Source: an uncultured Candidatus Rokubacteria bacterium (lineage in GTDB: Bacteria; Methylomirabilota; Methylomirabilia; Rokubacteriales; CSP1-6). Taken from it: a DNA stretch of 64,000 bases. Shown piece after piece: positions 1 to 64,000 of this stretch. The notes beneath the pieces are model-generated. The model did not search any database. It was given only the letters and a program-made list of their open reading frames with translations, and was not told the DNA's origin. The position numbers were made by a program, and so were the translations under genes. The stretch covers positions 448,001-512,000 of the forward strand of contig CAVYTA010000006.1 in the NCBI GenBank assembly GCA_963771355.1, read 5' to 3'. Positions within the stretch are counted from its first letter, which is position 1. Every line of letters starts with the position of its first letter.

Positions 1-471
1 GGGGCGCGGCTCGCAGTAGGCGCCGGTGATCTGATAGTGCTCACCCTGGTAGCTGGCGGGGGCGTCGCGCCACATCCGGCGGATGAGCTCGATGGCCTCG
101 CCGAGCTGGGCGATGCGCACGCGGGTGGGAGGAAACGGCCAGCCGTAGGCGCGGTATTCCTCCTCGTTCCAGCCCGCCCCGATGCCCAGGACGACGCGCC
201 CGCCCGACAGCGCCTGGGCGGTCGCCGCCATCTTGGCGAGGTGCGCGGGATTGCGGAAGCTGTTGCACAGCACCTCGTGGCTGCAGAGCTTGTCCGGATA
301 GCGGGCCAGCGCGTAGGCGAAGAGCGTCCAGCCCTCCGCGACCGGGTGCGCCGCATACTGGACGTGATCCGGGAACCAGAGGGAGTCGAACGGGTGCGCG
401 GTCTGGTCCAGGTACGGGAAGGTGGCGGCGACGAGGCGCGACCAGACATTGAGACCGACAGGGACGGGCAA
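1..471 (-). CDS. LLM-class flavin-dependent oxidoreductase (luciferase-like), 5' part; runs off the window edge
   Basis: Read by hand; not in the ORF track. TTG start at 471. Translation MPVPVGLNVWSR...FDSLWFPDHVQ...RNPAHLAKMAATAQALSGGRVVLGIGAGWNEEEYRAYG, which carries typical LLM motifs. Open to position 1. Confidence 0.85.
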   Translation of the reverse strand, partial: MPVPVGLNVWSRLVAATFPYLDQTAHPFDSLWFPDHVQYAAHPVAEGWTLFAYALARYPDKLCSHEVLCNSFRNPAHLAKMAATAQALSGGRVVLGIGAGWNEEEYRAYGWPFPPTRVRIAQLGEAIELIRRMWRDAPASYQGEHYQITGAYCEPRP

Positions 472-498
472 GGGCGCTCTCCGTGAGGCCGGCCGGCG

Positions 499-1464
499 TT
501 AGAACCAGCTGGCCTTGTCGACGACATTGCGCAGCGGCTCGCCGGCGAGGAAGCGGCGGCAGTTGTCCATGACGATGGCGAAGCGCCGCTCGTCGAGGTG
601 GGGACCGTAGCCCGCGGTGTGCGGGGTGATGAGCACGCCGGGCATGGTCCAGAGGGGATGGGCGGCGGGCAGCGGCTCCTCCTCGAAGACGTCGAGCGCC
701 GCGCCCGCGATCTCGCCCGCCCGGAGCGCCGCCACCAGGTCGTCCAGGCGCGTGGTCAGGCCGCGCCCGATATTGATGAAGAAGGCGCTGCGCTTCATGC
801 GCTGGAAGCGGGCGCGGCCCATGAAGCCCTGGGTGGCGGGCGTATGGGGCACGGTGAGGATGACGAAGTCCGCCTCGCCGAGCAGCGAGTCCAGCGCCTC
901 CGGCCCGTCGAGCTTGAGCACGCCCGGCGGCGCGTCGCGGCGCCTCGCGTCCACGCCGATCACCCGCATCCCGAAGGCGGCGGCCACCCGCGCGGTCTCG
1001 GCCCCGATTCCGCCGACTCCCACGATGAGCGCGGTGGACCCGGGGAGGTGGACGACGGCCTCGTCCAGCGGCGCCGGGCGCCACTCGCGGCGAAGCTGCT
1101 GGGGCAGGTAGCGATGCAGCCCGCGCGCGAAGGCCAGCACGAAGGCCATGATGTGGGCCGCGATGTGATCGTTGTAGATCTCGCGGAAGTTCGTCACCAC
1201 CACGGGATGCGTCACGAGCCCCTCGTGATAGTAGCCGGCGGGCGGCGCCGCCTGGGGCGCCTGCAGCCAGCGGAGCCGCGTGGCATGGGCCAGGAGCGCG
1301 GGCGTGAGCGTGCCGAACGCGGCCTCCGCTCCCGGCAGCGCCTGCGCCGCGACGGCCTCGTCCTCGGCGATCACCACCTTCAGAGCGGGCAGCGCGGCGG
1401 CGATCCGGGCCCCCCAGTCGCGGGTCTTGTCCGACTGGGGCGGCAGCATGACCAGGGTGGGCAT
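499..1464 (-). CDS. D-2-hydroxyacid dehydrogenase, NAD-binding
   Basis: GVGGIG Rossmann motif, FINIGRG, GAALDVFEEEPLP, LITPHTAG. Start re-assigned to MPTLVML (ATG 1464). Confidence 0.9.
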   Translation of the reverse strand: MPTLVMLPPQSDKTRDWGARIAAALPALKVVIAEDEAVAAQALPGAEAAFGTLTPALLAHATRLRWLQAPQAAPPAGYYHEGLVTHPVVVTNFREIYNDHIAAHIMAFVLAFARGLHRYLPQQLRREWRPAPLDEAVVHLPGSTALIVGVGGIGAETARVAAAFGMRVIGVDARRRDAPPGVLKLDGPEALDSLLGEADFVILTVPHTPATQGFMGRARFQRMKRSAFFINIGRGLTTRLDDLVAALRAGEIAGAALDVFEEEPLPAAHPLWTMPGVLITPHTAGYGPHLDERRFAIVMDNCRRFLAGEPLRNVVDKASWF

Positions 1465-1575
1465 AGGGCTCGACCCTACGCCATGCCGCCGCCCAGCGTC
1501 AACGCGGCGAGTCCCCAACGCAGGCATGGGATGATGCGCTGACGCGCACCCCCGACGGATCAAGGAGGATCCCGA

Positions 1576-2388
1576 ATGCTCATCGACCTCAAGGGAAAGG
1601 TCGCCCTCGTCACCGGGGCCGGCCGCGGCATCGGCCGTGAGATCGCCACCACGCTGGCCGCCGAGGGCGCCATCACCGTGGTCACCGACGTACGGCCGGA
1701 GTACCTGGACGCGCTCACTGCGGAGTGGAAGGCCCGCGGGTGGCGCGGCGAGCATCAGCGCTGTGACGTCCGCGACGCGGCGCGCATCGCGGAGGTGGTG
1801 GGCGCGGTGGTGGCGGCCCACGGCCGGATCGACATCCTCGTCAACAATGCCGGCGTCGCGCCGGGCGGTCCCATCGAGACCTTGTCCGAGGAGGTGTGGG
1901 ACCTCAACCAGGACGTGAACCTGAAGGGGACCTTCCTCATGTGCCGGGCGGTGGCGCCGGTGATGAAGCGGCAGCGCGGGGGCCGGATCATCAATGCCGC
2001 GTCCTACGCCGCCATCACGCCCATCGTGGGCGGCGCCGCCTATGCCGCGTCCAAGGCGGGCGTGCACTACTTCACCCGCGTGCTGGCAGGGGAGCTCGGC
2101 CCCTGGAACGTCACCGTGAACTGCTATGCCCCGGGCATGATCCCCACCGAGATGAACCACTTCGACGAAGCGCCGGCCGAGCGGCAGCGCCGGCTCCTCG
2201 ACACGCTGACCATACGCCATTGGGGGAGAGCGCGGGACGTGGCCAATCTCGTCTGCTTCCTGGCCTCGGACCACGCCGCCTACATCACGGGGACGCTCAT
2301 CGACGTGAGCGGGGGCAAGCTCGCGACCCAGATCCCGCGCCTGGCCTGGGAGGCTGCGGCGGAGGCGGGCGAGGTGACCTTGGAGTAG
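1576..2388 (+). CDS. SDR family oxidoreductase
   Basis: TGAGRGIG, NNAG, YAASK motifs; AAGGAGG RBS upstream. Confidence 0.92.
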   Translation: MLIDLKGKVALVTGAGRGIGREIATTLAAEGAITVVTDVRPEYLDALTAEWKARGWRGEHQRCDVRDAARIAEVVGAVVAAHGRIDILVNNAGVAPGGPIETLSEEVWDLNQDVNLKGTFLMCRAVAPVMKRQRGGRIINAASYAAITPIVGGAAYAASKAGVHYFTRVLAGELGPWNVTVNCYAPGMIPTEMNHFDEAPAERQRRLLDTLTIRHWGRARDVANLVCFLASDHAAYITGTLIDVSGGKLATQIPRLAWEAAAEAGEVTLE

Positions 2389-2401
2389 TTGCAGTTGGGG
2401 A

Positions 2402-3352
2402 CTAGCCCCCCAGCACGCCCTGGGCGTTGACGTAGATCGAGTAGATCGACTGGCTGCCCGCGAGGAAGAGCCGGTTGCGCTTGGCTCCGCCGAAGCAGAG
2501 GTTGGCGCACCGCTCCGGCGTGAGGATGCGCCCGATGAGCTGACCCTCCGGGTTGAACACCGCCACGCCGTCGTGGCCCTCGCCCCCGCCCCAGCCGCAC
2601 CAGAGATTGCCCTCGGTATCGCAGCGCATGCCGTCCGGAATGCCGGCGCCCGTATTGATGAAGACGCGCTCGTTGGCCAGCCGGGTGCCGCCGTCCACCA
2701 CGTCGAAGACGCGGATCTCGCGGGGCATGGCGCCGCTCACCACCACGTAGAGGCGCGACTCGTCGGGAGAGAAGCAGAGCCCGTTGGGCCGGGGGATGGC
2801 GTCGGTGACCACGGCGGCGCGGCCGGTACGGCCGTCGAGACGATAGACGCTCGTCGGCAATTCTGGCTCGGCCACGTGGCCTTCGTAGTTGCCGAGAATG
2901 CCGAAGGGCGGGTCGGTGAACCAGATGGAGTCGTCGGACTTCACCACCACGTCGTTGGGAGAGTTGAGGCGGCGGCCGTCGAAGCGGTCGAGCAGCACGG
3001 TGATGGTTCCGTCGTACTCGGTGCGGGTGACGCGCCGGCTGTCGTGCTCGCAGGTGACGAGCCGGCCCTGGCGGTCCCGCGTATTGCCGTTGGCGAAGTT
3101 CGACGGCTTGCGGAACACGCTCACGCGCCCCGTCTCCTCCTCCCAGCGGAGGATGCGGTCGTTCGGGATGTCGCTCCAGAGGAGGTAGCGGCCGTCGCCG
3201 AACCAGACGGGCCCCTCCGCCCAGCGAAAGCCGGTGGCGAGGCGCTCCAGCGCCGACTGGAAGATCCGGAACTTGGCGAACGAGGGATCGAGGATCTGGA
3301 CGGCGGGATCGGGATAGCGCACCGGGTTCCGCTCCGCGGGCTCCTGCTCCAT
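2402..3352 (-). CDS. SMP-30/gluconolactonase/LRE family protein
   Basis: WAEGPVW, LNSPNDVVV, PNGLCFSPDE, PDGMRCD motifs; AAGGAG RBS before MEQEP. Confidence 0.9.
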   Translation of the reverse strand: MEQEPAERNPVRYPDPAVQILDPSFAKFRIFQSALERLATGFRWAEGPVWFGDGRYLLWSDIPNDRILRWEEETGRVSVFRKPSNFANGNTRDRQGRLVTCEHDSRRVTRTEYDGTITVLLDRFDGRRLNSPNDVVVKSDDSIWFTDPPFGILGNYEGHVAEPELPTSVYRLDGRTGRAAVVTDAIPRPNGLCFSPDESRLYVVVSGAMPREIRVFDVVDGGTRLANERVFINTGAGIPDGMRCDTEGNLWCGWGGGEGHDGVAVFNPEGQLIGRILTPERCANLCFGGAKRNRLFLAGSQSIYSIYVNAQGVLGG

Positions 3353-3476
3353 GAGTGGCTCCTTGTGTGGGCCGCGCACGGGACAGGTGGCGACCGGCCC
3401 GACCTTAGCCCGCCGCCGGGCAGGGGGTCAAGGGAGGCTCCGTGCGTGCTAGTCTAGGCGCCGGAGGTGGCGAGCG

Positions 3477-4802
3477 ATGCTGAGCGCGGAAGACAATGAG
3501 CTGCTGACGCGGACAGGTCCCGGCACCGCGATGGGCGCCCTCCTTCGCCACTACTGGATTCCCGTGGTGCAGTCGGCGGAGCTGCCCCCGGGCGGCCGGG
3601 TCAAGCGGGTCGCGCTGCTCGGCGAGCGGCTGATCGCGCATCGCACCCCCGAAGGCCGGCCCGGCCTGGTCGCCGAGGTCTGCCCGCACCGCGGGGCCTC
3701 GCTCTACTTCGGGCGGAACGAGGACGGCGGCATGCGCTGCCCGTATCACGGCTGGAAGTTCGGGCTGGACGGGCAGTGCGTGGACATGCCGAGCGAGCCG
3801 GCGGAGTCGGGCTTCGCGGCCAAGGTGCGCACCGCGGCCTACCCGTGCGCGGAGGCCGGCGGAGTGATCTGGGCCTACATGGGCCCGGCGAGCCCGCCGC
3901 CGCCCTTGCCCGAGCTCGAGTGGACGCTCCTGCCGGAGCGCCACCTCTTCATCTCCAAGCGTGTCCAGGACTGTAACTGGTTCCAGGCCCTGGAAGGCGG
4001 TATCGATTCCAGCCATATCTCGTTCCTCCACGCGCCCATCCGGCACACCGACAGCGCGGTCACGCAGGACATGGACCGCGCGAGCTTCGGGGTGGGGGCG
4101 GCGGTGGAGACGGGAGACAAGGCGCCGCGCTTCGAGGTGGTGGACACCGACTACGGTGTCCTCATCGGCGCCCAGCGCCGCCAGCCCGACGGGCAGGCGT
4201 ACTGGCGCATCTCGCAGTACCTGCTGCCCTTCCACACCATGCCGCCCGCGGATGTCGACGACCACATCGTGCAGTCGCATATCTGGGTGCCGATGGACGA
4301 CACCCACGTCGTCAACTGGATGGTGACCTGGCATACCGAGCGGCCGCTCACCGAGGAGGAGATCGCGGTGCACGCCGCCGGCAAGGGCGCGCATGTGTGC
4401 GAGTTCGCGCCGCCCACGCCCGAGCCCTACGGGGACATCCGCACCGCCGCCACCCGCGACAACGACTACCACATGGACTGGGAGGTGCACCGGACGCGGA
4501 TGTACTGCGGCATCCCCGGCTTCGGGGTCCAGGACCAGGCCATACAGGAAAGTCAGGGGCCCATCGTCGATCGCGCGCAGGAGCGGCTCGGCACCAGCGA
4601 CACCGCGATCATCCAGGTGCGCCGGCTCCTCATGGCGGCGGCGCGCGCGCTTCGCGAGCGCGGGACCCCGCCGCCGGGGCTGAATCCCGCGTCCTATCTG
4701 GTTCGCTCGGCCTCGGCGGTGCTGCCTCCCGGCGCGAGCTGGGTGGAGGGCACGCGGGACCGCATCGTCGTGAAGCCGGATCGTCCCCTCACCTTCGCCT
4801 GA
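3477..4802 (+). CDS. Rieske non-heme iron oxygenase alpha subunit (phthalate 4,5-dioxygenase-like)
   Basis: Rieske CPHRG...CPYHG; mononuclear Fe ligands in DSSHISFLH and QDQAIQESQG. Confidence 0.9.
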   Translation: MLSAEDNELLTRTGPGTAMGALLRHYWIPVVQSAELPPGGRVKRVALLGERLIAHRTPEGRPGLVAEVCPHRGASLYFGRNEDGGMRCPYHGWKFGLDGQCVDMPSEPAESGFAAKVRTAAYPCAEAGGVIWAYMGPASPPPPLPELEWTLLPERHLFISKRVQDCNWFQALEGGIDSSHISFLHAPIRHTDSAVTQDMDRASFGVGAAVETGDKAPRFEVVDTDYGVLIGAQRRQPDGQAYWRISQYLLPFHTMPPADVDDHIVQSHIWVPMDDTHVVNWMVTWHTERPLTEEEIAVHAAGKGAHVCEFAPPTPEPYGDIRTAATRDNDYHMDWEVHRTRMYCGIPGFGVQDQAIQESQGPIVDRAQERLGTSDTAIIQVRRLLMAAARALRERGTPPPGLNPASYLVRSASAVLPPGASWVEGTRDRIVVKPDRPLTFA

Positions 4803-4809
4803 GCCGCCC

Positions 4810-5586
4810 GTGCCCGGACGCATGGCCGGCCGCGTCGCCCTCGTCACGGGCGGCGGCGGCGGTATCGGGGAAGCCACCGCTCGCCTGTTCGCCGAGGAAG
4901 GTGCCGCGGTCGCTCTGGTCGATGCCGATGGGAAGGCGGTGGAGGCGGCAGCGGCCGCCATTGCCCGCGATGTCCCGGGCGCCACCGTGATGGCCCTGGC
5001 CGCCGACCTCGCCCGCGAGGCGGAGGCCGGACGCGCGGTGGAGGCGGCGGTCACCCGGCTCGGCGCACTCCACACGCTCGTCAATGTGGCGGGCGTACGC
5101 GTCTACGCCGCCCTGGCCGACGCGGCGCCCGCCGACTGGGAGCGCATCATCGGCGTCAACGTGCTGGCCACCGCCTACTGCTGCCGGGCCGGCCTGCCCG
5201 CGCTCCGGGCCTCGAGGCGCGGGACCATCGTCAACGTCTCGTCGGTGTACGGGGTGATGGGACGCGCCGGCATGGGCCAGTACGACACCACCAAGGCAGC
5301 GGTGCTCGGATACACGCGGGCCCTGGCCGTCGAAGAGGCCCCGCATGGACTGCGGGTGAACGCCGTGTGTCCGGGGGGTACCATCACGCCCTACCACGTC
5401 CGCCGCGCCGCCAGCCAGGGCGTGTCGGAGGCCGTGCTGCGCACGCAGCGCGCCGACGCCAATCTCCTCGGCCGCTGGGCGGAGCCGCGGGAGGTCGCCT
5501 ATCCGATCCTGTTCCTCGCCGGGGACGAGTCGTCGTTCGTGACCGGCACCACCCTGATGGTCGACGGCGGCCGGTCGATATCCTGA
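4810..5586 (+). CDS. SDR family oxidoreductase
   Basis: TGGGGGIG, YDTTK, NAVCPG motifs. Confidence 0.9.
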   Translation: MPGRMAGRVALVTGGGGGIGEATARLFAEEGAAVALVDADGKAVEAAAAAIARDVPGATVMALAADLAREAEAGRAVEAAVTRLGALHTLVNVAGVRVYAALADAAPADWERIIGVNVLATAYCCRAGLPALRASRRGTIVNVSSVYGVMGRAGMGQYDTTKAAVLGYTRALAVEEAPHGLRVNAVCPGGTITPYHVRRAASQGVSEAVLRTQRADANLLGRWAEPREVAYPILFLAGDESSFVTGTTLMVDGGRSIS

Positions 5587-5626
5587 CCGGCCGCCGTGGG
5601 TGCGACGTCGCGCCGAGGCGTTGCGC

Positions 5627-6958
5627 CTAGGCTTCGTAGATCTTCTTCAGCTCGCCTTCGGCCCACTTCACGGCGTCCTCGGCCTTCATGCCCTGGACGG
5701 CCTTGGCGTACATGTCGGTGACGATGTACTTGGTGAAGGCCTCGGTGGCCTTGGCGGTGGAGGGCCCCGCATGGCCGAAGAGGCGCGTGTTCCGCGCCGC
5801 CGTCCGGAACATCTTGAGCGGCTCGTCCAGCTTGCCCCACATGGGCTCGTTCTCCCACTTCTTGGTGGAGCCGACCGAGTAGCCTTCCTGGGTGCCGAAC
5901 CACTTGCCGTAGTTCTCGGGCTTGTGGAGCCAGGTAAGGAGGTCCTTGGCGAGCTTCTGGTTCTTGCCGTACTTCATGACCGCGTGCGACTGGTTGAGGA
6001 AGAGGAGATAGGATCCGGCGGGCCCGGCGGGGAGCGGCGCGTGGTCGATGTCCGTCCACAGCGGCTCACCCTTGTCGTCCTTGATCTTCTCCTTCTGCCG
6101 CTTGGCCACGATGTAGATGGAGGCGCCGTTCAGGGTGGCGGAGAGCTCGCCGGCGTGGAAGGCGCGGTTGTTGTTGGTGTCGTCCCAGGCCAGGCCGCCC
6201 TCGTCGCAGCACTCCTTCCAGAACGCCTGCATGAACTTCACCGACTCCAGCGCGCCCTTGCTCTCGAGGACGACCTTCTTGCCGGTCTTGTCGGTCTCGG
6301 CCCCGCCGAAGGCCCACAGCATGGGATAGGTGAAGGTGGGGGCGTCGCCGAAGGTGTGACCGAGGGTCTGGCCGTAGGGCTTGCCCTTCTTCTTGAGGAC
6401 AGCGAAGAGCTTGCGGGTGTCGTCCCACGTCTTGGGATACTGACTGGCGCCGGCCTCTTTGAGCCACGACTTGCGGTAGGCCACCGCGTTGCCCACGATC
6501 GAGTGCGGCACCGAGAGCCACTTGCCGTTGACCTGGCAGGACGGCCCCCAGACCTCGTAGAAGCCGCCCTCGGCCTTGGCGAGGGCGTTGGCGACGTCGG
6601 ACACGTCGACCACGGCGTTCTGGTAAAGGTGCGCCCAGTTGTACTGGAAGTTGAAGATGTCGGCGCCGGAGCCGGACTGGACGGCGGCGGTGATGCGGGG
6701 CTGGAGGTCGTTGGCGTTGATGGTCTCCAGCGTGACCTCGGCGCCGAGCGCCTTGGAGGCTTCCGGCATCTGGCGCTTGAGCTCGACGTCGGACTCGGGG
6801 ATGAAGTCCACCCAGCGCACCCAGTGGAGCTTGGTGCCCTGGGCGAAGGCGGGCGCGCGGCGCGCGGCGAGGATGCCTTCGATTCCGCCCGCCGCCGCGG
6901 CGGCGGCCCCCGCCGTCTTGACGAAGGTGCGGCGGTTCATCGATCCGGGAGCGCTCAT
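5627..6958 (-). CDS. ABC transporter extracellular solute-binding protein (family 1), Tat-exported
   Basis: NRRTFVK twin-arginine signal, PAFA cleavage site, WDDTNNNRAFHAGE segment; AAGGAGG RBS. Confidence 0.85.
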   Translation of the reverse strand: MSAPGSMNRRTFVKTAGAAAAAAGGIEGILAARRAPAFAQGTKLHWVRWVDFIPESDVELKRQMPEASKALGAEVTLETINANDLQPRITAAVQSGSGADIFNFQYNWAHLYQNAVVDVSDVANALAKAEGGFYEVWGPSCQVNGKWLSVPHSIVGNAVAYRKSWLKEAGASQYPKTWDDTRKLFAVLKKKGKPYGQTLGHTFGDAPTFTYPMLWAFGGAETDKTGKKVVLESKGALESVKFMQAFWKECCDEGGLAWDDTNNNRAFHAGELSATLNGASIYIVAKRQKEKIKDDKGEPLWTDIDHAPLPAGPAGSYLLFLNQSHAVMKYGKNQKLAKDLLTWLHKPENYGKWFGTQEGYSVGSTKKWENEPMWGKLDEPLKMFRTAARNTRLFGHAGPSTAKATEAFTKYIVTDMYAKAVQGMKAEDAVKWAEGELKKIYEA

Positions 6959-7057
6959 GATGTCCTCCTTGACGTGGGACAGCCTTGACGGGTGCACAGC
7001 TCGCCGCTAGGCTACTACTTCCGAAAACAGGAAGCAAAGGACAAAGGAGAAGCGCGC

Positions 7058-8077
7058 ATGCGAGCGATCGTCCTGCGCAAGCCCGGCGCCCCCGAGCACC
7101 TCACCCTCGAGGAGGTGGAGGATCCCACCCCCGCCGCGGACGAGGTCGTCGTCCGGCTGAGGGCGGCGGCGCTGAACCACCGCGACGTGTGGATTCGCAG
7201 CGGCACCGGCGCCTATGCCGCGGGCTTCGAGCGCCGGGTCATACTGGGCTCGGACGGCGCGGGGGAGGTGATCGCGGCGGGCGGCGACGCCGGGGCGGGC
7301 CTGGTGGGGCGCGCCGTGGTCATCGACCCGAGCCTCGACTGGGGCGAGGACGACCTCGCGCAGGGTCCGAAGTTCCGCATCCTGGGGCTGCCCGACGACG
7401 GGACCTATGCCGAGCGGATCCGCGTGCCCGCGCGGAACGTGCACCCGAAGCCCTCCGCCCTCTCGTTCGAGGAGGCCGCCGCCATTCCGCTCGCCGCGCT
7501 CACCGCCTATCGCGCGGTGGTGGCGCGCGCCCGCGTGCGGGCGGGAGAGACGGTGCTGGTCACCGGCGTGGGCGGCGGTGTCTCGACCTTCGCCGTCCAG
7601 ATCGCGGCGCGGCTGGGCGCGCGGGTGCTGGTCACCTCGGGCAGCGACGCCAAGCTCGCCCGCGCGCAGGAGCTGGGCGCCGCCGGCGGCGCCAACTATC
7701 GCACCCAGGACTGGGGGCGCGAGATCCTGGCGCAGACGGGCGGGGCGGGACCCGACGTGGCGATCGACAGCGTGGGCGGCGCGACCTTCGCCCGCGCGGT
7801 GGAGATCCTCAAGCCGGGTGGGCGCATCGCCACCTACGGCGGCACCACCGGCCCGCTCAAGGACTTCGCGCTCCGCAACGTCTTCTGGCGGCAGATCACC
7901 GTGCTCGGGACCACCATGGGAAGCCCGCGCGAGTTCGCGGCCATGCTCGCGCTGTTCGGCGATGGCGGCTTGCGTCCGGTGGTGGACCGGGTGTTTCCCC
8001 TCGCGGAGGCGGCGGCGGCGCACCGCCGGATGGAAGAGGCCGGGCAATTCGGCAAGATCGTGCTCGGCACCGGCTAG
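7058..8077 (+). CDS. MDR-family NAD(P)H:quinone oxidoreductase / zinc-binding dehydrogenase-like protein
   Basis: AAALNHRD, ILGSDGAG, TGVGGGV, FGKIVL motifs; start MRAIVLRK after AAAGGAG. Confidence 0.88.
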   Translation: MRAIVLRKPGAPEHLTLEEVEDPTPAADEVVVRLRAAALNHRDVWIRSGTGAYAAGFERRVILGSDGAGEVIAAGGDAGAGLVGRAVVIDPSLDWGEDDLAQGPKFRILGLPDDGTYAERIRVPARNVHPKPSALSFEEAAAIPLAALTAYRAVVARARVRAGETVLVTGVGGGVSTFAVQIAARLGARVLVTSGSDAKLARAQELGAAGGANYRTQDWGREILAQTGGAGPDVAIDSVGGATFARAVEILKPGGRIATYGGTTGPLKDFALRNVFWRQITVLGTTMGSPREFAAMLALFGDGGLRPVVDRVFPLAEAAAAHRRMEEAGQFGKIVLGTG

Positions 8078-8117
8078 AACCACCCGTCCTCCGGACCGCG
8101 TGTTGTACCGTAGAGAG

Positions 8118-9215
8118 GTGGCGCGGCTCCTCTCGCTCGACGCCCTGCGCGGGATCACGGTGGCGGCCATGGTGCTGGTGAACAACCCGGGCACCTGGCG
8201 CGCCGTCTATCCGCCGTTGCGCCACGCCGACTGGCATGGCTGGACGCCCACCGATCTCGTCTTCCCCTTCTTCCTGTTCATCGTGGGCGCCGCGATTCCC
8301 CTGTCCTTGGGCCCACGCGCGGGAGGCGGGGTGAGCCGGTCCGTGCTTGTGCGCGTGCTGCGCCGCTCGGCGGTGATCTTCGCGCTGGGCATCGTGCTCA
8401 ACGGGTTTCCGTGGTTCGACTGGGCGACCCTACGCATCCCGGGCGTGCTCCAGCGCATCGCCCTCTGCTATCTCGCCGCCGCGCTGATCTACCTGGCCAC
8501 CGGCTGGCGGGGTCAGGCGGCGGCCGCCGCGGTGCTGCTGCTCGGCTACTGGGGCTTGATGACGCTGGTGCCGGTGCCCGGCTACGGCGCGGGCGATCTC
8601 GGCAAGGCGGGGAGTCTCGCCGCCTACATCGACCGCGCGGTGCTGGGCCCGTCGCATCTCTGGTCGCAGGCCAAGGTCTATGATCCCGAGGGGCTGCTCA
8701 GCACGCTGCCCGCGGTCGCCACCACGCTCCTCGGGGTGCTGGCCGGCCACTGGCTGGCGAGGGGGCCCACGCCGAGGGCGGTCGCGGCGGGCCTGGCCGG
8801 CGCGGGCGTGGCGGCGACCGCGCTGGGCGCGCTCTGGGGACTCTGGTTCCCGATCAACAAGGCGCTGTGGACCAGCTCGTACGCCCTCTTCACCGGGGGG
8901 CTGGCCGCGCTCGCGCTTGCCGCTTGCTACTGGCTCATCGAGGCGCGGGGCGTCCGCCGCTGGGCCGAGCCCTTCGCCTGGTTCGGCGTGAACGCTCTCG
9001 CGCTCTTCTTCCTGTCCACCCTGGCCGCCAAGCTCCTGATCCTGATCCGCGTGGGCCCCGAGGCCACCCGGCTCCACGCCTGGCTGTTCGAGCGCCTCTT
9101 CGCGCCCTGGGCCGCCCCCCTGGATGCGTCCCTCGCGTGGGCGCTCGCCTACGTGCTGGTCTGGTGGGCCGCGATGTGGCTCATGTTCCGGCTCGGGCTG
9201 AAGCTGCGCGCGTGA
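8118..9215 (+). CDS. Heparan-alpha-glucosaminide N-acetyltransferase-like (HGSNAT/DUF5009) membrane protein
   Basis: RLLSLDALRG, LRHADWHGWTPTDLVFPFFLF, DPEGLLSTLPA, PINKALWTSS; GTG start at 8118. Confidence 0.88.
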   Translation: MARLLSLDALRGITVAAMVLVNNPGTWRAVYPPLRHADWHGWTPTDLVFPFFLFIVGAAIPLSLGPRAGGGVSRSVLVRVLRRSAVIFALGIVLNGFPWFDWATLRIPGVLQRIALCYLAAALIYLATGWRGQAAAAAVLLLGYWGLMTLVPVPGYGAGDLGKAGSLAAYIDRAVLGPSHLWSQAKVYDPEGLLSTLPAVATTLLGVLAGHWLARGPTPRAVAAGLAGAGVAATALGALWGLWFPINKALWTSSYALFTGGLAALALAACYWLIEARGVRRWAEPFAWFGVNALALFFLSTLAAKLLILIRVGPEATRLHAWLFERLFAPWAAPLDASLAWALAYVLVWWAAMWLMFRLGLKLRA

Positions 9216-9269
9216 CGCGCGGAGCGGTGGGGGATGCGGGCGCGGTGAGGGCCGCGCCCGCTCTCCGCG

Positions 9270-10412
9270 CTACTTGATCAGGCCGTAGAACTTCCCCGCG
9301 TTCTCGCAGACGATCTTCCGGGTCACCTCGGGCGGCAGGTGCCCGAACTGCTCGTCGATGTACCGCGTGGATTCCGGCCAGACGCCGTCGCCATGCGGGT
9401 AGTCCGAGCCCCACATGAGTGTCTCCACGCCCATGTCGTCGATGAGCTTGGTGCCGATGCGGTCGAACTGGAAGGTGGCCTTGCACTGACGGCGCCAGTA
9501 GTCGCTGGGCTTCATCTTGAGGCCGAGGTCGTGGAAGCGGTCCTCCCACTCGAAGTCCATGCGGTCGAGCGCGTAGGGAATCCAGCCGATGCCGCTCTCG
9601 CCGAAGGCGATGCGGACATTCGGGTAGCGCTCGAGCACGGCGGCACCGACGATGGCGGCGAGGATGTTGACGAGGTTCATCTGGAAGCCGGACACGATGG
9701 TGAAGAAGGCGGCGCGTCGGGTCAGTCCCGTCTGCTTCTCCATCACCCCCGGCGGCATGGCGGGGAAGGTGTGGAAGTGCAGGGGCAGGCTGACGTCGTT
9801 GACCGCCTTCCAGATCGGCTCCCACACCGGGTGCCACATCGGCTCCATGTCCCAGGAGCAGGACAGCTCCAGCCCGCGCAGCCCGAGCTTGGCCACGCGG
9901 TAGATCTCCTTCACCGCGGCGTCGATGTCGCCGTAGGGCAGGCAGGCCAGCCCGATCTCACGCTCGGGGTAGTGGCCGCAGAAGTCCACCAGCCAGTCGT
10001 TGTAGATGTGGAACATCTCGGTGGCCGCCTCATGGTCGTTCAGCCGGGTGGCGGCGCCGAGGATGCCGTACATCACCTCCGCGTCCACGCCGTCACGATC
10101 CATGTCCTTGATGCGCAGATGCGGCTCGGACACCCGCCGGATGCCCTTCTTCCCGTCGTCGTAGAGCCCGGTCTTGGCCATGATGTCCACGCGGTGGTGC
10201 TGGCCGGGCACGTACTTGTGGCCGGCGGGACCCACGCCGTTGACGAGGCCGAAGGAGCCGCCGTTCCGCGCCGTCCAGTACGGCCCGTCGGGCCCGTCCT
10301 TCACGAAGGGCATGCGGTCCTTGAGCGCCGCCGAGGCATTGGCGGTGAAGAGATCCGTCGGCATCCAGGGCAGGTCGAGGTGGCAGTCGGCGGAGATGCG
10401 CGTGTATTTCAT
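9270..10412 (-). CDS. Amidohydrolase_2 family metallo-hydrolase/decarboxylase
   Basis: ISADCH, LHFH, ESGIGWIP, MWGSDYPH motifs. Confidence 0.9.
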   Translation of the reverse strand: MKYTRISADCHLDLPWMPTDLFTANASAALKDRMPFVKDGPDGPYWTARNGGSFGLVNGVGPAGHKYVPGQHHRVDIMAKTGLYDDGKKGIRRVSEPHLRIKDMDRDGVDAEVMYGILGAATRLNDHEAATEMFHIYNDWLVDFCGHYPEREIGLACLPYGDIDAAVKEIYRVAKLGLRGLELSCSWDMEPMWHPVWEPIWKAVNDVSLPLHFHTFPAMPPGVMEKQTGLTRRAAFFTIVSGFQMNLVNILAAIVGAAVLERYPNVRIAFGESGIGWIPYALDRMDFEWEDRFHDLGLKMKPSDYWRRQCKATFQFDRIGTKLIDDMGVETLMWGSDYPHGDGVWPESTRYIDEQFGHLPPEVTRKIVCENAGKFYGLIK

Positions 10413-10422
10413 GGATGGCTCC

Positions 10423-12324
10423 TCACCGTCCCGCGGGGATCTTGTCGGCGACCCAGTCCAGACCGAGATCGGCCAGCTTGGCGCGCGTCGGATAACCGGT
10501 GGCGGGATCGCAGCCGGCCATCTGGTAGTAGCTTGTTCGCGCGCGCTCGAACTCCTCGCCCGTCAGCGCCACGCCCGCGGTGGGCCCGGTACCGGCGAGC
10601 GGCTTGAAGAGCTTCTTCGGCAGCACGTCCGAGTCCTTGCCGATGCCCTCGCGCGCGTTCAGCGCGCGGAGCAGGTGTATGCGCCGCTCGCCCACCTGGA
10701 TCAGCTCCTCGATGGTGGCGTCCCAGCCGGTGCCCGACTTGACCAGCTCCACCGTCTCGGACGGGCCGTAGAGCTGCCACGAGGGCCCCCACACGAACTG
10801 GCAGAGCCCGAGGGTGTCGAGCGCAGAGTAGAAGGCCTGCGAGCGATAGGCGAAGCGGACCTTGGCGTCGGAGAGGTCGCGAAGGTCGAGGTTCTCGGCC
10901 ACTCCGATCTCGCCCAAGCGCCGGTGCTGGAGGCTGCCGGGCTTGGCCCGCAGCGCGGAGTCGTGCTCGGAGGACTGATGGTCGGCGCCGAAGGGGTTCA
11001 CCGCATAGATCAGGCCGAGAGAGCGCTTGTGCTGGGGCATGTGGGCCGGCAGCTCCTGGCCCTTGACGGTGACGGTGAGATCCACCGCCGCGGGGCCCAG
11101 GCTCTGCGCCGCACGGAGGCTGCCCTCGGCGAGGAGATCGCCCACCCCGCGGCGGAGCGCGATGGCCTCGATGGCCCGGAGCACGGACTGGCCGTCGCCG
11201 TAGGCGAGGCCGAGCCCCTGGTCGTCCAGCAGGCCTTTCTCCTTGGCTTCGATGGCCCACGCGATGGTGGCGCCGGCCGAGATGGTGTCCATCCCGTACA
11301 TGTTGGCGTCGGCGGAGGCCTTGGAGAGGAGCTTGAGATCACCCACGCCGCACATGGAGCCGAAGAAGGTGAGGGTTTCGTACTCGGGGCCGCCGTAGAT
11401 CGGATCCACCGTGAGGTCCGGGTCCCGGACCTCCACCGTCCGCTTGCACTTCACCACGCAGGCGTAGCAGGTGTCGCGCTCCTTGAGAATGGTCTTGGCG
11501 AGCACGGCGCCGTCGATGTCCTTGGACTGGGCGAAGGTGCCCTCGGTGTAGTTCCGCGTGGGCTGGCCGCCCATCTTGTCCTGGATGGCGAGCACGCCGG
11601 CGGTGCCGTACTGGCCGAACCACACGATGCCGGGATTCGCCTCCTGCAGCTCCTTCAGCCGCTTCACCAGCCCGCGGAATTCCTCCTGGTGCACCGGCTT
11701 CGGAGGCTTGGTGCCGCGCACCACCACCGCCTTGAGCCGCTTGGCGCCCATCACCGCGCCGAGACCCGTCCGGCCGTTGGCGCGATTGACCATGTTCATG
11801 ATGGCGGCGAAGCGCACGCGGTTCTCGCCCGCCGGGCCGATCTGGGCCACCTCGGCCTTCGGGTCGCCGACCTCATCCTTGAGGAGCTGGTCCACCTCGG
11901 CGGTGACCTTGCCCCAGAGATGTCCGGCCGGTCGCAGCTCCGCATGCCCGTCGTTCAGATAGAGATACACCGGCTGCTTCGACTCGCCCGTGAACACGAT
12001 GGCGTCGGCGCCTGCCGCCCGCATCTCGGCGGGAAAGAAGCCGCCGCACTGGCTGTCGCCGATGGCGCCGGTGAGGGGCGAGCGGGCGCAGGCGGTCATG
12101 CGACTCTGCCCGGAGATGGCCAGCCCGGTGAGCGGGCTCACCGCCATCACCAGGACATTGTCTGGCCCGAGCGGGTCGGCCCCGGCGGGCATGGACTGCA
12201 GCACGAGATAGGCGGCGAGCGCGCTGCCACCGGGATATTTCCGGTACACGTCCTCGGGGAGGATCTTGGTCTCGATGGTGCCGCGGCTGAGGTCGACGTG
12301 GTATACGGTGGCGGTCAGTGACAC
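10423..12324 (-). CDS. aor: Aldehyde:ferredoxin oxidoreductase family (W/Mo bis-pterin)
   Basis: YHVDLSRG, ARSPLTG, IGPAGENRVRFA, GRTGLGAVMGAKRLKA, CYACVVKC, GPEYET, GMDTIS; GTG start at 12324 after GAGGAG. Confidence 0.9.
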   Translation of the reverse strand: MSLTATVYHVDLSRGTIETKILPEDVYRKYPGGSALAAYLVLQSMPAGADPLGPDNVLVMAVSPLTGLAISGQSRMTACARSPLTGAIGDSQCGGFFPAEMRAAGADAIVFTGESKQPVYLYLNDGHAELRPAGHLWGKVTAEVDQLLKDEVGDPKAEVAQIGPAGENRVRFAAIMNMVNRANGRTGLGAVMGAKRLKAVVVRGTKPPKPVHQEEFRGLVKRLKELQEANPGIVWFGQYGTAGVLAIQDKMGGQPTRNYTEGTFAQSKDIDGAVLAKTILKERDTCYACVVKCKRTVEVRDPDLTVDPIYGGPEYETLTFFGSMCGVGDLKLLSKASADANMYGMDTISAGATIAWAIEAKEKGLLDDQGLGLAYGDGQSVLRAIEAIALRRGVGDLLAEGSLRAAQSLGPAAVDLTVTVKGQELPAHMPQHKRSLGLIYAVNPFGADHQSSEHDSALRAKPGSLQHRRLGEIGVAENLDLRDLSDAKVRFAYRSQAFYSALDTLGLCQFVWGPSWQLYGPSETVELVKSGTGWDATIEELIQVGERRIHLLRALNAREGIGKDSDVLPKKLFKPLAGTGPTAGVALTGEEFERARTSYYQMAGCDPATGYPTRAKLADLGLDWVADKIPAGR

Positions 12325-12427
12325 TCCGAATCTCCTCTCTCCAGCGGCGCGCATCGGCGGCCGTTCCTGGCATGCCAACCCTGGGGTGGATAGTACCCCG
12401 CGGCGGCGCCGAAGGGCAGGGGGATTG

Positions 12428-12724
12428 ATGGGCGGCCGTCGCCTCGCCGCGCGGATGCTGCTGGTGGGCTCGCTCGTCGCCGCGCCGGCGAGCGCTGCGT
12501 CGGCGCAGACGCCCGACCGGCCGCCTCCACGGCCGGGAATCGCGCCGGAGACGCCCTGGGCTTGCCCGGCCAGCCATCCGATCAAGGGCTATCTCACCGA
12601 CGAATCGGGGCGGGTCTATCACCGGCCGGGATCGCGCTACTACGAGGAGACGAGCCCGGACCGCTGCTACGCCACCGAGGAGGAGGCGAGAGACGATGGC
12701 ACTCGCCGCGCGCCCGACGGCTAG
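12428..12724 (+). CDS. Small secreted protein with a 'sunset'-type domain (IKG...YHxPG..YY...C.ATEEEA), as found C-terminal to thermonucleases
   Basis: Signal-like N-terminus ending ASA; CPASHPIKGY...VYHRPGSRYYEETSPDRCYATEEEA. Confidence 0.65.
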   Translation: MGGRRLAARMLLVGSLVAAPASAASAQTPDRPPPRPGIAPETPWACPASHPIKGYLTDESGRVYHRPGSRYYEETSPDRCYATEEEARDDGTRRAPDG

Positions 12725-12771
12725 CCGGCGGCCCATAAAAGCCGCCGGCGGGTTTTGCGGCAGCCGGCTAG
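12721..12771. terminator. Near-palindromic bidirectional terminator between convergent genes
   Basis: CTAGCCGGC...AAAA GCCGCCGGCGGG TTTT...GCCGGCTAG; inverted repeat with A and T tracts, bounded by both stop codons. Confidence 0.6.
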
Positions 12772-13697
12772 GCGCGCTCGAGGGCGGGCAGCGTGGCCGG
12801 GTCCGCGAGGGGCGGGTTCGCGGTGGGGCCCTCGCCCGCCACCGTGGTGCGCCGCATGATGCGCGGGTACCGAGCGGAGTCCCAGGGCCGGCCGCGGTGC
12901 AGCACGCAGCGGTTGTCCCACATCACGAGGTCCCACTGCTTCCACACGTGCCGGTAGACGCGCTCCGGCGCGGTGGTCAGGGCGAGCAGCTCGTCGAGGA
13001 GGCGCCGGCTCTCGCCGTAGGGCAGCCCCTCGATGAACCAGGCGTGCGAGCCGATGTAGAACGTCTTCCGGCCATTGGCGGGATTGGCGCGCACGAGCGC
13101 GTGGCGCACCGCGGGCAGCGCGGCGGCCTGCGCGGGATCGAAGAGATCCTTGGCGATGAGGTTGCGGGAGTAGATGATGCTGTGCACCGCCACCTTGCCT
13201 TCGAGCCGTGCCTTGACGTCGTCGGGGAGGTCCGCCCAGGCGTGGCGCATGCTCGCGAACTCCGTCTCGCCGCCCACCGGGGGCACCTCGCGGCCCGACA
13301 GCGCGGAGGAATGCGCGGGCACCGGCTTGAAGGAGCTGTCGGTGTGCCAGAGCTGGTTGCCGGAATGGTAGAGCATCCGGCGGTCGCTCCAGTCCATGAG
13401 GCCGCCGTGATCGGGGTCGGTGTTGGAGAGGTCCACCAGCTTCGGATCGTAGCGGGCCTCCTGGCCCGGCGACACGATGGTGTTCTCGAGGGGACCCCAG
13501 CGCTCGCTGAAGATCTTCTGCTGGGCGTCGGTGAGCTGCTGGTCGTGGAAGACCAGCACCGAGAATTCGTCGAAGGCCTCGGCGATGCGACGGAAGGTCC
13601 CGTCGGACAGCGGCCGGGTCAGATCCACGCCGTCCACCCGGGCGGCCAGACACGCATGGAGCGGGACGATGGAGAGTGCTTCCGTGGAGATGGCCAT
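12768..13697 (-). CDS. TauD/TfdA family 2-oxoglutarate-dependent dioxygenase
   Basis: WHTDSSF (HxD), GGETEFAS, WDNRCVLHRG, MRRTTV; AAGGAGG RBS before MAIST. Confidence 0.92.
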   Translation of the reverse strand: MAISTEALSIVPLHACLAARVDGVDLTRPLSDGTFRRIAEAFDEFSVLVFHDQQLTDAQQKIFSERWGPLENTIVSPGQEARYDPKLVDLSNTDPDHGGLMDWSDRRMLYHSGNQLWHTDSSFKPVPAHSSALSGREVPPVGGETEFASMRHAWADLPDDVKARLEGKVAVHSIIYSRNLIAKDLFDPAQAAALPAVRHALVRANPANGRKTFYIGSHAWFIEGLPYGESRRLLDELLALTTAPERVYRHVWKQWDLVMWDNRCVLHRGRPWDSARYPRIMRRTTVAGEGPTANPPLADPATLPALERA

Positions 13698-13761
13698 GAC
13701 CGTCCTCCTTGGTCGCGATGATAAAGAAGCATAGACTCTCTGGCAAGGAGGAGGGGACCCC

Positions 13762-13977
13762 GTGGAATATCTCATCGTGCACTTTCCGCGGTCGCGCCGG
13801 GTGAAGGTGGACGACGAGTTCAACGGCCGCACCGACGAGCTGATCGAGCTCGAGCCCGGCAGCCACGTCGTCACCCTGGGGCCACCCGACAACTTCACCC
13901 CCTACGAGCGGCGCCTCGTGCTCAAGGAGACCTCCGAGCTCGAGCCCCGGGAGATCAGCTTTGACCTCGACGAGTAG
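13762..13977 (+). CDS. Small acidic hypothetical protein (PEGA-like beta fold)
   Basis: Strong AGGAGGAGG RBS, GC-typical codon usage, VKVDDEFNGRT...LEPGSHVVTL pattern. Confidence 0.65.
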   Translation: MEYLIVHFPRSRRVKVDDEFNGRTDELIELEPGSHVVTLGPPDNFTPYERRLVLKETSELEPREISFDLDE

Positions 13978-15373
13978 GCGCGCGCGGCCGCTGCTCGCCG
14001 GTCTGCTCCTGACCCTGGCCGGCTGCGCGCACTGGGTGGTCAACGATCCCCTGGTGGCGGGCCGTCCCGCGCCCGACTACCGCTTCGAGCGGGCGGCGGC
14101 CACGGGGAAGAACACCAACTCGCTGTTCGTCTGCCTCGCCTTTTCCGGCGGGGGCACCCGCGCCGCCGCGCTGTCCTACGGCGTGCTGGACAAGCTCCGC
14201 CAGACGCGTATCACGTGGAAGGGCGAGGAGAAGAGCCTGCTCGACGAGGTGGACTGCATCTCCTCCATCTCGGGGGGCTCCTTCACCGCCGCCTACTACG
14301 GGCTCTTCGGAGCGCGGATCTTCCAGGAGTTCCGCCCCCGGTTCCTCGACGTGAACGTGGAGCGCGCGCTGGCCGCCCGCGTCGCCAACCCGCTGAACTG
14401 GTTCCGGCTCCTCTCGCCCAACTTCGACCGCATCGACCTCGCCGCCGAGTACTACACCGAGGCGATCTTCGAGGGCAAGCGCTTCGACGCCCTCGCGGAG
14501 CCCGGACGCCGGCCCTTCGTCATCCTCAATGCCACCAATCTCGCCAACGGCGAGCGGTTCGAGTTCACCCAGGACCAGTTCGACGTGCTGGTGTCCGACC
14601 TCTCCACCTTCCCGGTGGGGCGGGCGGTGGCGGCCTCCTCCGCCTTTCCCTTCCTCTTGAGCCCGGTCTCGCTGAAGAACCACCCGCACCCGGCGGGCTT
14701 CGCGCTGCCGCGCGACATCCGCGAGGGGCTCAACGACTACGAGGCCAACCGGCGCCGCTACTACTGGGCGCGGAACCGGGCCCTGTACGTCGACGACGCC
14801 ACCCGTCCCTACCTCCACCTGATGGACGGCGGCCTCGCCGACAATATCGGTCTCCGGCCCATCGAGTCGGCCTACCGGCGCAGCAGCGGTTTCATCCGGC
14901 GCCTCATGAACGAGGGCGAGATCGAGAAGCTGGTGATCATCGTGGTGAACGCGGGAACGCAGAGCGTGGACACCATCAGCAGCAAAGGGAGCCCGCCCGG
15001 AGTGGACGTGGTGGCGGTCAAGACCGCCACCGTGGCCATGGGCAACTACAGCACCGAGACGGTGGAGGTGATGAAGGAGCTGCGCGAGACTCGCGAGCGC
15101 GCCCAGCGCAATCTGGCGGCCTGCCAGCGCCGCCTGGCGGACTGTCCGGGAGCGCCCGCCCTGCCGCGGCTGGCCAGCGAGATCGATCCCTATGTGGTGG
15201 AGGTCAACTTCGAGGCCATCGCCGACCCTGCCCGCCGGGACTGGTTCTGGCATTTGCCCACGAGCTTCAAGCTGACCGTGGAGCAGGTGGACGCGCTGCT
15301 GGCGGTGGGCCCGGAGCTGCTGGGGGCCGCGCCCGAGTTCAAGGAGCTGCTGGAGTCGCTGGGCGCGCGCTGA
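13961..15373 (+). CDS. Patatin-like phospholipase, lipoprotein
   Basis: LAGC lipobox; SGGGTRAA oxyanion motif, SISGGS nucleophile elbow, DGG catalytic Asp. Confidence 0.88.
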   Translation: MTSTSRRARPLLAGLLLTLAGCAHWVVNDPLVAGRPAPDYRFERAAATGKNTNSLFVCLAFSGGGTRAAALSYGVLDKLRQTRITWKGEEKSLLDEVDCISSISGGSFTAAYYGLFGARIFQEFRPRFLDVNVERALAARVANPLNWFRLLSPNFDRIDLAAEYYTEAIFEGKRFDALAEPGRRPFVILNATNLANGERFEFTQDQFDVLVSDLSTFPVGRAVAASSAFPFLLSPVSLKNHPHPAGFALPRDIREGLNDYEANRRRYYWARNRALYVDDATRPYLHLMDGGLADNIGLRPIESAYRRSSGFIRRLMNEGEIEKLVIIVVNAGTQSVDTISSKGSPPGVDVVAVKTATVAMGNYSTETVEVMKELRETRERAQRNLAACQRRLADCPGAPALPRLASEIDPYVVEVNFEAIADPARRDWFWHLPTSFKLTVEQVDALLAVGPELLGAAPEFKELLESLGAR

Positions 15374-15376
15374 CGG

Positions 15377-16267
15377 TCAGGCGCCGGGCGCGGCGGCGGA
15401 GAACGTGTCGCAGCGGCGCGGATCGCCGCTCTCGAGGCCGGTGCGGAACCAGCGCACGCGCTGCTCCGAGGAGCCGTGGGTGAAGGACTCGGGCGCCACC
15501 TGGCCCCGCGTCTGACGCTGGAGGCGGTCATCGCCGATGGCGGCGGCGGCGCCCAGCCCGGACTCCACGTCACCGGCCTCGAGCAGCCCGCGCTGCTTCG
15601 CGTAGGAGCCCCACACCCCGGCCAGACAGTCCGCCTGGAGCTCCAGCCGTACCGACAGCTGATTGCCCCGCGCGCCTCCCGCCCGCTGCCGCTCCTGGGC
15701 CACCTTGTCCGTGATGCCCATGAGGTTCTGCACGTGGTGGCCGATCTCGTGGGCGATCACGTAGGCGCGGGCGAACTCGCCGGGAGCGCCGAAGCGCTTG
15801 GAGAGATCCTCGAAGAAGGCGCGGTCGAGATAGACGCGCTCGTCCGCCGGGCAGTAAAAGGGGCCCACCGCGGAGCTGGCCATCCCGCAGGCCGATTCCA
15901 CTGCGCCGCGGAAGAGCACCAGGCGCGGGGCCCGGTACTGGCTCTGCAGGTCACGGAACAACTTGCTCCAGGTGTCCTCGGTGTCGCCGAGCACGCGCGC
16001 CACGAATTCCTTGGTCTCGTCGCGCGCGCCGGAGGGCGTGGACGAGGACGGCGGGGCGACCTCCGGTGCGGGCGCGGTGGGCACCCCGCCGCCCTGCATC
16101 GAGACGATGACGTCCAGGGGATTGAGGCCGAGGAGGAGGCTGATGGCGACCACCGCGATCAGCCCGAAGCCGCCGAGCTTGAAGCCGGCGCCGCCAAAGC
16201 CGCGAGGCGGTCCCGCGCCCTCGCGATCCTCGACATTGCCGCTGCCCCGCATGTCTCGCCAGCGCAT
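15377..16267 (-). CDS. ypfJ: Neutral zinc metallopeptidase (YpfJ-like)
   Basis: MRW...SGNVEDR, GPFYCPAD, HEIGHH, ELQADCLAG, THGSSEQR. Confidence 0.9.
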   Translation of the reverse strand: MRWRDMRGSGNVEDREGAGPPRGFGGAGFKLGGFGLIAVVAISLLLGLNPLDVIVSMQGGGVPTAPAPEVAPPSSSTPSGARDETKEFVARVLGDTEDTWSKLFRDLQSQYRAPRLVLFRGAVESACGMASSAVGPFYCPADERVYLDRAFFEDLSKRFGAPGEFARAYVIAHEIGHHVQNLMGITDKVAQERQRAGGARGNQLSVRLELQADCLAGVWGSYAKQRGLLEAGDVESGLGAAAAIGDDRLQRQTRGQVAPESFTHGSSEQRVRWFRTGLESGDPRRCDTFSAAAPGA

Positions 16268-16305
16268 AATGATGCTCCCATTCAACCTAGCACAGGAGTA
16301 AAGCC

Positions 16306-17313
16306 ATGTCCGATCCGTCCCCCGAGCTGTTCTTCGAGACCGTCTGGGGCTACCAGCGCACCGCCGCGCTCAAGGGCGCCCTCGAGCTCGACCTGTTCAC
16401 CGCGGTGGGGGAGGGGAATGTCACCGCGGCGGCGGCGGCCGCGCGCTGCGGCGCCTCGACCCGCGGCGTGCGGATCCTCTGCGACTACCTCACCGTGGTC
16501 GGGTTCCTCGTGAAGGACGGCGATCGCTATGCGCTGACACCCGACTCCGCCGCCTTCCTCGACCGGCGCTCTCCCGCGTACCTGGGCGGCACCGTCGAGT
16601 TCACGCTCTCTCCCACCCTCGAGGAGGCCTTCCGCGACGTCGCGGGCGCGGTGCGGCGAGGGGGCACGGTGGCCGCCACCGGCGGCACGGTGGCCCCGGA
16701 CCATCCGGTATGGGTGCGATTCGCCCGCGCCATGATGCCCATGATGCGCGGGCCCGCCGAGGCGCTGGTGGACCTCGTGCCCGCGGATCCCGGGCGACCG
16801 CTGCGCGTCCTCGACATCGCGGCGGGGCACGGCCTCTTCGGGATCGCCTTCGCCCGGCGCTATCCGCTCGCCGAGGTGACCGCGGTGGACTGGGCGGGTG
16901 TGCTGGAGGTGGCGCGCGACAATGCCGTCGCGGCGGGTGTTGCGGAGCGCTACCGCGTCATCGCGGGCAGCGCCTTCGACGTGGAGTGGGGCGGGGGATA
17001 CGACGTGGCGCTCCTCACCAATTTCCTCCACCACTTCGATCCCGCCACCTGCGAGGGGCTCCTGGCGAAGGTCTACCGGGCGCTGACGCCGGGCGGGCAC
17101 GCGATCACGCTGGAGTTCGTGCCCAATGCGGACCGTGTCTCGCCCGCGCCAGCAGCGAGCTTCAGCTTCGTGATGCTCTGCTCGACTCCGGCGGGGGACG
17201 CCTACACCTTCGCCGAGCTGGACGCTATGCTCCGGCGGGCAGGCTTCGCGCGGAGCAGGCTGCACTCGCTGACGGAGGGGCCGCCGCAGCAGGCGATTGT
17301 CTCCGTGACGTAG
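16306..17313 (+). CDS. SAM-dependent O-methyltransferase with dimerisation domain
   Basis: ALELDLF N-terminal domain, LDIAAGHG, NFLHHF. Confidence 0.88.
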   Translation: MSDPSPELFFETVWGYQRTAALKGALELDLFTAVGEGNVTAAAAAARCGASTRGVRILCDYLTVVGFLVKDGDRYALTPDSAAFLDRRSPAYLGGTVEFTLSPTLEEAFRDVAGAVRRGGTVAATGGTVAPDHPVWVRFARAMMPMMRGPAEALVDLVPADPGRPLRVLDIAAGHGLFGIAFARRYPLAEVTAVDWAGVLEVARDNAVAAGVAERYRVIAGSAFDVEWGGGYDVALLTNFLHHFDPATCEGLLAKVYRALTPGGHAITLEFVPNADRVSPAPAASFSFVMLCSTPAGDAYTFAELDAMLRRAGFARSRLHSLTEGPPQQAIVSVT

Positions 17314-17330
17314 CGGGTCGCGCGGGGGCG

Positions 17331-18197
17331 CTAGCCGGGCGCGGGCGGGCGGCGCTCGAGGAGCCGCCGGGCGGCTTCCTCGACGGGAGGCGCAGCGGCG
17401 GTGTCCTTGTAGCTCTCGAGGCGGCGGTAGATGTCGGCGGCAGCGTCGTGGAAGCCCGACGGGAGCCCCACCGCGGCGAAGGCCTGCGCGATCTCCTCCA
17501 TCTCGCCCACGAAGCGCCAGGCCTTCCGCGCATTGTCGTGAACGGCCCGCTCGGAGCGCGCGGGCACGTCGGGCATGGAGATCTTCCACTCCGCCAGGAG
17601 CGCCGCGTCCACGCCCTCGGCGATGGCATAGGCGCGGATGGCGGCGAGCAGCCCCTGGCTGGCCTTGTTCCATCCGGCGAAGGCCACCTTGAGCGCGGAG
17701 GCCGCGCCCGGGGGCCCGGTCAGCACGTGCGCGTCGATGGGGCCGGAGGCGAAGAGCGGCGCGACCTCGGCGGCGGCGGGACCGGAGAGGTAGATGCGTG
17801 CCGCGCCGGGCTTCCGGTTGGCGGGGCCGATGATCCCGCCGTCCACGAAGCGCGCGCCCGCCGCCTCGACCACCTCACCGATGGCGCGGGACGTGGCGGG
17901 GGCCACCGCGTTCGCGTCCACGTAGATCCCACGGAAGCCGAGCGCGGCCACCGCGCGGGCCTGCGCCAGCGCCGCGTGTGGCGGGGTCACCGAGACCACC
18001 ACGCCGGCGGCGGCCGTCACGCGGGCGAGGGAGCCGCCGTCCTCGAGGCCGAGCTCCATCGCGCGGGTCCGGGTCGCGGGGCTGCGCCCCTCGGACGACC
18101 AGAGCACGCGCCCGCCGCCCGCCACGAGGGTGGCGCCCACCGCCGAGCCCATCTCACCCGGGTGCAGCAGGCCTACCGTGGAATTCGTTCGCGCCAT
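17331..18197 (-). CDS. NAD(P)-dependent oxidoreductase (6PGD-like, DUF1932)
   Basis: LHPGEMG, FVDGGIIG, ASALK, KAWRFVGEMEEIA. Confidence 0.85.
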   Translation of the reverse strand: MARTNSTVGLLHPGEMGSAVGATLVAGGGRVLWSSEGRSPATRTRAMELGLEDGGSLARVTAAAGVVVSVTPPHAALAQARAVAALGFRGIYVDANAVAPATSRAIGEVVEAAGARFVDGGIIGPANRKPGAARIYLSGPAAAEVAPLFASGPIDAHVLTGPPGAASALKVAFAGWNKASQGLLAAIRAYAIAEGVDAALLAEWKISMPDVPARSERAVHDNARKAWRFVGEMEEIAQAFAAVGLPSGFHDAAADIYRRLESYKDTAAAPPVEEAARRLLERRPPAPG

Positions 18198-18288
18198 GAT
18201 CCCCTCTCCTCGATTGCGTTGGCCCCGATCCTGGTGCCGATCATACACCGTCGGCGGGACCCCGAGATTGCGGTAGGATCGGGCCGTC

Positions 18289-19665
18289 ATGAGCGAGCGC
18301 GCGGCGGAGGTCGTCATCTGCGGGGCCGGGATCGCGGGGGTGGCGCTGGCGTATCACCTCGCGGTGCGACGGGGCATGGCCGGGGTGGTGCTCGTGGACG
18401 AGCGGCCGCCGCTCTCCCTCACCAGCGACAAATCCACCGAGTCGTACCGGAACTGGTGGCCGGGTCCCGGCAACGACATGGTGGCGGTGATGAACCGCAG
18501 CATCGATCTCCTCGAGGAGCTGGCGCGCGAGAGCGGCAATGTCTTTCGCATGAACCGGCGCGGCTACCTCTTCGCCACCGCCGATCCCGCCCGGGTGCCG
18601 GACTTCGTGCGCGCCGCCGAGGAGGCGACCGGGCGCGGGGCGGGAGCCACCCGCCTGCACGCTACTCCGTCGAGCGACTATCGTCCGGCGCCCGCGGACG
18701 GCTTCGAGGAGCAGCCGGTGGGGGCCGACGTCATCACCGACCGGAGCCTGATCCGGCGGCATTTCCCCTACCTGGCGGAGGATACGGTGGCGCTGCTCCA
18801 CGCGCGCCGCTGCGGCTGGTTCAGCGGGCAGCAGCTCGGCATGTATCTGCTCGAGCGCGCGCGCGAGAAGGGCGCGCGCCTGGTCGAGGGGCGAGTGGAG
18901 ACGGTGGACGTCGCCGGAGGACGCGTGCGCGGCGTCACCCTGGCGGGACCGGGCGGGACCCGGCACATCGCCACGCCACGCTTCGTGAACGCGGCGGGCC
19001 CCTTCGCCAAGGCGGTCGGCCGTCTTCTCGGAGTGGAGCTGCCCGTGTTCTGCGAGCGCCATTGCAAGGTCGCCTTCAACGACACGCTGCGCGCGGTGCC
19101 CCGCGAGGCGCCCATGATGATCTGGACCGATCCGGTGCGGCTGCCCTGGACCGCGGACGAGCGCGAGGAGCTGCGGGAGTCCGACGCCATCCGCCATCTC
19201 CTCGAGGAATTACCCGCCGGCGTGCACGGCCGGCCCGAGGGCGCGGGCGAGAGCCCGGTGGTGCTCGGCATCTGGACCTATGACGTCGAGCCGGTGGAGC
19301 CGGAGTTCCCCATCGCGTTCGATCCGGCCTCCGCGGAAATTGTGATCCGCGGGCTCTCGCGGATGATCCCGGCGCTGGGCGGCTATGCGCAGCGCCTGCC
19401 CCGGTCTTTCGTGGACGGCGGCTACTACACCAAGACGGAGGAGAACCGCTTCCTTGCCTGCCCGCTCCCGGTGGAGGGGGCCTATCTCCTCGGGGGACTC
19501 TCCGGCTACGGCCTCATGTCCTCCAATGGTGCCGCCGATCTCCTGGCCGACCATATCGTCGGGCGCCCGCTGCCCGACTATGCGGGCGCCTTCCACCTGG
19601 ACCGCTACGCCGACCCCGCCTACCGGGCCCTCCTCACGAGCTGGGGGGACTCGGGCCAGCTCTAG
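18289..19665 (+). CDS. FAD-dependent oxidoreductase (DAO/sarcosine oxidase-like)
   Basis: GAGIAG FAD motif, VNAAGP, GLSGYG. Confidence 0.88.
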   Translation: MSERAAEVVICGAGIAGVALAYHLAVRRGMAGVVLVDERPPLSLTSDKSTESYRNWWPGPGNDMVAVMNRSIDLLEELARESGNVFRMNRRGYLFATADPARVPDFVRAAEEATGRGAGATRLHATPSSDYRPAPADGFEEQPVGADVITDRSLIRRHFPYLAEDTVALLHARRCGWFSGQQLGMYLLERAREKGARLVEGRVETVDVAGGRVRGVTLAGPGGTRHIATPRFVNAAGPFAKAVGRLLGVELPVFCERHCKVAFNDTLRAVPREAPMMIWTDPVRLPWTADEREELRESDAIRHLLEELPAGVHGRPEGAGESPVVLGIWTYDVEPVEPEFPIAFDPASAEIVIRGLSRMIPALGGYAQRLPRSFVDGGYYTKTEENRFLACPLPVEGAYLLGGLSGYGLMSSNGAADLLADHIVGRPLPDYAGAFHLDRYADPAYRALLTSWGDSGQL

Positions 19666-19742
19666 GAAGAGATGAGACGTAGCCTTTTAAGTTACTAGAA
19701 ACATGATCAAAATGGATACTTCATGTGGTCTCGATCCCGGCG

Positions 19743-19772
19743 TTTCACATCTGCACGGTCGCGGTGTCTCAT
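19743..19772 (+). promoter_or_regulatory. Putative ECF promoter, copy 1 (TTTCAC-N13-CGGTGTCTCAT)
   Basis: Identical bipartite motif with identical spacing at 21317-21346; lies directly upstream of the ECF sigma gene. Confidence 0.7.
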
Positions 19773-19782
19773 GAGTAGAGTG

Positions 19783-20310
19783 ATGGCTGACGAGGCATTC
19801 GAGATCGTGGTGGCCGCCCACCACGCCGAGATACACCGGTACCTCGTGCGCGTGACTCGACGCCCGGGGGATGCCGATGATCTGTCTCAGGAGACCTTCA
19901 TCCGGGCCTTCCGTGCGCACTCGGCCTTGCCGGCAGGGTCGAATGTCCGCGCCTGGCTCTTCACCATCGCGACGAATCTGTGTCGAAACTACTGGCGCTC
20001 GGAGTCGCGGCGTCGCCGGGCTTACGAGGCCGCCGGCGAGACCGCGGCGCACCACGAAGAAGCCGAAGGGGAGGGCGCGATGGTCATGGAGCAGGCGAGT
20101 GAGGAGATCGGGCGCATCGTCGCCGCGCTGCCGCTCCGCCAGCGACTGGCCTTCACGCTCCGCAAGGTCCACGAGCTCGAGTACGAGGCCATCGGCCGGA
20201 GCCTCGACTGCTCTCCCGATACCGCGCGGGCGCATGTCTTCCAGGCGCTGCGCAAGATCCGACGCGGGCTCGATGCCCCGGCCGGGGCCCGCACGGAGTC
20301 CAAGCGATGA
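19783..20310 (+). CDS. ECF-type RNA polymerase sigma factor
   Basis: Region 2: DADDLSQETFIRAF...AWLFTIATNLCRN. Region 4: LPLRQRLAFTLR...YEAIGRSLDCSPDTARAHVFQALRKIR. Start GTG 19780 or ATG 19783. Confidence 0.93.
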   Translation: MADEAFEIVVAAHHAEIHRYLVRVTRRPGDADDLSQETFIRAFRAHSALPAGSNVRAWLFTIATNLCRNYWRSESRRRRAYEAAGETAAHHEEAEGEGAMVMEQASEEIGRIVAALPLRQRLAFTLRKVHELEYEAIGRSLDCSPDTARAHVFQALRKIRRGLDAPAGARTESKR

Positions 20311-21272
20311 CCAGAGAGCCCCGATCCTGTCGTGAGATCGAGCCGGACCTGATCGCGGTGGCGACCGCCGAGGCGCCGCCCGCCGCCGCCCGCCGCGTGG
20401 AGAGCCACGTGGCGGAGTGCGCGTCCTGCCGGAGCGAGCTCGCGCAGTATCAGACGGTCGACGGGCTCGTGACCGCGTACCGAGACACGCGCGCGCTCGA
20501 GGCCGACCCCACGCTGGCCCGCGCGCAGCTCGAGAGCCGGCTCGCGGACCTGCGCAGCCGCATCATGCGCTACGGCGTGTTCGACTCTCCGCTCGGGCCC
20601 ATCGCCATCGGCGTCTCGGAGCACGGGGTGTCCATGGTGGAGTACGTACGCCCGGCCGAGCGGACGGGCGGCGGGTTGGCGCGGCGGGCGGGCGGAGAAG
20701 CGGTGGAGGACCCCCGCCGGACGGAAGGGCTCTATCGCGAGCTGGCCGACTATCTCGACGGGCGGCGCACGCGGCTGGACTGGCCGCTCGATCTCCGGCG
20801 GACCCGGAGCGACTTCCAGCGGCGCGTCCTCGAGGCCACCGCGCGTCTTCCCTATGGGGCGGTGACCTCCTATGCGGGCATCGCGCGCGAGATCGGCGCG
20901 CCGCGCGCGACCCGCGCGGTGGCCCAGGCGCTCCGCCACAATCCACTCCCCATCGTGGTCCCGTGCCACCGCGTGATCGGCAGCAGCGGCGACCTCACCG
21001 GCTATGCGGGGACGCGCATCGGGCTCAAGCGAGATCTGCTGGCGGTGGAAGGCGTTCACACCATGCCCGGTCATGGCGACTTTCACATCGAGCGGCGCGC
21101 CGTCTACTACAAGTACCTCGATGGGGGTGAGTATTGCCTGCCGACCTGTGGTGGCATTCTCGAGAAGCCACTGGGTGACTTCACGGTATTCGGCTCGCGC
21201 GACCGCGCGGAAGCGGTGGGGCTCCAGCCCTGCACGGACTGCCGGCCCGATCTGCATCCGCTCCCCGCCTGA
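20307..21272 (+). CDS. Fusion protein: zf-HC2 anti-sigma domain + methylated-DNA-protein-cysteine methyltransferase (Ogt/MGMT) + C-terminal Ada-type zinc domain
   Basis: C...HVAECASC (HxxxCxxC); SPLGPI, FQRRVL, PYG, RAVAQAL, PCHRV active site; YCLPTC...GLQPCTDCRP. ATGA overlap with the sigma gene. Confidence 0.88.
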   Translation: MTREPRSCREIEPDLIAVATAEAPPAAARRVESHVAECASCRSELAQYQTVDGLVTAYRDTRALEADPTLARAQLESRLADLRSRIMRYGVFDSPLGPIAIGVSEHGVSMVEYVRPAERTGGGLARRAGGEAVEDPRRTEGLYRELADYLDGRRTRLDWPLDLRRTRSDFQRRVLEATARLPYGAVTSYAGIAREIGAPRATRAVAQALRHNPLPIVVPCHRVIGSSGDLTGYAGTRIGLKRDLLAVEGVHTMPGHGDFHIERRAVYYKYLDGGEYCLPTCGGILEKPLGDFTVFGSRDRAEAVGLQPCTDCRPDLHPLPA

Positions 21273-21316
21273 CCGCTCGTACGTTTCCCGTTTTCACGCC
21301 CTTCACGGCTTTCGCC

Positions 21317-21346
21317 TTTCACGTTGCCTGCGCGCCGGTGTCTCAT
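21317..21346 (+). promoter_or_regulatory. Putative ECF promoter, copy 2 (TTTCAC-N13-CGGTGTCTCAT)
   Basis: Exact repeat of the motif at 19743-19772; ends 28 nt before ATG 21375, which has an AAAGGAG RBS. Confidence 0.7.
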
Positions 21347-21374
21347 CTGTGAAGGCACGAGAAAGGAGCGCGCG

Positions 21375-21785
21375 ATGCACATCATCGGGACACTCATCGT
21401 GGTGGCGATACCCCTGGTCGGAATCTTCGGACTCCTGTGGCTCAGCGAGCGCTGGCAGGCGCGCCGCGAGGTCGGGCGGCACCTCCAGATCGCGGTCACC
21501 GACGCGGTGCACGGGGCGCTCGGCGCGGTGGCGGCACCGGTAGTGACGCGGCGCCCGGGCGGCGGCTGGCGGATCCAGATGCGGGTCACGCCGGGCCGGT
21601 CCGATCTGGCCGCGGCGCTCGTGCGTGTGACGGAAGATGTGATGGACCGTGCGACGGGCGAGATGCGGCGCCCCTTCGAGATCGTCCTGCTCCCGACGGA
21701 GGGGATCGGCGCCGCCGGGCACGGTCCGCGCGCCCTGGGCCAACGCAGCAAGAGCGCCGCGCCGCTGGCCGCGGCCGCGCGCTGA
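21375..21785 (+). CDS. Hypothetical protein with N-terminal transmembrane helix
   Basis: AAAGGAG RBS; hydrophobic MHIIGTLIVVAIPLVGIFGLLWL segment. Confidence 0.7.
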   Translation: MHIIGTLIVVAIPLVGIFGLLWLSERWQARREVGRHLQIAVTDAVHGALGAVAAPVVTRRPGGGWRIQMRVTPGRSDLAAALVRVTEDVMDRATGEMRRPFEIVLLPTEGIGAAGHGPRALGQRSKSAAPLAAAAR

Positions 21786-21797
21786 GAGGAGGCCGCC

Positions 21798-21959
21798 ATG
21801 CTCAGCTACTACGCGCTGGAGAAAGTCGTGGAGATGCGGCTCGCCGAGCTTCGTGAGGAGGCGGCGCGGGCCCGGGCGGTGGCGTCTCCCGAGCCGGCTG
21901 CTCGGCCGGCTCCCGCCCGACCCCTTCGCTGGTTCCAGGTCCAGATCTTCGGTCGTTGA
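21798..21959 (+). CDS. Small hypothetical protein, 53 aa (MLSYYALEKVVEMRLAELREEAARAR...WFQVQIFGR)
   Basis: GAGAGGAGG RBS, ATG 21798, TGA 21957-21959; fills the gap between genes; below the ORF-track length cutoff. Confidence 0.65.
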   Translation: MLSYYALEKVVEMRLAELREEAARARAVASPEPAARPAPARPLRWFQVQIFGR

Positions 21960-21966
21960 GGGCCGA

Positions 21967-23256
21967 CTACCAGTACTGCATCGAGTCGCGCAGGATCCAC
22001 TCGAGGTCGGCGGCGCCGACCGGACGCGGCGCGCCGGCGAGAAGGCGCGGCTGCCTGAGCGTACCCTCGACGAGCGCGGGAATATCGTGCTCGCCATAGC
22101 CCACCGCGGTGAGCCCATTGGGGATGCCGGTGTCGCGCATGAGGGCGATGAGCGCGCCGGGCAGGGCCTCGCGGCGCTCGCGCTCGCCGAGCCCTTCGAC
22201 GGGAGCGCCCATCAGGGCGGCCGCGCGGAGGTGGCGGTCGGGGGCGGTGGCATAGGTGAAGCGGAAGGCCGCGGGCGCAGTGAGGATCACCGCCATGCCG
22301 TGCGGCACCATGGCATGGCGGGTGCGGTAGCCGCTGGGCACGTAATCCCGCACGAGCCCGGCGATGGGATACGCGAGCGCGTGGGGAATGTGCACGCCGG
22401 CGTTGCCGAAGCCGATGCCGGCATAGTTGGCGGCCAGTGCGAGGTTCACCCGTGCCTCGAGATCGAGCCCGTTGAGCACGGCCCGCCGCAGGTAGCGCGC
22501 GACGTGCTCCATGGCCTTCTCGCACCAGACGTCGCTGGCGGGATTGGCGCCGATATAGGCGGGCCGGTCCGGCGGATGATGCTTGGCGCGGGCATTGTAC
22601 GGGCGCGTCGTGTACGACTCGATGGCGTGGGTGAGGATGTCGGCGCCCGCCGCCGCCGTCACTTCCGGTGGGACGGTGAGGGTGTTGAGCGGATCCACCA
22701 CGCCGAGGGTGGGGCGCAGCAGCCGATGCGACACCCCCGCCTTGATGTTCTGGTCCAGCACATGGGTCACCGCCACCGCGGTGGTCTCGCTGCCGGTGCC
22801 GGCGGTGGTGGGCACCGCGATCAGGGGCTTGAGCGGCCCCGGCACCGGGACACCCTTGCCCACCGGCTTGTTGAGGTAGTCGAGTAGCGGCGCGGGATGG
22901 CAGGTGAGGAGGTTGGCGGCCTTGCACGTGTCGATGGTGCTCCCGCCGCCTACCGCGATGAGGCCGTCGAACTCCTTGGTACGCGCGTACTCCGCGGCCT
23001 CCTCCATGGACCGGTCGGTCGGCTCGACCTCGACACCGTCATAGACCTCCGCCTTGATCCCCTGCTCCTCGAGGAGCCCGCGCACGCGGTCGGGCAGGCC
23101 CGCAGCGGCGAGATTGCGATCGGTGAAGATCAGGGCCTTGGCCAGTCCCAGCCGGGCGGCGTCGAAGCCGATCTCCTCCATGGCGCCCAGCCCGAACTTG
23201 ATGGGCGACATCTCCATCACGAAGACGGTTTCCGTCGGCAGCGTCACGCCCTTCAT
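21967..23256 (-). CDS. Hydroxyacid-oxoacid transhydrogenase (iron-containing alcohol dehydrogenase family)
   Basis: GGGSTIDTCKAANL, PTTAGTGSETT, HAIESYT, GFGNAGVHIPH, VPHG. Confidence 0.88.
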   Translation of the reverse strand: MKGVTLPTETVFVMEMSPIKFGLGAMEEIGFDAARLGLAKALIFTDRNLAAAGLPDRVRGLLEEQGIKAEVYDGVEVEPTDRSMEEAAEYARTKEFDGLIAVGGGSTIDTCKAANLLTCHPAPLLDYLNKPVGKGVPVPGPLKPLIAVPTTAGTGSETTAVAVTHVLDQNIKAGVSHRLLRPTLGVVDPLNTLTVPPEVTAAAGADILTHAIESYTTRPYNARAKHHPPDRPAYIGANPASDVWCEKAMEHVARYLRRAVLNGLDLEARVNLALAANYAGIGFGNAGVHIPHALAYPIAGLVRDYVPSGYRTRHAMVPHGMAVILTAPAAFRFTYATAPDRHLRAAALMGAPVEGLGERERREALPGALIALMRDTGIPNGLTAVGYGEHDIPALVEGTLRQPRLLAGAPRPVGAADLEWILRDSMQYW

Positions 23257-23720
23257 GCGGCGCCTCCCTTGAGCTGCTCCTCCGCGACGCGCTTGACGTC
23301 GCCGGCCTCCACCTGTCCCTTGTGAGTCTTCATGACGTCGCCGACCAGGCGCCCCACCTGCTTGGCGTCCGCGATGCCGAGCGCGGCGAGGCGCTCGCGC
23401 ACCAGGGCGCGCAGCGTGGTTTCGTCCATCCCGCGCGGCAGCCACCGCTCGCAGAACTCGATCTCGAAGCGGAGCTGAGCGGCCTGCTCCGCGCCCCGCT
23501 CGCCTACCTTCTCGAACTCCGCGAGCGCCTTCTGCAGCTGCTTGCGATAGGCGCCGATGACGTCGACGAGGAGGGCGTCGTCCACGGTGCCGGAGAAGCC
23601 CTTGGCCGTCCGCCGCTCCTGGAGCTTGGTCTTGAGCATGCGGACCACGTTGGCGGTGGGGGCGTCCTTGTCCTTGATGGCCCGGGTCAGAGTGTCGGAG
23701 AGCTCTTGCTCGATTCCCAT
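23253..23720 (-). CDS. GatB/YqeY domain protein
   Basis: LTRAIKDKD...VRMLK, EIEFCERWLP, VGRLVGDVMK...V; ATGA overlap with the downstream gene. Confidence 0.8.
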   Translation of the reverse strand: MGIEQELSDTLTRAIKDKDAPTANVVRMLKTKLQERRTAKGFSGTVDDALLVDVIGAYRKQLQKALAEFEKVGERGAEQAAQLRFEIEFCERWLPRGMDETTLRALVRERLAALGIADAKQVGRLVGDVMKTHKGQVEAGDVKRVAEEQLKGGAA

Positions 23721-23828
23721 GCGCGCCATCCTATCATCGTCCGGCGCCGGCCATCCGGGGGCGAGAGCCAGCGACCCGCGCGGGCGCGCCGCTTGCGTGC
23801 GTCGAGGCCGCGTGCTTTGATCGTCGCC

Positions 23829-24878
23829 ATGCGCGCCACTCTCGTCCTTCTTCTCGTCACGCTCGGGCTCGCTCCCGCCGCCCTGGCCGCTCCGCCCACC
23901 CTGCCGCCGGGCTTCACCAGTGAGGTGTACGTGACCGGCGACGGTTACACGTCGGATGCCTGGCGCGGTCTGCCGGGGATTCCCTCCACGCCCACGATGG
24001 CGGTGGACGCCGATGGGGTGCTCTATCTCGCGCGGAGCGGCCGCCGCTATTCCGGCGGCGAGGCCGAGGATCTCTGGCGCGTCTACCGGATCCCGCCGGG
24101 CGGGGCACGGCTCTCGCCGCAGTCGGAATCGCGCTATCTCATCGGCCCGCCGCTGTCGAATCCCCAGGTGGCGTCGGTGCGGGGCGGGCGCGAGCTGCTC
24201 GTCACCACCTTCGACCGCGACCGTGTGGTCGGGGTGCTGTACCGCATGCTGGCGGGCCGGGCGGAGCTGCTCGCAGGCGGCACACCGCCGCGCGGGACTC
24301 CGCCCCTGCTCAAGCAGCCGGAGGGCGCGGTCGCCGACACCGCCGGCAACATCTATGTCGCCGACCGCGCGCAGGGGGTCGTGCTCCGGCTGAGTCCGCA
24401 GGGCGACGTGCTCGATCCCCGGATGGTCAGCGTGGGCCGGCCCCGCCTGCTCGCGCTGGGCCCCGAGCAGCTCTGGGTGGCGGCGGATGGGACGGCGGAG
24501 GCGCCGTGGCAGCGCGGGCCGGGCGAGATCTGGCAGGTGAACCCAGAGGGCAAGGCCACCCTGATACTTACCGGGCCGGTGGTGGCGGGGATGTCGGTGG
24601 GCCCGGCCGGCCGACTCTTCGTGGCGGATCGTCAAGGGGCCGAGATCTTCGTGCTGGGACCAGACGGGACGAAGATGGGGTTCGCGCGCTTCGGCGAGGG
24701 CGACGCGCCACGCACCCTGGCCTTCGTTCCGGTGACGCCGGAAACCCTCCGGGCGGGCATCGCCGGGGATCTCCTCGTGGTCACGGTGAGCCGCGGCGCC
24801 TGGCCCGTGAACGAGGTGATGCGTGTCTCCGGCCCCTTCGAGCGCTTCGTCCAGGATGGCGCGGCGGCGCCGCGCTGA
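23829..24878 (+). CDS. Secreted beta-propeller (NHL-repeat-like) protein
   Basis: Signal peptide ending ALA; repeats such as MAVDADGVLYLA, AVADTAGNIYVAD, VGPAGRLFVAD. Confidence 0.7.
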   Translation: MRATLVLLLVTLGLAPAALAAPPTLPPGFTSEVYVTGDGYTSDAWRGLPGIPSTPTMAVDADGVLYLARSGRRYSGGEAEDLWRVYRIPPGGARLSPQSESRYLIGPPLSNPQVASVRGGRELLVTTFDRDRVVGVLYRMLAGRAELLAGGTPPRGTPPLLKQPEGAVADTAGNIYVADRAQGVVLRLSPQGDVLDPRMVSVGRPRLLALGPEQLWVAADGTAEAPWQRGPGEIWQVNPEGKATLILTGPVVAGMSVGPAGRLFVADRQGAEIFVLGPDGTKMGFARFGEGDAPRTLAFVPVTPETLRAGIAGDLLVVTVSRGAWPVNEVMRVSGPFERFVQDGAAAPR

Positions 24879-24893
24879 CGGAGCCACCGCCCC

Positions 24894-26408
24894 TCAGCGC
24901 CGCGGCGTCGAGCCTTCCTGCAACAGCCAGTCGATGATGGCGCCGCCGTCGTCGGCCTCGCGCGCCGGTGGCGGTGACGCCGGTGTACGCGGCGGCGGTA
25001 CCGCCCGCGTCTCCACCGAGGACGACGGCGCCTCCACCGCCGCTGGTCTCGGCAGACTCTCGGCCGCTGAGCGAGGCACTGTCGCCCTCGGGGGCGGGGA
25101 CACCGGGCTGGGCACCACGTCACGCGCGACCGGGCGCGAGGGCGGCCTCGAGGCCGGGGTTGCCGCCGGGGGGAGCGTCACCACGGGGGGCGGCGCGGGC
25201 GCGGGAGGCAGCGCGGCCGGGGGAGGCAGCGCGGGCGCGGAAGGCGGCACGGACGCGGTAGGCAATGCGGCCGGGGGAGACGGCGCGGGAGCGGGGGGCA
25301 GCGCGGCCGGGGGAGGCAGCGCGGGCGCAGACGGTAACGGCGCCTCGGCCACGGGCGGCGGCGGCGAGGCGACCTGGGTGGGTGTCGGAGCCGGCGGCGC
25401 GAGGAGCGGAACCGGGTCGGGTGCGCCGAGCCACGATCCGCCCAGTACGATCGCCACGCCGCCCACGACCACGAGCACGCCGGCGGCCAGCCAGACTCGC
25501 TTCCCGACTCCAGCACGCCCCCGATGATCCGCGCCCCGCCCCTGCCGGCCGGTCCTGTTGAATGGGCTGATCTCGCTCCAGAGATCGTTGAAGAGATCGG
25601 TGACGTCGCGGTGGCGCCGGGACGGCTCCGGTGCCAGCGCCCGCATGACGATCCGTTCGAGGGTCCGCGTGACTTCGGGCCGGAGCTTGCGAACCGCCAG
25701 GGTACCGCCGCGTCGCCGCCTCGCCAGATGCGTGCCCGGCGGCCGGCCCGTCAGCATCTCGTAGAGCAGCGCGCCCACCGCGAATACATCGCTCTGATTC
25801 GTGGCCTCGCCGGTGAGGGATTGCTCCGGCGCCTGATAGGGCGTGGTGAGTCCCCCCACCGTGCGTGCCCCCCGGCGGCTCAGCCAGCGTGCTGTCCGCA
25901 CCCAGTCGAGGCCGAACTGGGTGAGCTTGACGGTCTCCTCCCCTCCCACCAGCGCGACGTTCTGCGGGCTGAGACAGCCGTGAATCACGCCCAGCATGTG
26001 GGCGACTTCGAGGGGCTCGGCGATGCCGATGGCGAGGCGTACCGCGCGCTCCGGCCGGAAGGGCCCGTCGCGCCGCAAGGCTTCCGCGAGCGTCACCCCT
26101 TCGGGCGGCTCGAGCGCGAGGTAGAGCGCGCCGCCGGGCGTGACGCCGCACTCGTACACCGCGGCGATCGAGGGACAGCGGGCGGAGAGCGCGACGAGCC
26201 GGCCCGCGTGCTCGCGCATGGACCGGACAAGCTCCTCGTCGCGGGCGGCATCGTGAGCGAGGACGCGCAGAGTCACCCGCGCGCGGGTGTCGGCGCGCTC
26301 GGCGAGGTACAGGGCATCCTGGACCCCGGGCACGAGCGTCTCGATTGTCCGGTACGGGCCGTAGCCCGTGGGCGTGGGCTCGGTCGTAGGTACGGAGGGA
26401 AGCGTCAC
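24894..26408 (-). CDS. Membrane-anchored Hanks-type Ser/Thr kinase-fold protein, probable pseudokinase, with Pro-rich C-terminus
   Basis: Kinase C-lobe motifs retained (YQAPEQ, SDVFAVGALLYEMLTGRPP); catalytic motifs degenerate (VTLR, HGCLSPQN, QFG); TM helix followed by a Pro-rich tail. Confidence 0.8.
   Translation of the reverse strand: MTLPSVPTTEPTPTGYGPYRTIETLVPGVQDALYLAERADTRARVTLRVLAHDAARDEELVRSMREHAGRLVALSARCPSIAAVYECGVTPGGALYLALEPPEGVTLAEALRRDGPFRPERAVRLAIGIAEPLEVAHMLGVIHGCLSPQNVALVGGEETVKLTQFGLDWVRTARWLSRRGARTVGGLTTPYQAPEQSLTGEATNQSDVFAVGALLYEMLTGRPPGTHLARRRRGGTLAVRKLRPEVTRTLERIVMRALAPEPSRRHRDVTDLFNDLWSEISPFNRTGRQGRGADHRGRAGVGKRVWLAAGVLVVVGGVAIVLGGSWLGAPDPVPLLAPPAPTPTQVASPPPPVAEAPLPSAPALPPPAALPPAPAPSPPAALPTASVPPSAPALPPPAALPPAPAPPPVVTLPPAATPASRPPSRPVARDVVPSPVSPPPRATVPRSAAESLPRPAAVEAPSSSVETRAVPPPRTPASPPPAREADDGGAIIDWLLQEGSTPRR
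25195..25330. repeat. Intragenic duplication of about 45 bp at 90-bp spacing encoding PSAPALPPPAALPPAPAP
   Basis: GGCAGCGCGGCCGGGGGAGGCAGCGCGGGCGC occurs at about 25207 and 25297. Confidence 0.75.
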
Positions 26409-26418
26409 CGGCGGTCCG

Positions 26419-27447
26419 TCACTCGTTGAGGAGGTCCTTGATCGCGTCCATCACCGGATTGGCGCCCGAGGGCTTCGGCGTGGCGGCGGGCTGGCCGCCC
26501 GGCTTGCGCAGGTACTTCGCGACGCAGTCGTACTGTTCCCAGCCCTTGAGGGGGGCGTCCAGGTCCACCGACTTCCACTTCGGGTGGCCGTTCCTCACCA
26601 GCCACGCGAGGTTGGTCGAGATGGACTGCGCGAATTGCCCGATGACATCGCAGTCCTTCCGCCGGAAGTCGAACGAGATCATCACCGCCTTCACCGCCAC
26701 CGTGCTCAGCACCTGCGGCTGCCACGGGTAGGTGCGGGCCGGAATCTCGGCGCGGGTGTAGAACTCGGTGATGCTCTTGTTCGTGATCGGGAGCAGGGCG
26801 AGCCCGTCCGCCTCGGTCACTCCCTCGCTGAGCAGCTTCACGGGATAGCCGGCCACGTAGAACATGGCGTCGATGCGTCCGGCCTTCAGCTCGGCCAGCG
26901 CCTCATCGGTGTCGATGAGGACCATCTCCTTCGGCACCACGTCGGACACCTTGAACAGGAGCCGCGCGGTCAGGTAGGTCCCGCTCCCTTCCCGGCCGAT
27001 GGCCACACGCCGGTCGGTGAGGTCGTCGAAGTCGGTGATCTCCTTCCGCCCGAGCAGGTGGATCTCCTCGTTGTAGAGGGGAAACACCATCTTGGTCTTC
27101 TTGGCGATGCGCTTGAGCACCGGATCCGACTGGACGCGGGCCACGAAGGCGAGCACGTCCGACTGGACGATGCCCAGCTGGGTATTGGGCTTCTGATATA
27201 CCGCGAACACGTTTTCGATGGAGCCCTTGGAGGTGACGACGGAGAGGTCGACTCCCGTCTGCTTGCCGAGTCGCTGGAGATTCAGACCGAACTGGTAGTA
27301 GGTACCCCGCTCGCCTCCGGTGGTGATGCCGAGCTCGTTCGCGGCGCCCGCGGAGCCGGTCGCGACCAGGATCAGGGTGAGGCAGGCCAGGGTGATGCGG
27401 CTCAAGACGATGACGCAGCAATACTGTGCTGTCACTCGGTGAATCAT
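26419..27447 (-). CDS. TAXI-family TRAP solute-binding protein
   Basis: ITTGGERGTYY, SKGSIENV, GIVQSD, PLYNEEIH, GREGSGT; exact start uncertain. Confidence 0.88.
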   Translation of the reverse strand: MIHRVTAQYCCVIVLSRITLACLTLILVATGSAGAANELGITTGGERGTYYQFGLNLQRLGKQTGVDLSVVTSKGSIENVFAVYQKPNTQLGIVQSDVLAFVARVQSDPVLKRIAKKTKMVFPLYNEEIHLLGRKEITDFDDLTDRRVAIGREGSGTYLTARLLFKVSDVVPKEMVLIDTDEALAELKAGRIDAMFYVAGYPVKLLSEGVTEADGLALLPITNKSITEFYTRAEIPARTYPWQPQVLSTVAVKAVMISFDFRRKDCDVIGQFAQSISTNLAWLVRNGHPKWKSVDLDAPLKGWEQYDCVAKYLRKPGGQPAATPKPSGANPVMDAIKDLLNE

Positions 27448-27497
27448 GACATCCTCCTCGTTGCGACGGGACTTACCTCCCGCGGGTGCGGTGGCGC

Positions 27498-27527
27498 AGG
27501 ATAGGAGGATAGATGTGAGACTGTCAA
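27498..27527 (-). promoter_or_regulatory. Putative sigma70 promoter for the TAXI/pseudokinase operon (TTGACA-N18-TATCCT)
   Basis: Reverse-strand TTGACA at 27527-27522 and TATCCT at 27503-27498. Confidence 0.5.
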
Positions 27528-27702
27528 GGGGGCCTTACATCAAGAACTGTCGGAAACATTGCCTTTTTGAGGGATGCGCAGGACTTACCGTCAGATAACT
27601 AGCTGAATTAATTGACAAGTTATAATCAGCACGGAACGTGCATATAACCCGTCCGAGCCGACCGACCGATGACTCTCATGCGAATTACCTGTCGGCAGAA
27701 GA

Positions 27703-27732
27703 TTGACATCAAAACCCCCTGCAGATTAGGGT
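27703..27732 (+). promoter_or_regulatory. Putative sigma70 promoter for the precursor-peptide operon (TTGACA-N18-TAGGGT)
   Basis: TTGACA 27703-27708 and TAGGGT 27727-27732, followed by AGGAG/GAAGGA and ATG 27750. Confidence 0.5.
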
Positions 27733-27749
27733 GGTAGGAGCCGAAGGAC

Positions 27750-27971
27750 ATGAGCGAGCACAAGCCAGAGTCAAACGAGATTCGACGCGTCGCCGCCGAC
27801 AAGACGGGCGACAAGGCGTCCTCGCCCAGCCGCCGGCGGGCCCTCAAGGCCGCGCTGGCTGCGACCCCCATCATCATGTCGATCAAGAGTCGGCCCGCCT
27901 TCGCGGGCCCCGCCTGCGATCAGGCTACGACCAGCTGCCAGCAATCCTCCCGTCTGTCCAGTGTCCACTAG
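27750..27971 (+). CDS. Putative RiPP precursor peptide with Tat-like leader and 21-aa Cys/Ser/Thr-rich core
   Basis: SRRRALK...TPIIMSIKSRPAFA|GPACDQATTSCQQSSRLSSVH; has an RBS; first gene ahead of PqqD/kinase/nucleotidyltransferase. Confidence 0.7.
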   Translation: MSEHKPESNEIRRVAADKTGDKASSPSRRRALKAALAATPIIMSIKSRPAFAGPACDQATTSCQQSSRLSSVH

Positions 27972-28059
27972 GCCGTAAGAAGAAGTAAGCGAAGGTCGCC
28001 CCGTCCCACCCTCCTCACCCCGGATTCTCTCGGCTCCACCCGATTCCTCCGAAACGAGC

Positions 28060-28332
28060 TGGCAGCTGGCCGAGGGCTGTCGTCTGCACTGGAAGGCCTG
28101 GGACGACGAGTTCGTGATCTTCGACGAAGGCTCGGGTGATACGCACCTGCTCGACCCGCTGGCCGCCGAGTTCCTGAAGGTCCTCGAAGAGTCGCCGGGG
28201 GAGGTGCCCGGCCTCGCCCGTCGGCTCGGGGCGCGGCTCGATCTTGCGCGCGACGCCGATCTCACCCGGCGCGTGCGCGAGCTGGTGGAGCGGTTCGTCG
28301 CCGTCGGCCTGGTGGAAGCCGCGCATCCGTGA
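28060..28332 (+). CDS. PqqD-family peptide chaperone / RiPP recognition element, HPr-rel-A type
   Basis: WQLAEGCRLHWKAWDDEFVIFDEGSGDTHLLDPLAAEFLKVL...GLV. Homology appears to extend upstream of the ORF-track GTG at 28114; true start unresolved (frame is open from 27979). Confidence 0.85.
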   Translation, partial: WQLAEGCRLHWKAWDDEFVIFDEGSGDTHLLDPLAAEFLKVLEESPGEVPGLARRLGARLDLARDADLTRRVRELVERFVAVGLVEAAHP

Positions 28333-29247
28333 AGCTGGGTGCGCTGACCCTCCCCGAGCTCACCGCGCGGCTCGCGCGCGGCGGCCTCGACATGGACACC
28401 GGGCCGTTCGTGGTGCGCATCGAGACGGAGATCCCCGCGCTCGCCGAGGAGATCCATCTCCTCTACGGCGATTTCTCCGTGGACGAGGGCGGTGGCCTGG
28501 CCGACTTCCACGTGTCGGTCCGCCGCCCGGCGGGACCGCTCGGGTTACGCCGGTGGTGGCGTCAACAGGTCAAGGTCTATCTCGATGAGGCGCGTCCCTT
28601 CGAGCCCCTGCCCATTGACATGGCGGTGCCGGTGCTGGAGTGGAGCATCAACTGGTGCGCCGCCACCCAGGCCAATCAGTACGTGATGATCCACGCCGCG
28701 GTGCTCGAGCGCGACCGGCGGGTCCTCGTGTTGCCCGGCGTCAGCGGAGCTGGCAAGAGCACGTTGTGCGCGGGCCTGGCCCTGCGAGGCTGGCGGCTCT
28801 TCTCGGACGAGTTCGCCCTGATTCGTCCGGCCGACGGGCAGGTAGATCCATGGCCGCGGCCCATCAGCCTCAAGAACGACTCCATCGAGGTGATCCGACG
28901 ATGGGCTCCCGACTCGCGCCTGAGCACGCTCGTGCCCAATACCAAGAAGGGCACGATGGCGCACCTGCGCCCGCCCGCCGGGAGTGTCGAGCGGGTGGGG
29001 GAGCCGGCGATGCCGGCGTGGATCGTGTTCCCCACCTTCGCGCGCGAGGCGGCGCCGCAGCTCGACTCGCCTGCCGCGCGCCCGCGCCTTCTTCAAGCTC
29101 GCTGACTGCTCGTTCAACTACGAGTCCCTCGGCCTTCGAGGCTTCACCACGCTTTCGCGTATGATCGACGGGTGCGACGCCTACGAGTTCACCTACTCGA
29201 GCCTCGAGGACGCCCAGAGCCTGCTCGGCGCGCTGCCGCTGCCCTAG
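28329..29247 (+). pseudogene. HprK-related kinase A, interrupted by a +1 frameshift near 29060-29070 (real lesion or assembly error)
   Basis: IHAAVLER, GVSGAGKST Walker A, LFSDEFAL, PRPISLKN, TKKGTMAH. The expected C-terminus (RAFFKLADCSFNYESLG...YEFTYSSLEDA) is in the next frame and ends at 29247. Confidence 0.85.
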
Positions 29248-29260
29248 GGTCGGCCTCCTG

Positions 29261-30331
29261 ATGGACCGCGCGTTGCTTCTCCGCGCGCTCCGCGAGCCCG
29301 CGTCGATGGGCGGCCTGGCGCCCGCCGAGTGGGACGTCCTCCTCCGCCAGGGCCGGCACATGGGCGCGCTCGGCCGTCTCTGCGCCCTCGCCGCGGCGGC
29401 CGGCGTGCTGCCCGCGGTGCCGTCCCGGGTGCGCGTGCGCCTGGAGGCGGCGCTGGAAGACGTGGAGCAGCAGCACCGGCTCATCCGGTGGGAAGTCATC
29501 CGCCTCCGCCGAGCGCTGGTCGGGACCGGCGTGCCCCTCGTGCTGCTCAAGGGCGCCGCGTATCTCCACGCCGGGCTGCCAGCCTCACGCGGCCGCCAGT
29601 TCTCGGATGTCGACATCCTGGTGCCGCGCGCGAGCCTCCACGAGGTCGAGGCTGCCCTGCTCCGCGAAGGCTGGAAAATGGAAGAGATCAGCGCGTACGA
29701 CGAGCGCTACTACCGGGAATGGTCACACGAGCTTCCGCCGCTGGTGCACCCGAAGCGGCACGTGATGCTGGACGTGCATCACAATATCCTGCCGCCGACC
29801 GGGCGGCTGCGACCGGATCCGCGGCGGCTGCTGGAGGCGACGGTCCCCGTCGCGGCGGACGGACTCCGGGTGCTCGGGCCCGCGGACATGGTGCTGCACA
29901 GCGCCTGCCACCTCCTCCAGTCGGGCGAGCACGACAAGAGCCTGCGCGACCTCGGGGACCTGGACGCGCTGATACGGCAGTTCGCCGCCGCACCGCGCTT
30001 CGGTGACGAGCTGGCCGCGCGCGCGGCCGCCCTCGACCTCGAGCGGCCGCTCTACTACGCGCTGCGCTTCGCCGCGCAGCTGATCGGCACGCCGATTCCC
30101 GAGGCCAGTGCCCGCGCCGTCCGACACGCGGCGCCCCCCGCCCCCGTTCGCGCGGCCATGGACCGTCTCTTCGCAGCCACCATCCAGCCCGCACCTCCAC
30201 TGGATCCGCCGGGTCGCGTCAGGCTGGCGCGGGCGGTGCTGACGGCTCGTTACCACTGGCTGCGCATGCCCCCCTCGCTCCTTGTCCGTCATCTCGCGCA
30301 CAAGATCGGAGGAAGGAGGAAACGCGGGTGA
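29261..30331 (+). CDS. Nucleotidyltransferase family protein (NTP_transf_5-like)
   Basis: LVLLKGAAY, RQFSDVDILVP, YYREWSHELPP, LDVHHNILP, LRDLGDL. Confidence 0.88.
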   Translation: MDRALLLRALREPASMGGLAPAEWDVLLRQGRHMGALGRLCALAAAAGVLPAVPSRVRVRLEAALEDVEQQHRLIRWEVIRLRRALVGTGVPLVLLKGAAYLHAGLPASRGRQFSDVDILVPRASLHEVEAALLREGWKMEEISAYDERYYREWSHELPPLVHPKRHVMLDVHHNILPPTGRLRPDPRRLLEATVPVAADGLRVLGPADMVLHSACHLLQSGEHDKSLRDLGDLDALIRQFAAAPRFGDELAARAAALDLERPLYYALRFAAQLIGTPIPEASARAVRHAAPPAPVRAAMDRLFAATIQPAPPLDPPGRVRLARAVLTARYHWLRMPPSLLVRHLAHKIGGRRKRG

Positions 30332-31392
30332 GGAGGCGCCGGCCCCGTCCGTGGCGCCGCGGGCTGCCGGGGCTGGTGGCGCTGGGCGCGGCGATGGCAC
30401 TGACCGCGTGCAGCGGGCTTCCCTGCCGCCTCGGCGCGCCCGCGGAGTTCGTCTCCCTCGGCAAGAATCCCTTCGCCGCCGCGCAGCCCACGCCGGTGGG
30501 CCGATACCTCCATACCCTCGAGGGCTGGCAAGGCGAGCTCTACATGGGCTATGGCGACTACGACGAGAATACCGGGCCCATCGAGGTGTCCGCATACAAC
30601 CCGCGGTGGAGCTCCTACGGCACCAAGCTCCGCTTTCCCACGGAGGCGATCGAGCTCTTTCGCCCCATCGGTGACCGTCTCTACGCGCCCGCCATCGATC
30701 CCCGCGGCGATGGGCCTTCCGCCGCCGTCGCCGTCGGCGAGCCGGACGGCCGCTGGTCCAACAACAAGGACGTGTGGATGACACACGTCTTCGATGTCGC
30801 CACCTTCGACGGGACTGACCTCTGGCTCGTCGGCTCGCGCAAGACTCAGGCGATCGCGGTGCGCAGCCGGGACGGCGGGCGCACATGGGAAACGGCGCTC
30901 GCGCTCGAGCCCCGGGGCGCCGACGGTGACTTTGCCCGCTTTCATTTCGTGTTCGTGCACGGCGGCCGCCTCTACGTCCAGGCGCAGGACCGGCGGGGCG
31001 GGATGTTCCCTCGCTCGAACGCCTTCGACGGCAACGGCTGGACGGACGGGCCCAATCTCCGGCCCATCCCGAACACGGGGGCCAAGCCCCTGGCCGTCGC
31101 GGGCGAGACCGTCTACTTCGGCGCCCGCGGCATCATGGCCTTCGATGGGCGCGCCGTCCGGCTCGCGCGGCCGCCCCAGACCCGCATCCACGATCTCGTC
31201 GTCGCCGAGGGGATCCTCTACGTGCTCGATGGGCGAGAAGTGCTCGGCACTCAGGATCTCGCGTGGTGGATCCCGGTGGCCACCGCGCCCGCCGGGACCA
31301 CGAGCATCGGCGTCCTGGACGGGTATCTCTACGCGGGCACCGTGGAGTCCGAGCTCTTTCGCTACTGCCGGCCGGTCCGCCCCCTTCGGTGA
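30328..31392 (+). CDS. Hypothetical lipoprotein, probable beta-propeller
   Basis: LTAC lipobox; strand repeats (GELYMG, DRLYAP, GRLYVQ, GYLYAG); SRDGGRTW Asp-box; GTGA overlap with the upstream gene. Confidence 0.7.
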   Translation: MRRRRPRPWRRGLPGLVALGAAMALTACSGLPCRLGAPAEFVSLGKNPFAAAQPTPVGRYLHTLEGWQGELYMGYGDYDENTGPIEVSAYNPRWSSYGTKLRFPTEAIELFRPIGDRLYAPAIDPRGDGPSAAVAVGEPDGRWSNNKDVWMTHVFDVATFDGTDLWLVGSRKTQAIAVRSRDGGRTWETALALEPRGADGDFARFHFVFVHGGRLYVQAQDRRGGMFPRSNAFDGNGWTDGPNLRPIPNTGAKPLAVAGETVYFGARGIMAFDGRAVRLARPPQTRIHDLVVAEGILYVLDGREVLGTQDLAWWIPVATAPAGTTSIGVLDGYLYAGTVESELFRYCRPVRPLR

Positions 31393-31432
31393 GGCGGAGG
31401 CGCCGAGAGGGCGGGGCCGGGAGCCGGCGCGA

Positions 31433-32221
31433 TCACCGCCGGTGGCCGGCGAACGGGTGCGTGCTGGACAGCCCGCCGTCCACCGCGAAGGCCTGGCCGT
31501 TGACGTAGGAGGACTCGTCGCCGGCCAGGAACAGCGCGGCGGCCGCGATCTCGTCGGGACGGCCGTGTCGCTGCAGGGGATTGAGCTGGCCGATCCGTGC
31601 CTCGGTGCCGCGCGCGCGGGCCCGATCGAAGATGAGGCGGGTCATGCCCGTCTCGATGAGCCCGGGGCAGATGGCGTTGACCCGGACGCCGGTGCCACTG
31701 AGCGCGTTGGCGGCGGTCTGAACGAGACTCACCACCCCCGCCTTGCTCGCCGAGTACGGGCTGCCGCCCGCGTTGGCGCGCAGCGCCGCCACCGACGCGG
31801 TGCACACGATGGAGCCGCCGCCCTGGGCGATCATGGCGGGCGCCGCGTGCTTGATCATGAGCCAGGGCCCGATGAGGTTGACGCGCAGGATCTCGTGCCA
31901 CTGCTCCACCGTCTGCTCGAGGAGCGGGATGCGCCCGCCGCTCACCCCGGCATTGGCGAACACCGCGTCCACGCCGCCCCACTCCGCCACGCAGCGTCCG
32001 ACCAGCCCCGCCACCGCGGCTTCGTCACCGGCGTCGGCGGCCTGGGCCAGGGCGGTGCCGCCGGCGGCGGCCGCCTCGGTGACGGCAGCATCCAGCGCGG
32101 CCGCCTCGCGGTCCACCGCGAGCACGCGCGCGCCCTCACGCGCGAAGAGGAGGAGGCTGGCCCGGCCGATGCCGCTCGCCGCGCCGGTGATGATCGCGCA
32201 TTTGCCGCTCAGCCGGCCCAT
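31433..32221 (-). CDS. SDR family oxidoreductase
   Basis: [23 protein letters not shown]. Confidence 0.9.
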
Positions 32222-32229
32222 GGAGGGAG

Positions 32230-33441
32230 CTAGACGCGCGCGTCGAGAACGGCCTTGGCCATGAGCCGCGCGCCGTCGTAGCACTTCTCCGGGGTCTCGA
32301 AGCTGAAGGCGAGGCGGATGAACTCCTCGCCGCCCCCGTTGGCGAAGAAGGCGGACCCGCTGGTGTACTGCACGCGCGCGGCCGTGGCCAGGTCGGACAG
32401 CTTCCGCAGGTCGGTGCGCTCGGGCAGGCGTATCCAGAGGAAGAAGCCACCCTCCGGCTTGCTGATCTCCGCGCCGCTGCCGTCCAGCACCTCGTGCAGC
32501 CCGCGCAACATGGCGTCGCGCTTCTTCCGGTACACGTCGATGAGCTGCGACACGTGCGGCTGGAGGTGATCGCGCAGGAAGTAGGTGGCCACCCGCGAGG
32601 CGAAGGGATTGACGCCGCCCCCGAAGAGGAAGCCCTGGAAGGTCGGGATCATCTCCTTGGGGGCACAGAGCCAGCCGAGACGGAAGCCGGCGCCGAGGAT
32701 CTTGGACACGGTGCCGGCCCGGATCACGCGGCCGCCGGTGTCGAGCGCGTAGAGCGAGGGCAGGTGATCACCCTCGAAGCGCAGCTCGCCATAGGCGTCG
32801 TCCTCGAGGATGAACGTATCGAATTCGTGGGCCAGCTCGACCAGCTCCTGGCGTCGGCGCACGGACATGGTGGGGCCGGAGGGGTTCTGGAAGTTGTCGA
32901 TGGTGTAGATGAGCTTGCACCGCGTTCCTTCGCGGCGCAGCGCCTCCAGCTGCTGCCGGGCCACGCGGGTCACCAGCCCCTCTGCGTCCACCGGCACGTC
33001 GAGCACGCGGGCCCCGTGCCGCCGGATGGTGTTCAGCGTGCCGGAGAAGGTGGGGGCCTCGCTGAGGATGGCGTCGCCCACATCCACGAAGGCCGAGAAG
33101 GCCAGCGACAGCGCATGCCCCGAGCCGTTCGAGATGATGAGGTTCTCGGGCGCGATCTTGAGCCCCTCGAAGAGCCCGTACTTGTGGCACACCAGCTCCC
33201 GCAGCCCCTTGTATCCCTGCGGGTCGCCGTAGGTGAGAGCCTGGGCGCCCTCGGCCTTCATCATCCTGGCCGTCGCTTCGACGAGGCCGTCGTAGGGGAA
33301 GGACACGGGATCGGGAAAGCCGCCGCCAAACTCGTAGAGGGCGTTGGTGACGGGGCGCGCGGGCTGGACGGAGGTGCCGGTGCCGATGCGGGCACGGGTG
33401 GACAGGAACTCCTCGAACCGGGGCGTAGTCGTTGGGGTCAT
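32230..33441 (-). CDS. PLP-dependent aminotransferase class I/II (LysN/ARO8-like)
   Basis: [37 protein letters not shown]. Confidence 0.9.
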
Positions 33442-33446
33442 GCCTT

Positions 33447-34823
33447 CTAAGATAAGAGGGCGCGGGTCTCGGCGTCAACGTTGAGGGCCCCCGCCGGCTC
33501 GGCGGGGGCGAGCTTGTCCTTGGCCGCCAGGACCTTGGCGCGGACCATGTCGATGTGCAGGCGGAGGTGGTAGTGGACGTCGGAGTACCCCAGCGGAATC
33601 TCCATTCGTCTCGCCTCGTGCTCGGCCGCGTCGAGCTGGGCCAGGATGCGGTCGAGGGCCTCCGCCGACTGGGGCTCGGCGAGAGCCAGGTCCGCCGCCT
33701 GCACCTCGCGATACCAGCGGAAGATCTTGCGGCGGATCCGCCAGCGGTACGCCGGGGGGGCGATCCTGAAGAGAGGAAAGAGCAGCGCCAGCAGTGGAAG
33801 CAGCATGATCTTCATCCGGTCGACCAGGCTCGCCGCCCAGAACGGGAGATAGCGCACGAGGAAGGGGGGGCCGTTCCGGTAGAAGCGCTGCGCCTCGTCG
33901 CTCACGGGGAAGTCGGTGAAGTCCGGGGAAGGGAATTGGCGCGGACGCTCGAACACGCCCGCCCGCGAGTGCAGCCGCGTGGCGGTGACGAGGAGCAGGT
34001 CGCTCAGGGCGGGGTGGAAATCCGAACGGACCACCAGGCTGGCGGCGGCGCCGAGAAGGACGACGTCTCGCGGGGGGACATCTCGCTCGAGGCTCAGCGC
34101 GCCTTCGGGAAGGACGAGCCGGGAGAGGAAGGGGTAGAGCCGCGAGTAGGCCTCCGCGCGCGGGAAGCTCATGAGGCTGACCTCGGGGGCGCTCGCCGCT
34201 TCGCGGAGGGCCGGCGACTCGGGCGAGGCTACCAGCACCGCCGCGTCCACCTCACCCCTCCGGAGGGCGCGCACGGCGTCGAGCCCGGTGAGCGGCAGCA
34301 GGGTCAGGGACTCGGGCCGGATTCCATTCGCCGTCAACAGCAGATCGACGAGGGCGCGGGTGCCGCTCCCCTCGGGTCCGACCGCCAGCCGCTTGCCCCG
34401 GAGGCCGAGCATGTCGTCGGTCCGTGCGCTGGTCCGCGAGAAGATCCAGAGGGGCTCGAAGTACAGGCTTCCCAGGGCAAGGAGGTCGGCGGCGGGCACC
34501 GCGCCGCGCACCCCACCCTGCACGAAGGCCACGTCGATTCCGCTGGCGGGATCGGCGAGGAGGCGTACGTTCTCCACCGACCCCGACGTGGCCCGCAGCT
34601 CGACCTTGATTCCCTCGTGCGCCAGCTCGGCCTGATAGTGGAGGCCATACTGGTGATAGGCGCCGTCCGGCCGGCCGGTCGCCATCACGAGCTGCCGCGG
34701 CGGCGCCGGCTTGACGAAGCTCACCGCCACCACGAAGGCGGCGCCGGCGACGAGGAGGGCGGGCCCGATCACGAGTACGTGGTCTCGGACTCGCCACTGA
34801 CGCCAGTCGCGCGCCTTCAGCAT
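33447..34823 (-). CDS. Membrane-anchored TAXI-family solute-binding protein with C-terminal TM/helical extension
   Basis: N-terminal TM, MATGRPDGAY, TSGSVEN, FEPLW, GPEGSGT, RYLPFWAA followed by a TM segment. Confidence 0.85.
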   Translation of the reverse strand: MLKARDWRQWRVRDHVLVIGPALLVAGAAFVVAVSFVKPAPPRQLVMATGRPDGAYHQYGLHYQAELAHEGIKVELRATSGSVENVRLLADPASGIDVAFVQGGVRGAVPAADLLALGSLYFEPLWIFSRTSARTDDMLGLRGKRLAVGPEGSGTRALVDLLLTANGIRPESLTLLPLTGLDAVRALRRGEVDAAVLVASPESPALREAASAPEVSLMSFPRAEAYSRLYPFLSRLVLPEGALSLERDVPPRDVVLLGAAASLVVRSDFHPALSDLLLVTATRLHSRAGVFERPRQFPSPDFTDFPVSDEAQRFYRNGPPFLVRYLPFWAASLVDRMKIMLLPLLALLFPLFRIAPPAYRWRIRRKIFRWYREVQAADLALAEPQSAEALDRILAQLDAAEHEARRMEIPLGYSDVHYHLRLHIDMVRAKVLAAKDKLAPAEPAGALNVDAETRALLS

Positions 34824-34836
34824 GGAGGATCCGCGC

Positions 34837-35271
34837 TCAGCGCGGAGCGGTTCGCTTCAGGAGGTCGCGGATCTCCATGAGGAGCTTTTCTTCGGCTGAC
34901 GGCGGGGGCGGGACGGCGGGGGCGGGGGGTGCCTGGCGGCGGAGCCGGTTGATCGCCTTCACGAGGAAGAACGTGGCCACCGCCACCCCGAGGAAGGTGA
35001 TGACGCTGTTGATGAAGAGCCCGATGGCAAAGACCACCGCGCCGGCCTCACGCGCGGCCTTGACGGAGGTGTAGACTTCGCCCTTGGGATTTCGGAGCAC
35101 CCAGAAGATGCTGCTGAAGTCCGGGGCGCCCAGGAGGGCCGAGACCAGGGGCATGAAGATGTTCTCGACCAGGGACTGCACCACCCCGCCGAACGCGGCG
35201 CCGATGATGATCCCGACCGCCATGTCGACCATGTTGCCCTTCACGGCGAACTCGCGGAATTCCTTCAGCAT
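34837..35271 (-). CDS. mscL: Large-conductance mechanosensitive channel
   Basis: MLKEFREFAVKGNMVDMAVGIIIGAAF...LLMEIRDLL. Confidence 0.95.
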   Translation of the reverse strand: MLKEFREFAVKGNMVDMAVGIIIGAAFGGVVQSLVENIFMPLVSALLGAPDFSSIFWVLRNPKGEVYTSVKAAREAGAVVFAIGLFINSVITFLGVAVATFFLVKAINRLRRQAPPAPAVPPPPSAEEKLLMEIRDLLKRTAPR

Positions 35272-35411
35272 GCCTAGCCTCCAGGGGGCAGAGTGAGTCC
35301 CGCTACTCTACTCCGGGTTGACCCTCCCGGGCCACTCGGATAGGATTTCCGCGTGACTCGATCGCTCTGCTCGCCGCTCCGCCTCATCTCGTACGGGAAG
35401 GAGCGGCCGCT

Positions 35412-38400
35412 ATGCACGGAGACCATGGAGGCATGCCGGGCGACCAGCCGTCTCGCGGCATTCCTCGCCAGGGAGAAGTAGGCGCCGCGCTGGGCGCCGC
35501 CTGTCCGGCGTGCGGCTTCCCCGTCGAGCCGGGGAGCCGGTTCTGCGGCGGCTGCGGGCGCATGCGGGGGGACGCCGCGCCCGCGCCGCGCTTCACCGCG
35601 CCCGAGGCCTATACCCCGCGCCACATCGCCGAGCGCATCCTCACCGCGCGCGGCGCCATGGAGGGCGAGCGCAAGCAGGTCACCGTTCTCTTCGCCGACG
35701 TGAAGGGCTCGCTCGAGCTCCTCGCCGATCGCGATCCCGAGGAGGCGCGGGCACTCCTCGATCCCGTGCTCGAGCTGATGATGGAGGCGGTACACCGGTA
35801 CGAGGGGACGGTGAACCAGGTGCTCGGCGATGGGATCATGGCCATCTTCGGCGCGCCGCTGGCCCACGAGACCCATGCGGTGCGCGCGGCCTACGCGGCC
35901 CTTCGCATGCAGGAGAGCGTGGCGCGCGTGTCCGAGAGCCTCCGCCGGACGCACGGCGCCGAGGTGCAGATCCGTATCGGGCTCAACTCGGGCGAAGTCG
36001 TCGTGCGTTCCATCGGCAACGACCTCCACATGGACTACACCGCCGTGGGCCAGACCACCCATCTCGCCGCGCGCATGGAGAAGCTGGCGCGGCCGGGCAG
36101 CATCCTGCTGAGCGAGGAGACGCACCGCCTCACCGAGGGGTATCTCACGGTCACGCCGCGGGGGCCCATCCCCGTGCGCGGGATGGCCGAGGCGGTGCAG
36201 GTGTACGAGGCGGTGGGGGCGGGCCCCGCGCGCTCGCGCCTGCAGGCGGCCGCCGCGCGCGGCCTCACGCCCTTCGTGGGCCGCGACGCGGAGCTGGGCC
36301 TCCTGCGCCAGGCGCTCGAGCGCGCGGGATCGGGGCGGGGCCAGATGGTGGCGCTGGTGGGGGAGGCGGGGGTCGGCAAGTCCCGCCTCGTGCGGGAGCT
36401 GGTGCAGGCACCGTGGACGCGCGGCTTCACCGTCCTCGAAGGCCGGCCGGTGGTCTATCGCAAGTCCACCGCCTGGGCGCCGGTGCTGGGGTGGCTGCGC
36501 GCGTATCTGGACCTCGAGCGGGATGCCGACGCGGAGACGGTGCACGCCAAGGTCGCCGCGCGGCTCGCCGGTCTCGAGCGCGGCCAGGAGGCGGCGCGGC
36601 CCGCGGTGCTCTCGCTCTTCGAGGTGCCGGTGACGGATCCGGCGTGGACGGCGCTGGAGCCGCCGCAGCGCCGGCGCCGGACGCTCGATGCCCTCACGCA
36701 CCTGCTGCTCCTCGAGGCCCGGCGCGCGCCGTTGCTCCTCGTCCTCGAGGACCTCCACCGCATCGACGAGGAGACCCAGGCCCTGCTGGACGGGCTCGTG
36801 GAACGGTTGCCCCACGCCCGCCTGCTCGTGGTGGTGACGTATCGTCCCGAGTACCAGCACCGCTGGGGCAACCAGGCGGGCTATACGCAGCTCCGGGTCG
36901 AGCCGCTCGGGAGCGAGACGGCGGGGCGGCTCCTCGACGCGCTGCTGGGCGCGGATCCCGCGCTGCGGCCGCTCCACGGCCTCCTGGTGCGGCGCACCGA
37001 CGGCAACCCGCTGTTCCTCGAGGAGAGCGTGCGGGCCCTCGCCGAGACCGAGGTGCTGACGGGCGCGCGCGGCGCCTACGGTCTCGGTCGACCGCTCGCC
37101 GCCATCCAGGTGCCGCGCACGGTGCAGGCGGTGCTGGCCGCCCGCATCGACCGCCTGTCGCGCGAGGGCAAGCGCCTCCTGCAGTGCGCCGCGGTGGTGG
37201 GCCGCGACGTGCCCTTTCCCGTGCTCGAGGCCATCGCCGATCTCGATCCCGACGCGCTGCGCGCGGGACTGGCTCAGCTCCAGAGCGCCGAGTTCCTCCA
37301 CGAGACGCATCTCTTTCCCGAGCTGGAGCACGCGTTCAAGCATACCCTCACCCAGGACGTGGCCTACGGGACCCTGCTCCAGGACACGCGGCGGGCGCTG
37401 CATGCGCGCATCGTGGACGCCATCGAGCGCCTCTATCCGGACCGGCTGGTGGAGCAGGTGGAGCGGCTCGCTCATCATGCGCTCCGCGGCGGGCTCGCCA
37501 CCCGTGCGGTGGCCTATCTCCGGCAGGCGGGGACCAAGGCGGCGGCACGCTCCGCGCATCGCGACGCCGTCGGCTTCTTCGAGCAGGCCATCGAGGCGCT
37601 GGACGCGCTGCCGCGCACGCGGGAGCACCTCGAGCTGGGCGTGGACCTCCGGTTCGACGCGCGCGCCTCGCTGGCTCCGCTGGGTCTCTTCGCGCGGAAT
37701 CTCGAGCACCTGCGGCGGGCGGAGACGCTCGCGGAGGCCCTCGCCGACCGGCGGCGGCTCGGCTGGGTGGGCGCCTATCTCGCCCAGTCCTACTACACGC
37801 TCGGCGACCAGGACGCGGCGCTGGCGTCCGCGCGGCGCTCGCTCGAGATCGCGGAGGAGCTGGGCGATCTGCCCCTGAAGGTGGCCGCGACCACCGGGGT
37901 CGGGCAGGCTTACCACGCGCTCGGCGACTACGCGCAGGCCCAGGTCCATCTCGGGCGCGCGGTGGACGCGCTGGAGGGCGATCTCGCGAGCGAGCGCTTC
38001 GGCATGGCCGGGCTGCTCTCGGTGGCGGCGCGGGTCTGGCTGGTCAACTCCCTGGTGGCGGTGGGGGACTTCGACGGCGCGGAGGCGCGCGCGCTGGAGG
38101 CGATGCAGCGGGCGGAGGCGGTCGATCATCCCTGGAGCGTGGCGGCCGCCCACGTGGCGCTGGGCTTCGCCCAGCTCGCGCGGGGCACGCTCGCCGCCGC
38201 CGCGCCGGTGCTGGAGCGAGGCCTGGCCCGCGCGCGCGAGCTCGATCTCACCGCATGGCTGCCCATGCTCTCCTGCCAGCTCGGCATCGTCTACGTCCGT
38301 CAGGGCCGCGTGGACGAGGGCGCCGCGCTGCTCGAGGACGGGATCCAGCGCGCGGCCGCGCTCTCGATCCTGAGCCGCCACTCCCTGCGCCATGCCTGGC

Positions 38401-38744
38401 TGGCGGAGGCCCACCTGCGCGCGGGGAGGATCACGGAGGCGCGCGCCACCGCCGAGCGGGCCCTGGCGCTGGCGCGCGCGCACCAGGAGCACGGGTACGA
38501 GGGCTGGGTGCTACGCATGCTCGGCGAGGTCGCCGCGCGCTCCGGCGAGACGGAGCGTGCCGCTGCGCACTTCCGCGCCGTGCTCGCGGTGGCGGAGCCG
38601 CGCGGCATGCGGGCGCTGGAGGCGCATGCCTGGGCCGCGCTGGGCCGGCTGGCTCGCGCGGCGGGAGACCACGCGGAGGCGGAGCGGCTCGACGCCGCCG
38701 CGGCCACCCGCGCCGCCCGGCTGGGGATGGTGGTCGCCCGCTAG
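35412..38744 (+). CDS. Class III adenylate/guanylate cyclase with zinc ribbon, AAA/STAND ATPase and TPR-like repeats
   Basis: CPACG...FCGGCG; VLFADVKGS, GDGIMA, RIGLNSG, HLAARME; FVGRDAEL, GEAGVGKS, LEDLH, GNPLFLEE. Confidence 0.9.
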   Translation: MHGDHGGMPGDQPSRGIPRQGEVGAALGAACPACGFPVEPGSRFCGGCGRMRGDAAPAPRFTAPEAYTPRHIAERILTARGAMEGERKQVTVLFADVKGSLELLADRDPEEARALLDPVLELMMEAVHRYEGTVNQVLGDGIMAIFGAPLAHETHAVRAAYAALRMQESVARVSESLRRTHGAEVQIRIGLNSGEVVVRSIGNDLHMDYTAVGQTTHLAARMEKLARPGSILLSEETHRLTEGYLTVTPRGPIPVRGMAEAVQVYEAVGAGPARSRLQAAAARGLTPFVGRDAELGLLRQALERAGSGRGQMVALVGEAGVGKSRLVRELVQAPWTRGFTVLEGRPVVYRKSTAWAPVLGWLRAYLDLERDADAETVHAKVAARLAGLERGQEAARPAVLSLFEVPVTDPAWTALEPPQRRRRTLDALTHLLLLEARRAPLLLVLEDLHRIDEETQALLDGLVERLPHARLLVVVTYRPEYQHRWGNQAGYTQLRVEPLGSETAGRLLDALLGADPALRPLHGLLVRRTDGNPLFLEESVRALAETEVLTGARGAYGLGRPLAAIQVPRTVQAVLAARIDRLSREGKRLLQCAAVVGRDVPFPVLEAIADLDPDALRAGLAQLQSAEFLHETHLFPELEHAFKHTLTQDVAYGTLLQDTRRALHARIVDAIERLYPDRLVEQVERLAHHALRGGLATRAVAYLRQAGTKAAARSAHRDAVGFFEQAIEALDALPRTREHLELGVDLRFDARASLAPLGLFARNLEHLRRAETLAEALADRRRLGWVGAYLAQSYYTLGDQDAALASARRSLEIAEELGDLPLKVAATTGVGQAYHALGDYAQAQVHLGRAVDALEGDLASERFGMAGLLSVAARVWLVNSLVAVGDFDGAEARALEAMQRAEAVDHPWSVAAAHVALGFAQLARGTLAAAAPVLERGLARARELDLTAWLPMLSCQLGIVYVRQGRVDEGAALLEDGIQRAAALSILSRHSLRHAWLAEAHLRAGRITEARATAERALALARAHQEHGYEGWVLRMLGEVAARSGETERAAAHFRAVLAVAEPRGMRALEAHAWAALGRLARAAGDHAEAERLDAAAATRAARLGMVVAR

Positions 38745-40321
38745 AGGTCGTGGCCCGAGTAGGACAGGTTGAACGACTTGTTGCAGAGCGGAAAGTCCGG
38801 GACGATGTTGTCGAGCACGGCGAGCTCGAGCGCGGGCCAGTTGCGGAACGACGGGTCGACGATCTTGACTCGGCGCAGTGCCTGCGGGCCCGCGGCCCAC
38901 ACCCAGTACCAGACGGGGCCGCGCCACGCTTCCACGCAGGAGACCGCGTCACCGCCCGGGGGCAGCGGCGGGAGCGCGGCCCGCGCGGGACCGTCGGGCA
39001 GGCGTCCGGCCACCATGCTGAAGAGACGCGCCGCCTCGCGTGCCTCGTCGAGACGTACCATGGTCCGTGCCCACACGTCGCCCTGGGCATACACCGCCGG
39101 GGTCACCGCGAGCTCACCGTACGCCGCGAAGGGGGCGTCGCGGCGAAGGTCGGCATCGACGCCGCTGGCGCGCGCCGCCAGCCCCACCACCCCCAGCTCC
39201 CGCGCGAGCTCATGGGAGAGGCGCCCCGTGCCCTGAAGGCGCTCGAGCACGAGGGTATTGCGCAGGCAGAGGCGCGCAATTTCGAGGAACTCCGCCGTGA
39301 TCCGCTCCACGGTGCCCGCCGCCTCCGCGAGCGTGGTCTCCGCCAGGGGGCCGGCGATGCCGCCCGGCACCACCGCCCCTCGCATGAGGCGGTGACCGGT
39401 GAGCCGCTCGTTGAGCCGCAAGAGCTCTTCCCGGAGGCGGAAGCAGTGGGCGTGTCCCCAGGAGAAGCCGGTGTCGTTGACGATCATCCCGACGTCGCCC
39501 ACGTGGTTGTACAGCCGCTCGAGCTCGAGCAGCGCCACCCGCAGCCAGGCCGCCCGCGGCGGCACGTCGCCGCCGGCCAGCCGCTCGAGCGTCTGGGCAT
39601 AGGCGAGCGCGTGCGCCACGCTCTCGTCGCCGGAGACACGCTCCGCCAGCTCCGGCGTGCGCGCGAAGGGGAGCTGCTCGAACAGCTTCTCCGTCCCCTT
39701 GTGGGTGAAGCCCAGGCGCGTCTCGAGGTTGACGATCTCTTCCCCTTCGACGCTGAAGCGGAAGTGGCCTGGCTCGATGATGCCGGCATGCACCGGCCCC
39801 ACCGTGATCTCGAAGATGCCGTCGCCCTCGACCCGCCGGAACGGAAACGGCTGGCCGGCATCCACGAAATCGCGCCGGGGTGCGGCGTCCCGGCGGAGCG
39901 GGTGGTAGCCCTCGGGCCAGAACTGGTGAAGGGTCAGGCGCCGCAGTTCCGGGTGGTCGGAGGGGACGAGACCGAGGAGATCATGGACCTCGCGCTCGAA
40001 CCGGCTCGCCGGGTATGAGCGCGTGGCGAGCGAGGGAAACTGCGGGGCATCGGCGGGCACGGAGACGAGGGCCACCACGAGGGCGCGCGGCGCCAGGGGG
40101 GCGAACACGTAGGTCAGGGTGAAGTCTCCCGTCTCCGGCCGGGTGTCGGTGCCGGCGAGCAGCTCGAGGTCGAGCCCGAGTCGCGCCAGGCGTTCCGCGC
40201 AGGCGGGAATCGCCCCGCGCGGCAGGCGGCAGTGGACGAGCCCGCCGGACCGGACCTCGGCGGCCTCCGCGCCGGCGGCGAGGACCGCCTCGCGCAGGAG
40301 CACGGGGCTGGGCACGCTCAT
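38741..40321 (-). CDS. Ehr/hydrogenase-4-like large subunit (NuoC+D/HyfG-like) lacking NiFe ligands
   Basis: EREVHDLLG, VGPVHAGIIEPGHFRF, HKGTEK, ERVSGDESVAH, ELERLYNH, DPSFRNW, DFPLCNKSFNLSYSGHDL. Confidence 0.88.
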   Translation of the reverse strand: MSVPSPVLLREAVLAAGAEAAEVRSGGLVHCRLPRGAIPACAERLARLGLDLELLAGTDTRPETGDFTLTYVFAPLAPRALVVALVSVPADAPQFPSLATRSYPASRFEREVHDLLGLVPSDHPELRRLTLHQFWPEGYHPLRRDAAPRRDFVDAGQPFPFRRVEGDGIFEITVGPVHAGIIEPGHFRFSVEGEEIVNLETRLGFTHKGTEKLFEQLPFARTPELAERVSGDESVAHALAYAQTLERLAGGDVPPRAAWLRVALLELERLYNHVGDVGMIVNDTGFSWGHAHCFRLREELLRLNERLTGHRLMRGAVVPGGIAGPLAETTLAEAAGTVERITAEFLEIARLCLRNTLVLERLQGTGRLSHELARELGVVGLAARASGVDADLRRDAPFAAYGELAVTPAVYAQGDVWARTMVRLDEAREAARLFSMVAGRLPDGPARAALPPLPPGGDAVSCVEAWRGPVWYWVWAAGPQALRRVKIVDPSFRNWPALELAVLDNIVPDFPLCNKSFNLSYSGHDL

Positions 40322-41760
40322 TCGCCCATCACCGCCGCCAGGCGCTCGAGCGCGGCGGTGAGGCCGGGCGGCCACGCGGTGCCGGTGAGGACGAGGAGCG
40401 ACAGCGCGACGGCCATGGGCGCGGCGCCCTTCCACGTGAGCGTCTCGCGCGCGGGCTCCCGCGCGGAGTCCCCGTAGGCCATGTGGTGCAGCGCGCGCAG
40501 CAGGCCGCCGAAGGCGATGAGCAGGAGGACGAGCCCCAGCGTGGCGGCGAGGCCCCACCCCTCCCGGAAGCCCGCCCCGAAGATCATGAGCTCGCTGATG
40601 AAGAGACCGAAGGGCGGCAGCCCGAGCAGGGCGAGCAGCGCGACCACGAAGCCGCGGCCGGTGACGGGCATGGTGACGAGCAGTCCGCGCACGGACGGGA
40701 TCTCGACGGTGCCGTAGGCGTCGCGAATGCGGCCGGAGAGGAGGAAGAGGACCGACTTGGCGAGCGCATGGTTGCCGAGGTGCAGGGCCGCGCCCGCCAC
40801 GCCCCAGATCCCGCCGAATCCCAGGCCCAGGCACACGAGCCCCAGGTGCTCGACGCTCGAGTACGCGAGCATCCGCTTGAAGTTGGTCGGTGACCAGAGA
40901 AACGCGGCGGCGACCGTCATCGAGGCCAGCCCGAACAGGACGAGCAGGCGCCGCGTGAAGCCGGGGCCGGCGGCCAGGTCCACCACCGTCTTGAAACGCA
41001 GGACCGCGTAGATGCCCACGCTCAGGAGCACTCCGGACATGAGGGCGCTGATGGGCGCGGGCGCCTCGCTGTGGGCGTCGGGGAGCCAGGTGTGCATCGG
41101 AGCGAGCCCCGCCTTCGTCCCGTAGCCGACGAGGAGGAACACGAAGGCCAGCTCGACCACCGGGGCCGGCAGCTGCGGCGCCCAGCGGAGCAGCGTGGTC
41201 CACCGTAGCGCGTGCGCGTCCGCGCCGAGCCGCTGGGCGTCGGCGAAGTAGACGAAGACGGTGCCCACGAACGCCAGCGCGATGCCCACCGAGCAGATCA
41301 GGAGGTACTTGTAGGCGGCCTCCAGGGACGCGCGAGTCCGGTGGAAGTTGACGAGGAACACGGACGCCAGCGTGGTGCCCTCGACCGCCACCCACATGAG
41401 GCCGAGGTCGTCGGTGGTCACCGCCAGCAGCATGGTGAACACGAAGAGGTGGAAGAGCGGGTAGAAGCGCCGCGCGTCCCCGGCCTCCCCGTCGGGCAAG
41501 CCGCCCAGGACCTCGGCCCCGGCCAGGGTGGCCACGATCCCGATGAGCCCCACCATCCAGGCCGAGAGCGCGTCGGCACGGAGGAGCCCGTCGAGCGCCG
41601 TCACCGCGCCGTCGCGAGCCACGCCGGCCACCACCGCGGCGGCGGCGCCGAGGGTGGCGGCCACCGTGGCGGCGTGCACGGCGCGGGCGGCCGGTCCCAC
41701 GGCCCGCCCGAGCAGCGCCGCGCCGGCGAGCGGAGCGAGGAGGAGAACGATCAGGCTCAT
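40318..41760 (-). CDS. hyfF: Hydrogenase-4 subunit F-like antiporter-type membrane subunit
   Basis: WVAVEGTTLAS, LEAAYKY, GYGTKAGLAPMHTWLPDAHSEAP, KRMLAYSSVEH. Confidence 0.88.
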   Translation of the reverse strand: MSLIVLLLAPLAGAALLGRAVGPAARAVHAATVAATLGAAAAVVAGVARDGAVTALDGLLRADALSAWMVGLIGIVATLAGAEVLGGLPDGEAGDARRFYPLFHLFVFTMLLAVTTDDLGLMWVAVEGTTLASVFLVNFHRTRASLEAAYKYLLICSVGIALAFVGTVFVYFADAQRLGADAHALRWTTLLRWAPQLPAPVVELAFVFLLVGYGTKAGLAPMHTWLPDAHSEAPAPISALMSGVLLSVGIYAVLRFKTVVDLAAGPGFTRRLLVLFGLASMTVAAAFLWSPTNFKRMLAYSSVEHLGLVCLGLGFGGIWGVAGAALHLGNHALAKSVLFLLSGRIRDAYGTVEIPSVRGLLVTMPVTGRGFVVALLALLGLPPFGLFISELMIFGAGFREGWGLAATLGLVLLLIAFGGLLRALHHMAYGDSAREPARETLTWKGAAPMAVALSLLVLTGTAWPPGLTAALERLAAVMGE

Positions 41761-42398
41761 CCGCGCAGCTCCCGCAGCCGATCCACGTCGATCGAATCGT
41801 GCTCCCGCCGGATCTGCATCACCATGCCCTCCATGAGGAGGACGATCACGAGCACGTCGAGAAAGACGCCGGCCTCCACCAGGCTGGGCAGGCCGTAGGT
41901 GGCCAGCAGCGCGAGGCCGAAGATTCCGTTCTCGAAGACGAGAAAGCCGAGGACCTGACTCAGCACGTCTCGGCCGGTCACGCAGACGAAGAGGCCGATC
42001 AAGGCCATGGCGAACGCGAGCGGAATGGCGCCCGCCGTGGGCAGGGTGGCGGCGGCGGTGACGGGCAGGATGATCGTGTAGGCGGCCACCACCAGTGCGC
42101 CCGCCACCAGCAGCGCGACGCCGCTCGAGTGGCCGGGTCCGAGCGGGCGCACCGGAGTGCCCGTGGCCATGCGCCACAGGATTCGCGGAATGATCCACGC
42201 CTTGAGCCCGAGCAAGACGATCGCCACGACAAGGAGGGCGGGCTTGCCCGCGAACCAGCCGATGGCGGCGGCGAGGAGCGCGAGCAGCACCGACTGCGCG
42301 ACGAAGAGGCGGAGCCGTCCCGGCCAGCTCTGCCGCCAGACGAGCAGCAGGGTCACCACGAGCGCGAAGAACGTCAGCAGGTTGGTGGTCGCCGTCAC
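41757..42398 (-). CDS. hyfE: Hydrogenase-4 subunit E-like membrane protein
   Basis: KAWIIP, QVLGFLVFENGI, VEAGVFLD, SIDVDRLRELRG; GTG start at 42398. Confidence 0.82.
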   Translation of the reverse strand: MTATTNLLTFFALVVTLLLVWRQSWPGRLRLFVAQSVLLALLAAAIGWFAGKPALLVVAIVLLGLKAWIIPRILWRMATGTPVRPLGPGHSSGVALLVAGALVVAAYTIILPVTAAATLPTAGAIPLAFAMALIGLFVCVTGRDVLSQVLGFLVFENGIFGLALLATYGLPSLVEAGVFLDVLVIVLLMEGMVMQIRREHDSIDVDRLRELRG

Positions 42399-43339
42399 TT
42401 GAGGAGCACCACCGAGGCCACCGACAGGACGGCCAGCGCGAACGACCCGGCGAGCAGCTCGGGCACCCGGAAGAGCCGGAGCTTGGCCACCGCCGTCTCG
42501 AGCACGGCGAGGGCGGCGGCGAGCAGCACGAGCTTGCCCGCCAGCGCCAGCGCGCCCAAGAGCATGGGCAACGCCGCCGCTTCGGTGGGGATCCACCACG
42601 GGAAGAACAGGTTCACGAGGAGGGTGAGGAAGAGGAAGAGCTTCATGGCCCCCGCCCACTGCACCAGGGCCAGGTAGTGGCCGGAATACTCGAGCACCAT
42701 GGCCTCGTGGATCATGGTCAGCTCGAGGTGGGTGGCGGGATTGTCCACCGGGAGCCGGCCGTTCTCCGCGACCATCACGATGAAGAAGGCGAAGAAGGCC
42801 AGGATGTGTCCGGGATGGGCGGCGAGCACGGGATCGCCCCCGATCCGCTCGGCCACGCCCCCGAGGTTGGTGGTGCCGGTACGGATGGCGAGCGCGAATA
42901 CCGCGAGCATGATGGTGGGCTCGGCGAGGGCGGCCACCGCGACGCCCCGGCTCGACCCCATGCCCCCGAAGGCGCTCCCGGAATCGAGGCCGGCGAGGGC
43001 GAGGAAGAAGGTGCCGAGCATGAAGAGATACATGAGGAGGATCACGTTGCCGGCGAAGGCGAGCGCGGGGCGCGTCACGATGACCGGCACCACCGCCGCC
43101 GCCACCAGCATGGTCGCGGCCAGGACATAGGGGGTGACGGCGAACACCCACGAGGTGGTCTCCGAGACCACGGCCTCCTTCTGCAGGAGCTTCGCCAGAT
43201 CGGCGTAGGGCTGCCACGGGCTGGGGCCCCGCCGCCCCACGAGACGGGCCTTGAGGGTGCGGATGAGCCCCACCAGGAGCGGAGCTCCCGCCGCGACCAC
43301 CAGCGTCTGCGCCAGCGCGGCGAGGATGGCGGCGGTCAC
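42395..43339 (-). CDS. hyfC: HyfC/NuoH-like membrane subunit
   Basis: GRRGPSPWQPYADLAKLLQK, FGGMGSSR, ENGRLPVDNPATHLELTMIHEAMVLEYSG. Confidence 0.88.
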   Translation of the reverse strand: MTAAILAALAQTLVVAAGAPLLVGLIRTLKARLVGRRGPSPWQPYADLAKLLQKEAVVSETTSWVFAVTPYVLAATMLVAAAVVPVIVTRPALAFAGNVILLMYLFMLGTFFLALAGLDSGSAFGGMGSSRGVAVAALAEPTIMLAVFALAIRTGTTNLGGVAERIGGDPVLAAHPGHILAFFAFFIVMVAENGRLPVDNPATHLELTMIHEAMVLEYSGHYLALVQWAGAMKLFLFLTLLVNLFFPWWIPTEAAALPMLLGALALAGKLVLLAAALAVLETAVAKLRLFRVPELLAGSFALAVLSVASVVLLK

Positions 43340-45246
43340 GCGAACACCAGGAGGACCAGCAGCGCGGCGAGCACGTAGATGAGGTAGAGGTTCGAGTTGC
43401 CGGACTGGATGGTGCGCACCCGGGCGGTGGCGTGCTGCAGCGCCCGGCTCACGGGGCCGTAGAGCCATTCCTCGGCGAGCCCGCGCGGGAGATTCTCGTA
43501 CGCCATCCGGCGCACGAAGAAGCGCGATTCGGGGTGGTACTCGACCTCGAGCCGCTTCCGGGGCCGATACACGAAATCGAAGATCCGCTTGTACGGGCCG
43601 GCGAAGGAGGCCGCGTTGTACTCCATGCGCGCGGTCTGGAGAAGCCGCCCGCAGCCCCAGGTCGCGGTCCGGCGACGGCCCCGCGGCGCCCCCAACGCCC
43701 AGAGCGCGAGGGTGGGCAGGACCAGACCGAGGCCCAGGGCCAGCGCGATCACCGGCATCGAGAGGCTGGCGAAATCGCCCGCCACCGTGAGGGTGAGGGG
43801 CCACTCCACCAGCACCGGCGTCGGCAGCCCCACCAGGCTCGCCGCCGCCCGGCCCAGCACCGGGAGTACCACCGTGGGAGCCAGGCCCAGCGCGGCACAG
43901 GCGATGGCGAGGAGCACCAGGGCCAGGCGCATCGCGCCGCCCACCTCGTGGGCGCGGGCCGCCGATTCGCTACGCGGGAGCGCGAGAAACGTGATGCCGA
44001 AGGCCCGGACGAAGCAGGCCACCGCGAGGCCGCTGGTGAGCGCGAGCCCGGCGATGGCCAGCGCGAAGACCAGGCTCAGCTCGAGCCGGGGGATCTGGAC
44101 GGTCTGCAGGAGCGCCTGAAAGGTGAGCCATTCGCTCACGAAGCCATTGAGCGGGGGCAGGGCGGCGATGGCCACGGAGCCCACGAGAAAGGCGGCGGCG
44201 GTCCAGGGCATGCGCTTGATGAGCCCGCCCAGCGCCTCCATGTCGCGCGTGCCGGTGGCGTGGACCACCGCGCCGGCGCCGAGGAAGAGCAGCGCCTTGA
44301 AGGCGGCGTGATTGGCCGCGTGGTAGAGGGCGGCGGCCAGCGCGAACACCGCCAGGAACTCGAGGCCGGAGGCGTGGAAGACCATGCCCGCCCCGACACC
44401 GACGAGCACGATGCCCACGTTCTCGATGCTGGAGAAGGCGAGGAGCCGCTTGAGGTCACGCTCGACCAGGGCATAGAGGACGCCCTTCACCGCGGACACC
44501 GTCCCGGCGAGGAGCAGCACCACGCCCCACCAGGCGGGGCCGGGACCGAGCCACTCGAGCCCCGCGCGCAGGAGCCCGTAGATCCCCAGCTTGATCATCA
44601 CCCCGGACATGAGCGCGGAGACATGGCTCGGGGCGGCGGGATGCGCGATGGGGAGCCACACGTGCAGGGGCACCACGCCCGCCTTGCTCGCGAAGCCGAT
44701 GGTGAGGAGGAGCCAGGCCAAGCTGCGCGTGGCCCCGTCCAGGCCCGGGGCGGCGGCCGGCCAGTCCGCGAAGCGCAGGCTTCCCGTCGAGGCGCTCAGC
44801 AGCAGCATGCCGGCGAGCAGACTGGCGAGCCCGGCGTGCGTCATCACCGCGTACACCCACGCCGCCCGCACCACGCCCGGCTCGTCGTGGTCGTGGAGCA
44901 CGAGTGCGTAGGAGGCGAGCGCCATCAGCTCCCACGCGAGGAGAAAGGTCGGCGCATTACCGGCGAGGGGAACCACGCCCATCGCGAGCAAGAAGACGAG
45001 GTAGGAGACACGACCCTTTACCTCTCCCCGGGCCCGGTCCAACGAATAAATCGACGTGGGTACGGAGGTGCCGCCGATGAGGAGGAGGAAGAAGCCGGCG
45101 AGGGGATCCATGCGCAGCTCGAGGCCGCTCAGCGGCACGAGCCACGCAATCTGAACGGACCACTGAGAGCCGAGCAGGCCGGCGAGTCCCAGCCCCGCCG
45201 CGCCGAGCCCGGCCACGGCCCCGCCGACGAGGGCGAGGGAGGACAT
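43336..45246 (-). CDS. hyfB: Hydrogenase-4 subunit B-like antiporter-type membrane subunit
   Basis: WELMALAS, KAGVVPLHVWLPIAHPAAPSHVSALMSG, KRLLAFSSIEN, PPLNGFVSEW, TWGCG. Confidence 0.9.
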   Translation of the reverse strand: MSSLALVGGAVAGLGAAGLGLAGLLGSQWSVQIAWLVPLSGLELRMDPLAGFFLLLIGGTSVPTSIYSLDRARGEVKGRVSYLVFLLAMGVVPLAGNAPTFLLAWELMALASYALVLHDHDEPGVVRAAWVYAVMTHAGLASLLAGMLLLSASTGSLRFADWPAAAPGLDGATRSLAWLLLTIGFASKAGVVPLHVWLPIAHPAAPSHVSALMSGVMIKLGIYGLLRAGLEWLGPGPAWWGVVLLLAGTVSAVKGVLYALVERDLKRLLAFSSIENVGIVLVGVGAGMVFHASGLEFLAVFALAAALYHAANHAAFKALLFLGAGAVVHATGTRDMEALGGLIKRMPWTAAAFLVGSVAIAALPPLNGFVSEWLTFQALLQTVQIPRLELSLVFALAIAGLALTSGLAVACFVRAFGITFLALPRSESAARAHEVGGAMRLALVLLAIACAALGLAPTVVLPVLGRAAASLVGLPTPVLVEWPLTLTVAGDFASLSMPVIALALGLGLVLPTLALWALGAPRGRRRTATWGCGRLLQTARMEYNAASFAGPYKRIFDFVYRPRKRLEVEYHPESRFFVRRMAYENLPRGLAEEWLYGPVSRALQHATARVRTIQSGNSNLYLIYVLAALLVLLVFA

Positions 45247-45755
45247 CAGCGACGGCGGCCGATGGCGTCGAGAAGACCCGCGAGGAGCGCCGTCGGCGAG
45301 GGCGGGCAGCCGGGGATCACGCCGTCCACGGGCACGACGGCGGCGACGCCTCCCACGATGGCATACGAGCCCTGAAAGATGCCGCCGTCGCGCCCGCAGT
45401 CGCCGGCGGCGATCACGAGCTTGGGATCCGGGGTCGCCTCCCACGTGAGGCGGAGCGCCTCGGCCATGTTCAGGGTGACGGGGCCGGTGACGAGGAGGCA
45501 GTCGGCGTGGCGGGGTGAGGCCACGAAGTGCAGGCCGAACCGCTCCAGGTCGTAGTGGGGGCCGGTGAGCCCGCCGATCTCGAGCTCGCAGCCATTGCAG
45601 GAGCCGGCGTCCACCTGGCGGATATGCAGCGAGCGCCCGAAGCGGCGATGCACCTCGGCGCCCAGTCGGGCCCCGATCCCCTCGAGGGCGGGATCATGAG
45701 CCGGGGGCTCGGTGACGATTCCGGCTCGAAGCCCCACACTCAGCTGGCGGATCAT
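45246..45755 (-). CDS. NuoB/HyfI-like Fe-S small subunit (EhrS-like)
   Basis: DAGSCNGCELE, ASPRHAD, AGDCG, IPGCPP. Confidence 0.9.
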   Translation of the reverse strand: MIRQLSVGLRAGIVTEPPAHDPALEGIGARLGAEVHRRFGRSLHIRQVDAGSCNGCELEIGGLTGPHYDLERFGLHFVASPRHADCLLVTGPVTLNMAEALRLTWEATPDPKLVIAAGDCGRDGGIFQGSYAIVGGVAAVVPVDGVIPGCPPSPTALLAGLLDAIGRRR

Positions 45756-45926
45756 CTATTGCAGAGCGTCGGGTCGAGGGACAAGACTCTCACCATCCTC
45801 CACATACCGAATCCGCGAGACGCAGTCAAGTAATCGGCGGCGCCGTGGCAGGGAGTCCGGGACGGACGTGGACAGACGCCTGCATCAGGGAGAGAGGCTG
45901 CTCTGACGACTGGCGAGGAAGGCGAA

Positions 45927-46244
45927 CTAGCGGCGGAAGCCGCGGTCGCCGCCGCGGTCGCGGTCACCGCCGCCCCCGCCGCCGCCCCGCTTGGCTCCGG
46001 TCGATTGCGACCGCTCGACCTTCAGCTGGCGGCCGTCCACCTTCGCCCCGTTGAAGCGGGAGATCGCCGCATCGGCGTCCTCGGGGGTGGCCATCTCGAC
46101 GAACCCGAAACCGCGCGATTGCCCGGTCTGGCGGTCCGTGACGACCGTGGCCGACTCGACACGGCCGGCTTCCGCGAAGATCTCGCGCAGCCGCTCGCTC
46201 GAGGTGGAGAAGGAGAGACCGCCGACGAAGAGCTTGTCCGCCAT
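45927..46244 (-). CDS. RRM-domain RNA-binding protein with Gly/Arg-rich tail
   Basis: RNP2 LFVGGL, RNP1 RGFGFVEM. Confidence 0.93.
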   Translation of the reverse strand: MADKLFVGGLSFSTSSERLREIFAEAGRVESATVVTDRQTGQSRGFGFVEMATPEDADAAISRFNGAKVDGRQLKVERSQSTGAKRGGGGGGGDRDRGGDRGFRR

Positions 46245-46420
46245 GATCGAGCCCCCTGTAGCCGTGCGTGTGACCGGGCGCGCGACGGTGCCGGTCTGAC
46301 GCACCGGGGCGCGGTCTGGAGGGAGTGCGGTTTGTGGTGAACCGACCTTCGCCCAGGCGCCGCCAGTTTACACGACTCCCCGGGGGCCCGCCGGGATTTC
46401 AGGGCCCCTCGGGCCGCTGT

Positions 46421-47038
46421 TCAGGGGCGGCGGGCGAGCTCGATCTGGACGGGCAGCGTCGTGTTGAGGAAGTGGCCGGTCATCCTGTCGCCCTGCACCG
46501 TGAACTGCGCGGAGAACGGCTTCCTGTCCGTCGCTTCCTGGATGTAGACGTCATTGCCGTCGACCTTCACCCAGACCAGGACGCCGACCGAGCCGGCCCG
46601 GCGTAGAGCCCACGGCACGCCCTCGACCGCGCCCGCGTCGCTGACCACCAGCACGCCTTCGCCGCGATCGTCCTTGAGCGCAAACTCGGCCCGCGCCACC
46701 GCCGACCGCGCCGTCTGCGAGAACATTCCGCGCCCGGACCAGCCGCCTTCCCATCGCCCGTTGATCTCGGCCGGCGGCCCGTCGGCAAGCGACCCGTCGG
46801 CAAGCGACTCGGGAAGACCCTTGCCCCACCACTGCTCTTTCTGGGCATTGGCCAGGTCCGCTTCCGTGATCCGTGGCTTCCGCGCGCCGGCATTGCGCGC
46901 CGAGAAGGCCATGTGGCGGTCCGATGCGTATTGCGTCGGGTGGTCCTGCCATGTCTGGCGGTCCTCGGCGGTGGTGCAGGCGGTCGCGAACAGCATCACG
47001 CCCCCCAGCAAGATCGGACGCAGGCAGTGGGTCATCAT
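46421..47038 (-). CDS. Hypothetical lipoprotein
   Basis: GGAGGAGAG-like RBS, ATAC lipobox, INGRWEGGWSG beta domain. Confidence 0.7.
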   Translation of the reverse strand: MMTHCLRPILLGGVMLFATACTTAEDRQTWQDHPTQYASDRHMAFSARNAGARKPRITEADLANAQKEQWWGKGLPESLADGSLADGPPAEINGRWEGGWSGRGMFSQTARSAVARAEFALKDDRGEGVLVVSDAGAVEGVPWALRRAGSVGVLVWVKVDGNDVYIQEATDRKPFSAQFTVQGDRMTGHFLNTTLPVQIELARRP

Positions 47039-47127
47039 CGTGCTCTCCTCCCGGCCGGTACGCGGTGCAAGGCCAGCACCAACCCTACACCCCCATCGAA
47101 TCAAACCTTTCGTATCCAGATAGGGAC

Positions 47128-47171
47128 CCGGATGACAGGCTGACGTCCGGAATGTCAACCGGATGACAGGC
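47128..47171. promoter_or_regulatory. 13-bp direct repeat CCGGATGACAGGC x2 (31-bp period) flanking an imperfect TGAC...GTCA palindrome; candidate operator
   Basis: Copies at 47128-47140 and 47159-47171 in a divergent intergenic region. Confidence 0.45.
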
Positions 47172-47295
47172 CGGGAGGGAGGGGAGGGCCCGCCGGGGGC
47201 CCCTTGTGTTCCCCTCGGGAACGGGGGAGTATGGGGCCCTGTCGCCGGGCCCCGACGCCCGCGCGCCGTGTTTCCAACTGCCACGGAGGCCGCGA

Positions 47296-48504
<1,209 letters not shown>

Positions 48505-48579
48505 ACTGTCTCGCCCCTTCCGTCCGGCGGCGCGGGGAAGCCTCCCGGCTCTCCGCGCCGCGGATCCTAGGAGATCCCC

Positions 48580-49380
48580 ATGAATCTCTCCGCCAAGGAC
48601 CTGACGCTGGACCTCGCCATCCGGTACGGCTTCCAGGTGATGGGAGCGATCGTGATCCTGGCGGTGGGATTGCTCCTCGCCCGCTGGGTGGGCAATCTCT
48701 TCGACAGCTGGCTCCAGAAGCGCGCGCTGGAGCCGCCCGCCCGCAAGCTCATGGTGCGGGTGGTGCGCGTGGTGGTGATGGTGTTCACGCTGGTCGTCGC
48801 GCTGGACAAGTTCGGCTTCCAGATCGCCCCGCTGGTAGCGGGCATCGGGGTGGCCGGTCTCGGCATCGGGATCGCGCTCCAGGGCGTGCTGTCCAACGTG
48901 GTGGCCGGACTGACCATCATCTTCACCAAGCCCTTCAAGGTGGGCGAGTACATCCAGGTGGTGGGCGTGCACGGGCAGGTGAGTATCATCGACCTGTTCT
49001 CGACCACGCTCCTGCACCCCGACCAATCGCGCGTGGTCATCCCCAACCGGAAGATCGTGGGCGAGATCCTGCAGAACCACGGGAAGATTCGTCAGCTCGA
49101 CCTTCGGGTGGACGTGGCCTTCGCCACCGACCTGGAGCGGGCGCTGGGCGCGGCTCGCGGCGCGGTGGAGGCCGACCCGCGTGTCCTGCGGGAGCCCGCG
49201 CCGGTCATCGGCGTGGCGGGAGTGACCGACGGGCGGGTCACCGTCGCGGTGAAGCCGTGGGTGACGGCGGACGCCGAGGTGGCCGCCTCGGGCGATCTGT
49301 ACCGCGCCGTCGTGGAGCGTCTTCGCGCGGCGGAAATCGAGGTCCCGCGCTCCCGGCACGAGGTCCACATGCTCGCGTGA
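48580..49380 (+). CDS. mscS: Small-conductance mechanosensitive channel
   Basis: GIGIALQGVLSNVVAG, PFKVGEYI, VIPN. Confidence 0.9.
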   Translation: MNLSAKDLTLDLAIRYGFQVMGAIVILAVGLLLARWVGNLFDSWLQKRALEPPARKLMVRVVRVVVMVFTLVVALDKFGFQIAPLVAGIGVAGLGIGIALQGVLSNVVAGLTIIFTKPFKVGEYIQVVGVHGQVSIIDLFSTTLLHPDQSRVVIPNRKIVGEILQNHGKIRQLDLRVDVAFATDLERALGAARGAVEADPRVLREPAPVIGVAGVTDGRVTVAVKPWVTADAEVAASGDLYRAVVERLRAAEIEVPRSRHEVHMLA

Positions 49381-49510
49381 TCCAGCGCGTCACCTTTTGC
49401 GACCAGCGATTCGAGTGCCGCGGCGCTGCGTTCCGGCGTAATATCGACTGCGTCGGCGAGCTTCCGGGACGGCGGTTCTTCGGGGTGCTCGGCGTCATCT
49501 CCTAAACGCG

Positions 49511-50764
49511 ATGAAGCGAAAGCTCGTAGTCGGGCTGGCCGCGCTGGCGGTGCTGGGAGCCGTCGGCTACGGCGTCTACGCCTGGATCTTTTCCCGTTCA
49601 CATATCTGGACGGACGACGCCTACATCGAGGGAACCATCGCCCAGGTGAGCGCCAAGGTGGGCGGCCACGTGGCGGAGCTCCTCGTGGACGACAACCAGC
49701 TCGTCAAGACCGGCGATCTGATCCTCCGGCTCGACCCGCGAGACTACCAGGCCAAGCGCGACCAGGCCCACGCGGCGGCCGGGGTGGCGGAAGCCGCGCT
49801 CCGGTCGGCGGGCTCGGAGGTGCCGCTCGCGCGCGAGCTCAGCCGGGCTCAGAGCGATGAGGCGCGCGCCTCGCTGGAGGCGGCCCGGGGCGCCGAGCGC
49901 GCCGCGGAATCCGCGGTGGCCGAGGGGCTGGCCCGCGTGGAGTCGCGCCGGGCCGCGGTGCTGGCCATGCAGGCCGAAGTGCAGGGCGGCATGAGCAGCC
50001 AGCGCCAGACCTCTCGCGAGCAGGAGCGCGTGCGTCAGCTCGCGCGGGGCGGCTACGTGGCCGAGCGCGACGTGGACCAGGCCGAGGCCGCGGCGTCCAG
50101 CGCGGCGTCCGGGCTCGAGGCGACGCGCCGCCGGCTCAGCCAGGCCGAGAAGGAAGTGGACCAGGCGCAGGCGGAGCTGGCCTCGCGCCGGCACGCGGTG
50201 GCGCAGGCCCGGGAGCGCGCGCTGGAAGCGCAGGCGGCGCTGGCTCGCGCGGACAGCCAGCGCCACACCGTCCCCGTGAAGGAGGCGGAGGTCGTGCGCG
50301 CGGAGGCGCGATTGCGCGAGACGCGCGCCGACCTCGCCCTCGCCGAGCTCCAGCTGTCCTATACCGAGCTACGGGCGCCCGTCGACGGCGTGGTGGCGAA
50401 GAAGTCGGTGGAGCTGGGGCAGGTGGTGCAGATGGGCCAGCCGCTCATGGCCATCGTGCCGCTCCACGCGGTGTGGGTGGTGGCCAACTTCAAGGAGACC
50501 CAGCTCTCGCGGGTGCGGCCGGGGCAGACCGCCTGGGTGGAGGTGGACACCTTCCCGGGCAAGGCACTGAACGGTGTGGTCGAGTCCATCAGCCCGGGCA
50601 CGGGCTCGCGCTTCTCGCTTCTCCCGCCCGAGAATGCCACCGGCAACTGGGTCAAGGTGGTCCAGCGCGTGCCCGTCAAGATCCGGCTCAACGTCAAGGA
50701 GTTCGGGAACCCGCAGCCGCTCCGCGCCGGAATGTCCGCCGTGGTGACGATCAAGGTGAATTGA
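49511..50764 (+). CDS. HlyD/EmrA-family membrane fusion protein
   Basis: TDDAYIEG, LRAPVDG, ANFKETQL, FSLLPPENATGNWVKVVQRVPVKI. Confidence 0.92.
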   Translation: MKRKLVVGLAALAVLGAVGYGVYAWIFSRSHIWTDDAYIEGTIAQVSAKVGGHVAELLVDDNQLVKTGDLILRLDPRDYQAKRDQAHAAAGVAEAALRSAGSEVPLARELSRAQSDEARASLEAARGAERAAESAVAEGLARVESRRAAVLAMQAEVQGGMSSQRQTSREQERVRQLARGGYVAERDVDQAEAAASSAASGLEATRRRLSQAEKEVDQAQAELASRRHAVAQARERALEAQAALARADSQRHTVPVKEAEVVRAEARLRETRADLALAELQLSYTELRAPVDGVVAKKSVELGQVVQMGQPLMAIVPLHAVWVVANFKETQLSRVRPGQTAWVEVDTFPGKALNGVVESISPGTGSRFSLLPPENATGNWVKVVQRVPVKIRLNVKEFGNPQPLRAGMSAVVTIKVN

Positions 50765-53088
50765 GCCGGAAATCTCCGGGGCTCGACGCCGAGACGCTCG
50801 CGACGCTGGAGAGCATCCAGCGCCGGGTGCTGTGGCTCGCGACCTGGATGGTGCATCACGCCAACAATATTCGCCCCAACCCCGAGGGCACCAAGGTGGG
50901 CGGGCATCAGGCCTCCTCCGCCTCCTCCGTGGGGCTACTCACCGCGCTCTACTTCCACCACCTCCGCGAGGGCGACGTCGTCGCGCTGAAGGCGCACGCC
51001 GCACCCGCCTTCTACGCCATCCAGTACCTCTTCGGGCGCCTCACCGCGGACGACCTGCGCGAGCTGCGGACCTTCGGCCGTCTCCAGGCCTATCCGAGCC
51101 GGCGCAAGAATCCGGAGGTGGTGGATCTCTCGACGGGCTCCATGGGGCTCGGGGCGGTGCAGGCGACCTTCGGCGCCTTCGCCACGCGCTATCAGGCGGA
51201 CCACGGCGGGCCCGGACGCCCCGAGCGCGTGCTCGTCATGGTGGGGGACGCCGAGCTCGATGAGGGCAATGTGTGGGAGGCGCTGCTCGAGGAGCCGGTG
51301 GCGGCGCTGGGCAATGTCCGCTGGATCGTGGACATGAATCGCCAGAGCCTGGACCGCGTGGTGCCGGACTCGCGGCGCCGCCAGCTGCGTGACATGTTCG
51401 CGGCGGCGGGCTGGCGCGTGCTGGAGCTGCGCTGGGGCTCCCGGCTGCGCGCGCACTTCGCCGGCCCGGGGGGCGAGGCGCTGGCGCGGCGGCTCGAGGC
51501 AATGTCCAACGCGGAGTATCACGCGCTGCTCCGCCTGCCCGCCGCCGCCGCCCGCAAGGCCCTCGTCACCGCGGCCGACGGCGCGCCCGATCCGGCGCTC
51601 GAGGGGCTCTTCGCGGGCCGCGCGGACGAGGACGTGCAGGCGCTGCTGGGCGACCTCGGCGGCCACGACCTCGCCGCAGTGATCGCCGCGTACGCCGAGG
51701 CGGATGCCGATCTCACGCGGCCCTCGGTGATCCTCGCCGACACGCTCAAGGGGTGGGGCCTGCCGATGGCCGGCGACCCCATGAATCACGGCGCGCTGCT
51801 GAGCCTCTCCCAGATCGAGACGCTCCGGACCGCGCTGGGCGTGCGGGCGGGCGAGGAATGGGCGGCGTTTCCCGCGGGAAGCCCGGAGGCAGCGCTGATC
51901 CGCGCCCGGCCGCCTTTCTTCCGGCCTGCCGCGCCCCCAGCCAGCCCGGTCGAGATCCCGGCGGACCTCGGCGAGGCCTATGCGGGCCCGCTCTCCACCC
52001 AGGAGGCGTTCGGCCGGACGCTCGCCGCCCTGGGCCGGACGCCGGCGGGGGATCGCATCGTGACCGTCTCCGCGGACGTGGCGATCACCACCCACCTCGC
52101 CGGGTGGATCAACCGGAAGGGCATCTACGCGCGGACGGCGCGGCCGAATCCCTTCGCGGACATCCCGCAGGCCATGCAGTGGCGCGAGAGCCCCGCGGGC
52201 CAGCACATCGAGCTGGGCATCGCCGAGCACAACCTCTTCCTCCTGCTGGGCGCCCTCGGCCTCACCGGCGAGCTCTCGGGCGAGGCGCTCTTGCCCATCG
52301 GCACCCTCTACGATCCCTTCGTCACGCGCGGGCTGGACGCCCTCTATCACGCGCTGTACTCGGGTGCCCGCTTCGTGGTGGCCGCCACGCCGTCCGGCGT
52401 GAGCCTGGCTCCCGAGGGTGGCGCGCATCAGTCGGTGATCACCCCGGGCATCGGCATCGCGCTGCCCGGCATCGTCTACTGGGAGCCCGCCTTCGCCAAG
52501 GAGGTGGAGTGGATCCTGCTCGATGGGCTCGCGCGGATGGCCCGCGGCGAGGGCGAGAGCCTGTACCTGCGCCTGTCCACACGTCCCCTGGATCAGGCCC
52601 TGGCGCCGGCGCCGAGCCCGGCGCTCCGCGCGGCGGTGCTGGCGGGGGGCTATCGCCTGCTCGACGCGCGCGGGGAGGCCGGCTGGGACCGGGAGGACAA
52701 TGCGGTGTCCATCTTCGCCACCGGCGTCATGGCGCCCGAGGCCGTCGCGGCGGCGCGCATGCTCGGCGAGGAGGGCCTCCACGCCAGTGTCTTCGTGGCG
52801 ACCAGCCCCGACCTCCTCCATCGCGGACTACGGGCGGGGCGGGGAGTGCTCGAGACGCTGGTGTCCGCCGACGAGGAGGACGTTCCCATCGTGTCCGTGC
52901 TCGACGGCCATTCCCATGGTCTCGCGTTCCTGGGCGGCGCGCTCGGCGTCCCGCAGATGCCGCTGGGCGTGGATCACTTCGGCCAGTCCGGTACCCGGGC
53001 GGATCTCTACCGCCACTACGGCATCGATGCGCCGTCCATCGCCGCCGCCGCCCGCCTCCTGCTCGGCCGACCCGCGCGACCCTCCTAG
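50761..53088 (+). CDS. AceE-type (homodimeric) 2-oxoacid/pyruvate dehydrogenase E1, TPP-dependent
   Basis: KVGGHQASSAS, STGSMGLG, GDAELDEG...N TPP motif, ELGIAEHN, EGGAHQS, DHFGQSG; TTG start overlaps the upstream stop. Confidence 0.88.
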   Translation: MSRKSPGLDAETLATLESIQRRVLWLATWMVHHANNIRPNPEGTKVGGHQASSASSVGLLTALYFHHLREGDVVALKAHAAPAFYAIQYLFGRLTADDLRELRTFGRLQAYPSRRKNPEVVDLSTGSMGLGAVQATFGAFATRYQADHGGPGRPERVLVMVGDAELDEGNVWEALLEEPVAALGNVRWIVDMNRQSLDRVVPDSRRRQLRDMFAAAGWRVLELRWGSRLRAHFAGPGGEALARRLEAMSNAEYHALLRLPAAAARKALVTAADGAPDPALEGLFAGRADEDVQALLGDLGGHDLAAVIAAYAEADADLTRPSVILADTLKGWGLPMAGDPMNHGALLSLSQIETLRTALGVRAGEEWAAFPAGSPEAALIRARPPFFRPAAPPASPVEIPADLGEAYAGPLSTQEAFGRTLAALGRTPAGDRIVTVSADVAITTHLAGWINRKGIYARTARPNPFADIPQAMQWRESPAGQHIELGIAEHNLFLLLGALGLTGELSGEALLPIGTLYDPFVTRGLDALYHALYSGARFVVAATPSGVSLAPEGGAHQSVITPGIGIALPGIVYWEPAFAKEVEWILLDGLARMARGEGESLYLRLSTRPLDQALAPAPSPALRAAVLAGGYRLLDARGEAGWDREDNAVSIFATGVMAPEAVAAARMLGEEGLHASVFVATSPDLLHRGLRAGRGVLETLVSADEEDVPIVSVLDGHSHGLAFLGGALGVPQMPLGVDHFGQSGTRADLYRHYGIDAPSIAAAARLLLGRPARPS

Positions 53089-53091
53089 TCC

Positions 53092-53604
53092 CTAGGCGGC
53101 GGCGCCGTGCTCATCCTCGCTGCGCAGGGGGATCCGCGTGCCGTCCACGACGAGGGTGGCGTCCCAGGTGACCTCGATGGCACCCTTGACGCTCTGGTGG
53201 GCGGGACATCCCTCGGGATGCAGCTGCAGCGCGCGCTCGGCTGCCTCGCGGGCTCCCGCCGGCACCGCAAGGTCGTAGTGGACGTGAATGGACTTGATGC
53301 GAATGGTCCGGCCGATGCCGACGATCCGTCCCTCCACCGTGGCCTTGTAGGACTCGCGATCGAACTCGACTTTGCGCCCTGCCAGGGCGCCGCGCAGGGT
53401 GCCGTACATTCAGCCGGCCACCGCGGCGACGATGTGGTCGAGCGTGGAGGCGATCGCCGGTCCCTCCTTCGCGCCGTAGTACTGCCGGAGCGCCCCCTGG
53501 ACGCCGTACACCACGGGCTCGGGCACCTCACCCAGATACGCGTTGCGGTAGCCGTCGCGGTACTCGAGTCGCGCCTTTGAGATGTACTCGAAATCGTCGG
53601 CCAT
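53092..53604 (-). CDS. OsmC-like selenoprotein (in-frame UGA at 53412-53410 read as Sec)
   Basis: Two adjacent in-frame ORFs join as ...HIVAAVAG-U-MYGTL..., with the second Cys in HPEGCPAHQSV. The UGA sits at the OsmC peroxidatic Cys position; downstream hairpin present. Confidence 0.85.
53374..53390 (-). promoter_or_regulatory. Putative bacterial SECIS hairpin of the OsmC-like gene
   Basis: mRNA GCGCCCU-GGC-AGGGCGC; loop G at +27 after the UGA. Confidence 0.65.
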
Positions 53605-53685
53605 GAGACCCTCCCTGGTAGCTCCGGAGTATCGGACGCGGTTGTCCCGGGTGAGTCTAACCTGGACAGGCGAGGAGAGGTGTTC

Positions 53686-54981
53686 ATGTCGAGGACCGTG
53701 CGCTCACGGTTGATCGCCCCGCTGGCGTGGCTCGTGGCGATGGGCGGGGCGGGCGCCGCCGCCGCCGCGACGGAGGCGGAGCTCCAGTCGGCGGTGTTCC
53801 GGGCGAAACCCGCCGTCGTGATGGTGGGCGTCCGCATCGGCGCCACCGCCACCATCCGCTGCAGCGAGGGCCCGAGCGTCACCGTACGCCCGGCGCCCAT
53901 CGGGGAGCTGGGCAGCGGGGCCATCATCCATCCGGATGGCTGGATCGTGACGAATGGCCATGTGGTCCAGCCGTTCCAGGACGGTCAGGAGAGCGCGTTT
54001 GCCGCCGAGCTCCTCGAGAAGTCCGTGGCCACGGCCTGCGCGGCGGAGGTGGACGCGCTGCCGGCCGCGGCGCGCACCGAGCGGATCCGTGCCCTGGCCG
54101 CCGAGCCGATGAACCGGGCGGGGCTCGTGCTCGAGCGCTCCCTCCAGGTCAATCTGTCCAATGGCAAGGGATATCCGGCCGAGATCAAGTACTACAGCCC
54201 GCCCGCCTACGTGGTGACGGCCGGGGGCAAGGAGCACGGCCGCGACGTCGCCATCCTGAAGATCGAGGAGCGCGAGCTGCCCGTGGTGCGGCTCGCGCCC
54301 CGGAGCACCGATCTCCACCTGGGCCAGGCGCTGTTCGTCATCGGGTTCCCGGGCGTGGTGGCCGCGCACGAGCTGCTGAGCCGGGCCACCCGGTTCGAGC
54401 CCTCGATCACCACCGGGCGGGTCTCGGGGTTCAAGCAGGATGTGGGCGGCCAGCGCGTCATCCAGACCGACGCCGCCATCATCCAGGGCAATAGCGGCGG
54501 GCCGGTCTTCGACGACCGCGGCTACGTCATCGGCGCCGCCACCTTCACCTCGCTCCAGGGGGACCAGGTGGTCCAGGGCTTCAACTTCCTCATTCCCGTG
54601 GAGACCGTTCACGCCGCCGCGGGTCGGGCCGGTTTCACGCCCCGCGGCGACAGCATGTTCACGCGCCTGTGGAACACGGGCGTGGACCTCTACGTCCGCG
54701 ACCTCCACTACCGCGCCTACCGGAACATGAGCGCCGCCAACCGCATCCACCCCGGCTTTCCCGACGTCGAGCGGGTGCGCGAGGACTGCGACATCAAGCA
54801 CAAGGAACAAGGATATCTGCACCGCGAGGAAGTGCAGTGGGGCGTCACGGGCGCGGCCCTGCTGGGCGGTATCGCGGCGGTCTGGTTCGGGGGGCGGCGC
54901 CTCCTGGCGGCGATGCGGAAGGGCCTCCGCCGTCTCATCAGGGAGGAGCTGGAAGGGGTGAGCGGCCGAGGGGGCCCCTAG
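53686..54981 (+). CDS. Trypsin-like (S1C/HtrA-like, PDZ-less) serine protease with signal peptide and C-terminal TM anchor
   Basis: Catalytic triad in TNGHVV, DVAILKI, GNSGGP. Confidence 0.88.
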   Translation: MSRTVRSRLIAPLAWLVAMGGAGAAAAATEAELQSAVFRAKPAVVMVGVRIGATATIRCSEGPSVTVRPAPIGELGSGAIIHPDGWIVTNGHVVQPFQDGQESAFAAELLEKSVATACAAEVDALPAAARTERIRALAAEPMNRAGLVLERSLQVNLSNGKGYPAEIKYYSPPAYVVTAGGKEHGRDVAILKIEERELPVVRLAPRSTDLHLGQALFVIGFPGVVAAHELLSRATRFEPSITTGRVSGFKQDVGGQRVIQTDAAIIQGNSGGPVFDDRGYVIGAATFTSLQGDQVVQGFNFLIPVETVHAAAGRAGFTPRGDSMFTRLWNTGVDLYVRDLHYRAYRNMSAANRIHPGFPDVERVREDCDIKHKEQGYLHREEVQWGVTGAALLGGIAAVWFGGRRLLAAMRKGLRRLIREELEGVSGRGGP

Positions 54982-55078
54982 CGAGTTCGGCGGTCAGCGG
55001 CGATTCCGTATATCGCGGGCGCCGCTTCCCTTCGCGCGCGAAGCCAGTCAAACCGGCCGTGTGCTATGCTCCGTGTCG

Positions 55079-56092
55079 ATGAGCTCGACGGCCTTGCGCG
55101 CGCCTGTTCAGAGCGCCAGCGAGACGGCCATCCCCGTCATCGACCTCGGCGCGTACCTCGCCGGCGCGCACGGCTCCCTCGAGGCGACGGCCTCGGCCCT
55201 CCGGAACGCCCTCGAAGGCATCGGGTTCTTCATCATCGTCAACCACCGCGTTCCGCGTGACCTGATCGCCCAGACGTTCGCCGAAGCGAAGCGTTTCCAC
55301 GACCAGCCGGTGGACGCGAAGATGGCGATTCGCATGAACGAGCACAACAACGGCTACATGGCGCTGGGCCGGTATGCCGTCTGGACGTCCGAGGTGAACG
55401 CCAATACCAAGCCCGACCTGAACGAGGCCTTCTTCGTGAAGCGGGAGCGGGCGCCGGGCGATCCGCTGCTGGAGTCGGGCCGGCGCTTCGTCGGGCCGAA
55501 TCTTTGGCCGGACGATCTGCCCGGATTTCGCGAGAATGTTCTGACGTACACCGCGGCGGTGGACGAGCTGGGGCGCCGCCTCCTGCCCGTCTGCGCCGTG
55601 GCGCTCGGCCTGCCGCCCGAGCGTTTCGACACGGCGTTTGCCGAGAGCCAGTTCTCGTTCCGGCTGTCACACTATCCGCCCGTCGAGGCGGACGCGAATC
55701 AATTCGGGATCGCGCCGCACACCGACGCCAATTTCCTCACGTTCCTCGCCCAGACGGAGATCCCGGGCCTTCAGGTGCGCACGCCGGCCGGCGCCTGGGT
55801 AGACGTGCCGTACGTCCCCGATTCGTTCGCGGTGAACTCGGGCGACATGATGTCCCGCTGGACGAACGGCCGCTTCAAGTCGACGCCGCATCGCGCCTTG
55901 CCGCCGATCGGAAGGCACCGCTACGCGATCCCGTTCTTCTTGGGACCGCACATCGACACGATCATCGAGTGCCTGCCCACCTGCCAGGGACCGGACACGC
56001 CGCCGAAGGATCCGCCGATCAGCTATGCGGACTATCTGAAGTGGTGGTACGACGCGAACTACGATGCGTCGCGCCAGCAAGACCGCTCCTGA
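55079..56092 (+). CDS. Isopenicillin N synthase-family 2OG-Fe(II) oxygenase
   Basis: IPVIDL, HTD (HxD), GLQV, STPHR, RYAIPFF. Confidence 0.9.
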   Translation: MSSTALRAPVQSASETAIPVIDLGAYLAGAHGSLEATASALRNALEGIGFFIIVNHRVPRDLIAQTFAEAKRFHDQPVDAKMAIRMNEHNNGYMALGRYAVWTSEVNANTKPDLNEAFFVKRERAPGDPLLESGRRFVGPNLWPDDLPGFRENVLTYTAAVDELGRRLLPVCAVALGLPPERFDTAFAESQFSFRLSHYPPVEADANQFGIAPHTDANFLTFLAQTEIPGLQVRTPAGAWVDVPYVPDSFAVNSGDMMSRWTNGRFKSTPHRALPPIGRHRYAIPFFLGPHIDTIIECLPTCQGPDTPPKDPPISYADYLKWWYDANYDASRQQDRS

Positions 56093-56173
56093 CACCTCCC
56101 GCCGTTCGCGAGAAGCAGCGGTAAGAGCCAGGCGACGCTTCGTGTCGACGCGCTCAGGCGGGGCACCGTCGCT

Positions 56174-56701
56174 TCAGGGCTCGGCCAGCAATTGGCGGAT
56201 GAGCCGCTCCATCTCCGCGTAAGCCCCCTCGCCGATGTGCGTGTACCGGACGATGCCCTTCTTGTCCACGATCACGGCCGCCGGCCAGTACCGATTCCCG
56301 TAGCGCTTCCAGATCACGAAGTCGTTGTCCTGTACGACCGGATACGCCACGCCCAGCTCCTTCGTCGCGGCCACTACCTTGTCGTACGGCTTCTCCCAGA
56401 GAAACTCCGGCGCGTGAACCCCGACGATGGTCAGCCCTTTCGCGTTGTGCCGCGCGTGCCAGTCCCGCAACTGCGGGATCACGTTCTTGCAGTTGTATCA
56501 GCCGAAGGTCCAGAACTCGACGAAGACGACCCGTCCCCGGAGCTTGGTCATCGAGAGTGGCTCGCTGTTGATCCAGCGCTCGCCGGTGATTTCCGGTGCG
56601 GGTTCGCCGACTTTCAGGCTCGCCGGCTCGCTTTCTACTCCGGTGCCGAGCAGCATGACCGCGACCGAGAGCGTCACCCCCATCCCGCGTATCCACCGCA
56701 T
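56174..56701 (-). CDS. Exported redoxin/thioredoxin-like (DipZ C-terminal type) selenoprotein with UxxC motif
   Basis: VEFWTFG-UGA(56500-56498)-YNCKNVIPQL in frame; GVHAPEF, NRYWPA, HIGEGAY; N-terminal signal peptide. Confidence 0.88.
56463..56478 (-). promoter_or_regulatory. Putative bacterial SECIS hairpin of the redoxin gene
   Basis: mRNA UCCCGC-AGUU-GCGGGA; loop G at +27 after the UGA. Confidence 0.65.
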
Positions 56702-56781
56702 GGCGTTCCTCCACGTCAGGTCTGGGTGTCCGCCATCGCGACGGAGGTACTCTCGCCCATGGTCACAAACCGCGAAGCAGT

Positions 56782-58011
56782 CTAGCCCCCGTCCAGCGGA
56801 TCGACGGCATCGGGCTCGATCCACTGAATCTCGGCGCCGGCGCCCTTGACGGCCGTTACCTCGACCTCCACCGCCAGCTCGGGTCGGGCGAGGCCGCTGA
56901 TGCGGCAGCCGAGCGACGCCGGATGGCTCTTCGCGAACGGCGTGGGGCCGTCGCCGTACGCTCGATTCTGCTTCGCGCCCTCGACCGTGAACGTCCGCCG
57001 GCGCACCACGTCGTCCATTGACGCGCCCGCCTGCTCGAGCGCCCAGCGACTGGTGTCGACCGCCAGGTCGTACTGGCGGGCCCAGTCGCCCGGCGCCTGC
57101 ACCTCACCGGTGGCCGACACCGACGTGCAGCCACTGACGTAGACTTGATCGCCCACGACGACGGCGCGCGCGTACCCTCGCGGCTTCTCCCGCATGTGCT
57201 GCGTGTAGATGTCGCGGCGCGAGCGCGCGGCCCCGAGCACGGCCTCGGCCTCGATCTCGACGAGCAGCTCCGGGCGGACCAGTGCCGGGACACCCAGCAG
57301 CGTGGAGACGGGACGCACGTCGCCGAGCACCTCGACGAACGCGCGCGTATAGTCCGCCGCCTTGCTGAGATCGGTGAGGAACGTCTTGGTGTAGACAAGG
57401 TCCCCGGGCACCCCGCCGGCGTCCGCGAGCGCCCGAAAGATGGTGTCCAGGGTCGTGCGCGTCTGGCGGTACATGTCGCCGACGCCTTCGACGCCGCGGG
57501 CGGTGAGCGCGGTCGAGCCCGAGATGAAGACGCGTTCACCGATCCGGACGGCTCGCGAGTACGCGTACACCGCCTCCAGCGGACCACCCGAGGAGATCCG
57601 CTGGGCGGACGTTCGCGCGCCGTCGATGGCGTCGAGCTCGATCTCGACGAGCTGGGTCGGGCGGGCCAGGCCGCTGACCTGCACCAGCGTGGCCGCCGGC
57701 CGCGCGTCACTGAAATGCCGTGCCACCGCGCGCGCCGCCGCGTCACTCACCGCGACGTCGGTGACGTAGATCCGGCTGCGGACCACGTCGTCGAGCCGCC
57801 CGCCCGCCTTGCCCATGCTCCACTCGGCGATGCGCATGATGGCGTCGACCTGGCGGGCGACATCGCCTTCGCCGCGGACGTTGCCTTGCCGGTCGATGGC
57901 GGTGGTGCCCGACTGCAGCACGGTGTCGCCGACCCGCAGCGCGCGCGAGTAGTGCGCGAGCGACTCCAGCGGGCGACCCGAGGCGACGTTTATCCGGCGA
58001 GCGGGTGTCAT
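56782..58011 (-). CDS. Rid (YjgF/YER057c/UK114) family protein with three tandem domains
   Basis: Three repeats of Y(S/A)RA(L/V)xxG...SG(T/S/C)T...L(A/V)RP...VE(I/V)E. Confidence 0.87.
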   Translation of the reverse strand: MTPARRINVASGRPLESLAHYSRALRVGDTVLQSGTTAIDRQGNVRGEGDVARQVDAIMRIAEWSMGKAGGRLDDVVRSRIYVTDVAVSDAAARAVARHFSDARPAATLVQVSGLARPTQLVEIELDAIDGARTSAQRISSGGPLEAVYAYSRAVRIGERVFISGSTALTARGVEGVGDMYRQTRTTLDTIFRALADAGGVPGDLVYTKTFLTDLSKAADYTRAFVEVLGDVRPVSTLLGVPALVRPELLVEIEAEAVLGAARSRRDIYTQHMREKPRGYARAVVVGDQVYVSGCTSVSATGEVQAPGDWARQYDLAVDTSRWALEQAGASMDDVVRRRTFTVEGAKQNRAYGDGPTPFAKSHPASLGCRISGLARPELAVEVEVTAVKGAGAEIQWIEPDAVDPLDGG

Positions 58012-58258
58012 GCGTGGACGATGATGCGCCCGCCCCGGGGTCGCGTCAAGGTGGGGCGGCGGGCGAGCAGGAAGGCGAGGATGGACACGCTCGAGGCAAT
58101 GACCCATGATCGGCCATACCGGCGCGCCGGTGCACTGGCAAGCCCGCATTCAAGCCAGAGAGGAGAGCTCGAGATGACGGATCAGCCGCTTAGACTCTCT
58201 TCGTGGACGGCGGCATGACCCTCTATCCCGAGTTCGTGCGGGGAGGCTAGTCTCTTCC

Positions 58259-60284
58259 ATGGTGATGCGCGCGGTCGACTTCGGCCGCGAGGTCTGTGGC
58301 CGGCTCGCCGCCGCCGAGGCGCGCGAGTGGCTCTGCGTGAACGGCATCGGCGGCTTCGCCTCCGGCACGGTGGCGGGGCTTCTCACCCGTCGGTACCACG
58401 GGCTGCTGGTGGCGGCCTTGCAGCCGCCCTTGGGCCGGACGGTGCTCGTCTCGCGGGTGGAGGAGACGACCGAGTACCGCGGCGTGCGCCGGGAGCTGCA
58501 CGTCAATCGCTGGGCGGACGGGACCCTCGGCCCGCAGGGGCATCACGAGATCGAGCGCTTCCACCTCGACGGCACCACCCCGGTGTGGAGCTATGCCCTG
58601 GCCGACGCGCTCCTCGAGAAGCGCATCTGGATGGAGCCGGGCGCCAATACCACCTACGTGGCCTATCGGACGGCGCGGGCCGCGGCTCCCGTGGCGCTGA
58701 CCGTCGCGGTGCACGTGAACTACCGGGACTATCACTCGACCACGCGCGGAGGACTGGTCGATGCGAATCGATCCCATTCCCGCGGGCGTGCGCGTGGAGG
58801 CCTTCGCGGGGGCGCGGCCCTTCGTGGTGCTGGCGCCGGGCGCGGCCGCCGAGCCGGCGGGGACCTGGCACTATCGCGGCGACCTGGCCCGCGAGCGCGC
58901 GCGCGGGCTCGACAGCCAGGAGGACACGCTCCACGCGGTGACGTTCCACCTGACGCTTCCCCCGGGTGCGACGGCGGTGCTGGTGTGCTCCGCCGAGGAG
59001 GCGCCCGACCTGGACGCGGAGGCCGCCTGGCGCCGGCGGCGGGCGCACGAGGCGGCGGTGCTCGAGGCCTGGCGCGCGGTCCGCCCGGCGGCGACGCCGG
59101 AGCCCGCATGGATCACCCAGCTCGTGCTCGGCGCCGACCAGTTCCTCGTCAGCCGGCCGGCCCTGGACGTGCCCGATGGGAAGTCGGTCATCGCAGGCTA
59201 CCCGTGGTTCGGCGACTGGGGGCGCGACACCATGATCGCGCTGCCCGGTCTCCTGCTCACCACGGGGCGCCCGGGGGCGGCCGCGTCCATCCTGCGCACG
59301 TTCGCGCGGCTCGTGGACCGCGGCATGCTCCCGAACCGCTTCCCGGACGCGGGCGAGGCGCCGGAGTACAACACCGTGGACGCCACCCTCTGGTACTTCG
59401 AGGCCATTCGCGCCTATGTGGCCGCGACCGGGGACGACGCGCTTCTCCGTGAGCTCTACCCCGTGCTCGAGGAGATCGTGGAGTGGCATCGCAAGGGCAC
59501 GCGCCACGGCATCGTGGTAGATCCCGACGACGGCTTGCTCCGGGCGGGGGAGCCCGGGGTCCAGCTCACGTGGATGGACGCGCGCGTGGGGGAGCGCGTG
59601 ATCACGCCGCGCACGGGCAAGCCGGTGGAGATCAACGCGCTCTGGTTCAATGCCCTGCGCGCCATGGGGTTCTTCTCACGGCGGCTGCGTCGGCCCGCGG
59701 CGCCGTGGGAGGAGGCCGCCGGTGAGGTGGCGCGATCGTTCAACCGTTTCTGGAACGCCGGCGCCGGCTGCTGCAAGGACGTCATCGACGGGCCGAGCGG
59801 CGATGACGCCGCGCTCCGGCCCAACCAGATCCTGGCCGTGTCGCTACCGGCCAGCCCGCTGCCGGTACCGCGGCAGCGGCAGGTGGTGGACGTCTGCGCC
59901 GCCGAGCTTCTCACCGACTTCGGGCTCCGCAGCCTCTCGCCGCGGGATCCGGCGTACCGGGGGCTCTATGCGGGCGGGCCGGCCGAGCGGGACGGCGTCT
60001 ATCACCAGGGCACCGCGTGGGGCTGGCTGCTCGGCGCATTTGTCATGGCTCACTTGCGCGTGCACGGTGACCGAGCCGCCGCGCGCGCCTTTCTCCTGCC
60101 GCTGGCGCATCACGTACCGGATGCGGGCCTCGGCAGCATCGCGGAGGTCTTCGACGGCGACGCCCCGTTCGAGCCGGGCGGCTGCCCGTTCCAGGCCTGG
60201 AGCGTCGCGGAGACGCTGCGCGCCTGGGCCGCCACCGAGCCCGAGCCGCCGCGCCCGCGGCCCGCGCGGCCGCGCGGGCGCTGA
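58259..60284 (+). pseudogene. Glycogen debranching enzyme / amylo-alpha-1,6-glucosidase, frameshifted near 58750 (real lesion or assembly error)
   Basis: The N-domain (REWLCVNGIGGFASGT...RRYHGLL...RDYH) and the catalytic domain (IAGYPWFGDWGRDTMI, QLTWMDA, YHQGTAW, QAWSVAE) lie in different frames. Confidence 0.85.
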
Positions 60285-60296
60285 GGACGGAGGCGC

Positions 60297-62948
60297 ATGA
60301 TCGTCGAACGCGCGGAGCAGCAGCGCCTGGCCGAGGCGGAGGCGCGCACCGCGCACTGGAAGCGCTGGGGCCCGTATCTCTCCGAGCGGCAATGGGGCAC
60401 CGTGCGCGAGGACTACAGCGCGCACGGGACGGCATGGGAGTACCTGCCGCACGACCATGCCCGCTCGCGCGCCTACCGCTGGGGCGAGGACGGCATCCTC
60501 GGCATCTCGGACAACCATCAGCGCCTGTGCCTGGCGCTGGCGCTCTGGAACGGCCGTGACCCCATTCTCAAGGAGCGGCTCTTCGGGCTCACCGGCAACG
60601 AGGGCAACCACGGCGAGGACGTGAAGGAGTACTACTACTACCTCGACTCCACCCCCACCCACTCGTACATGAAGGGCCTCTACAAGTACCCGCAGGCGGA
60701 GTTCCCCTACGCGCGCCTGGTGGAGGAGAACCGCCGGCGGGGGCGGGGAGCGCCCGAGTTCGAGCTGCTGGACACGGGCGTCTTCGACGACGACCGCTAC
60801 TTCGACGTCACCGTGGAGTATGCCAAGGCCGGCGTGGACGACATCCTGGTTCGCATCACCGCGACCAATCGGGGCCCGGTGGCGGCGCCGCTCCACCTCA
60901 TCCCGACCCTCTGGTTCCGCAACACCTGGGCCTGGGACGTCGGGGCCAAGCGCCCGCGGCTGGCGCGGGCGGCATCGGACGGCGGGCACGTCGCGGTCGA
61001 GGCCACGCACCCGACCCTCGGGACCCGGCGGCTCTGCTGCGACGGCGCCCCGCGCCTGCTCTTCACCGAGAACGAGACCAATCACGCGCGTCTCTTCGAT
61101 GGCCCCCGCGTCACCCTGCACGTGAAGGACGGGATCAACGACGCGGTGGTGGGCGGGCGCCCGGAGGCCGTCAACCCGGCAGAGACCGGCACCAAGGTGG
61201 GCGCGCAGTACATCTTCGACGTCCCCGGGGGTGCGAGCGTCAGCGTGCGGGTCCGGCTCGCCGCCGTCGGTTCCGCCGCCGGCCCGTTTGGCGCCGGCTT
61301 CACGCAGGTCTTCGCCGACCGTCTCGCCGAGGCCGACGATTTCTATGCCGGTCTGCTGCCCGGCGAGCGCTCCGAGGACAGCCGGCGGGTGATGCGGCAG
61401 GCGGCGGCGGGGCTGCTGTGGAGCAAGCAGTTCTATCACTACGATATTCGCCGCTGGCTGTCCGGCGATCCCACCCAGCCGCCGCCGCCCCCCGGCCGCG
61501 CCGAGGGCCGAAACCGCGGGTGGGAGCACCTCTACAACGAAGACGTGATCTCGATGCCCGACAAGTGGGAGTACCCCTGGTACGCAGCCTGGGACCTGGC
61601 CTTCCACATGATCCCGCTCGCCCTGCTCGACGCCGACTTCGCCAAGTCCCAGCTGCTCCTCTTCCTGCGCGAGTGGTACATGCACCCCAATGGCCAGGTT
61701 CCCGCCTATGAGTGGGCCCTGGGCGACGTCAATCCGCCCGTGCACGCGTGGGCGGCCTGGCGCGTCTACAAGATCGACCGGAAGGTCAAGGGCACGGGCG
61801 ACCGCCAGTTCCTGGAGAAGGTGTTCCACAAGCTCCTGCTCAACTTCACCTGGTGGGTGAACCGGAAGGACGCCGAGGGCAACAATGTCTTCCAGGGCGG
61901 ATTCCTCGGCCTGGACAATATCGGAGTATTCGACCGCTCGGCGCCGCTGCCCACCGGCGGGCATATCGAGCAGTCCGACGGCACCAGCTGGATGGCCATG
62001 TACTCGCTCAACATGCTGGCCATCGCGCTGGAGCTGGCCCAGGAGGACCCGGCCTACGAGGACGTGGCGAGCAAGTTCTTCGAGCACTTCGTCTACATCG
62101 CGCACGCCATGCACAAGCTCGGCCGCGAGGAGATCAGCCTCTGGGACGAGGAGGACGGCTTCTACTACGACGTGCTCCGCCTGCCCGGGCACCCGCCCAT
62201 TCCCCTGAAGGTCCGCTCCATGGTCGGCCTCATCCCGCTCTTCGCGGTGGAGACGCTCGAGCCCGAGCAGGTGGACAAGCTGGGGGGCTTCAAGCGCCGC
62301 ATGCAGTGGTTCGTGGACAACCGTCCCGACCTGGCCGATCACGTGGTGGAGGTCCAGCGCCTGGACGGCAAGATCCGCCGCCTGCTCTCCATCGTCACCC
62401 AGCCCCAGCTGCCGAGAGTCCTCCGCTTCATGTTGGATGAAGCGGAGTTCCTCTCGCCGCATGGCATCCGCGCGCTGTCCCGCTACCACCGCGAGCATCC
62501 CTACGTCTTCCACGCGGACGGGATGGCGCATCGGGTGGACTACGAGCCCGCCGAGTCCTCGTCCGGGCTCTTCGGCGGCAACTCGAACTGGCGGGGCCCG
62601 GTGTGGTTCCCGGTGAACTACCTGCTCATCGAGTCACTGCAGAAGTTCCACTGGTTCCTGGGCGATGGGTTGCGGCTGGAGTGCCCCAGCGGGTCGGGCG
62701 TCAAGATGGATCTCTGGGAGATCTCGGTGGAGCTGTCGCGGCGGCTGTCCCGCATCTTCCTCCGCGATGCGGACGGGCGGCGGCCGGTGTTCGGGCCCGT
62801 GGACAAGCTCCAGCGGGACCCGCACTGGCGGGACCTGGTGCCCTTCCACGAGTATTTCCACGGCGAGACGGGAGCGGGCCTGGGCGCCAGCCACCAGACG
62901 GGCTGGACCGGGCTGGTGGCCAAGCTCATCGCCCAGAGCGGGGAGTAG
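60297..62948 (+). CDS. GH63/MGH1-like glucosidase
   Basis: [58 protein letters not shown]. Confidence 0.92.
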
Positions 62949-64000
62949 ACATCCGACGAGTGATCGCGCCGAGGGCGTCGTAGGCGGCGTACTTGTACGC
63001 GTCGCCCAGGCTCGGGTAGTTGAACACCGCGTCCACGAAGGCGTCGATGGTGCCGCCCGCCTGCATCACCATGAGGCCCACGTGCACCAGCTCGGCGGCG
63101 CCCTCTCCCACGATGTGCACGCCGATGAGGGCGCGGGTGTCGGGATCGACGAGGAGCTTCACCTGGCCGGTGAGCTCCCCCATGATCTGACCGCGCGCAT
63201 TGCCGCCGAACTGCGCCCGCCCCACGCAGTAGGGAAGATTGCGCTCCCGGCACGTCTCCTCGGTCTCGCCCACCATCGACACCTCGGGGATGGTGTAGAT
63301 CGCCAGCGGATAGATGCGCGCCACCGCCGTCTTGTACCTGAGGTCGAAGGCGTGGCACACGCCCACGCGCGCCTGCTCCATGGAGGTCGCGGCCAGCGCG
63401 GGGAAGCCGATCACGTCCCCCGCCGCATAGATGTGGGGAACCACCGTCTGGTAGTGCTCGTTGACCGGGATATGCCCGCGATCGTCCACCGTCACGCCGA
63501 CGCGCTCGAGCCCGAGCCCCGCGGTGGCGCCGAGGCGGCCCGCGGCGACCAGTACCGCGTCCACCTCGAGGAGATCCCCCCGCCTGAGGGTGAGCCGCAC
63601 CGCGTCCTCGTCCGCGGCCGCCGACGTCACCCCGTCGAACAGCGCCAGCCGCACGCCGAGGAGCTGCATCTGCATGCGCAGGCGGTCCGCGGTCTCGGCG
63701 TCGAGGAAATCGAGCAGCCGCGCCCGCCCGTCGATGAGATGGACCTCGATCCCCAGCGCGGCGAAGATGCAGGCGTACTCGCACCCGATGCCCCCCGCGC
63801 CGATCACCGCCAGTCGGCGGGGCAGGCGGCTCATGGCGAGGATGGAGTCGCTGTCGTAGAAGCGCGGGTCGTCGATGGGAAGGTCTCGTCCGCGGTTGGG
63901 CACCGAGCCGGTGGCGACCAGGATCACGGGAGCGGTGAGGCGGGTGTCGTCCCCGGTGTCCCCCGCCACCCGCACGGTGTGCGCATCCTCGAAGGAGGCG
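62926..64000 (-). CDS. sthA: Soluble (Si-specific) pyridine nucleotide transhydrogenase, 3' part
   Basis: [59 protein letters not shown]; 5' end lies beyond the window. Confidence 0.88.

Follow-up and report, generated by a model that had tools for sequence, protein, structure and literature searches.

The window analysed here is a stretch of 64,000 nucleotides from a Rokubacteria contig. The locus of interest within it comprises an ECF sigma gene, a gene for a fusion protein, two small genes and two copies of one motif (positions are those of the window):

19743..19772, + strand: P1, a predicted ECF promoter, with -35 element TTTCAC(A) at 19743-19749 and -10 element (CGGT)GTCTCA at 19762-19771
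19780..20310, + strand: ECF sigma factor of 175 aa, starting at ATG 19783 (alternative GTG 19780), with Sigma70_r2 and r4_2 domains
20307..21272, + strand: predicted anti-sigma fusion of 321 aa, with ZAS, MGMT and a truncated Ada-type Zn site
21292..21315, + strand: extra TTCAC-like units (TTTCAC at 21292, CTTCAC at 21301, TTTCGC at 21310)
21317..21346, + strand: P2, second copy of the predicted promoter, an internal promoter for the small genes
21375..21785, + strand: orfA, 136 aa, with one N-terminal hydrophobic helix; of a conserved Methylomirabilota family and a core member of the predicted regulon
21798..21959, + strand: orfB, 53 aa; relatives have small ORFs like it after the motif or after orfA

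The sigma stop codon overlaps the start of the fusion gene (ATGA). The fusion protein combines ZAS ligands (C8, H34, C38 and C41, arranged as C8-x25-H34xxxC38xxC41), the O6-alkylguanine alkyltransferase active site PCHR (C220) and four Ada-type Zn cysteines (C277, C281, C309 and C312). These residues are kept in 175-176 of 176 close homologues, the ZAS motif C/H-x23-26-HxxxCxxC in 175 and PCHR in all 176. Pfam recognizes both MGMT domains and a partial Ada_Zn_binding domain, and zf-HC2 scores 22.0 (cut-off 22.2). The MGMT part, ~41% identical to solved OGT structures (TM 0.83), is predicted from its PCHR motif and two-domain fold to be an O6-alkylguanine alkyltransferase. The C-terminus gives a weak Foldseek match to E. 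coli N-Ada (probability 0.8-0.9, E ~0.35). In keeping with the Pfam and Foldseek matches, C277 aligns by motif with Ada Cys38. Neither orfA nor orfB has a match in Pfam, NCBIfam or the named Atlas families, and the named relatives of the system as a whole are mostly Methylomirabilota/Rokubacteria.

The relatives show some variation in gene structure. In one genome (G057, L103:472-1971), sigma and fusion read as a single 500-aa frame, and in two others (G002 and G006; L002, L007) the fusion gene is frameshifted; these are likely indel errors, since the assemblies are low-contig ones. Several genomes of families f4 and f1 (L079, L087, L093, L097, L100, L102) carry an alpha/beta hydrolase gene after the fusion gene. 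Pfam gives only Abhydrolase_1 for it, and we take it to resemble haloacetate dehalogenases or epoxide hydrolases, an identity that would fit detoxification of alkylators.

The sequence-only reading of this DNA had claimed an identical bipartite motif before the sigma gene and before the downstream small genes, and both 30-mers are indeed present: TTTCAC-N13-CGGTGTCTCAT occurs at 19743-19772 and 21317-21346, with 17 identical fixed bases, equal spacing and different spacers. In P1, 17 nt separate TTTCAC from GTC. A search of the window allowing up to three mismatches returned these two matches, as against a mean of 0.02 in shuffled sequence, where none of 100 shuffles reached two. Within the 5.5-Mb genome there are just two exact copies of the pattern, and the 11-mer CGGTGTCTCAT by itself is no more frequent. 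P2 begins 45 nt past the stop codon of the fusion gene and is followed by a Shine-Dalgarno (SD) sequence, AGGAG, at 21365-21369. The extra TTCAC-like units noticed earlier before this copy are real but not conserved: none of those at 21292, 21301 and 21310 has a GTC at the right spacing and, because just 3 of the 49 upstream regions compared in relatives contain any extra TTCAC, they are regarded as a local accident. They are ruled out as tandem promoters and are probably non-functional. A sigma70 consensus scan of 19500-22200 found no promoter, and no plus-strand terminator was found there. Just 5' of the -35 element lies an AT-rich patch (19660-19742; 43% GC compared with ~70%) that is likewise AT-rich in close relatives and is a possible UP-like element or second promoter.

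The motif is strongly conserved in its position. Allowing one mismatch and a spacer of 13-14 nt, it precedes the sigma gene in 61/61 distinct upstream regions of Methylomirabilota orthologues; the 62nd row of this set is a Chloroflexota relative, which has a variant of the motif. A second copy lies 3' of the fusion gene in 25 of the 28 readable loci of relatives. The consensus of 56 relative sites is TTTCAC(A/G)-N12-(C/T)GG(T/G)GT(C/T)(T/A)(C/T)A, whose core columns are invariant because the sites were gathered by a fixed pattern. With the strict pattern, 86 sites come up in 28 of 31 genomes (reversed control, 0) and 376 sites in 161 genomes of the phylum (reversed control, 3), and in the matrix scan wrong -35/-10 spacings yield only background counts.

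The motif also goes together with the sigma factor across genomes. With orthologues called at E < 1e-55, a site was found in 107 of the 108 genomes with a sigma orthologue and in 7 of the 53 without, counts that are given without a p-value because kin genomes are not independent. The sole sigma-bearing genome lacking a site has a one-base variant (L028), and the seven site-bearing genomes lacking the sigma are incomplete MAGs, in one of which a contig end cuts the sigma gene. A bipartite -35/-10 arrangement of fixed spacing, lying directly before the sigma gene in its orthologues, is what an autoregulated promoter would look like. The earlier proposal of a cognate autoregulatory ECF promoter, which was to be checked on orthologous upstream regions, is supported both by the 61 orthologues, from none of which the motif is absent, and by the way in which motif and sigma occur together. 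Very probably, the neighbouring ECF sigma recognizes both copies as promoters. TCAC in the -35 element is common to ECF41 and ECF103, and the genome holds at least eight other sigma-like matches, so another ECF sigma might be imagined as the reader (for example an ECF41-like one, with TGTCACA/CGTC), or the motif might be a repressor or activator operator. This is most improbable: the motif tracks the adjacent sigma across 161 genomes and, in other phyla, changes together with the sigma clade, its geometry is bipartite and non-palindromic with one orientation and one spacing, and its -35 element is TTTCAC, not TGTCAC. Some genomes contain diverged extra sigma copies without a clear MGMT partner (L227-L229 in G060 and G050), two of which retain TTTCAC with a -10 element that is not intact. 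G016 has two complete modules (C119 and C167).

The distance between promoter and coding sequence is itself conserved. The first usable sigma start codon lies 6-14 nt past GTC in 56 of 61 orthologues, and an SD-like word precedes it in only five. Among the other target genes, 12 of 14 SD-less starts fall 6-9 nt past GTC and all SD-led starts at least 17 nt past it, a bimodal distribution obtained in part with a gene caller that favoured short leaders; in the subset called without a short-leader bonus, DUF2652 starts fall at the same 8-9 nt. This distribution places +1 about 7-8 nt after GTC, so that transcription would begin at ~19775-19777 from P1 and at ~21349-21352 from P2. The P1 leader to the sigma gene would then measure ~3-8 nt, giving a near-leaderless mRNA. 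The earlier suggestion of an essentially leaderless sigma mRNA agrees with the orthologues, and GTG 19780 and ATG 19783 are both in frame with the sigma and have no SD. The start site then proposed, 19778-19783, lies a few bases downstream of the present estimate. Two upstream starts, ATG 19723 (the longest ORF) and the in-frame ATG 19771, were rejected because they lie before or within the promoter and are unconserved beyond close kin. The interval 19723-19782 is an annotation trap, in that longest-ORF calling swallows the promoter and ATG 19771 sits inside the -10 element. Transcript data came as contigs from four metatranscriptome runs of a single study, in which genes of both strands are covered alike. 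One contig of 666 nt starts at 21307, ahead of P2, a position compatible with read-through or with carried-over DNA.

A matrix scan of the genome returned four sites above 22 bits: P1, P2, C4:208955 and C1:244187. Anything scoring under 20 bits (C6:2608576 and C7:567796 among others) was dropped, being at the background of wrong spacings. The two distal sites precede DinB_2/MDMPI_N-family genes (G000:C4:209028-209489 and G000:C1:244263-244712), which are two of the 22 DinB_2 matches in the genome. The mini-regulon proposed earlier is supported, with the sigma operon, the small genes and DinB-family genes behind the four sites. After the DinB gene on C1 comes an AAA_18 kinase-like gene, an order shared with close relatives. 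Known alkylation-repair genes had been expected to turn up in such a scan should the alkylation model hold. In this genome, alkA, alkB and ogt are ruled out as direct targets by their upstream scores, the best value before four HhH-GPD genes, alkB, ogt and an ATL-like gene being -1.0 or lower, as against 22-36 at true sites; the expectation holds only in that ogt stands second in the dinB operons of some relatives.

The regulon was extended with 211 distinct sites from relatives, a set that is not random and comes from scanned representatives, not from all genes. The first gene belongs to the sigma operon at 49 of these sites, to the DinB family (DinB/MDMPI/MST-like proteins, the largest distal target class) at 50, to the orfA type at 41 and to DUF2652 at 24. 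Smaller classes are Polyketide_cyc2 (5, usually followed by another DinB), USP (4) and other sigmas (3); no gene was called at 12 sites, and the remaining first genes are singletons or pairs. No glycosylase or AlkB was found as a scanned first gene at these sites. A stand-alone MGMT gene follows a motif-led dinB at nine sites in three genera, in one case fused to an HhH-GPD glycosylase (L034:2-976 in G010, again the second gene behind dinB). In four genomes (L086, L170, L184, L205), the motif precedes other ECF sigma genes or YCII-sigma operons, a possible sigma cascade.

The fusion protein is predicted to bind the sigma factor. The modelled complex of sigma and full-length fusion scores 0.74, compared with 0.00 for the best of three controls; contact agreement between runs is at least 88% and partner pLDDT at least 84. 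The mark set for the complex score is reached by 116 of 157 solved pairs and 2 of 215 mismatched pairs, and the pass may stem from likeness to solved sigma/ZAS pairs. In the model, sigma2 and sigma4 contact fusion residues 12-20 and 47-88, which are helices, and 133-138, which belong to the N-terminal MGMT domain. Both C220 and the Ada-Zn domain lie outside the predicted interface, so that any coupling between them and sigma release must be indirect, by unfolding or proteolysis. If the fusion were instead a mere target gene, the sigma would be under transcriptional or proteolytic control. Such an arrangement would accord with the borderline zf-HC2 score, with the short extensions (24-32 aa) before the MGMT fold of actinobacterial partners, and with the available part of the ECF122 description, which has 'no putative AS factors' (PMC7826278). 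It is nevertheless improbable, given the complete and invariant ZAS motif, the translational coupling through ATGA and a predicted complex that spans both sigma2 and sigma4.

The best overall explanation, which we hold to be probable, is that the fusion is an anti-sigma factor that releases the sigma upon alkylation to act at motif-bearing promoters. Basal transcription from P1 would give a near-leaderless mRNA and, through ATGA coupling, sigma and anti-sigma at ~1:1, and the co-translated ZAS-MGMT-Ada(Zn) protein would hold the sigma inactive. Methyl transfer to C220 (from O6-meG) and/or C277 (from methylphosphotriester) would destabilise the fusion and free the sigma. The freed sigma would fire P1, supplying more sigma and fresh repair protein and thereby resetting the loop, and would also fire P2 (orfA-orfB) and the two distal DinB-family sites (C4:208955 and C1:244187). 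The whole would constitute an adaptive response to alkylators that works via an anti-sigma, not via an AraC-type Ada activator.

As to what triggers release, alkylation is the likelier signal. The same promoter and anti-sigma could also respond to electrophiles that attack the ZAS zinc ligands, or to oxidation of their thiols, as in RsrA or RshA, with the MGMT and Ada modules as co-induced cargo and DinB-type transferases as the main output. The ligands C8/H34/C38/C41 are present in 175 of 176 close homologues and invariant in the lineage, and ZAS proteins are usually oxidative-stress sensors, according to the available part of PMC8999054. DinB-family genes head the distal targets, and DinB (50/211) and DUF2652 (24/211) would suit a general stress of the electrophile or thiol type just as well; thiol transferases are found among the DinB/STL proteins, according to PMC5815605. 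Such a redox trigger is rather unlikely all the same, and the evidence that weighs against it comes from more distant relatives.

Searching with a profile built from distant sigmas (34-50% identity to a Chloroflexota member) brought in 80 metagenome loci. MGMT is at +1 in all 50 distant loci with at least 900 nt downstream, and 63 of 65 distant upstream regions contain (T/C)TCAC-N17/18-GT(C/T): 39 have TTTCAC-N17-GT(C/T), 13 the N18 form, 11 CTCAC-N17-GT(C/T) and two neither. On the opposite strand of the same 65 regions, TTTCAC-N17-GT(C/T) was not found. Five actinobacterial sigma-MGMT loci have CTCAC-N18-GTT, and it is their partners that have only 24-32 aa ahead of the MGMT fold. Of 55 distant partner proteins, 54 have PCHR, 16 have ZAS and one has the Ada-Zn site. 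The 39 without ZAS ligands carry short, helical-looking N-terminal extensions, in none of which homology to the fusion ZAS was detected, and yet PCHR, the location at +1 and the promoter family are unchanged in them. Since the clade thus retains the catalytic motif of MGMT and not the ZAS ligands, alkylation sensing is favoured over oxidation. In five distant genomes, the only match to the pattern is the sigma's own promoter (a Chloroflexota control gave four chance hits), which argues that the ancestral output was MGMT itself. The core circuit would accordingly consist of sigma, MGMT and their own promoter, and the DinB/DUF2652/orfA outputs are, on this sequence evidence, a lineage addition to it. 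In a quick tree, a branch with SH-aLRT 90 separates 44 MGMT-linked sigmas, the actinobacterial ones included, from 28 others, with five long-branch rows left out and the background picked by similarity; the first, larger tree was likewise a quick tree. A full-length Ada Zn domain is found in 4 of 25 relatives and nowhere in this genome. Elsewhere in the genome, an MGMT and Ada-Zn gene without ZAS ligands is coupled to another ECF sigma, unrelated to the first (G000:C5:930139-931900, L064). The next gene is an Oxygenase-NA (PF09859), the motif is absent and this sigma branches outside the clade, so that the genome may hold two independent origins of sigma-MGMT coupling.

A broader evolutionary reading has about an even chance of being right. 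In an ECF122-like clade that crosses phyla, a suicide DNA alkyltransferase would serve as its own sigma's anti-sigma and release it by self-alkylation, giving an Ada-independent response, and Methylomirabilota would have gained an Ada-type Zn sensor and a DinB/DUF2652 detoxification regulon under TTTCAC-N17-GTC promoters. On its own, an autoregulated ECF promoter is nothing unusual, and the interest lies in having the circuit defined and made testable: since the promoter is defined, the anti-sigma predicted and the cysteines named, the question of induction can be addressed directly. Many bacteria lack the canonical Ada activator, and the host here belongs to an abundant uncultured soil lineage. 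If the mechanism is true, enzyme suicide as a sensor would be an input signal new to ECF sigma factors, and an orthogonal biosensor for alkylators could be derived from it. DUF2652, several DinB subfamilies and two unnamed small proteins would be placed in a stress context for the first time.

Among described groups, ECF122 is the closest. The available description places it entirely (100%) in Actinobacteria and gives it MGMT at +1, a CTCAC/CGTCTAC motif of low information content and no putative anti-sigma (PMC7826278); it is classed under unknown mechanism in the accessible part of PMC8999054. The present system shares MGMT at +1, and its promoter, TTTCAC/(G/T)GTCTCA, is similar to CTCAC/CGTCTAC but not identical. 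Actinobacterial sigma-MGMT pairs, taken as a proxy for ECF122, group with the sigma here as a sister branch (SH-aLRT 90, quick tree), and the system is probably the sister of ECF122. However, it belongs to Methylomirabilota/Rokubacteria and not to Actinobacteria, its clade spans Methylomirabilota and Chloroflexota, its MGMT bears a full ZAS and an Ada-type Zn site, its motif is sharp and its regulon extends beyond the operon. Because taxonomy and ZAS differ, and the comparison was made by description and proxy pairs, it is called ECF122-like and not ECF122. If MGMT does act as the anti-sigma, this would explain why ECF122 seemed to lack one. ECF203 also has MGMT at +1 and, as far as its available description goes (PMC7826278), is actinobacterial, with an Ada_Zn and TetR/MFS neighbourhood, no conserved promoter and no anti-sigma. 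The likeness extends to an Ada_Zn_binding domain nearby, but no TetR/MFS was seen at the locus here.

The literature searched, which left most subscription journals outside its scope, contained no MGMT-fused anti-sigma and no TTTCAC-N17-GTC promoter, and the two classification texts (PMC7826278 and PMC8999054) were its sole relevant items. The organization resembles RpoE-ChrR (ECF11), SigH-RshA and SigR-RsrA (ECF12) which, in the partial accounts available, have an N-terminal ZAS and an autoregulated sigma-anti-sigma operon. Like the fusion, ChrR has a C-terminal sensor domain, a cupin in place of the suicide alkyltransferase and Ada Zn site found here. The promoter differs from those of the soluble ZAS systems (ECF11, ECF12). 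With E. coli Ada, which is switched by methyl transfer to its Zn-bound Cys38, the fusion shares a four-Cys Zn site and a PCHR transferase in one autoregulated protein (both points from the accessible part of PMC10814553). Ada itself is marked by an AraC-type HTH and an alkA/alkB/aidB regulon; the fusion has no HTH match, and the alkA-like and alkB genes of this genome have no motif. The domain order is reversed relative to Ada, the Zn domain is N-terminally truncated (Pfam positions 25-65), and the output would be release of a sigma factor, not activation of the sigma70 RNAP.

Follow-up and report, generated by a model that had tools for sequence, protein, structure and literature searches.

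The window, that is, the whole 64,000-nucleotide stretch of DNA analysed here from an uncultured Candidatus Rokubacteria bacterium, carries on its plus strand a gene for an ECF sigma factor (19780..20310, +) with regions sigma2 and sigma4, recognized by the Pfam families Sigma70_r2 and r4_2, by TIGR02937 above cut-off and by orthologue alignment. Its stop codon overlaps, as ATGA, the start codon (ATG, 20307) of a gene for a 321-aa protein (20307..21272, +), in which a zinc anti-sigma (ZAS) domain, an O6-alkylguanine alkyltransferase (MGMT) and an Ada-type zinc domain are joined (hereafter designated the fusion), as judged from the open reading frame, Pfam, orthologues and an AlphaFold2 model. 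The sigma gene likely starts at GTG 19780 or ATG 19783; starts at 19723 (the longer open reading frame) and 19771 were rejected because they fall upstream of or inside P1, a predicted autoregulatory ECF promoter (19743..19771, +) composed of a -35 element TTTCAC at 19743-19748, a 14-nt spacer and GGTGTCTCA at 19763-19771. A motif scan placed a second copy, TTTCAC-N14-GGTGTCTCA, as predicted promoter P2 (21317..21345, +) before a predicted target gene (21375..21785, +) for a 136-aa protein with an N-terminal hydrophobic helix (hydropathy 2.71 over residues 3-21). The latter protein matched no Pfam family and has a homologue in 60 of 70 loci by tblastn; its look-alikes in the Atlas are all without names, with Methylomirabilota as the commonest taxon. 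Behind this gene, translation gives a small 53-aa open reading frame (21798..21959, +), which was likened by eye to small peptides behind other copies of the promoter, an unscored resemblance. Between 19500 and 22300, neither a sigma70-type promoter nor a plus-strand terminator was found. Contigs from RNA libraries (4 runs of one study) span parts of the operon plus flanking genes, and one of them begins upstream of P2; such contigs give neither expression level nor start site.

The fusion protein begins with the ZAS domain (20307..20570, +; zf-HC2 profile), continues with a complete MGMT comprising the RNase-like and DNA-binding subdomains (20565..21056, +; PF02870, PF01035 and TIGR00589) and ends with the Ada-type Cys4 domain (21093..21260, +; alignment to 1adn). 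An earlier note on this DNA had already located the open reading frame and the three motifs correctly, namely H34xxxC38xxC41 at 20406-20429, PCHRV at 20961-20975 with the acceptor C220 codon at 20964-20966, and the four cysteines C277, C281, C309 and C312, for which YCLPTC begins at 21132 and CTDC lies at 21231-21242. That note lacked C8 (20328-20330), 26 residues N-terminal of H34, which completes the first motif and makes it CHCC-type. Pfam assigned Methyltransf_1N to residues 87-163 and DNA_binding_1 to residues 169-250 (E 1.9e-29), whereas both zinc domains score just below the Pfam cut-off in the window copy, with 22.0 against 22.2 bits for zf-HC2 (residues 8-42) and 18.3 against 23 bits for Ada_Zn_binding (residues 274-315), the latter cut-off being passed by many orthologues. 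These matches are not chance ones, since all 64 aligned orthologues retain C8, H34, C38, C41, C220, C277, C281, C309 and C312 and the C-terminal profile matches that of N-Ada (1adn) with the cysteines in register (E 1.9e-5); the fold identity of both zinc domains is read from such profiles. A PsaD match to the same C-terminal profile was set aside, all four cysteines being absent. As the note had also held, there is no transmembrane helix (maximum 19-residue hydropathy 0.92 in the window copy and at most 1.63 across 64 orthologues) and no AraC-type helix-turn-helix, for which no Pfam family matched the fusion at E<=0.1; NF011964 gave 83 bits against a cut-off of 345. In the AlphaFold2 model (pLDDT 85.8, pTM 0.71), the N-terminal domain forms four helices (6-19, 25-37, 39-62 and 68-85), the last of which continues directly into the first MGMT strand.

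The MGMT domain scores 98.5 bits with TIGR00589 (cut-off 46.4), and Y189, R203, N212, PCHR and E248 are invariant in 64 of 64 orthologues. Both subdomains, PCHR, the conserved Tyr, the Arg finger, the Asn and the Glu of an alkyltransferase are present, Y189, N212 and E248 presumably serving as the Tyr, Asn and Glu. The domain thus looks complete and intact, and alkyl transfer is predicted. In the Ada-type domain, C277, C281, C309 and C312 align with C38, C42, C69 and C72 of E. coli Ada, and the basic DNA-binding residues of N-Ada are missing: Arg or Lys occurs at position 282 or 311 (the equivalents of R43 and R71) in 0 of 64 orthologues, and position 284 (R45) is non-basic in at least 63 of 64. 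The mean net charge of the domain is -1.3 in these orthologues, as compared with +6 in a paralogue of the same genome and +2 to +8 in a second class (25 of 25 loci). In Ada, the A-box promoter is bound with the help of R45 and R71 (PMC4437013, as described there for these residues), so that the absence of their equivalents would fit a loss of promoter binding. Of the two methyl-acceptor modules regarded as kept in the earlier note, the MGMT is intact; the Ada-type domain has its four cysteines but not the arginines and is net acidic in this lineage, and it may or may not have retained phosphotriester repair. MGMT matches in the window genome (99.8% complete) comprise two ECF-coupled fusions and two short frames, and no full-length Ada_Zn domain was found there.

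A protein search returned 2975 matches among 8000 scored candidates, of which the best 120 show 58-92% identity and are nearly all full length; the closest named relatives belong to Rokubacteria / Methylomirabilota. Within the class, the fusion was matched (Rokubacteria-type, E<=1e-45) in 162 of 251 genomes, confined to three families (131 of 158, 19 of 21 and 11 of 21 genomes) plus the window's own genome. Seventy of 166 matches were examined, namely the 30 best and 40 chosen for spread. The ZAS pattern and PCHR were both present in 67 of 67 loci with a callable start, and the strict Cys4 pattern in 65 of 67, both exceptions still having four cysteines; the genomes are kin, so that these counts are not independent. 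An 80-locus GTDB sample, consisting mostly of ordinary MGMTs with 3 of 80 full-length, served only as a contrast for ZAS and ECF. Among its 76 loci with more than 1.5 kb upstream, an ECF gene preceded 5 of 5 ZAS-bearing MGMTs (three from Rokubacteria, which may duplicate genomes already counted, one from Gemmatimonadota and one from Chloroflexota) and 7 of 71 without ZAS. In a second class, Thermoanaerobaculia, the three-domain query matched 41 of 121 genomes (one of the 41 unpublished), 27 over the full length, and the best 25 loci all had CHCC, PCHR, Cys4 and an upstream ECF gene. ZAS-MGMT proteins also turn up in distant representatives, some with the Ada domain and some lacking it, and the latter too lie behind ECF genes (loci L013, L015/L273 and L278). 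In the phylum of genome G251, 10 of 201 genomes were matched, 2 with ZAS, both behind an ECF gene, and 8 without ZAS, 2 of them behind one.

In phylogenetic trees, the window sigma clusters with MGMT-linked sigmas of Chloroflexota, Gemmatimonadota and Actinomycetota (support 99/96 and 96/96), and the Thermoanaerobaculia sigmas and the window-genome paralogue sit outside its clade. This would pair the fusion with two ECF lineages, a tentative reading because the outgroup is small (the window genome's other ECFs only), the root is a midpoint and the rows were subsets, with 15 and 6 taken from the 64 orthologues and 8 from the 25 second-class sigmas. Five actinobacterial MGMT partners examined lack the zinc motif. 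Canonical Ada was encoded in 2 fusion-bearing genomes among 61 searched; the rule that the system replaces Ada was accordingly rejected, and the fusion is no strict replacement.

The ZAS motif has been defined as HxxxCxxC with Cys or His 23-26 residues upstream (PMC4960319, in its definition of the motif), and the form with the upstream Cys recurs at each of the 67 loci for which a start was called. In support of the anti-sigma role that the earlier note had proposed, an ECF gene lies immediately upstream of the fusion gene in 70 of 70 loci, and the translational coupling seen in the window is kept, by an overlap of 4 or 1 bases, in 63 of the 64 loci that allowed delimitation of both genes. 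A complex predicted from the sigma factor (1-165), the entire fusion and two zinc ions reached 0.73, against 0.19 for the best of 3 control complexes; the runs share at least 86% of contacts, with a partner pLDDT of at least 83. Of 157 solved pairs, 116 reached the score mark, as did 2 of 215 mismatched ones, a calibration only roughly applicable here because alignments and ligand were supplied. The confident interface consists of fusion residues 12-88 and 133-138 and touches both sigma2 and sigma4; it is formed by the N-terminal domain, with only 133-138 lying beyond it. The fusion is thus predicted, by this model, to bind its sigma through residues 12-88. The confident interface includes neither the MGMT active-site subdomain nor the Ada domain, and the model thus shows no direct route by which C220 could act on sigma. 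Complexes of sigma and anti-sigma factors are textbook examples and those of ECF with ZAS have been solved, so that the pass of the model may reflect likeness to solved structures. A PDB profile search with the N-terminal domain gave weak matches to DdvA, RsiW, RsrA and ChrR (E 0.014-1.2), interleaved with unrelated proteins. Collectively, the anti-sigma role of the fusion is well supported computationally, and the N-terminal zinc domain is predicted to hold the ECF sigma inactive. As to redox control, the RsrA type is marked by acidic residues ahead of C41 and by Leu-Glu following C44 (PMC3177212, in the residues it describes); Asp or Glu occurs at position 36 in 8 of 64 fusion orthologues, and position 42 is Arg in 58 of 64 and Leu in none. 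By alignment, the RsrA-type determinants are mostly absent from the fusion ZAS, and the N-terminal Cys of CHCC is present.

The same ECF-type promoter motif, TTTCAC-N14-GGKGTCTCA, stands ahead of the sigma gene and of the gene after the fusion. P1 ends 8 nt before the sigma GTG, and from this gap we infer a start site that would make the P1 mRNA likely leaderless or nearly so. TTTCAC-N14-GG[TG]GT lies ahead of the sigma gene at all 67 loci whose upstream DNA is long enough, with the spacer-13 version in 0 of 67; at 58 of 69 loci, a second site follows the fusion at a distance of no more than 1.3 kb. Over 70 loci, 137 sites have a spacer of 14, as against 0-1 at each of the nine other spacers from 10 to 19, the motif having been derived from the sigma-fusion loci themselves. 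In the window genome alone, the bare pattern gave 5 sites versus 0-3 at other spacers; a looser pattern (7 sites) was dropped, as it showed no enrichment over other spacers. The motif was present in 30 of 30 gene-bearing genomes (96 sites), where the reversed pattern gave 0 sites. Thirty genomes from other families, in which no fusion was found and which are smaller, and kin, all had 0 sites. Of 10 same-family genomes that likewise yielded no fusion, 5 carried the motif, and in one of these 5 it precedes the sigma gene and a fusion truncated at the end of the contig. Its bipartite form, its position and its co-occurrence with the system indicate that the motif is likely the target of the window sigma. 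The promoter is well supported computationally.

A matrix scan of the window genome found the two window sites and two DinB-family genes, with scores of 38.5, 32.5, 32.2 and 19.4, the lowest falling below the training minimum of 22.4. Of the 96 sites in gene-bearing genomes, 45 at the sigma-fusion operon were set aside and the 51 off-operon sites examined. The commonest first gene at these was DinB-family (15 of 51 sites, 14 genomes), followed by DUF2652 (8), small peptides (5), ABM and SRPBCC (3 each), MFS and EamA/DMT (2 each) and Ogt, a homologue of the downstream membrane gene and a small hydrophobic peptide (1 each); 10 had no assignment, and AlkA and Oxygenase-NA queries gave no match among the 51. 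A separate, intact PCHR alkyltransferase lies behind 7 of 11 DinB_A genes. A second MGMT thus appears in 8 predicted target operons of 7 of 30 genomes (two operons in one genome), and two further operons of this kind were seen. As the pair was probably inherited, these operons do not represent many independent events. In the window genome, the promoter was absent from alkA, alkB and ogt (best scores -8.6, -11.1 and -19.6 against the minimum of 22.4), and a regulon made up of these three was rejected; the fourth MGMT-family gene likewise lacked the motif. Most of the targets, whose identity is predicted, resemble proteins that detoxify small molecules more than proteins of DNA repair; in B. subtilis, the DinB/S-transferase superfamily has eight members, all of them thiol transferases (PMC5815605, in its account of that species). 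The predicted regulon suggests roles for unannotated families, namely the DinB-like proteins, DUF2652 and the small membrane protein. The ECF-based adaptive response to alkylation advanced in the earlier note is supported in its alkylation link, by the intact MGMT and the second MGMT of the predicted operons, with the qualification that the predicted regulon differs from that of E. coli Ada (alkB, alkA and aidB).

The fusion and its sigma factor are a real, conserved and uncharacterised ECF system, and the best explanation, to which we assign a probability of about 60%, is that the fusion holds sigma until alkylation of C220 loosens or destroys its grip, the freed sigma then transcribing its own operon and targets. 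Alkylation is, at the same odds, the predicted trigger. The two proteins would be co-translated into a 1:1 complex, in which sigma would be kept inactive through the N-terminal zinc domain. Alkyl transfer to C220 of MGMT would likely weaken or abolish this hold. A conformational change, or else proteolysis, would presumably let sigma go, after which it would transcribe its own operon plus a few predicted repair and detoxification genes, thereby making more unmodified partner along with those proteins. C220 would be the main sensor because MGMT is the only module common to all partner forms, and the Ada-type Cys4 site may be a second, lineage-variable input. Since fresh, unalkylated partner would be co-translated with sigma, the loop would be self-limiting, and its output should track the amount of suicide enzyme spent. 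Alkylated alkyltransferases are destabilised and degraded. C220 alkylation is plausible as the switch because Caulobacter Cada2 is turned on when its PCHR cysteine becomes methylated (Kamat et al. 2024, PMC10957082, as described there for this cysteine), and an alkylation trigger for the fusion is likewise plausible. The domain content, the invariant ligands, the coupling, the promoter motif and its co-occurrence with the system are features read from sequence.

Zinc-bound cysteines could instead respond directly to an electrophile or thiol stress, at the CHCC ZAS or the Cys4 site, with MGMT carried along. We consider this unlikely, though by no means negligible: CHCC is the type needed for oxidation-induced release by RsrA (PMC4960319, in its treatment of RsrA), and the DinB/S-transferase-like proteins leading the predicted targets (15 of 51) belong to a superfamily of thiol transferases in B. 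subtilis (PMC5815605), but the RsrA determinants E39, E40, L45 and E46 (PMC3177212, those residues being the ones it describes) are mostly absent and no thioredoxin-type gene was recognised among the 51 first genes (10 without assignment). The acidic Ada domain (mean charge -1.3), with neither R43 nor R71 replaced by a basic residue in any of the 64 orthologues, agrees with such a switch; R45 and R71, however, serve A-box binding (PMC4437013, in the passage on these arginines), which is needless in an anti-sigma factor. Direct cysteine modification moreover leaves unexplained why MGMT is fused and invariant across several phyla, and why related ECFs have zinc-less MGMT partners.

Alkylation might also be sensed by the Ada-type domain, through C277 as the equivalent of C38, with MGMT only repairing. 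The four invariant cysteines in register with N-Ada, the role of C38 methylation as the switch in E. coli Ada (PMC4437013, as stated there for C38) and the basic character of the domain in the second class (+2 to +8 in 25 of 25) speak for this, but ZAS-MGMT partners devoid of the Ada domain likewise follow ECFs, the basic surface has been lost in the window lineage and the complex model has no confident contact between the Ada domain and sigma, which together make it improbable. Most improbable of all is that the fusion is a packaging device, its anti-sigma part answering to an unrelated signal or to proteolysis and its repair domains being co-expressed passengers. Canonical Ada can coexist with the fusion, and the coupling of acceptor sites to sigma binding is a proposed one; nevertheless, the protein contains neither a membrane domain nor any other sensor domain, stays intact with at least two sigma lineages and, in the model, runs from helix 68-85 straight into MGMT. 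Release of sigma by alkylation of C220 is thus the reading we prefer.

Adjacency of ECF and MGMT genes is already published. ECF122 and ECF203, 100% from Actinobacteria, have an MGMT gene at +1 and, in the group descriptions of Casas-Pastor et al. 2021 (PMC7826278), no putative anti-sigma factor; the ECF203 neighbourhoods described there include Ada_Zn_binding, and ECF203 was proposed to be TetR-regulated. A review repeats the MGMT linkage without anti-sigma (PMC8999054, in its mention of these groups). The window locus likewise has MGMT at +1 of its ECF gene, and the predicted ECF122 promoter, CTCAC / CGTCTAC (PMC7826278, in the entry for that group), resembles TTCAC / GTCTCA here, but the +1 protein of the window adds a CHCC ZAS and a C-terminal Ada domain, in a non-actinobacterial host. 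Our trees place the window sigma with MGMT-linked actinobacterial sigmas, group unspecified. In a body of literature with few subscription journals, we found no paper on the ZAS-MGMT-AdaZn fusion.

We lean slightly towards regarding the system as a third type of adaptive response, after Ada and Cada2, in which the suicide enzyme doubles as the anti-sigma factor, paired with two or more ECF lineages in several phyla and with ECF122/ECF203 as its zinc-less form. If so, the cell would count spent alkyltransferase and convert the count into release of an alternative sigma, a cytoplasmic ECF system would gain a DNA-damage input, and the missing regulator would be named for two ECF groups listed as of 'unknown mechanism' or TetR-regulated. 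How appended sensor domains break ZAS-sigma complexes is stated to be unknown in the discussion of such domains in PMC4960319, and the fusion would offer a case for it. The module, whose sigma, partner and promoter fit together within 1.6 kb, could then serve as an orthogonal alkylation biosensor.

Like RsrA, ChrR, RsiW and DdvA, the fusion has HxxxCxxC with a Cys 26 residues upstream and a predicted four-helix N-terminal domain, and lies behind an ECF gene; like ChrR (ZAS plus a cupin sensor), it is soluble with an extra domain that may sense. It differs from these ZAS anti-sigma factors in that its extra domains are DNA-repair enzymes, and from RsrA in mostly lacking the acidic and Leu redox determinants. 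With Caulobacter Cada2 it shares the MGMT domain and PCHR cysteine methylation as a possible regulatory switch, but Cada2 works as an activator that binds DNA and has B-box and RLHD motifs (PMC10957082, in its description of the protein); the fusion lacks a domain of this kind and would act by sigma sequestration. With E. coli Ada it shares the two suicide methyl-acceptor modules, their cysteines in register, and likely autoregulation. In contrast to Ada, the fusion has these modules in permuted order, without an AraC helix-turn-helix and without equivalents of R43, R45 and R71; its predicted regulon does not include alkA and alkB, and its predicted output is the release of an alternative sigma factor instead of promoter binding.

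In the window, the second copy of the predicted promoter (P2) is followed by genes for a 136-residue membrane-anchored protein and then a 53-residue peptide (window positions 21375–21959). In many relatives, too, proteins of these two kinds are encoded after copies of the promoter. A Pfam scan assigned neither of the two to a family. In the ECF sigma factor encoded in the window (19783–20307), Cys143 as well as His14 and His130 were invariant in 64/64 orthologues.

Among the predicted targets away from the sigma-fusion operon, DUF2652 ranks second, with 8 of the 51 sites (loci L160, L161, L193, L194, L196, L213, L216, and L221); the ABM genes of L173 and L206 are also followed by DUF2652. In some genomes, the first gene behind the promoter resembles, as judged by eye, that of a universal stress protein (L142, L143, L144, and L234), and in L142 and L143 this gene adjoins the fusion gene. 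In L182 and L219, the first gene after the predicted promoter encodes a TetR protein and the next one a further ECF sigma factor, and in L165 an ECF-like gene lies immediately behind the promoter, an arrangement of promoter copies that hints at a sigma cascade.

Beyond the window, the same genome (G000) has another ECF gene that overlaps an MGMT-AdaZn gene (L003:668–2621, contig C5); an Oxygenase-NA (PF09859) gene comes next. The MGMT-AdaZn protein encoded there has a short N-terminal extension without the zinc anti-sigma domain, and its Ada domain is basic (net charge, +6). Upstream of the L003 sigma gene is the motif TTCCAC...CCTCGCCCGTATACC, unlike the predicted promoter of the window sigma, and this motif was also found before an MFS-like gene (C5:441246). 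In the trees, the L003 sigma falls outside the clade of the window sigma.

Elsewhere in G000, the predicted promoter precedes two genes for DinB_2/MDMPI_N proteins, at L226:229–690 (contig C4) and L227:264–713 (contig C1). Both proteins contain His46 and His135/His139, which we take to be the metal-binding pattern of that superfamily.

Follow-up and report, generated by a model that had tools for sequence, protein, structure and literature searches.

The window analysed here is a stretch of 64,000 nt from a contig of an uncultured Candidatus Rokubacteria bacterium. ORF and domain searches place five genes between positions 27750 and 31392, all on the + strand, and their control region lies just upstream (Table 1). 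The original prediction of five co-oriented genes with two GTGA overlaps holds, the overlaps being visible in the sequence at 28329-28332 and 30328-30331. Its assignment of the locus to the HPr-rel-A system is likewise borne out, as TIGR04353 and TIGR04352 both score over cut-off with PF14907 adjoining; the TIGR04353 chaperone stands next to the TIGR04352 kinase and the nucleotidyltransferase (NTase), as defines that system. One RNA run yields contigs over parts of the operon, and contigs cannot show transcription.

Table 1. Features of the locus, in window positions
Feature	Position	Strand	Remarks
Degenerate PEP-CTERM-box-like enhancer, motif 1 TGTCGGAAACATTGCC	27548..27564	+	kept in 5/5 same-genus genomes and 13/15 clade metagenome loci
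Variant sigma-54 -24/-12 site CAGCACGGAACGTGCAT, without canonical GG	27626..27643	+	putative function
Substrate/precursor ORF, 73 aa	27750..27971	+	45 homologues; upstream of RRE in 84/87 loci
Twin-arginine-type leader S25-A52, RR at 28-29, predicted SPase I site after PAFA	27822..27905	+	putative Tat export and cleavage site
Ser62-x3-Ser66-x3-Ser70 motif, in predicted 21-aa core	27933..27959	+	homologue conservation
Discrete RRE, PqqD family, TIGR04353	28024..28332	+	59.3 bits vs cut-off 35; start probably non-canonical ATT
HprK-related kinase A, TIGR04352	28329..29247	+	305.8 bits N-part, 51.6 bits C-part in another frame
PF14907 nucleotidyltransferase-fold protein	29261..30331	+	190.8 bits
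Putative beta-propeller lipoprotein, LTAC lipobox	30328..31392	+	weak PQQ_2/BNR matches below cut-off

Enzymes and composition of the cassette

The kinase frame is broken by one extra base at about 29063-29066. This base is missing in four of four read sets, so that the frameshift is an assembly error and a true pseudogene is ruled out. An intact kinase of 305 aa (P0046) is identical over the first 244 aa. H122, GxGKST at 140-145 and D160-E161 are invariant in 48/48 kinases, and the family motif is His-Lys-Asp-Glu in place of the His-Lys-Asp-Asp reported to be essential in lasso kinases (PMC9266682), with Glu rather than Asp as the fourth catalytic residue. In the NTase, K97-G98, D116-x-D118, D171 and many Arg and His residues are invariant in 80/80 sequences; its model (pLDDT 95) matches Pol-beta-type NTases, and its profile found no match among the sequences of solved structures.

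No ATG, GTG or TTG lies upstream of the conserved N-terminal strands of the RRE, so that a start at GTG 28114 would truncate it, and the ATT at 28024 is the likely start. The nearest solved chains are the lasso B1 proteins TbiB1 (E 1.3e-3) and TfuB1 (E 0.011), a likeness to phosphorylated lasso peptide systems. Across 68 loci, leader divergence does not follow that of the RRE with kinase and NTase controlled (partial r 0.05; leader-NTase 0.36, core-kinase 0.23), all from non-independent pairs and without a significance test.

The order precursor-RRE-kinase-NTase recurs across 87 loci, with the NTase in all 87, the RRE in 86 and the precursor in 84, and two of the three loci without a precursor are cut by contig ends. 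Since a precursor homologue precedes RRE, kinase and NTase in 84/87 loci, the core comprises four genes. In a reciprocal test on 151 genomes of the phylum, precursor matches at E<=3e-12 occurred in exactly the five genomes with kinase A. Two weak matches in genomes without kinase A were rejected, since one (G147) is a long protein with a generic Tat signal and the other (G078) belongs to a related but different cassette. Exceptions are cassette L057, with neither precursor nor RRE in the 7.9 kb before it, and cassette L130 of a Sphingomonas, whose RR-leader ORF lacks the serine motif.

The lipoprotein, counted in the original prediction as part of the system, falls outside this core. It occurs in 5/87 loci, is missing from the short-form loci L036, L037, L076 and L094 and was not found in genome G096. 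Its Atlas matches are mostly unnamed clusters. By its distribution, it is a lineage-specific companion.

The upstream peptide family and its promoter

Neither Pfam nor NCBIfam has a model for the family of the upstream ORF, which comprises 967 clusters at 50% identity (E<=1e-10). The top profile match (P0166; 2981 aa, 26 repeats) was dropped as an unrelated repeat protein. Purifying selection acts on the 73-codon ORF: in the leader, synonymous differences (808) far outnumber non-synonymous ones (150). The Ser-x3-Ser-x3-Ser motif is kept in 44/45 close homologues and 124/149 distant ones, with S-x3-S present in 147 of these 149, and S61 and S65 are invariant in the long forms (n=74). The third serine is encoded by AGY in 29 loci and by TCN in 22, and this conservation across codon families, together with that of the motif, supports the proposal that the serines are the likely targets.

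The original prediction of a conserved twin-arginine-leader ORF upstream holds in 84/87 loci; the small size foreseen for it is not general, for 74 of the 84 precursors have 184-282 aa and combine the same RR leader and serine motif with a folded domain. The window peptide is the minimal version of this substrate, which has the extra domain in most Proteobacteria. The domain is modelled with a pLDDT of about 97 over residues 81-192. Neither Foldseek (best E 3.9) nor VIA (best Z 3.8) gave a match to it, which does not by itself show a new fold, and the Atlas matches of the long form are unnamed clusters only. A precursor-RRE fusion by stop-codon readthrough was rejected, as the two genes share a frame in 29/84 loci (about one third is expected by chance) and do not share one in the window.

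The idea that the operon has its own promoter stands in part: conserved sigma-54/enhancer-type elements lie upstream, degenerate in the window, and a sigma-70 scan found no + strand promoter. The family motif TGTCGGAAATTTTTACA, ending in TTTACA, was found in 56/60 loci outside the genus (0-1 in shuffles), and a sigma-54 site lies upstream in 61/84 loci (0 on the reverse strand, 0-2 in shuffles). The window's copy of motif 1 scores under the threshold of 9. The sigma-54-like sequence is the best PWM site within the upstream 300 nt, at 4.6 bits also under threshold, and lies 61 nt after motif 1; motif and spacing are common to 13/15 clade loci. PEP-CTERM genes carry a 17-nt TTTACA-ending motif and a sigma-54 site upstream (Haft et al., 2006, PMC1569441), with a reported spacer of 62.8 nt (range 32-92), against a mean of 85 nt in the cassette family. 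Genes of the XrtA-system exopolysaccharide type are often nearby, as in that regulon; unlike its members, the cassette substrate has no PEP-CTERM tail. Neighbours across the 87 loci include wza-type (33), PrsT-like (27) and PrsK-like (22) genes, and the window's own genome encodes PrsK, PrsR and exosortases. The window cassette itself has unrelated neighbours, a TAXI protein and an SDR. Judged from these motifs, a PEP-CTERM-box/sigma-54 promoter drives the cassettes of this family, which often lie within exopolysaccharide loci, and the window copy of the promoter is a degenerate one.

Proposed function and alternative readings

A gene for a small protein with an RR leader and three conserved serines precedes RRE, kinase and NTase in dozens of bacteria, so that its product is likely the substrate of these enzymes. 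With moderate confidence we favour a four-gene cassette for RRE-assisted (poly)phosphorylation of peptide serines, phosphate capping, Tat export and signal-peptidase cleavage. The RRE is predicted to hold the leader of the 73-aa peptide, while the kinase would (poly)phosphorylate serines of the Ser-x3-Ser-x3-Ser motif, by analogy with linear polyphosphorylated peptides (LPP), paeninodin and pseudomycoidin. The NTase-fold enzyme would then cap the phosphate, a sugar phosphodiester end being more likely than a free NMP. From its anatomy, the leader may next act as a Tat signal to be removed by the housekeeping signal peptidase, and the product would belong to the envelope or matrix and be made alongside exopolysaccharide and PEP-CTERM proteins. 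Several findings count against this reading: the weak or missing matches to Tat models, the scarcity of Y/W-x-x-P in the leaders, leader divergence that does not follow the RRE, the Glu in the kinase motif, the lppN deletion without effect in LPP, the exceptional cassettes L057 and L130, and the degenerate promoter elements of the window.

A more speculative and rather unlikely extension is that the NTase activates phospho-Ser as an NMP anhydride and that a hydroxyl displaces the NMP to give a phosphodiester. This might be a Ser-phosphate-Ser staple from i to i+4 along one helix face, or a link that joins the Tat-exported protein covalently to exopolysaccharide. The reading fits the +162 on the phosphate of pseudomycoidin, the i, i+4 spacing of the serines, which is invariant, and the basic residues among those invariant in the NTase. 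If true, protein-to-glycan tethers or peptide cross-links of this type would be widespread and under joint regulation with the PEP-CTERM biofilm system, with one leader serving both enzyme docking and export.

The five-gene class of small peptides originally proposed, with the lipoprotein included and Ser/Thr-phosphate-NMP as end product, is about as unlikely. The intact DxD...D of the NTase fold is in its favour, as is the lipoprotein, which overlaps the NTase stop codon and is confined within the phylum to cassette-bearing genomes (4/151). Against it, 82/87 loci have no lipoprotein and 74/84 substrates are proteins of about 200 aa. The +NMP product has no precedent in the literature searched: the single NTase of this kind with a positive result is PsmN, which gives +162 hexose on phospho-Ser and requires its DxD motif (PMC6993621), and deletion of lppN had no effect (PMC13381572).

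Tat signals follow the consensus S/T-R-R-x-F/L-x-K, with an uncharged h-region and an AxA-type site. Most family members show this anatomy (RR-x-F/L-x-K, uncharged stretch, small-residue cleavage site): F, L or M stands at +2 in 77/85 leaders and K or R at +4 in 58/85, and an uncharged stretch of at least 12 residues occurs in 80/85, with 12 in the window peptide. TatC is encoded in the window's genome. It is nevertheless conceivable, if improbable, that the leader is a docking site only, with the twin arginine coincidental and a product that stays inside or exits otherwise. Tat models do not match the window peptide and match 6-9 of 93 family members weakly, and the T-L-x-S-R-P positions are conserved at 85/73/82/53/59%, which exceeds the position-specific conservation that generic Tat signals need. 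Besides the leader anatomy, the lack of any dedicated peptidase or exporter argues against docking alone: no signal peptidase or B2 was found among the 148 neighbouring proteins scanned (of 157 unclustered, E<=1e-8), no SipW-like signal peptidase in the window operon or among recurring neighbour clusters, and no ABC exporter in the window operon, with an ABC-type cluster near 7/87 loci. The long forms, moreover, have a conserved Cys pair (87% and 79%), which suggests an oxidising compartment.

About as improbable is a role of kinase and NTase in making or modifying a building block of exopolysaccharide or a sugar-nucleotide. The upstream ORF would then encode a secreted protein under common regulation, with the PqqD-like protein as its Tat proofreading chaperone. 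The frequent exopolysaccharide/PEP-CTERM surroundings, the NTase fold neighbours acting on small molecules or tRNA and the indirect role that the PsmN authors could not exclude (PMC6993621) speak for it. Cassettes among unrelated neighbours such as those in the window, serines invariant even in 20-aa cores without a fold to conserve, and the phosphorylation of precursor Ser by homologous kinases of LPP and lasso systems speak against it.

On the favoured four-gene reading, a widespread orphan cassette gains a candidate substrate with exact candidate residues, as well as a tie to the PEP-CTERM/sigma-54 regulon, which has been linked to floc formation. With its 21 residues, the core of the window peptide offers the simplest handle on the function of PF14907 enzymes, including PsmN and LppN.

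Comparison with known systems

The window locus is a member of the HPr-rel-A system, whose TIGR04352 and TIGR04353 models name the enzymes and no substrate. To our knowledge, that system is described as without assigned role. Its names were not found in the main text of the literature searched, nor was a description of the cassette (subscription papers and bioRxiv supplements lay outside the search).

As in the paeninodin (PadeK) and pseudomycoidin (PsmK/PsmN) systems, an HprK-type kinase would act on precursor Ser with a DxD-dependent NTase-like partner (PMC6993621, PMC9266682). Unlike lasso systems, the cassette has no macrolactam cyclase or B2, and its candidate target serines are internal rather than C-terminal. 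The predicted absence of lasso machinery is confirmed, as B2 (PF13471) has 0 matches in the window's own genome (99.8% complete). Asparagine-synthase-like genes lie near 4/87 loci, and the single one scanned carries a glutaminase domain.

Among described systems, LPP (lppA-K-B-S-D-N) of Bacillota comes nearest (Popov et al., 2026, PMC13381572). Its linear, cyclase-free RRE+HprK+PF14907 RiPPs weaken the claim of a new RiPP class. By the annotations in the paper's supplement lppK is TIGR04352 and lppN PF14907, and LppK polyphosphorylates a core Ser (PMC13381572). Both systems join a discrete RRE to a TIGR04352 kinase and a PF14907 transferase with the cyclase absent; LPP precursors, too, have a conserved N-terminus and a variable C-terminus (35-200 aa) and lie near polysaccharide loci. 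Only LPP has a SipW-like peptidase, an MsbA-like exporter, a YxxPxVLxHQxIxFETxxS leader and a single Ser3 target. The window family instead has a twin-arginine leader, in which the RRE-binding motif Y/W-x-x-P occurs in 1/85, no peptidase or exporter gene, and three serines at i, i+4 and i+8 behind a variable spacer. It is found mostly in Proteobacteria under a PEP-CTERM-type sigma-54 promoter, whereas the LPP authors describe their system as restricted to Bacillota (PMC13381572). The cassette peptide family is likely a Gram-negative counterpart of the LPP peptide class, which would extend LPP-type chemistry from Bacillota to Gram-negatives with a different export logic, the leader doubling as a Tat signal in place of a dedicated peptidase and exporter.

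Composition and distribution of the cassette

The cassette, made up of the precursor, the PqqD-like RRE protein, kinase A (TIGR04352) and the nucleotidyltransferase (NTase, PF14907), is a real and widespread four-gene module whose substrate has likely been identified. The comparison covered 87 loci. Seven come from related genomes with kinase A over the cut-off (from 14 regions retrieved), and the other 80 ranked highest among 486 confirmed genome loci; the sample is uneven because it is mostly Betaproteobacteria. The NTase is found in 87/87 loci and the RRE in 86/87. A conserved ORF upstream, which the original prediction proposed as a check, is present: in 84/87 loci a precursor homologue precedes the kinase by 0.5-1.7 kb. 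The search profile was built out from the peptide of the window and trained on position-filtered matches, and it gave nothing under E 0.05 elsewhere within the 87 loci. Two of the three loci without a match are contig ends, and the third (L057) is a true miss that also lacks the RRE. In an independent check of 151 genomes of the phylum, strong precursor matches were confined to the same five genomes as kinase A. A literature search found no description of this cassette.

The five ORFs first placed in the window were all confirmed, flanked by a divergent TAXI-family binding protein gene on one side and a convergent SDR gene on the other. The PqqD-like protein scored 59.3 bits against TIGR04353 (cut-off 35) and the third enzyme 190.8 bits against PF14907, while the peptide and the last ORF had no family match above cut-off. 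The kinase matched TIGR04352 with 305.8 bits over model positions 2-225 and, in a different frame, with 51.6 bits over 223-279. This break is an assembly error, because one base is absent in 4/4 read runs compared, a contig spanning the region carries the same one-base gap (with two other letter differences) and an unbroken 305-aa form of the kinase exists. The cassette is single-copy in its own genome (99.8% complete), where PF13471 has 0 matches, in agreement with the claimed lack of lasso machinery. The putative lipoprotein, proposed as part of the system, was found in just 5/87 loci. It occurs in four of the five cassette genomes and in no other of the 151 phylum genomes, and is therefore a companion limited to one genus; its distant relatives include fusions to other domains.

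More distant cassettes were also seen. A second type in the same phylum (L138/L164 in genome G078, L042 in G036) has a distant kinase and NTase, an RRE terminal in a long ORF, and an RR leader reading KKAAFAAPIIL or RKTAYIVPAVLTL, the latter containing YxxP. A neighbouring family has a third type (L039-L041, L043-L045), in which an RRE and a distant HprK-like kinase occur with an NTase domain that ends an ORF of roughly 800-890 codons; the precursor profile gave no match there.

Features of the window, of its own genome (G000) and of compared loci
Feature	Position	Strand	Remark
Ser/Thr protein-kinase-like gene	24894-26408	-	Pro/Ala-rich tail; adjoins TAXI gene; kept beside cassette in 5 same-genus genomes
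PEP-CTERM-box-like element	27548..27564	+	
Variant sigma-54 site	27626..27643	+	
Precursor	27750-27971	+	73 aa
RRE start region	27972-28060		also loci L032-L035, L038, L145-L159
ATT codon	28024		
Base absent from reads	29063-29066		
Contig spanning the kinase	27300-30593		
Putative lipoprotein	30328-31392	+	
Strong AT skew (0.23-0.31)	40001-46000		six kb; unlike remainder of window
Azohydromonas cassette	L125:8143-9700		apparently two tandem substrate genes ahead of RRE; second in 792-nt gap
Sphingomonas plasmid cassette	L130:5218-5703		RR-leader ORF, 161 aa, without serine motif; suggests another substrate subfamily
G000 box pair	C6:696686	-	
G000 box pair	C5:401405	+	
G000 box pair	C7:355431	+	
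G000 box pair	C5:323164	-	
G000 box pair	C5:1003018	+	
G000 box pair	C6:991354	+	
G000 box pair	C5:148208	+	
G000 box pair	C6:710466	+	
G000 box pair	C6:159446	-	

The probable substrate and its leader

Judged by its pattern of conservation, the peptide is a real gene. Its 45 homologues have a near-constant leader and variable cores, and single-base codon differences in the leader (16 distinct sequences, 20 loci) are 808 synonymous against 150 non-synonymous. The core Ser-x3-Ser-x3-Ser, preceded by a spacer of variable length, is present in 44/45; the sole exception resembles the copy in G002, an assembly with several frameshifts. A small peptide is the less common form of the substrate: 74 of the 84 precursors are proteins of 184-282 aa, the others being nine short forms (61-85 aa) and one of 166 aa. 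The long forms consist of leader, Cys, serine motif, Cys, GxSPGYW and a helical domain, which was predicted with high confidence, unlike leader and motif, and gave no clear match in structural comparison. RR, S61 and S65 are invariant in 74/74 long forms, RR having doubled as the anchor for cutting segments. A leader-plus-motif profile matched 2,882 clusters at E<=0.001, of which 967 also passed E<=1e-10; among the best 149 matches, S-x3-S is found in 147 and the full motif in 124 (one top match, a spurious repeat protein, was removed from this set). The motif serines are retained across both serine codon families, a sign that selection acts on the hydroxyl itself. The precursor is probably phosphorylated on serine.

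In the leaders, RR-x is followed by F/L/M in 77/85, K/R stands at +4 in 58/85 and an uncharged stretch of at least 12 residues follows RR in 80/85. TatC is encoded in the own genome. Speaking against a Tat signal, the window peptide matched no Tat model, and matches among family members were few and weak (PF10518 6/93, TIGR01409 7/93, TIGR02811 9/93). On balance, the precursor would somewhat more probably than not be exported by Tat. No signal peptidase or B2 (the lasso peptidase) was found in recurring neighbours or in the other neighbouring proteins scanned (148/157). Within the leader, the T-L-x-S-R-P segment shows position-specific conservation, a pattern suggestive of a protein partner. 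The nearest solved relatives of the RRE are lasso B1 proteins, the Y/W-x-x-P motif of lasso and LPP (linear polyphosphorylated peptide) leaders occurs in just 1/85, and a comparison of leader divergence did not single out the RRE as partner; that the RRE binds the leader is something we infer. In the window and five same-genus genomes, the RRE gene has no ATG/GTG/TTG 5' of its conserved Trp, and clade relatives carry GTG, TTG, ATT or GTT at or beside the codon equivalent to the window's ATT. Such a non-canonical start may keep the RRE low relative to its substrate.

Promoter and genomic surroundings

Many loci lie within XrtA/PEP-CTERM exopolysaccharide regions, and the neighbours among the 87 loci, labelled from one representative per BLAST cluster, include wza-type (33), PrsT-like (27), PrsK-like (22) and PrsR-like (19) genes. 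In Massilia-type loci (L047-L124), a trypsin-like protease (29/87) and a wza-type gene are usually directly upstream of the substrate gene, and ThiF/FeeM genes (26/87) often downstream. The prsK and prsT genes are tied to floc formation in a report whose available text makes no mention of PqqD or nucleotidyltransferase (PMC9850573).

A sigma-54 matrix scored at least 10 upstream of the precursor in 61/84 loci (reverse strand 0, shuffles 0-2), and the de novo motif TGTCGGAAATTTTTACA lies farther upstream in 56/60 (shuffles 0-1). Both agree with the PEP-CTERM box as described, 17 nt ending in TTTACA, followed by a spacer of 32-92 nt and a sigma-54 site (PMC1569441), and the family belongs to a PEP-CTERM-type regulon. 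The two window elements are themselves conserved, with a fixed spacing, in 5/5 same-genus genomes and 13/15 clade metagenome loci, yet fall below both score thresholds and lack the -24 GG, so for the window copy we only infer this membership. The own genome encodes PrsK and PrsR and has three exosortase loci. The same matrix pair precedes several of its genes with secreted-looking products, one of which carries a VPAP-type sorting tail. The strong pairs there, several before secreted-looking or very short Gly/Ser-rich ORFs, form a candidate PrsR regulon.

Enzymes and relation to known systems

The kinase retains His122, the P-loop Lys143 and Asp160, and has Glu161 where lasso kinases carry a second Asp (PMC9266682); its nearest solved sequence is HprK (E 0.014). 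In the NTase, KG, D116-x-D118, D171 and many Arg/His are invariant. The modelled structure is similar to MenT1 (E 1.4e-4) and to ANT(2'')-Ia, the template chosen by the authors of PsmN (PMC6993621). In pseudomycoidin, one or two hexoses on phospho-Ser require PsmN, for which activity in vitro was not demonstrated (PMC6993621, PMC11912497). By analogy with this single precedent, a sugar cap is slightly favoured as the NTase product.

The LPP clusters encode an RRE, a TIGR04352-annotated kinase, a PF14907 transferase, a SipW-like peptidase and an ABC exporter; LppK puts up to four phosphates on core Ser3, and deletion of lppN caused no change (Popov et al., 2026; PMC13381572). The words Tat, Proteobacteria and Pseudomonadota are absent from the main text of that paper. 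Sharing the RRE, kinase and transferase, the window locus would work like LPP but lacks three features of its members, the peptidase, the exporter and the YxxP leader. The cassette is likely a counterpart of the known LPP-type system rather than a wholly new class.
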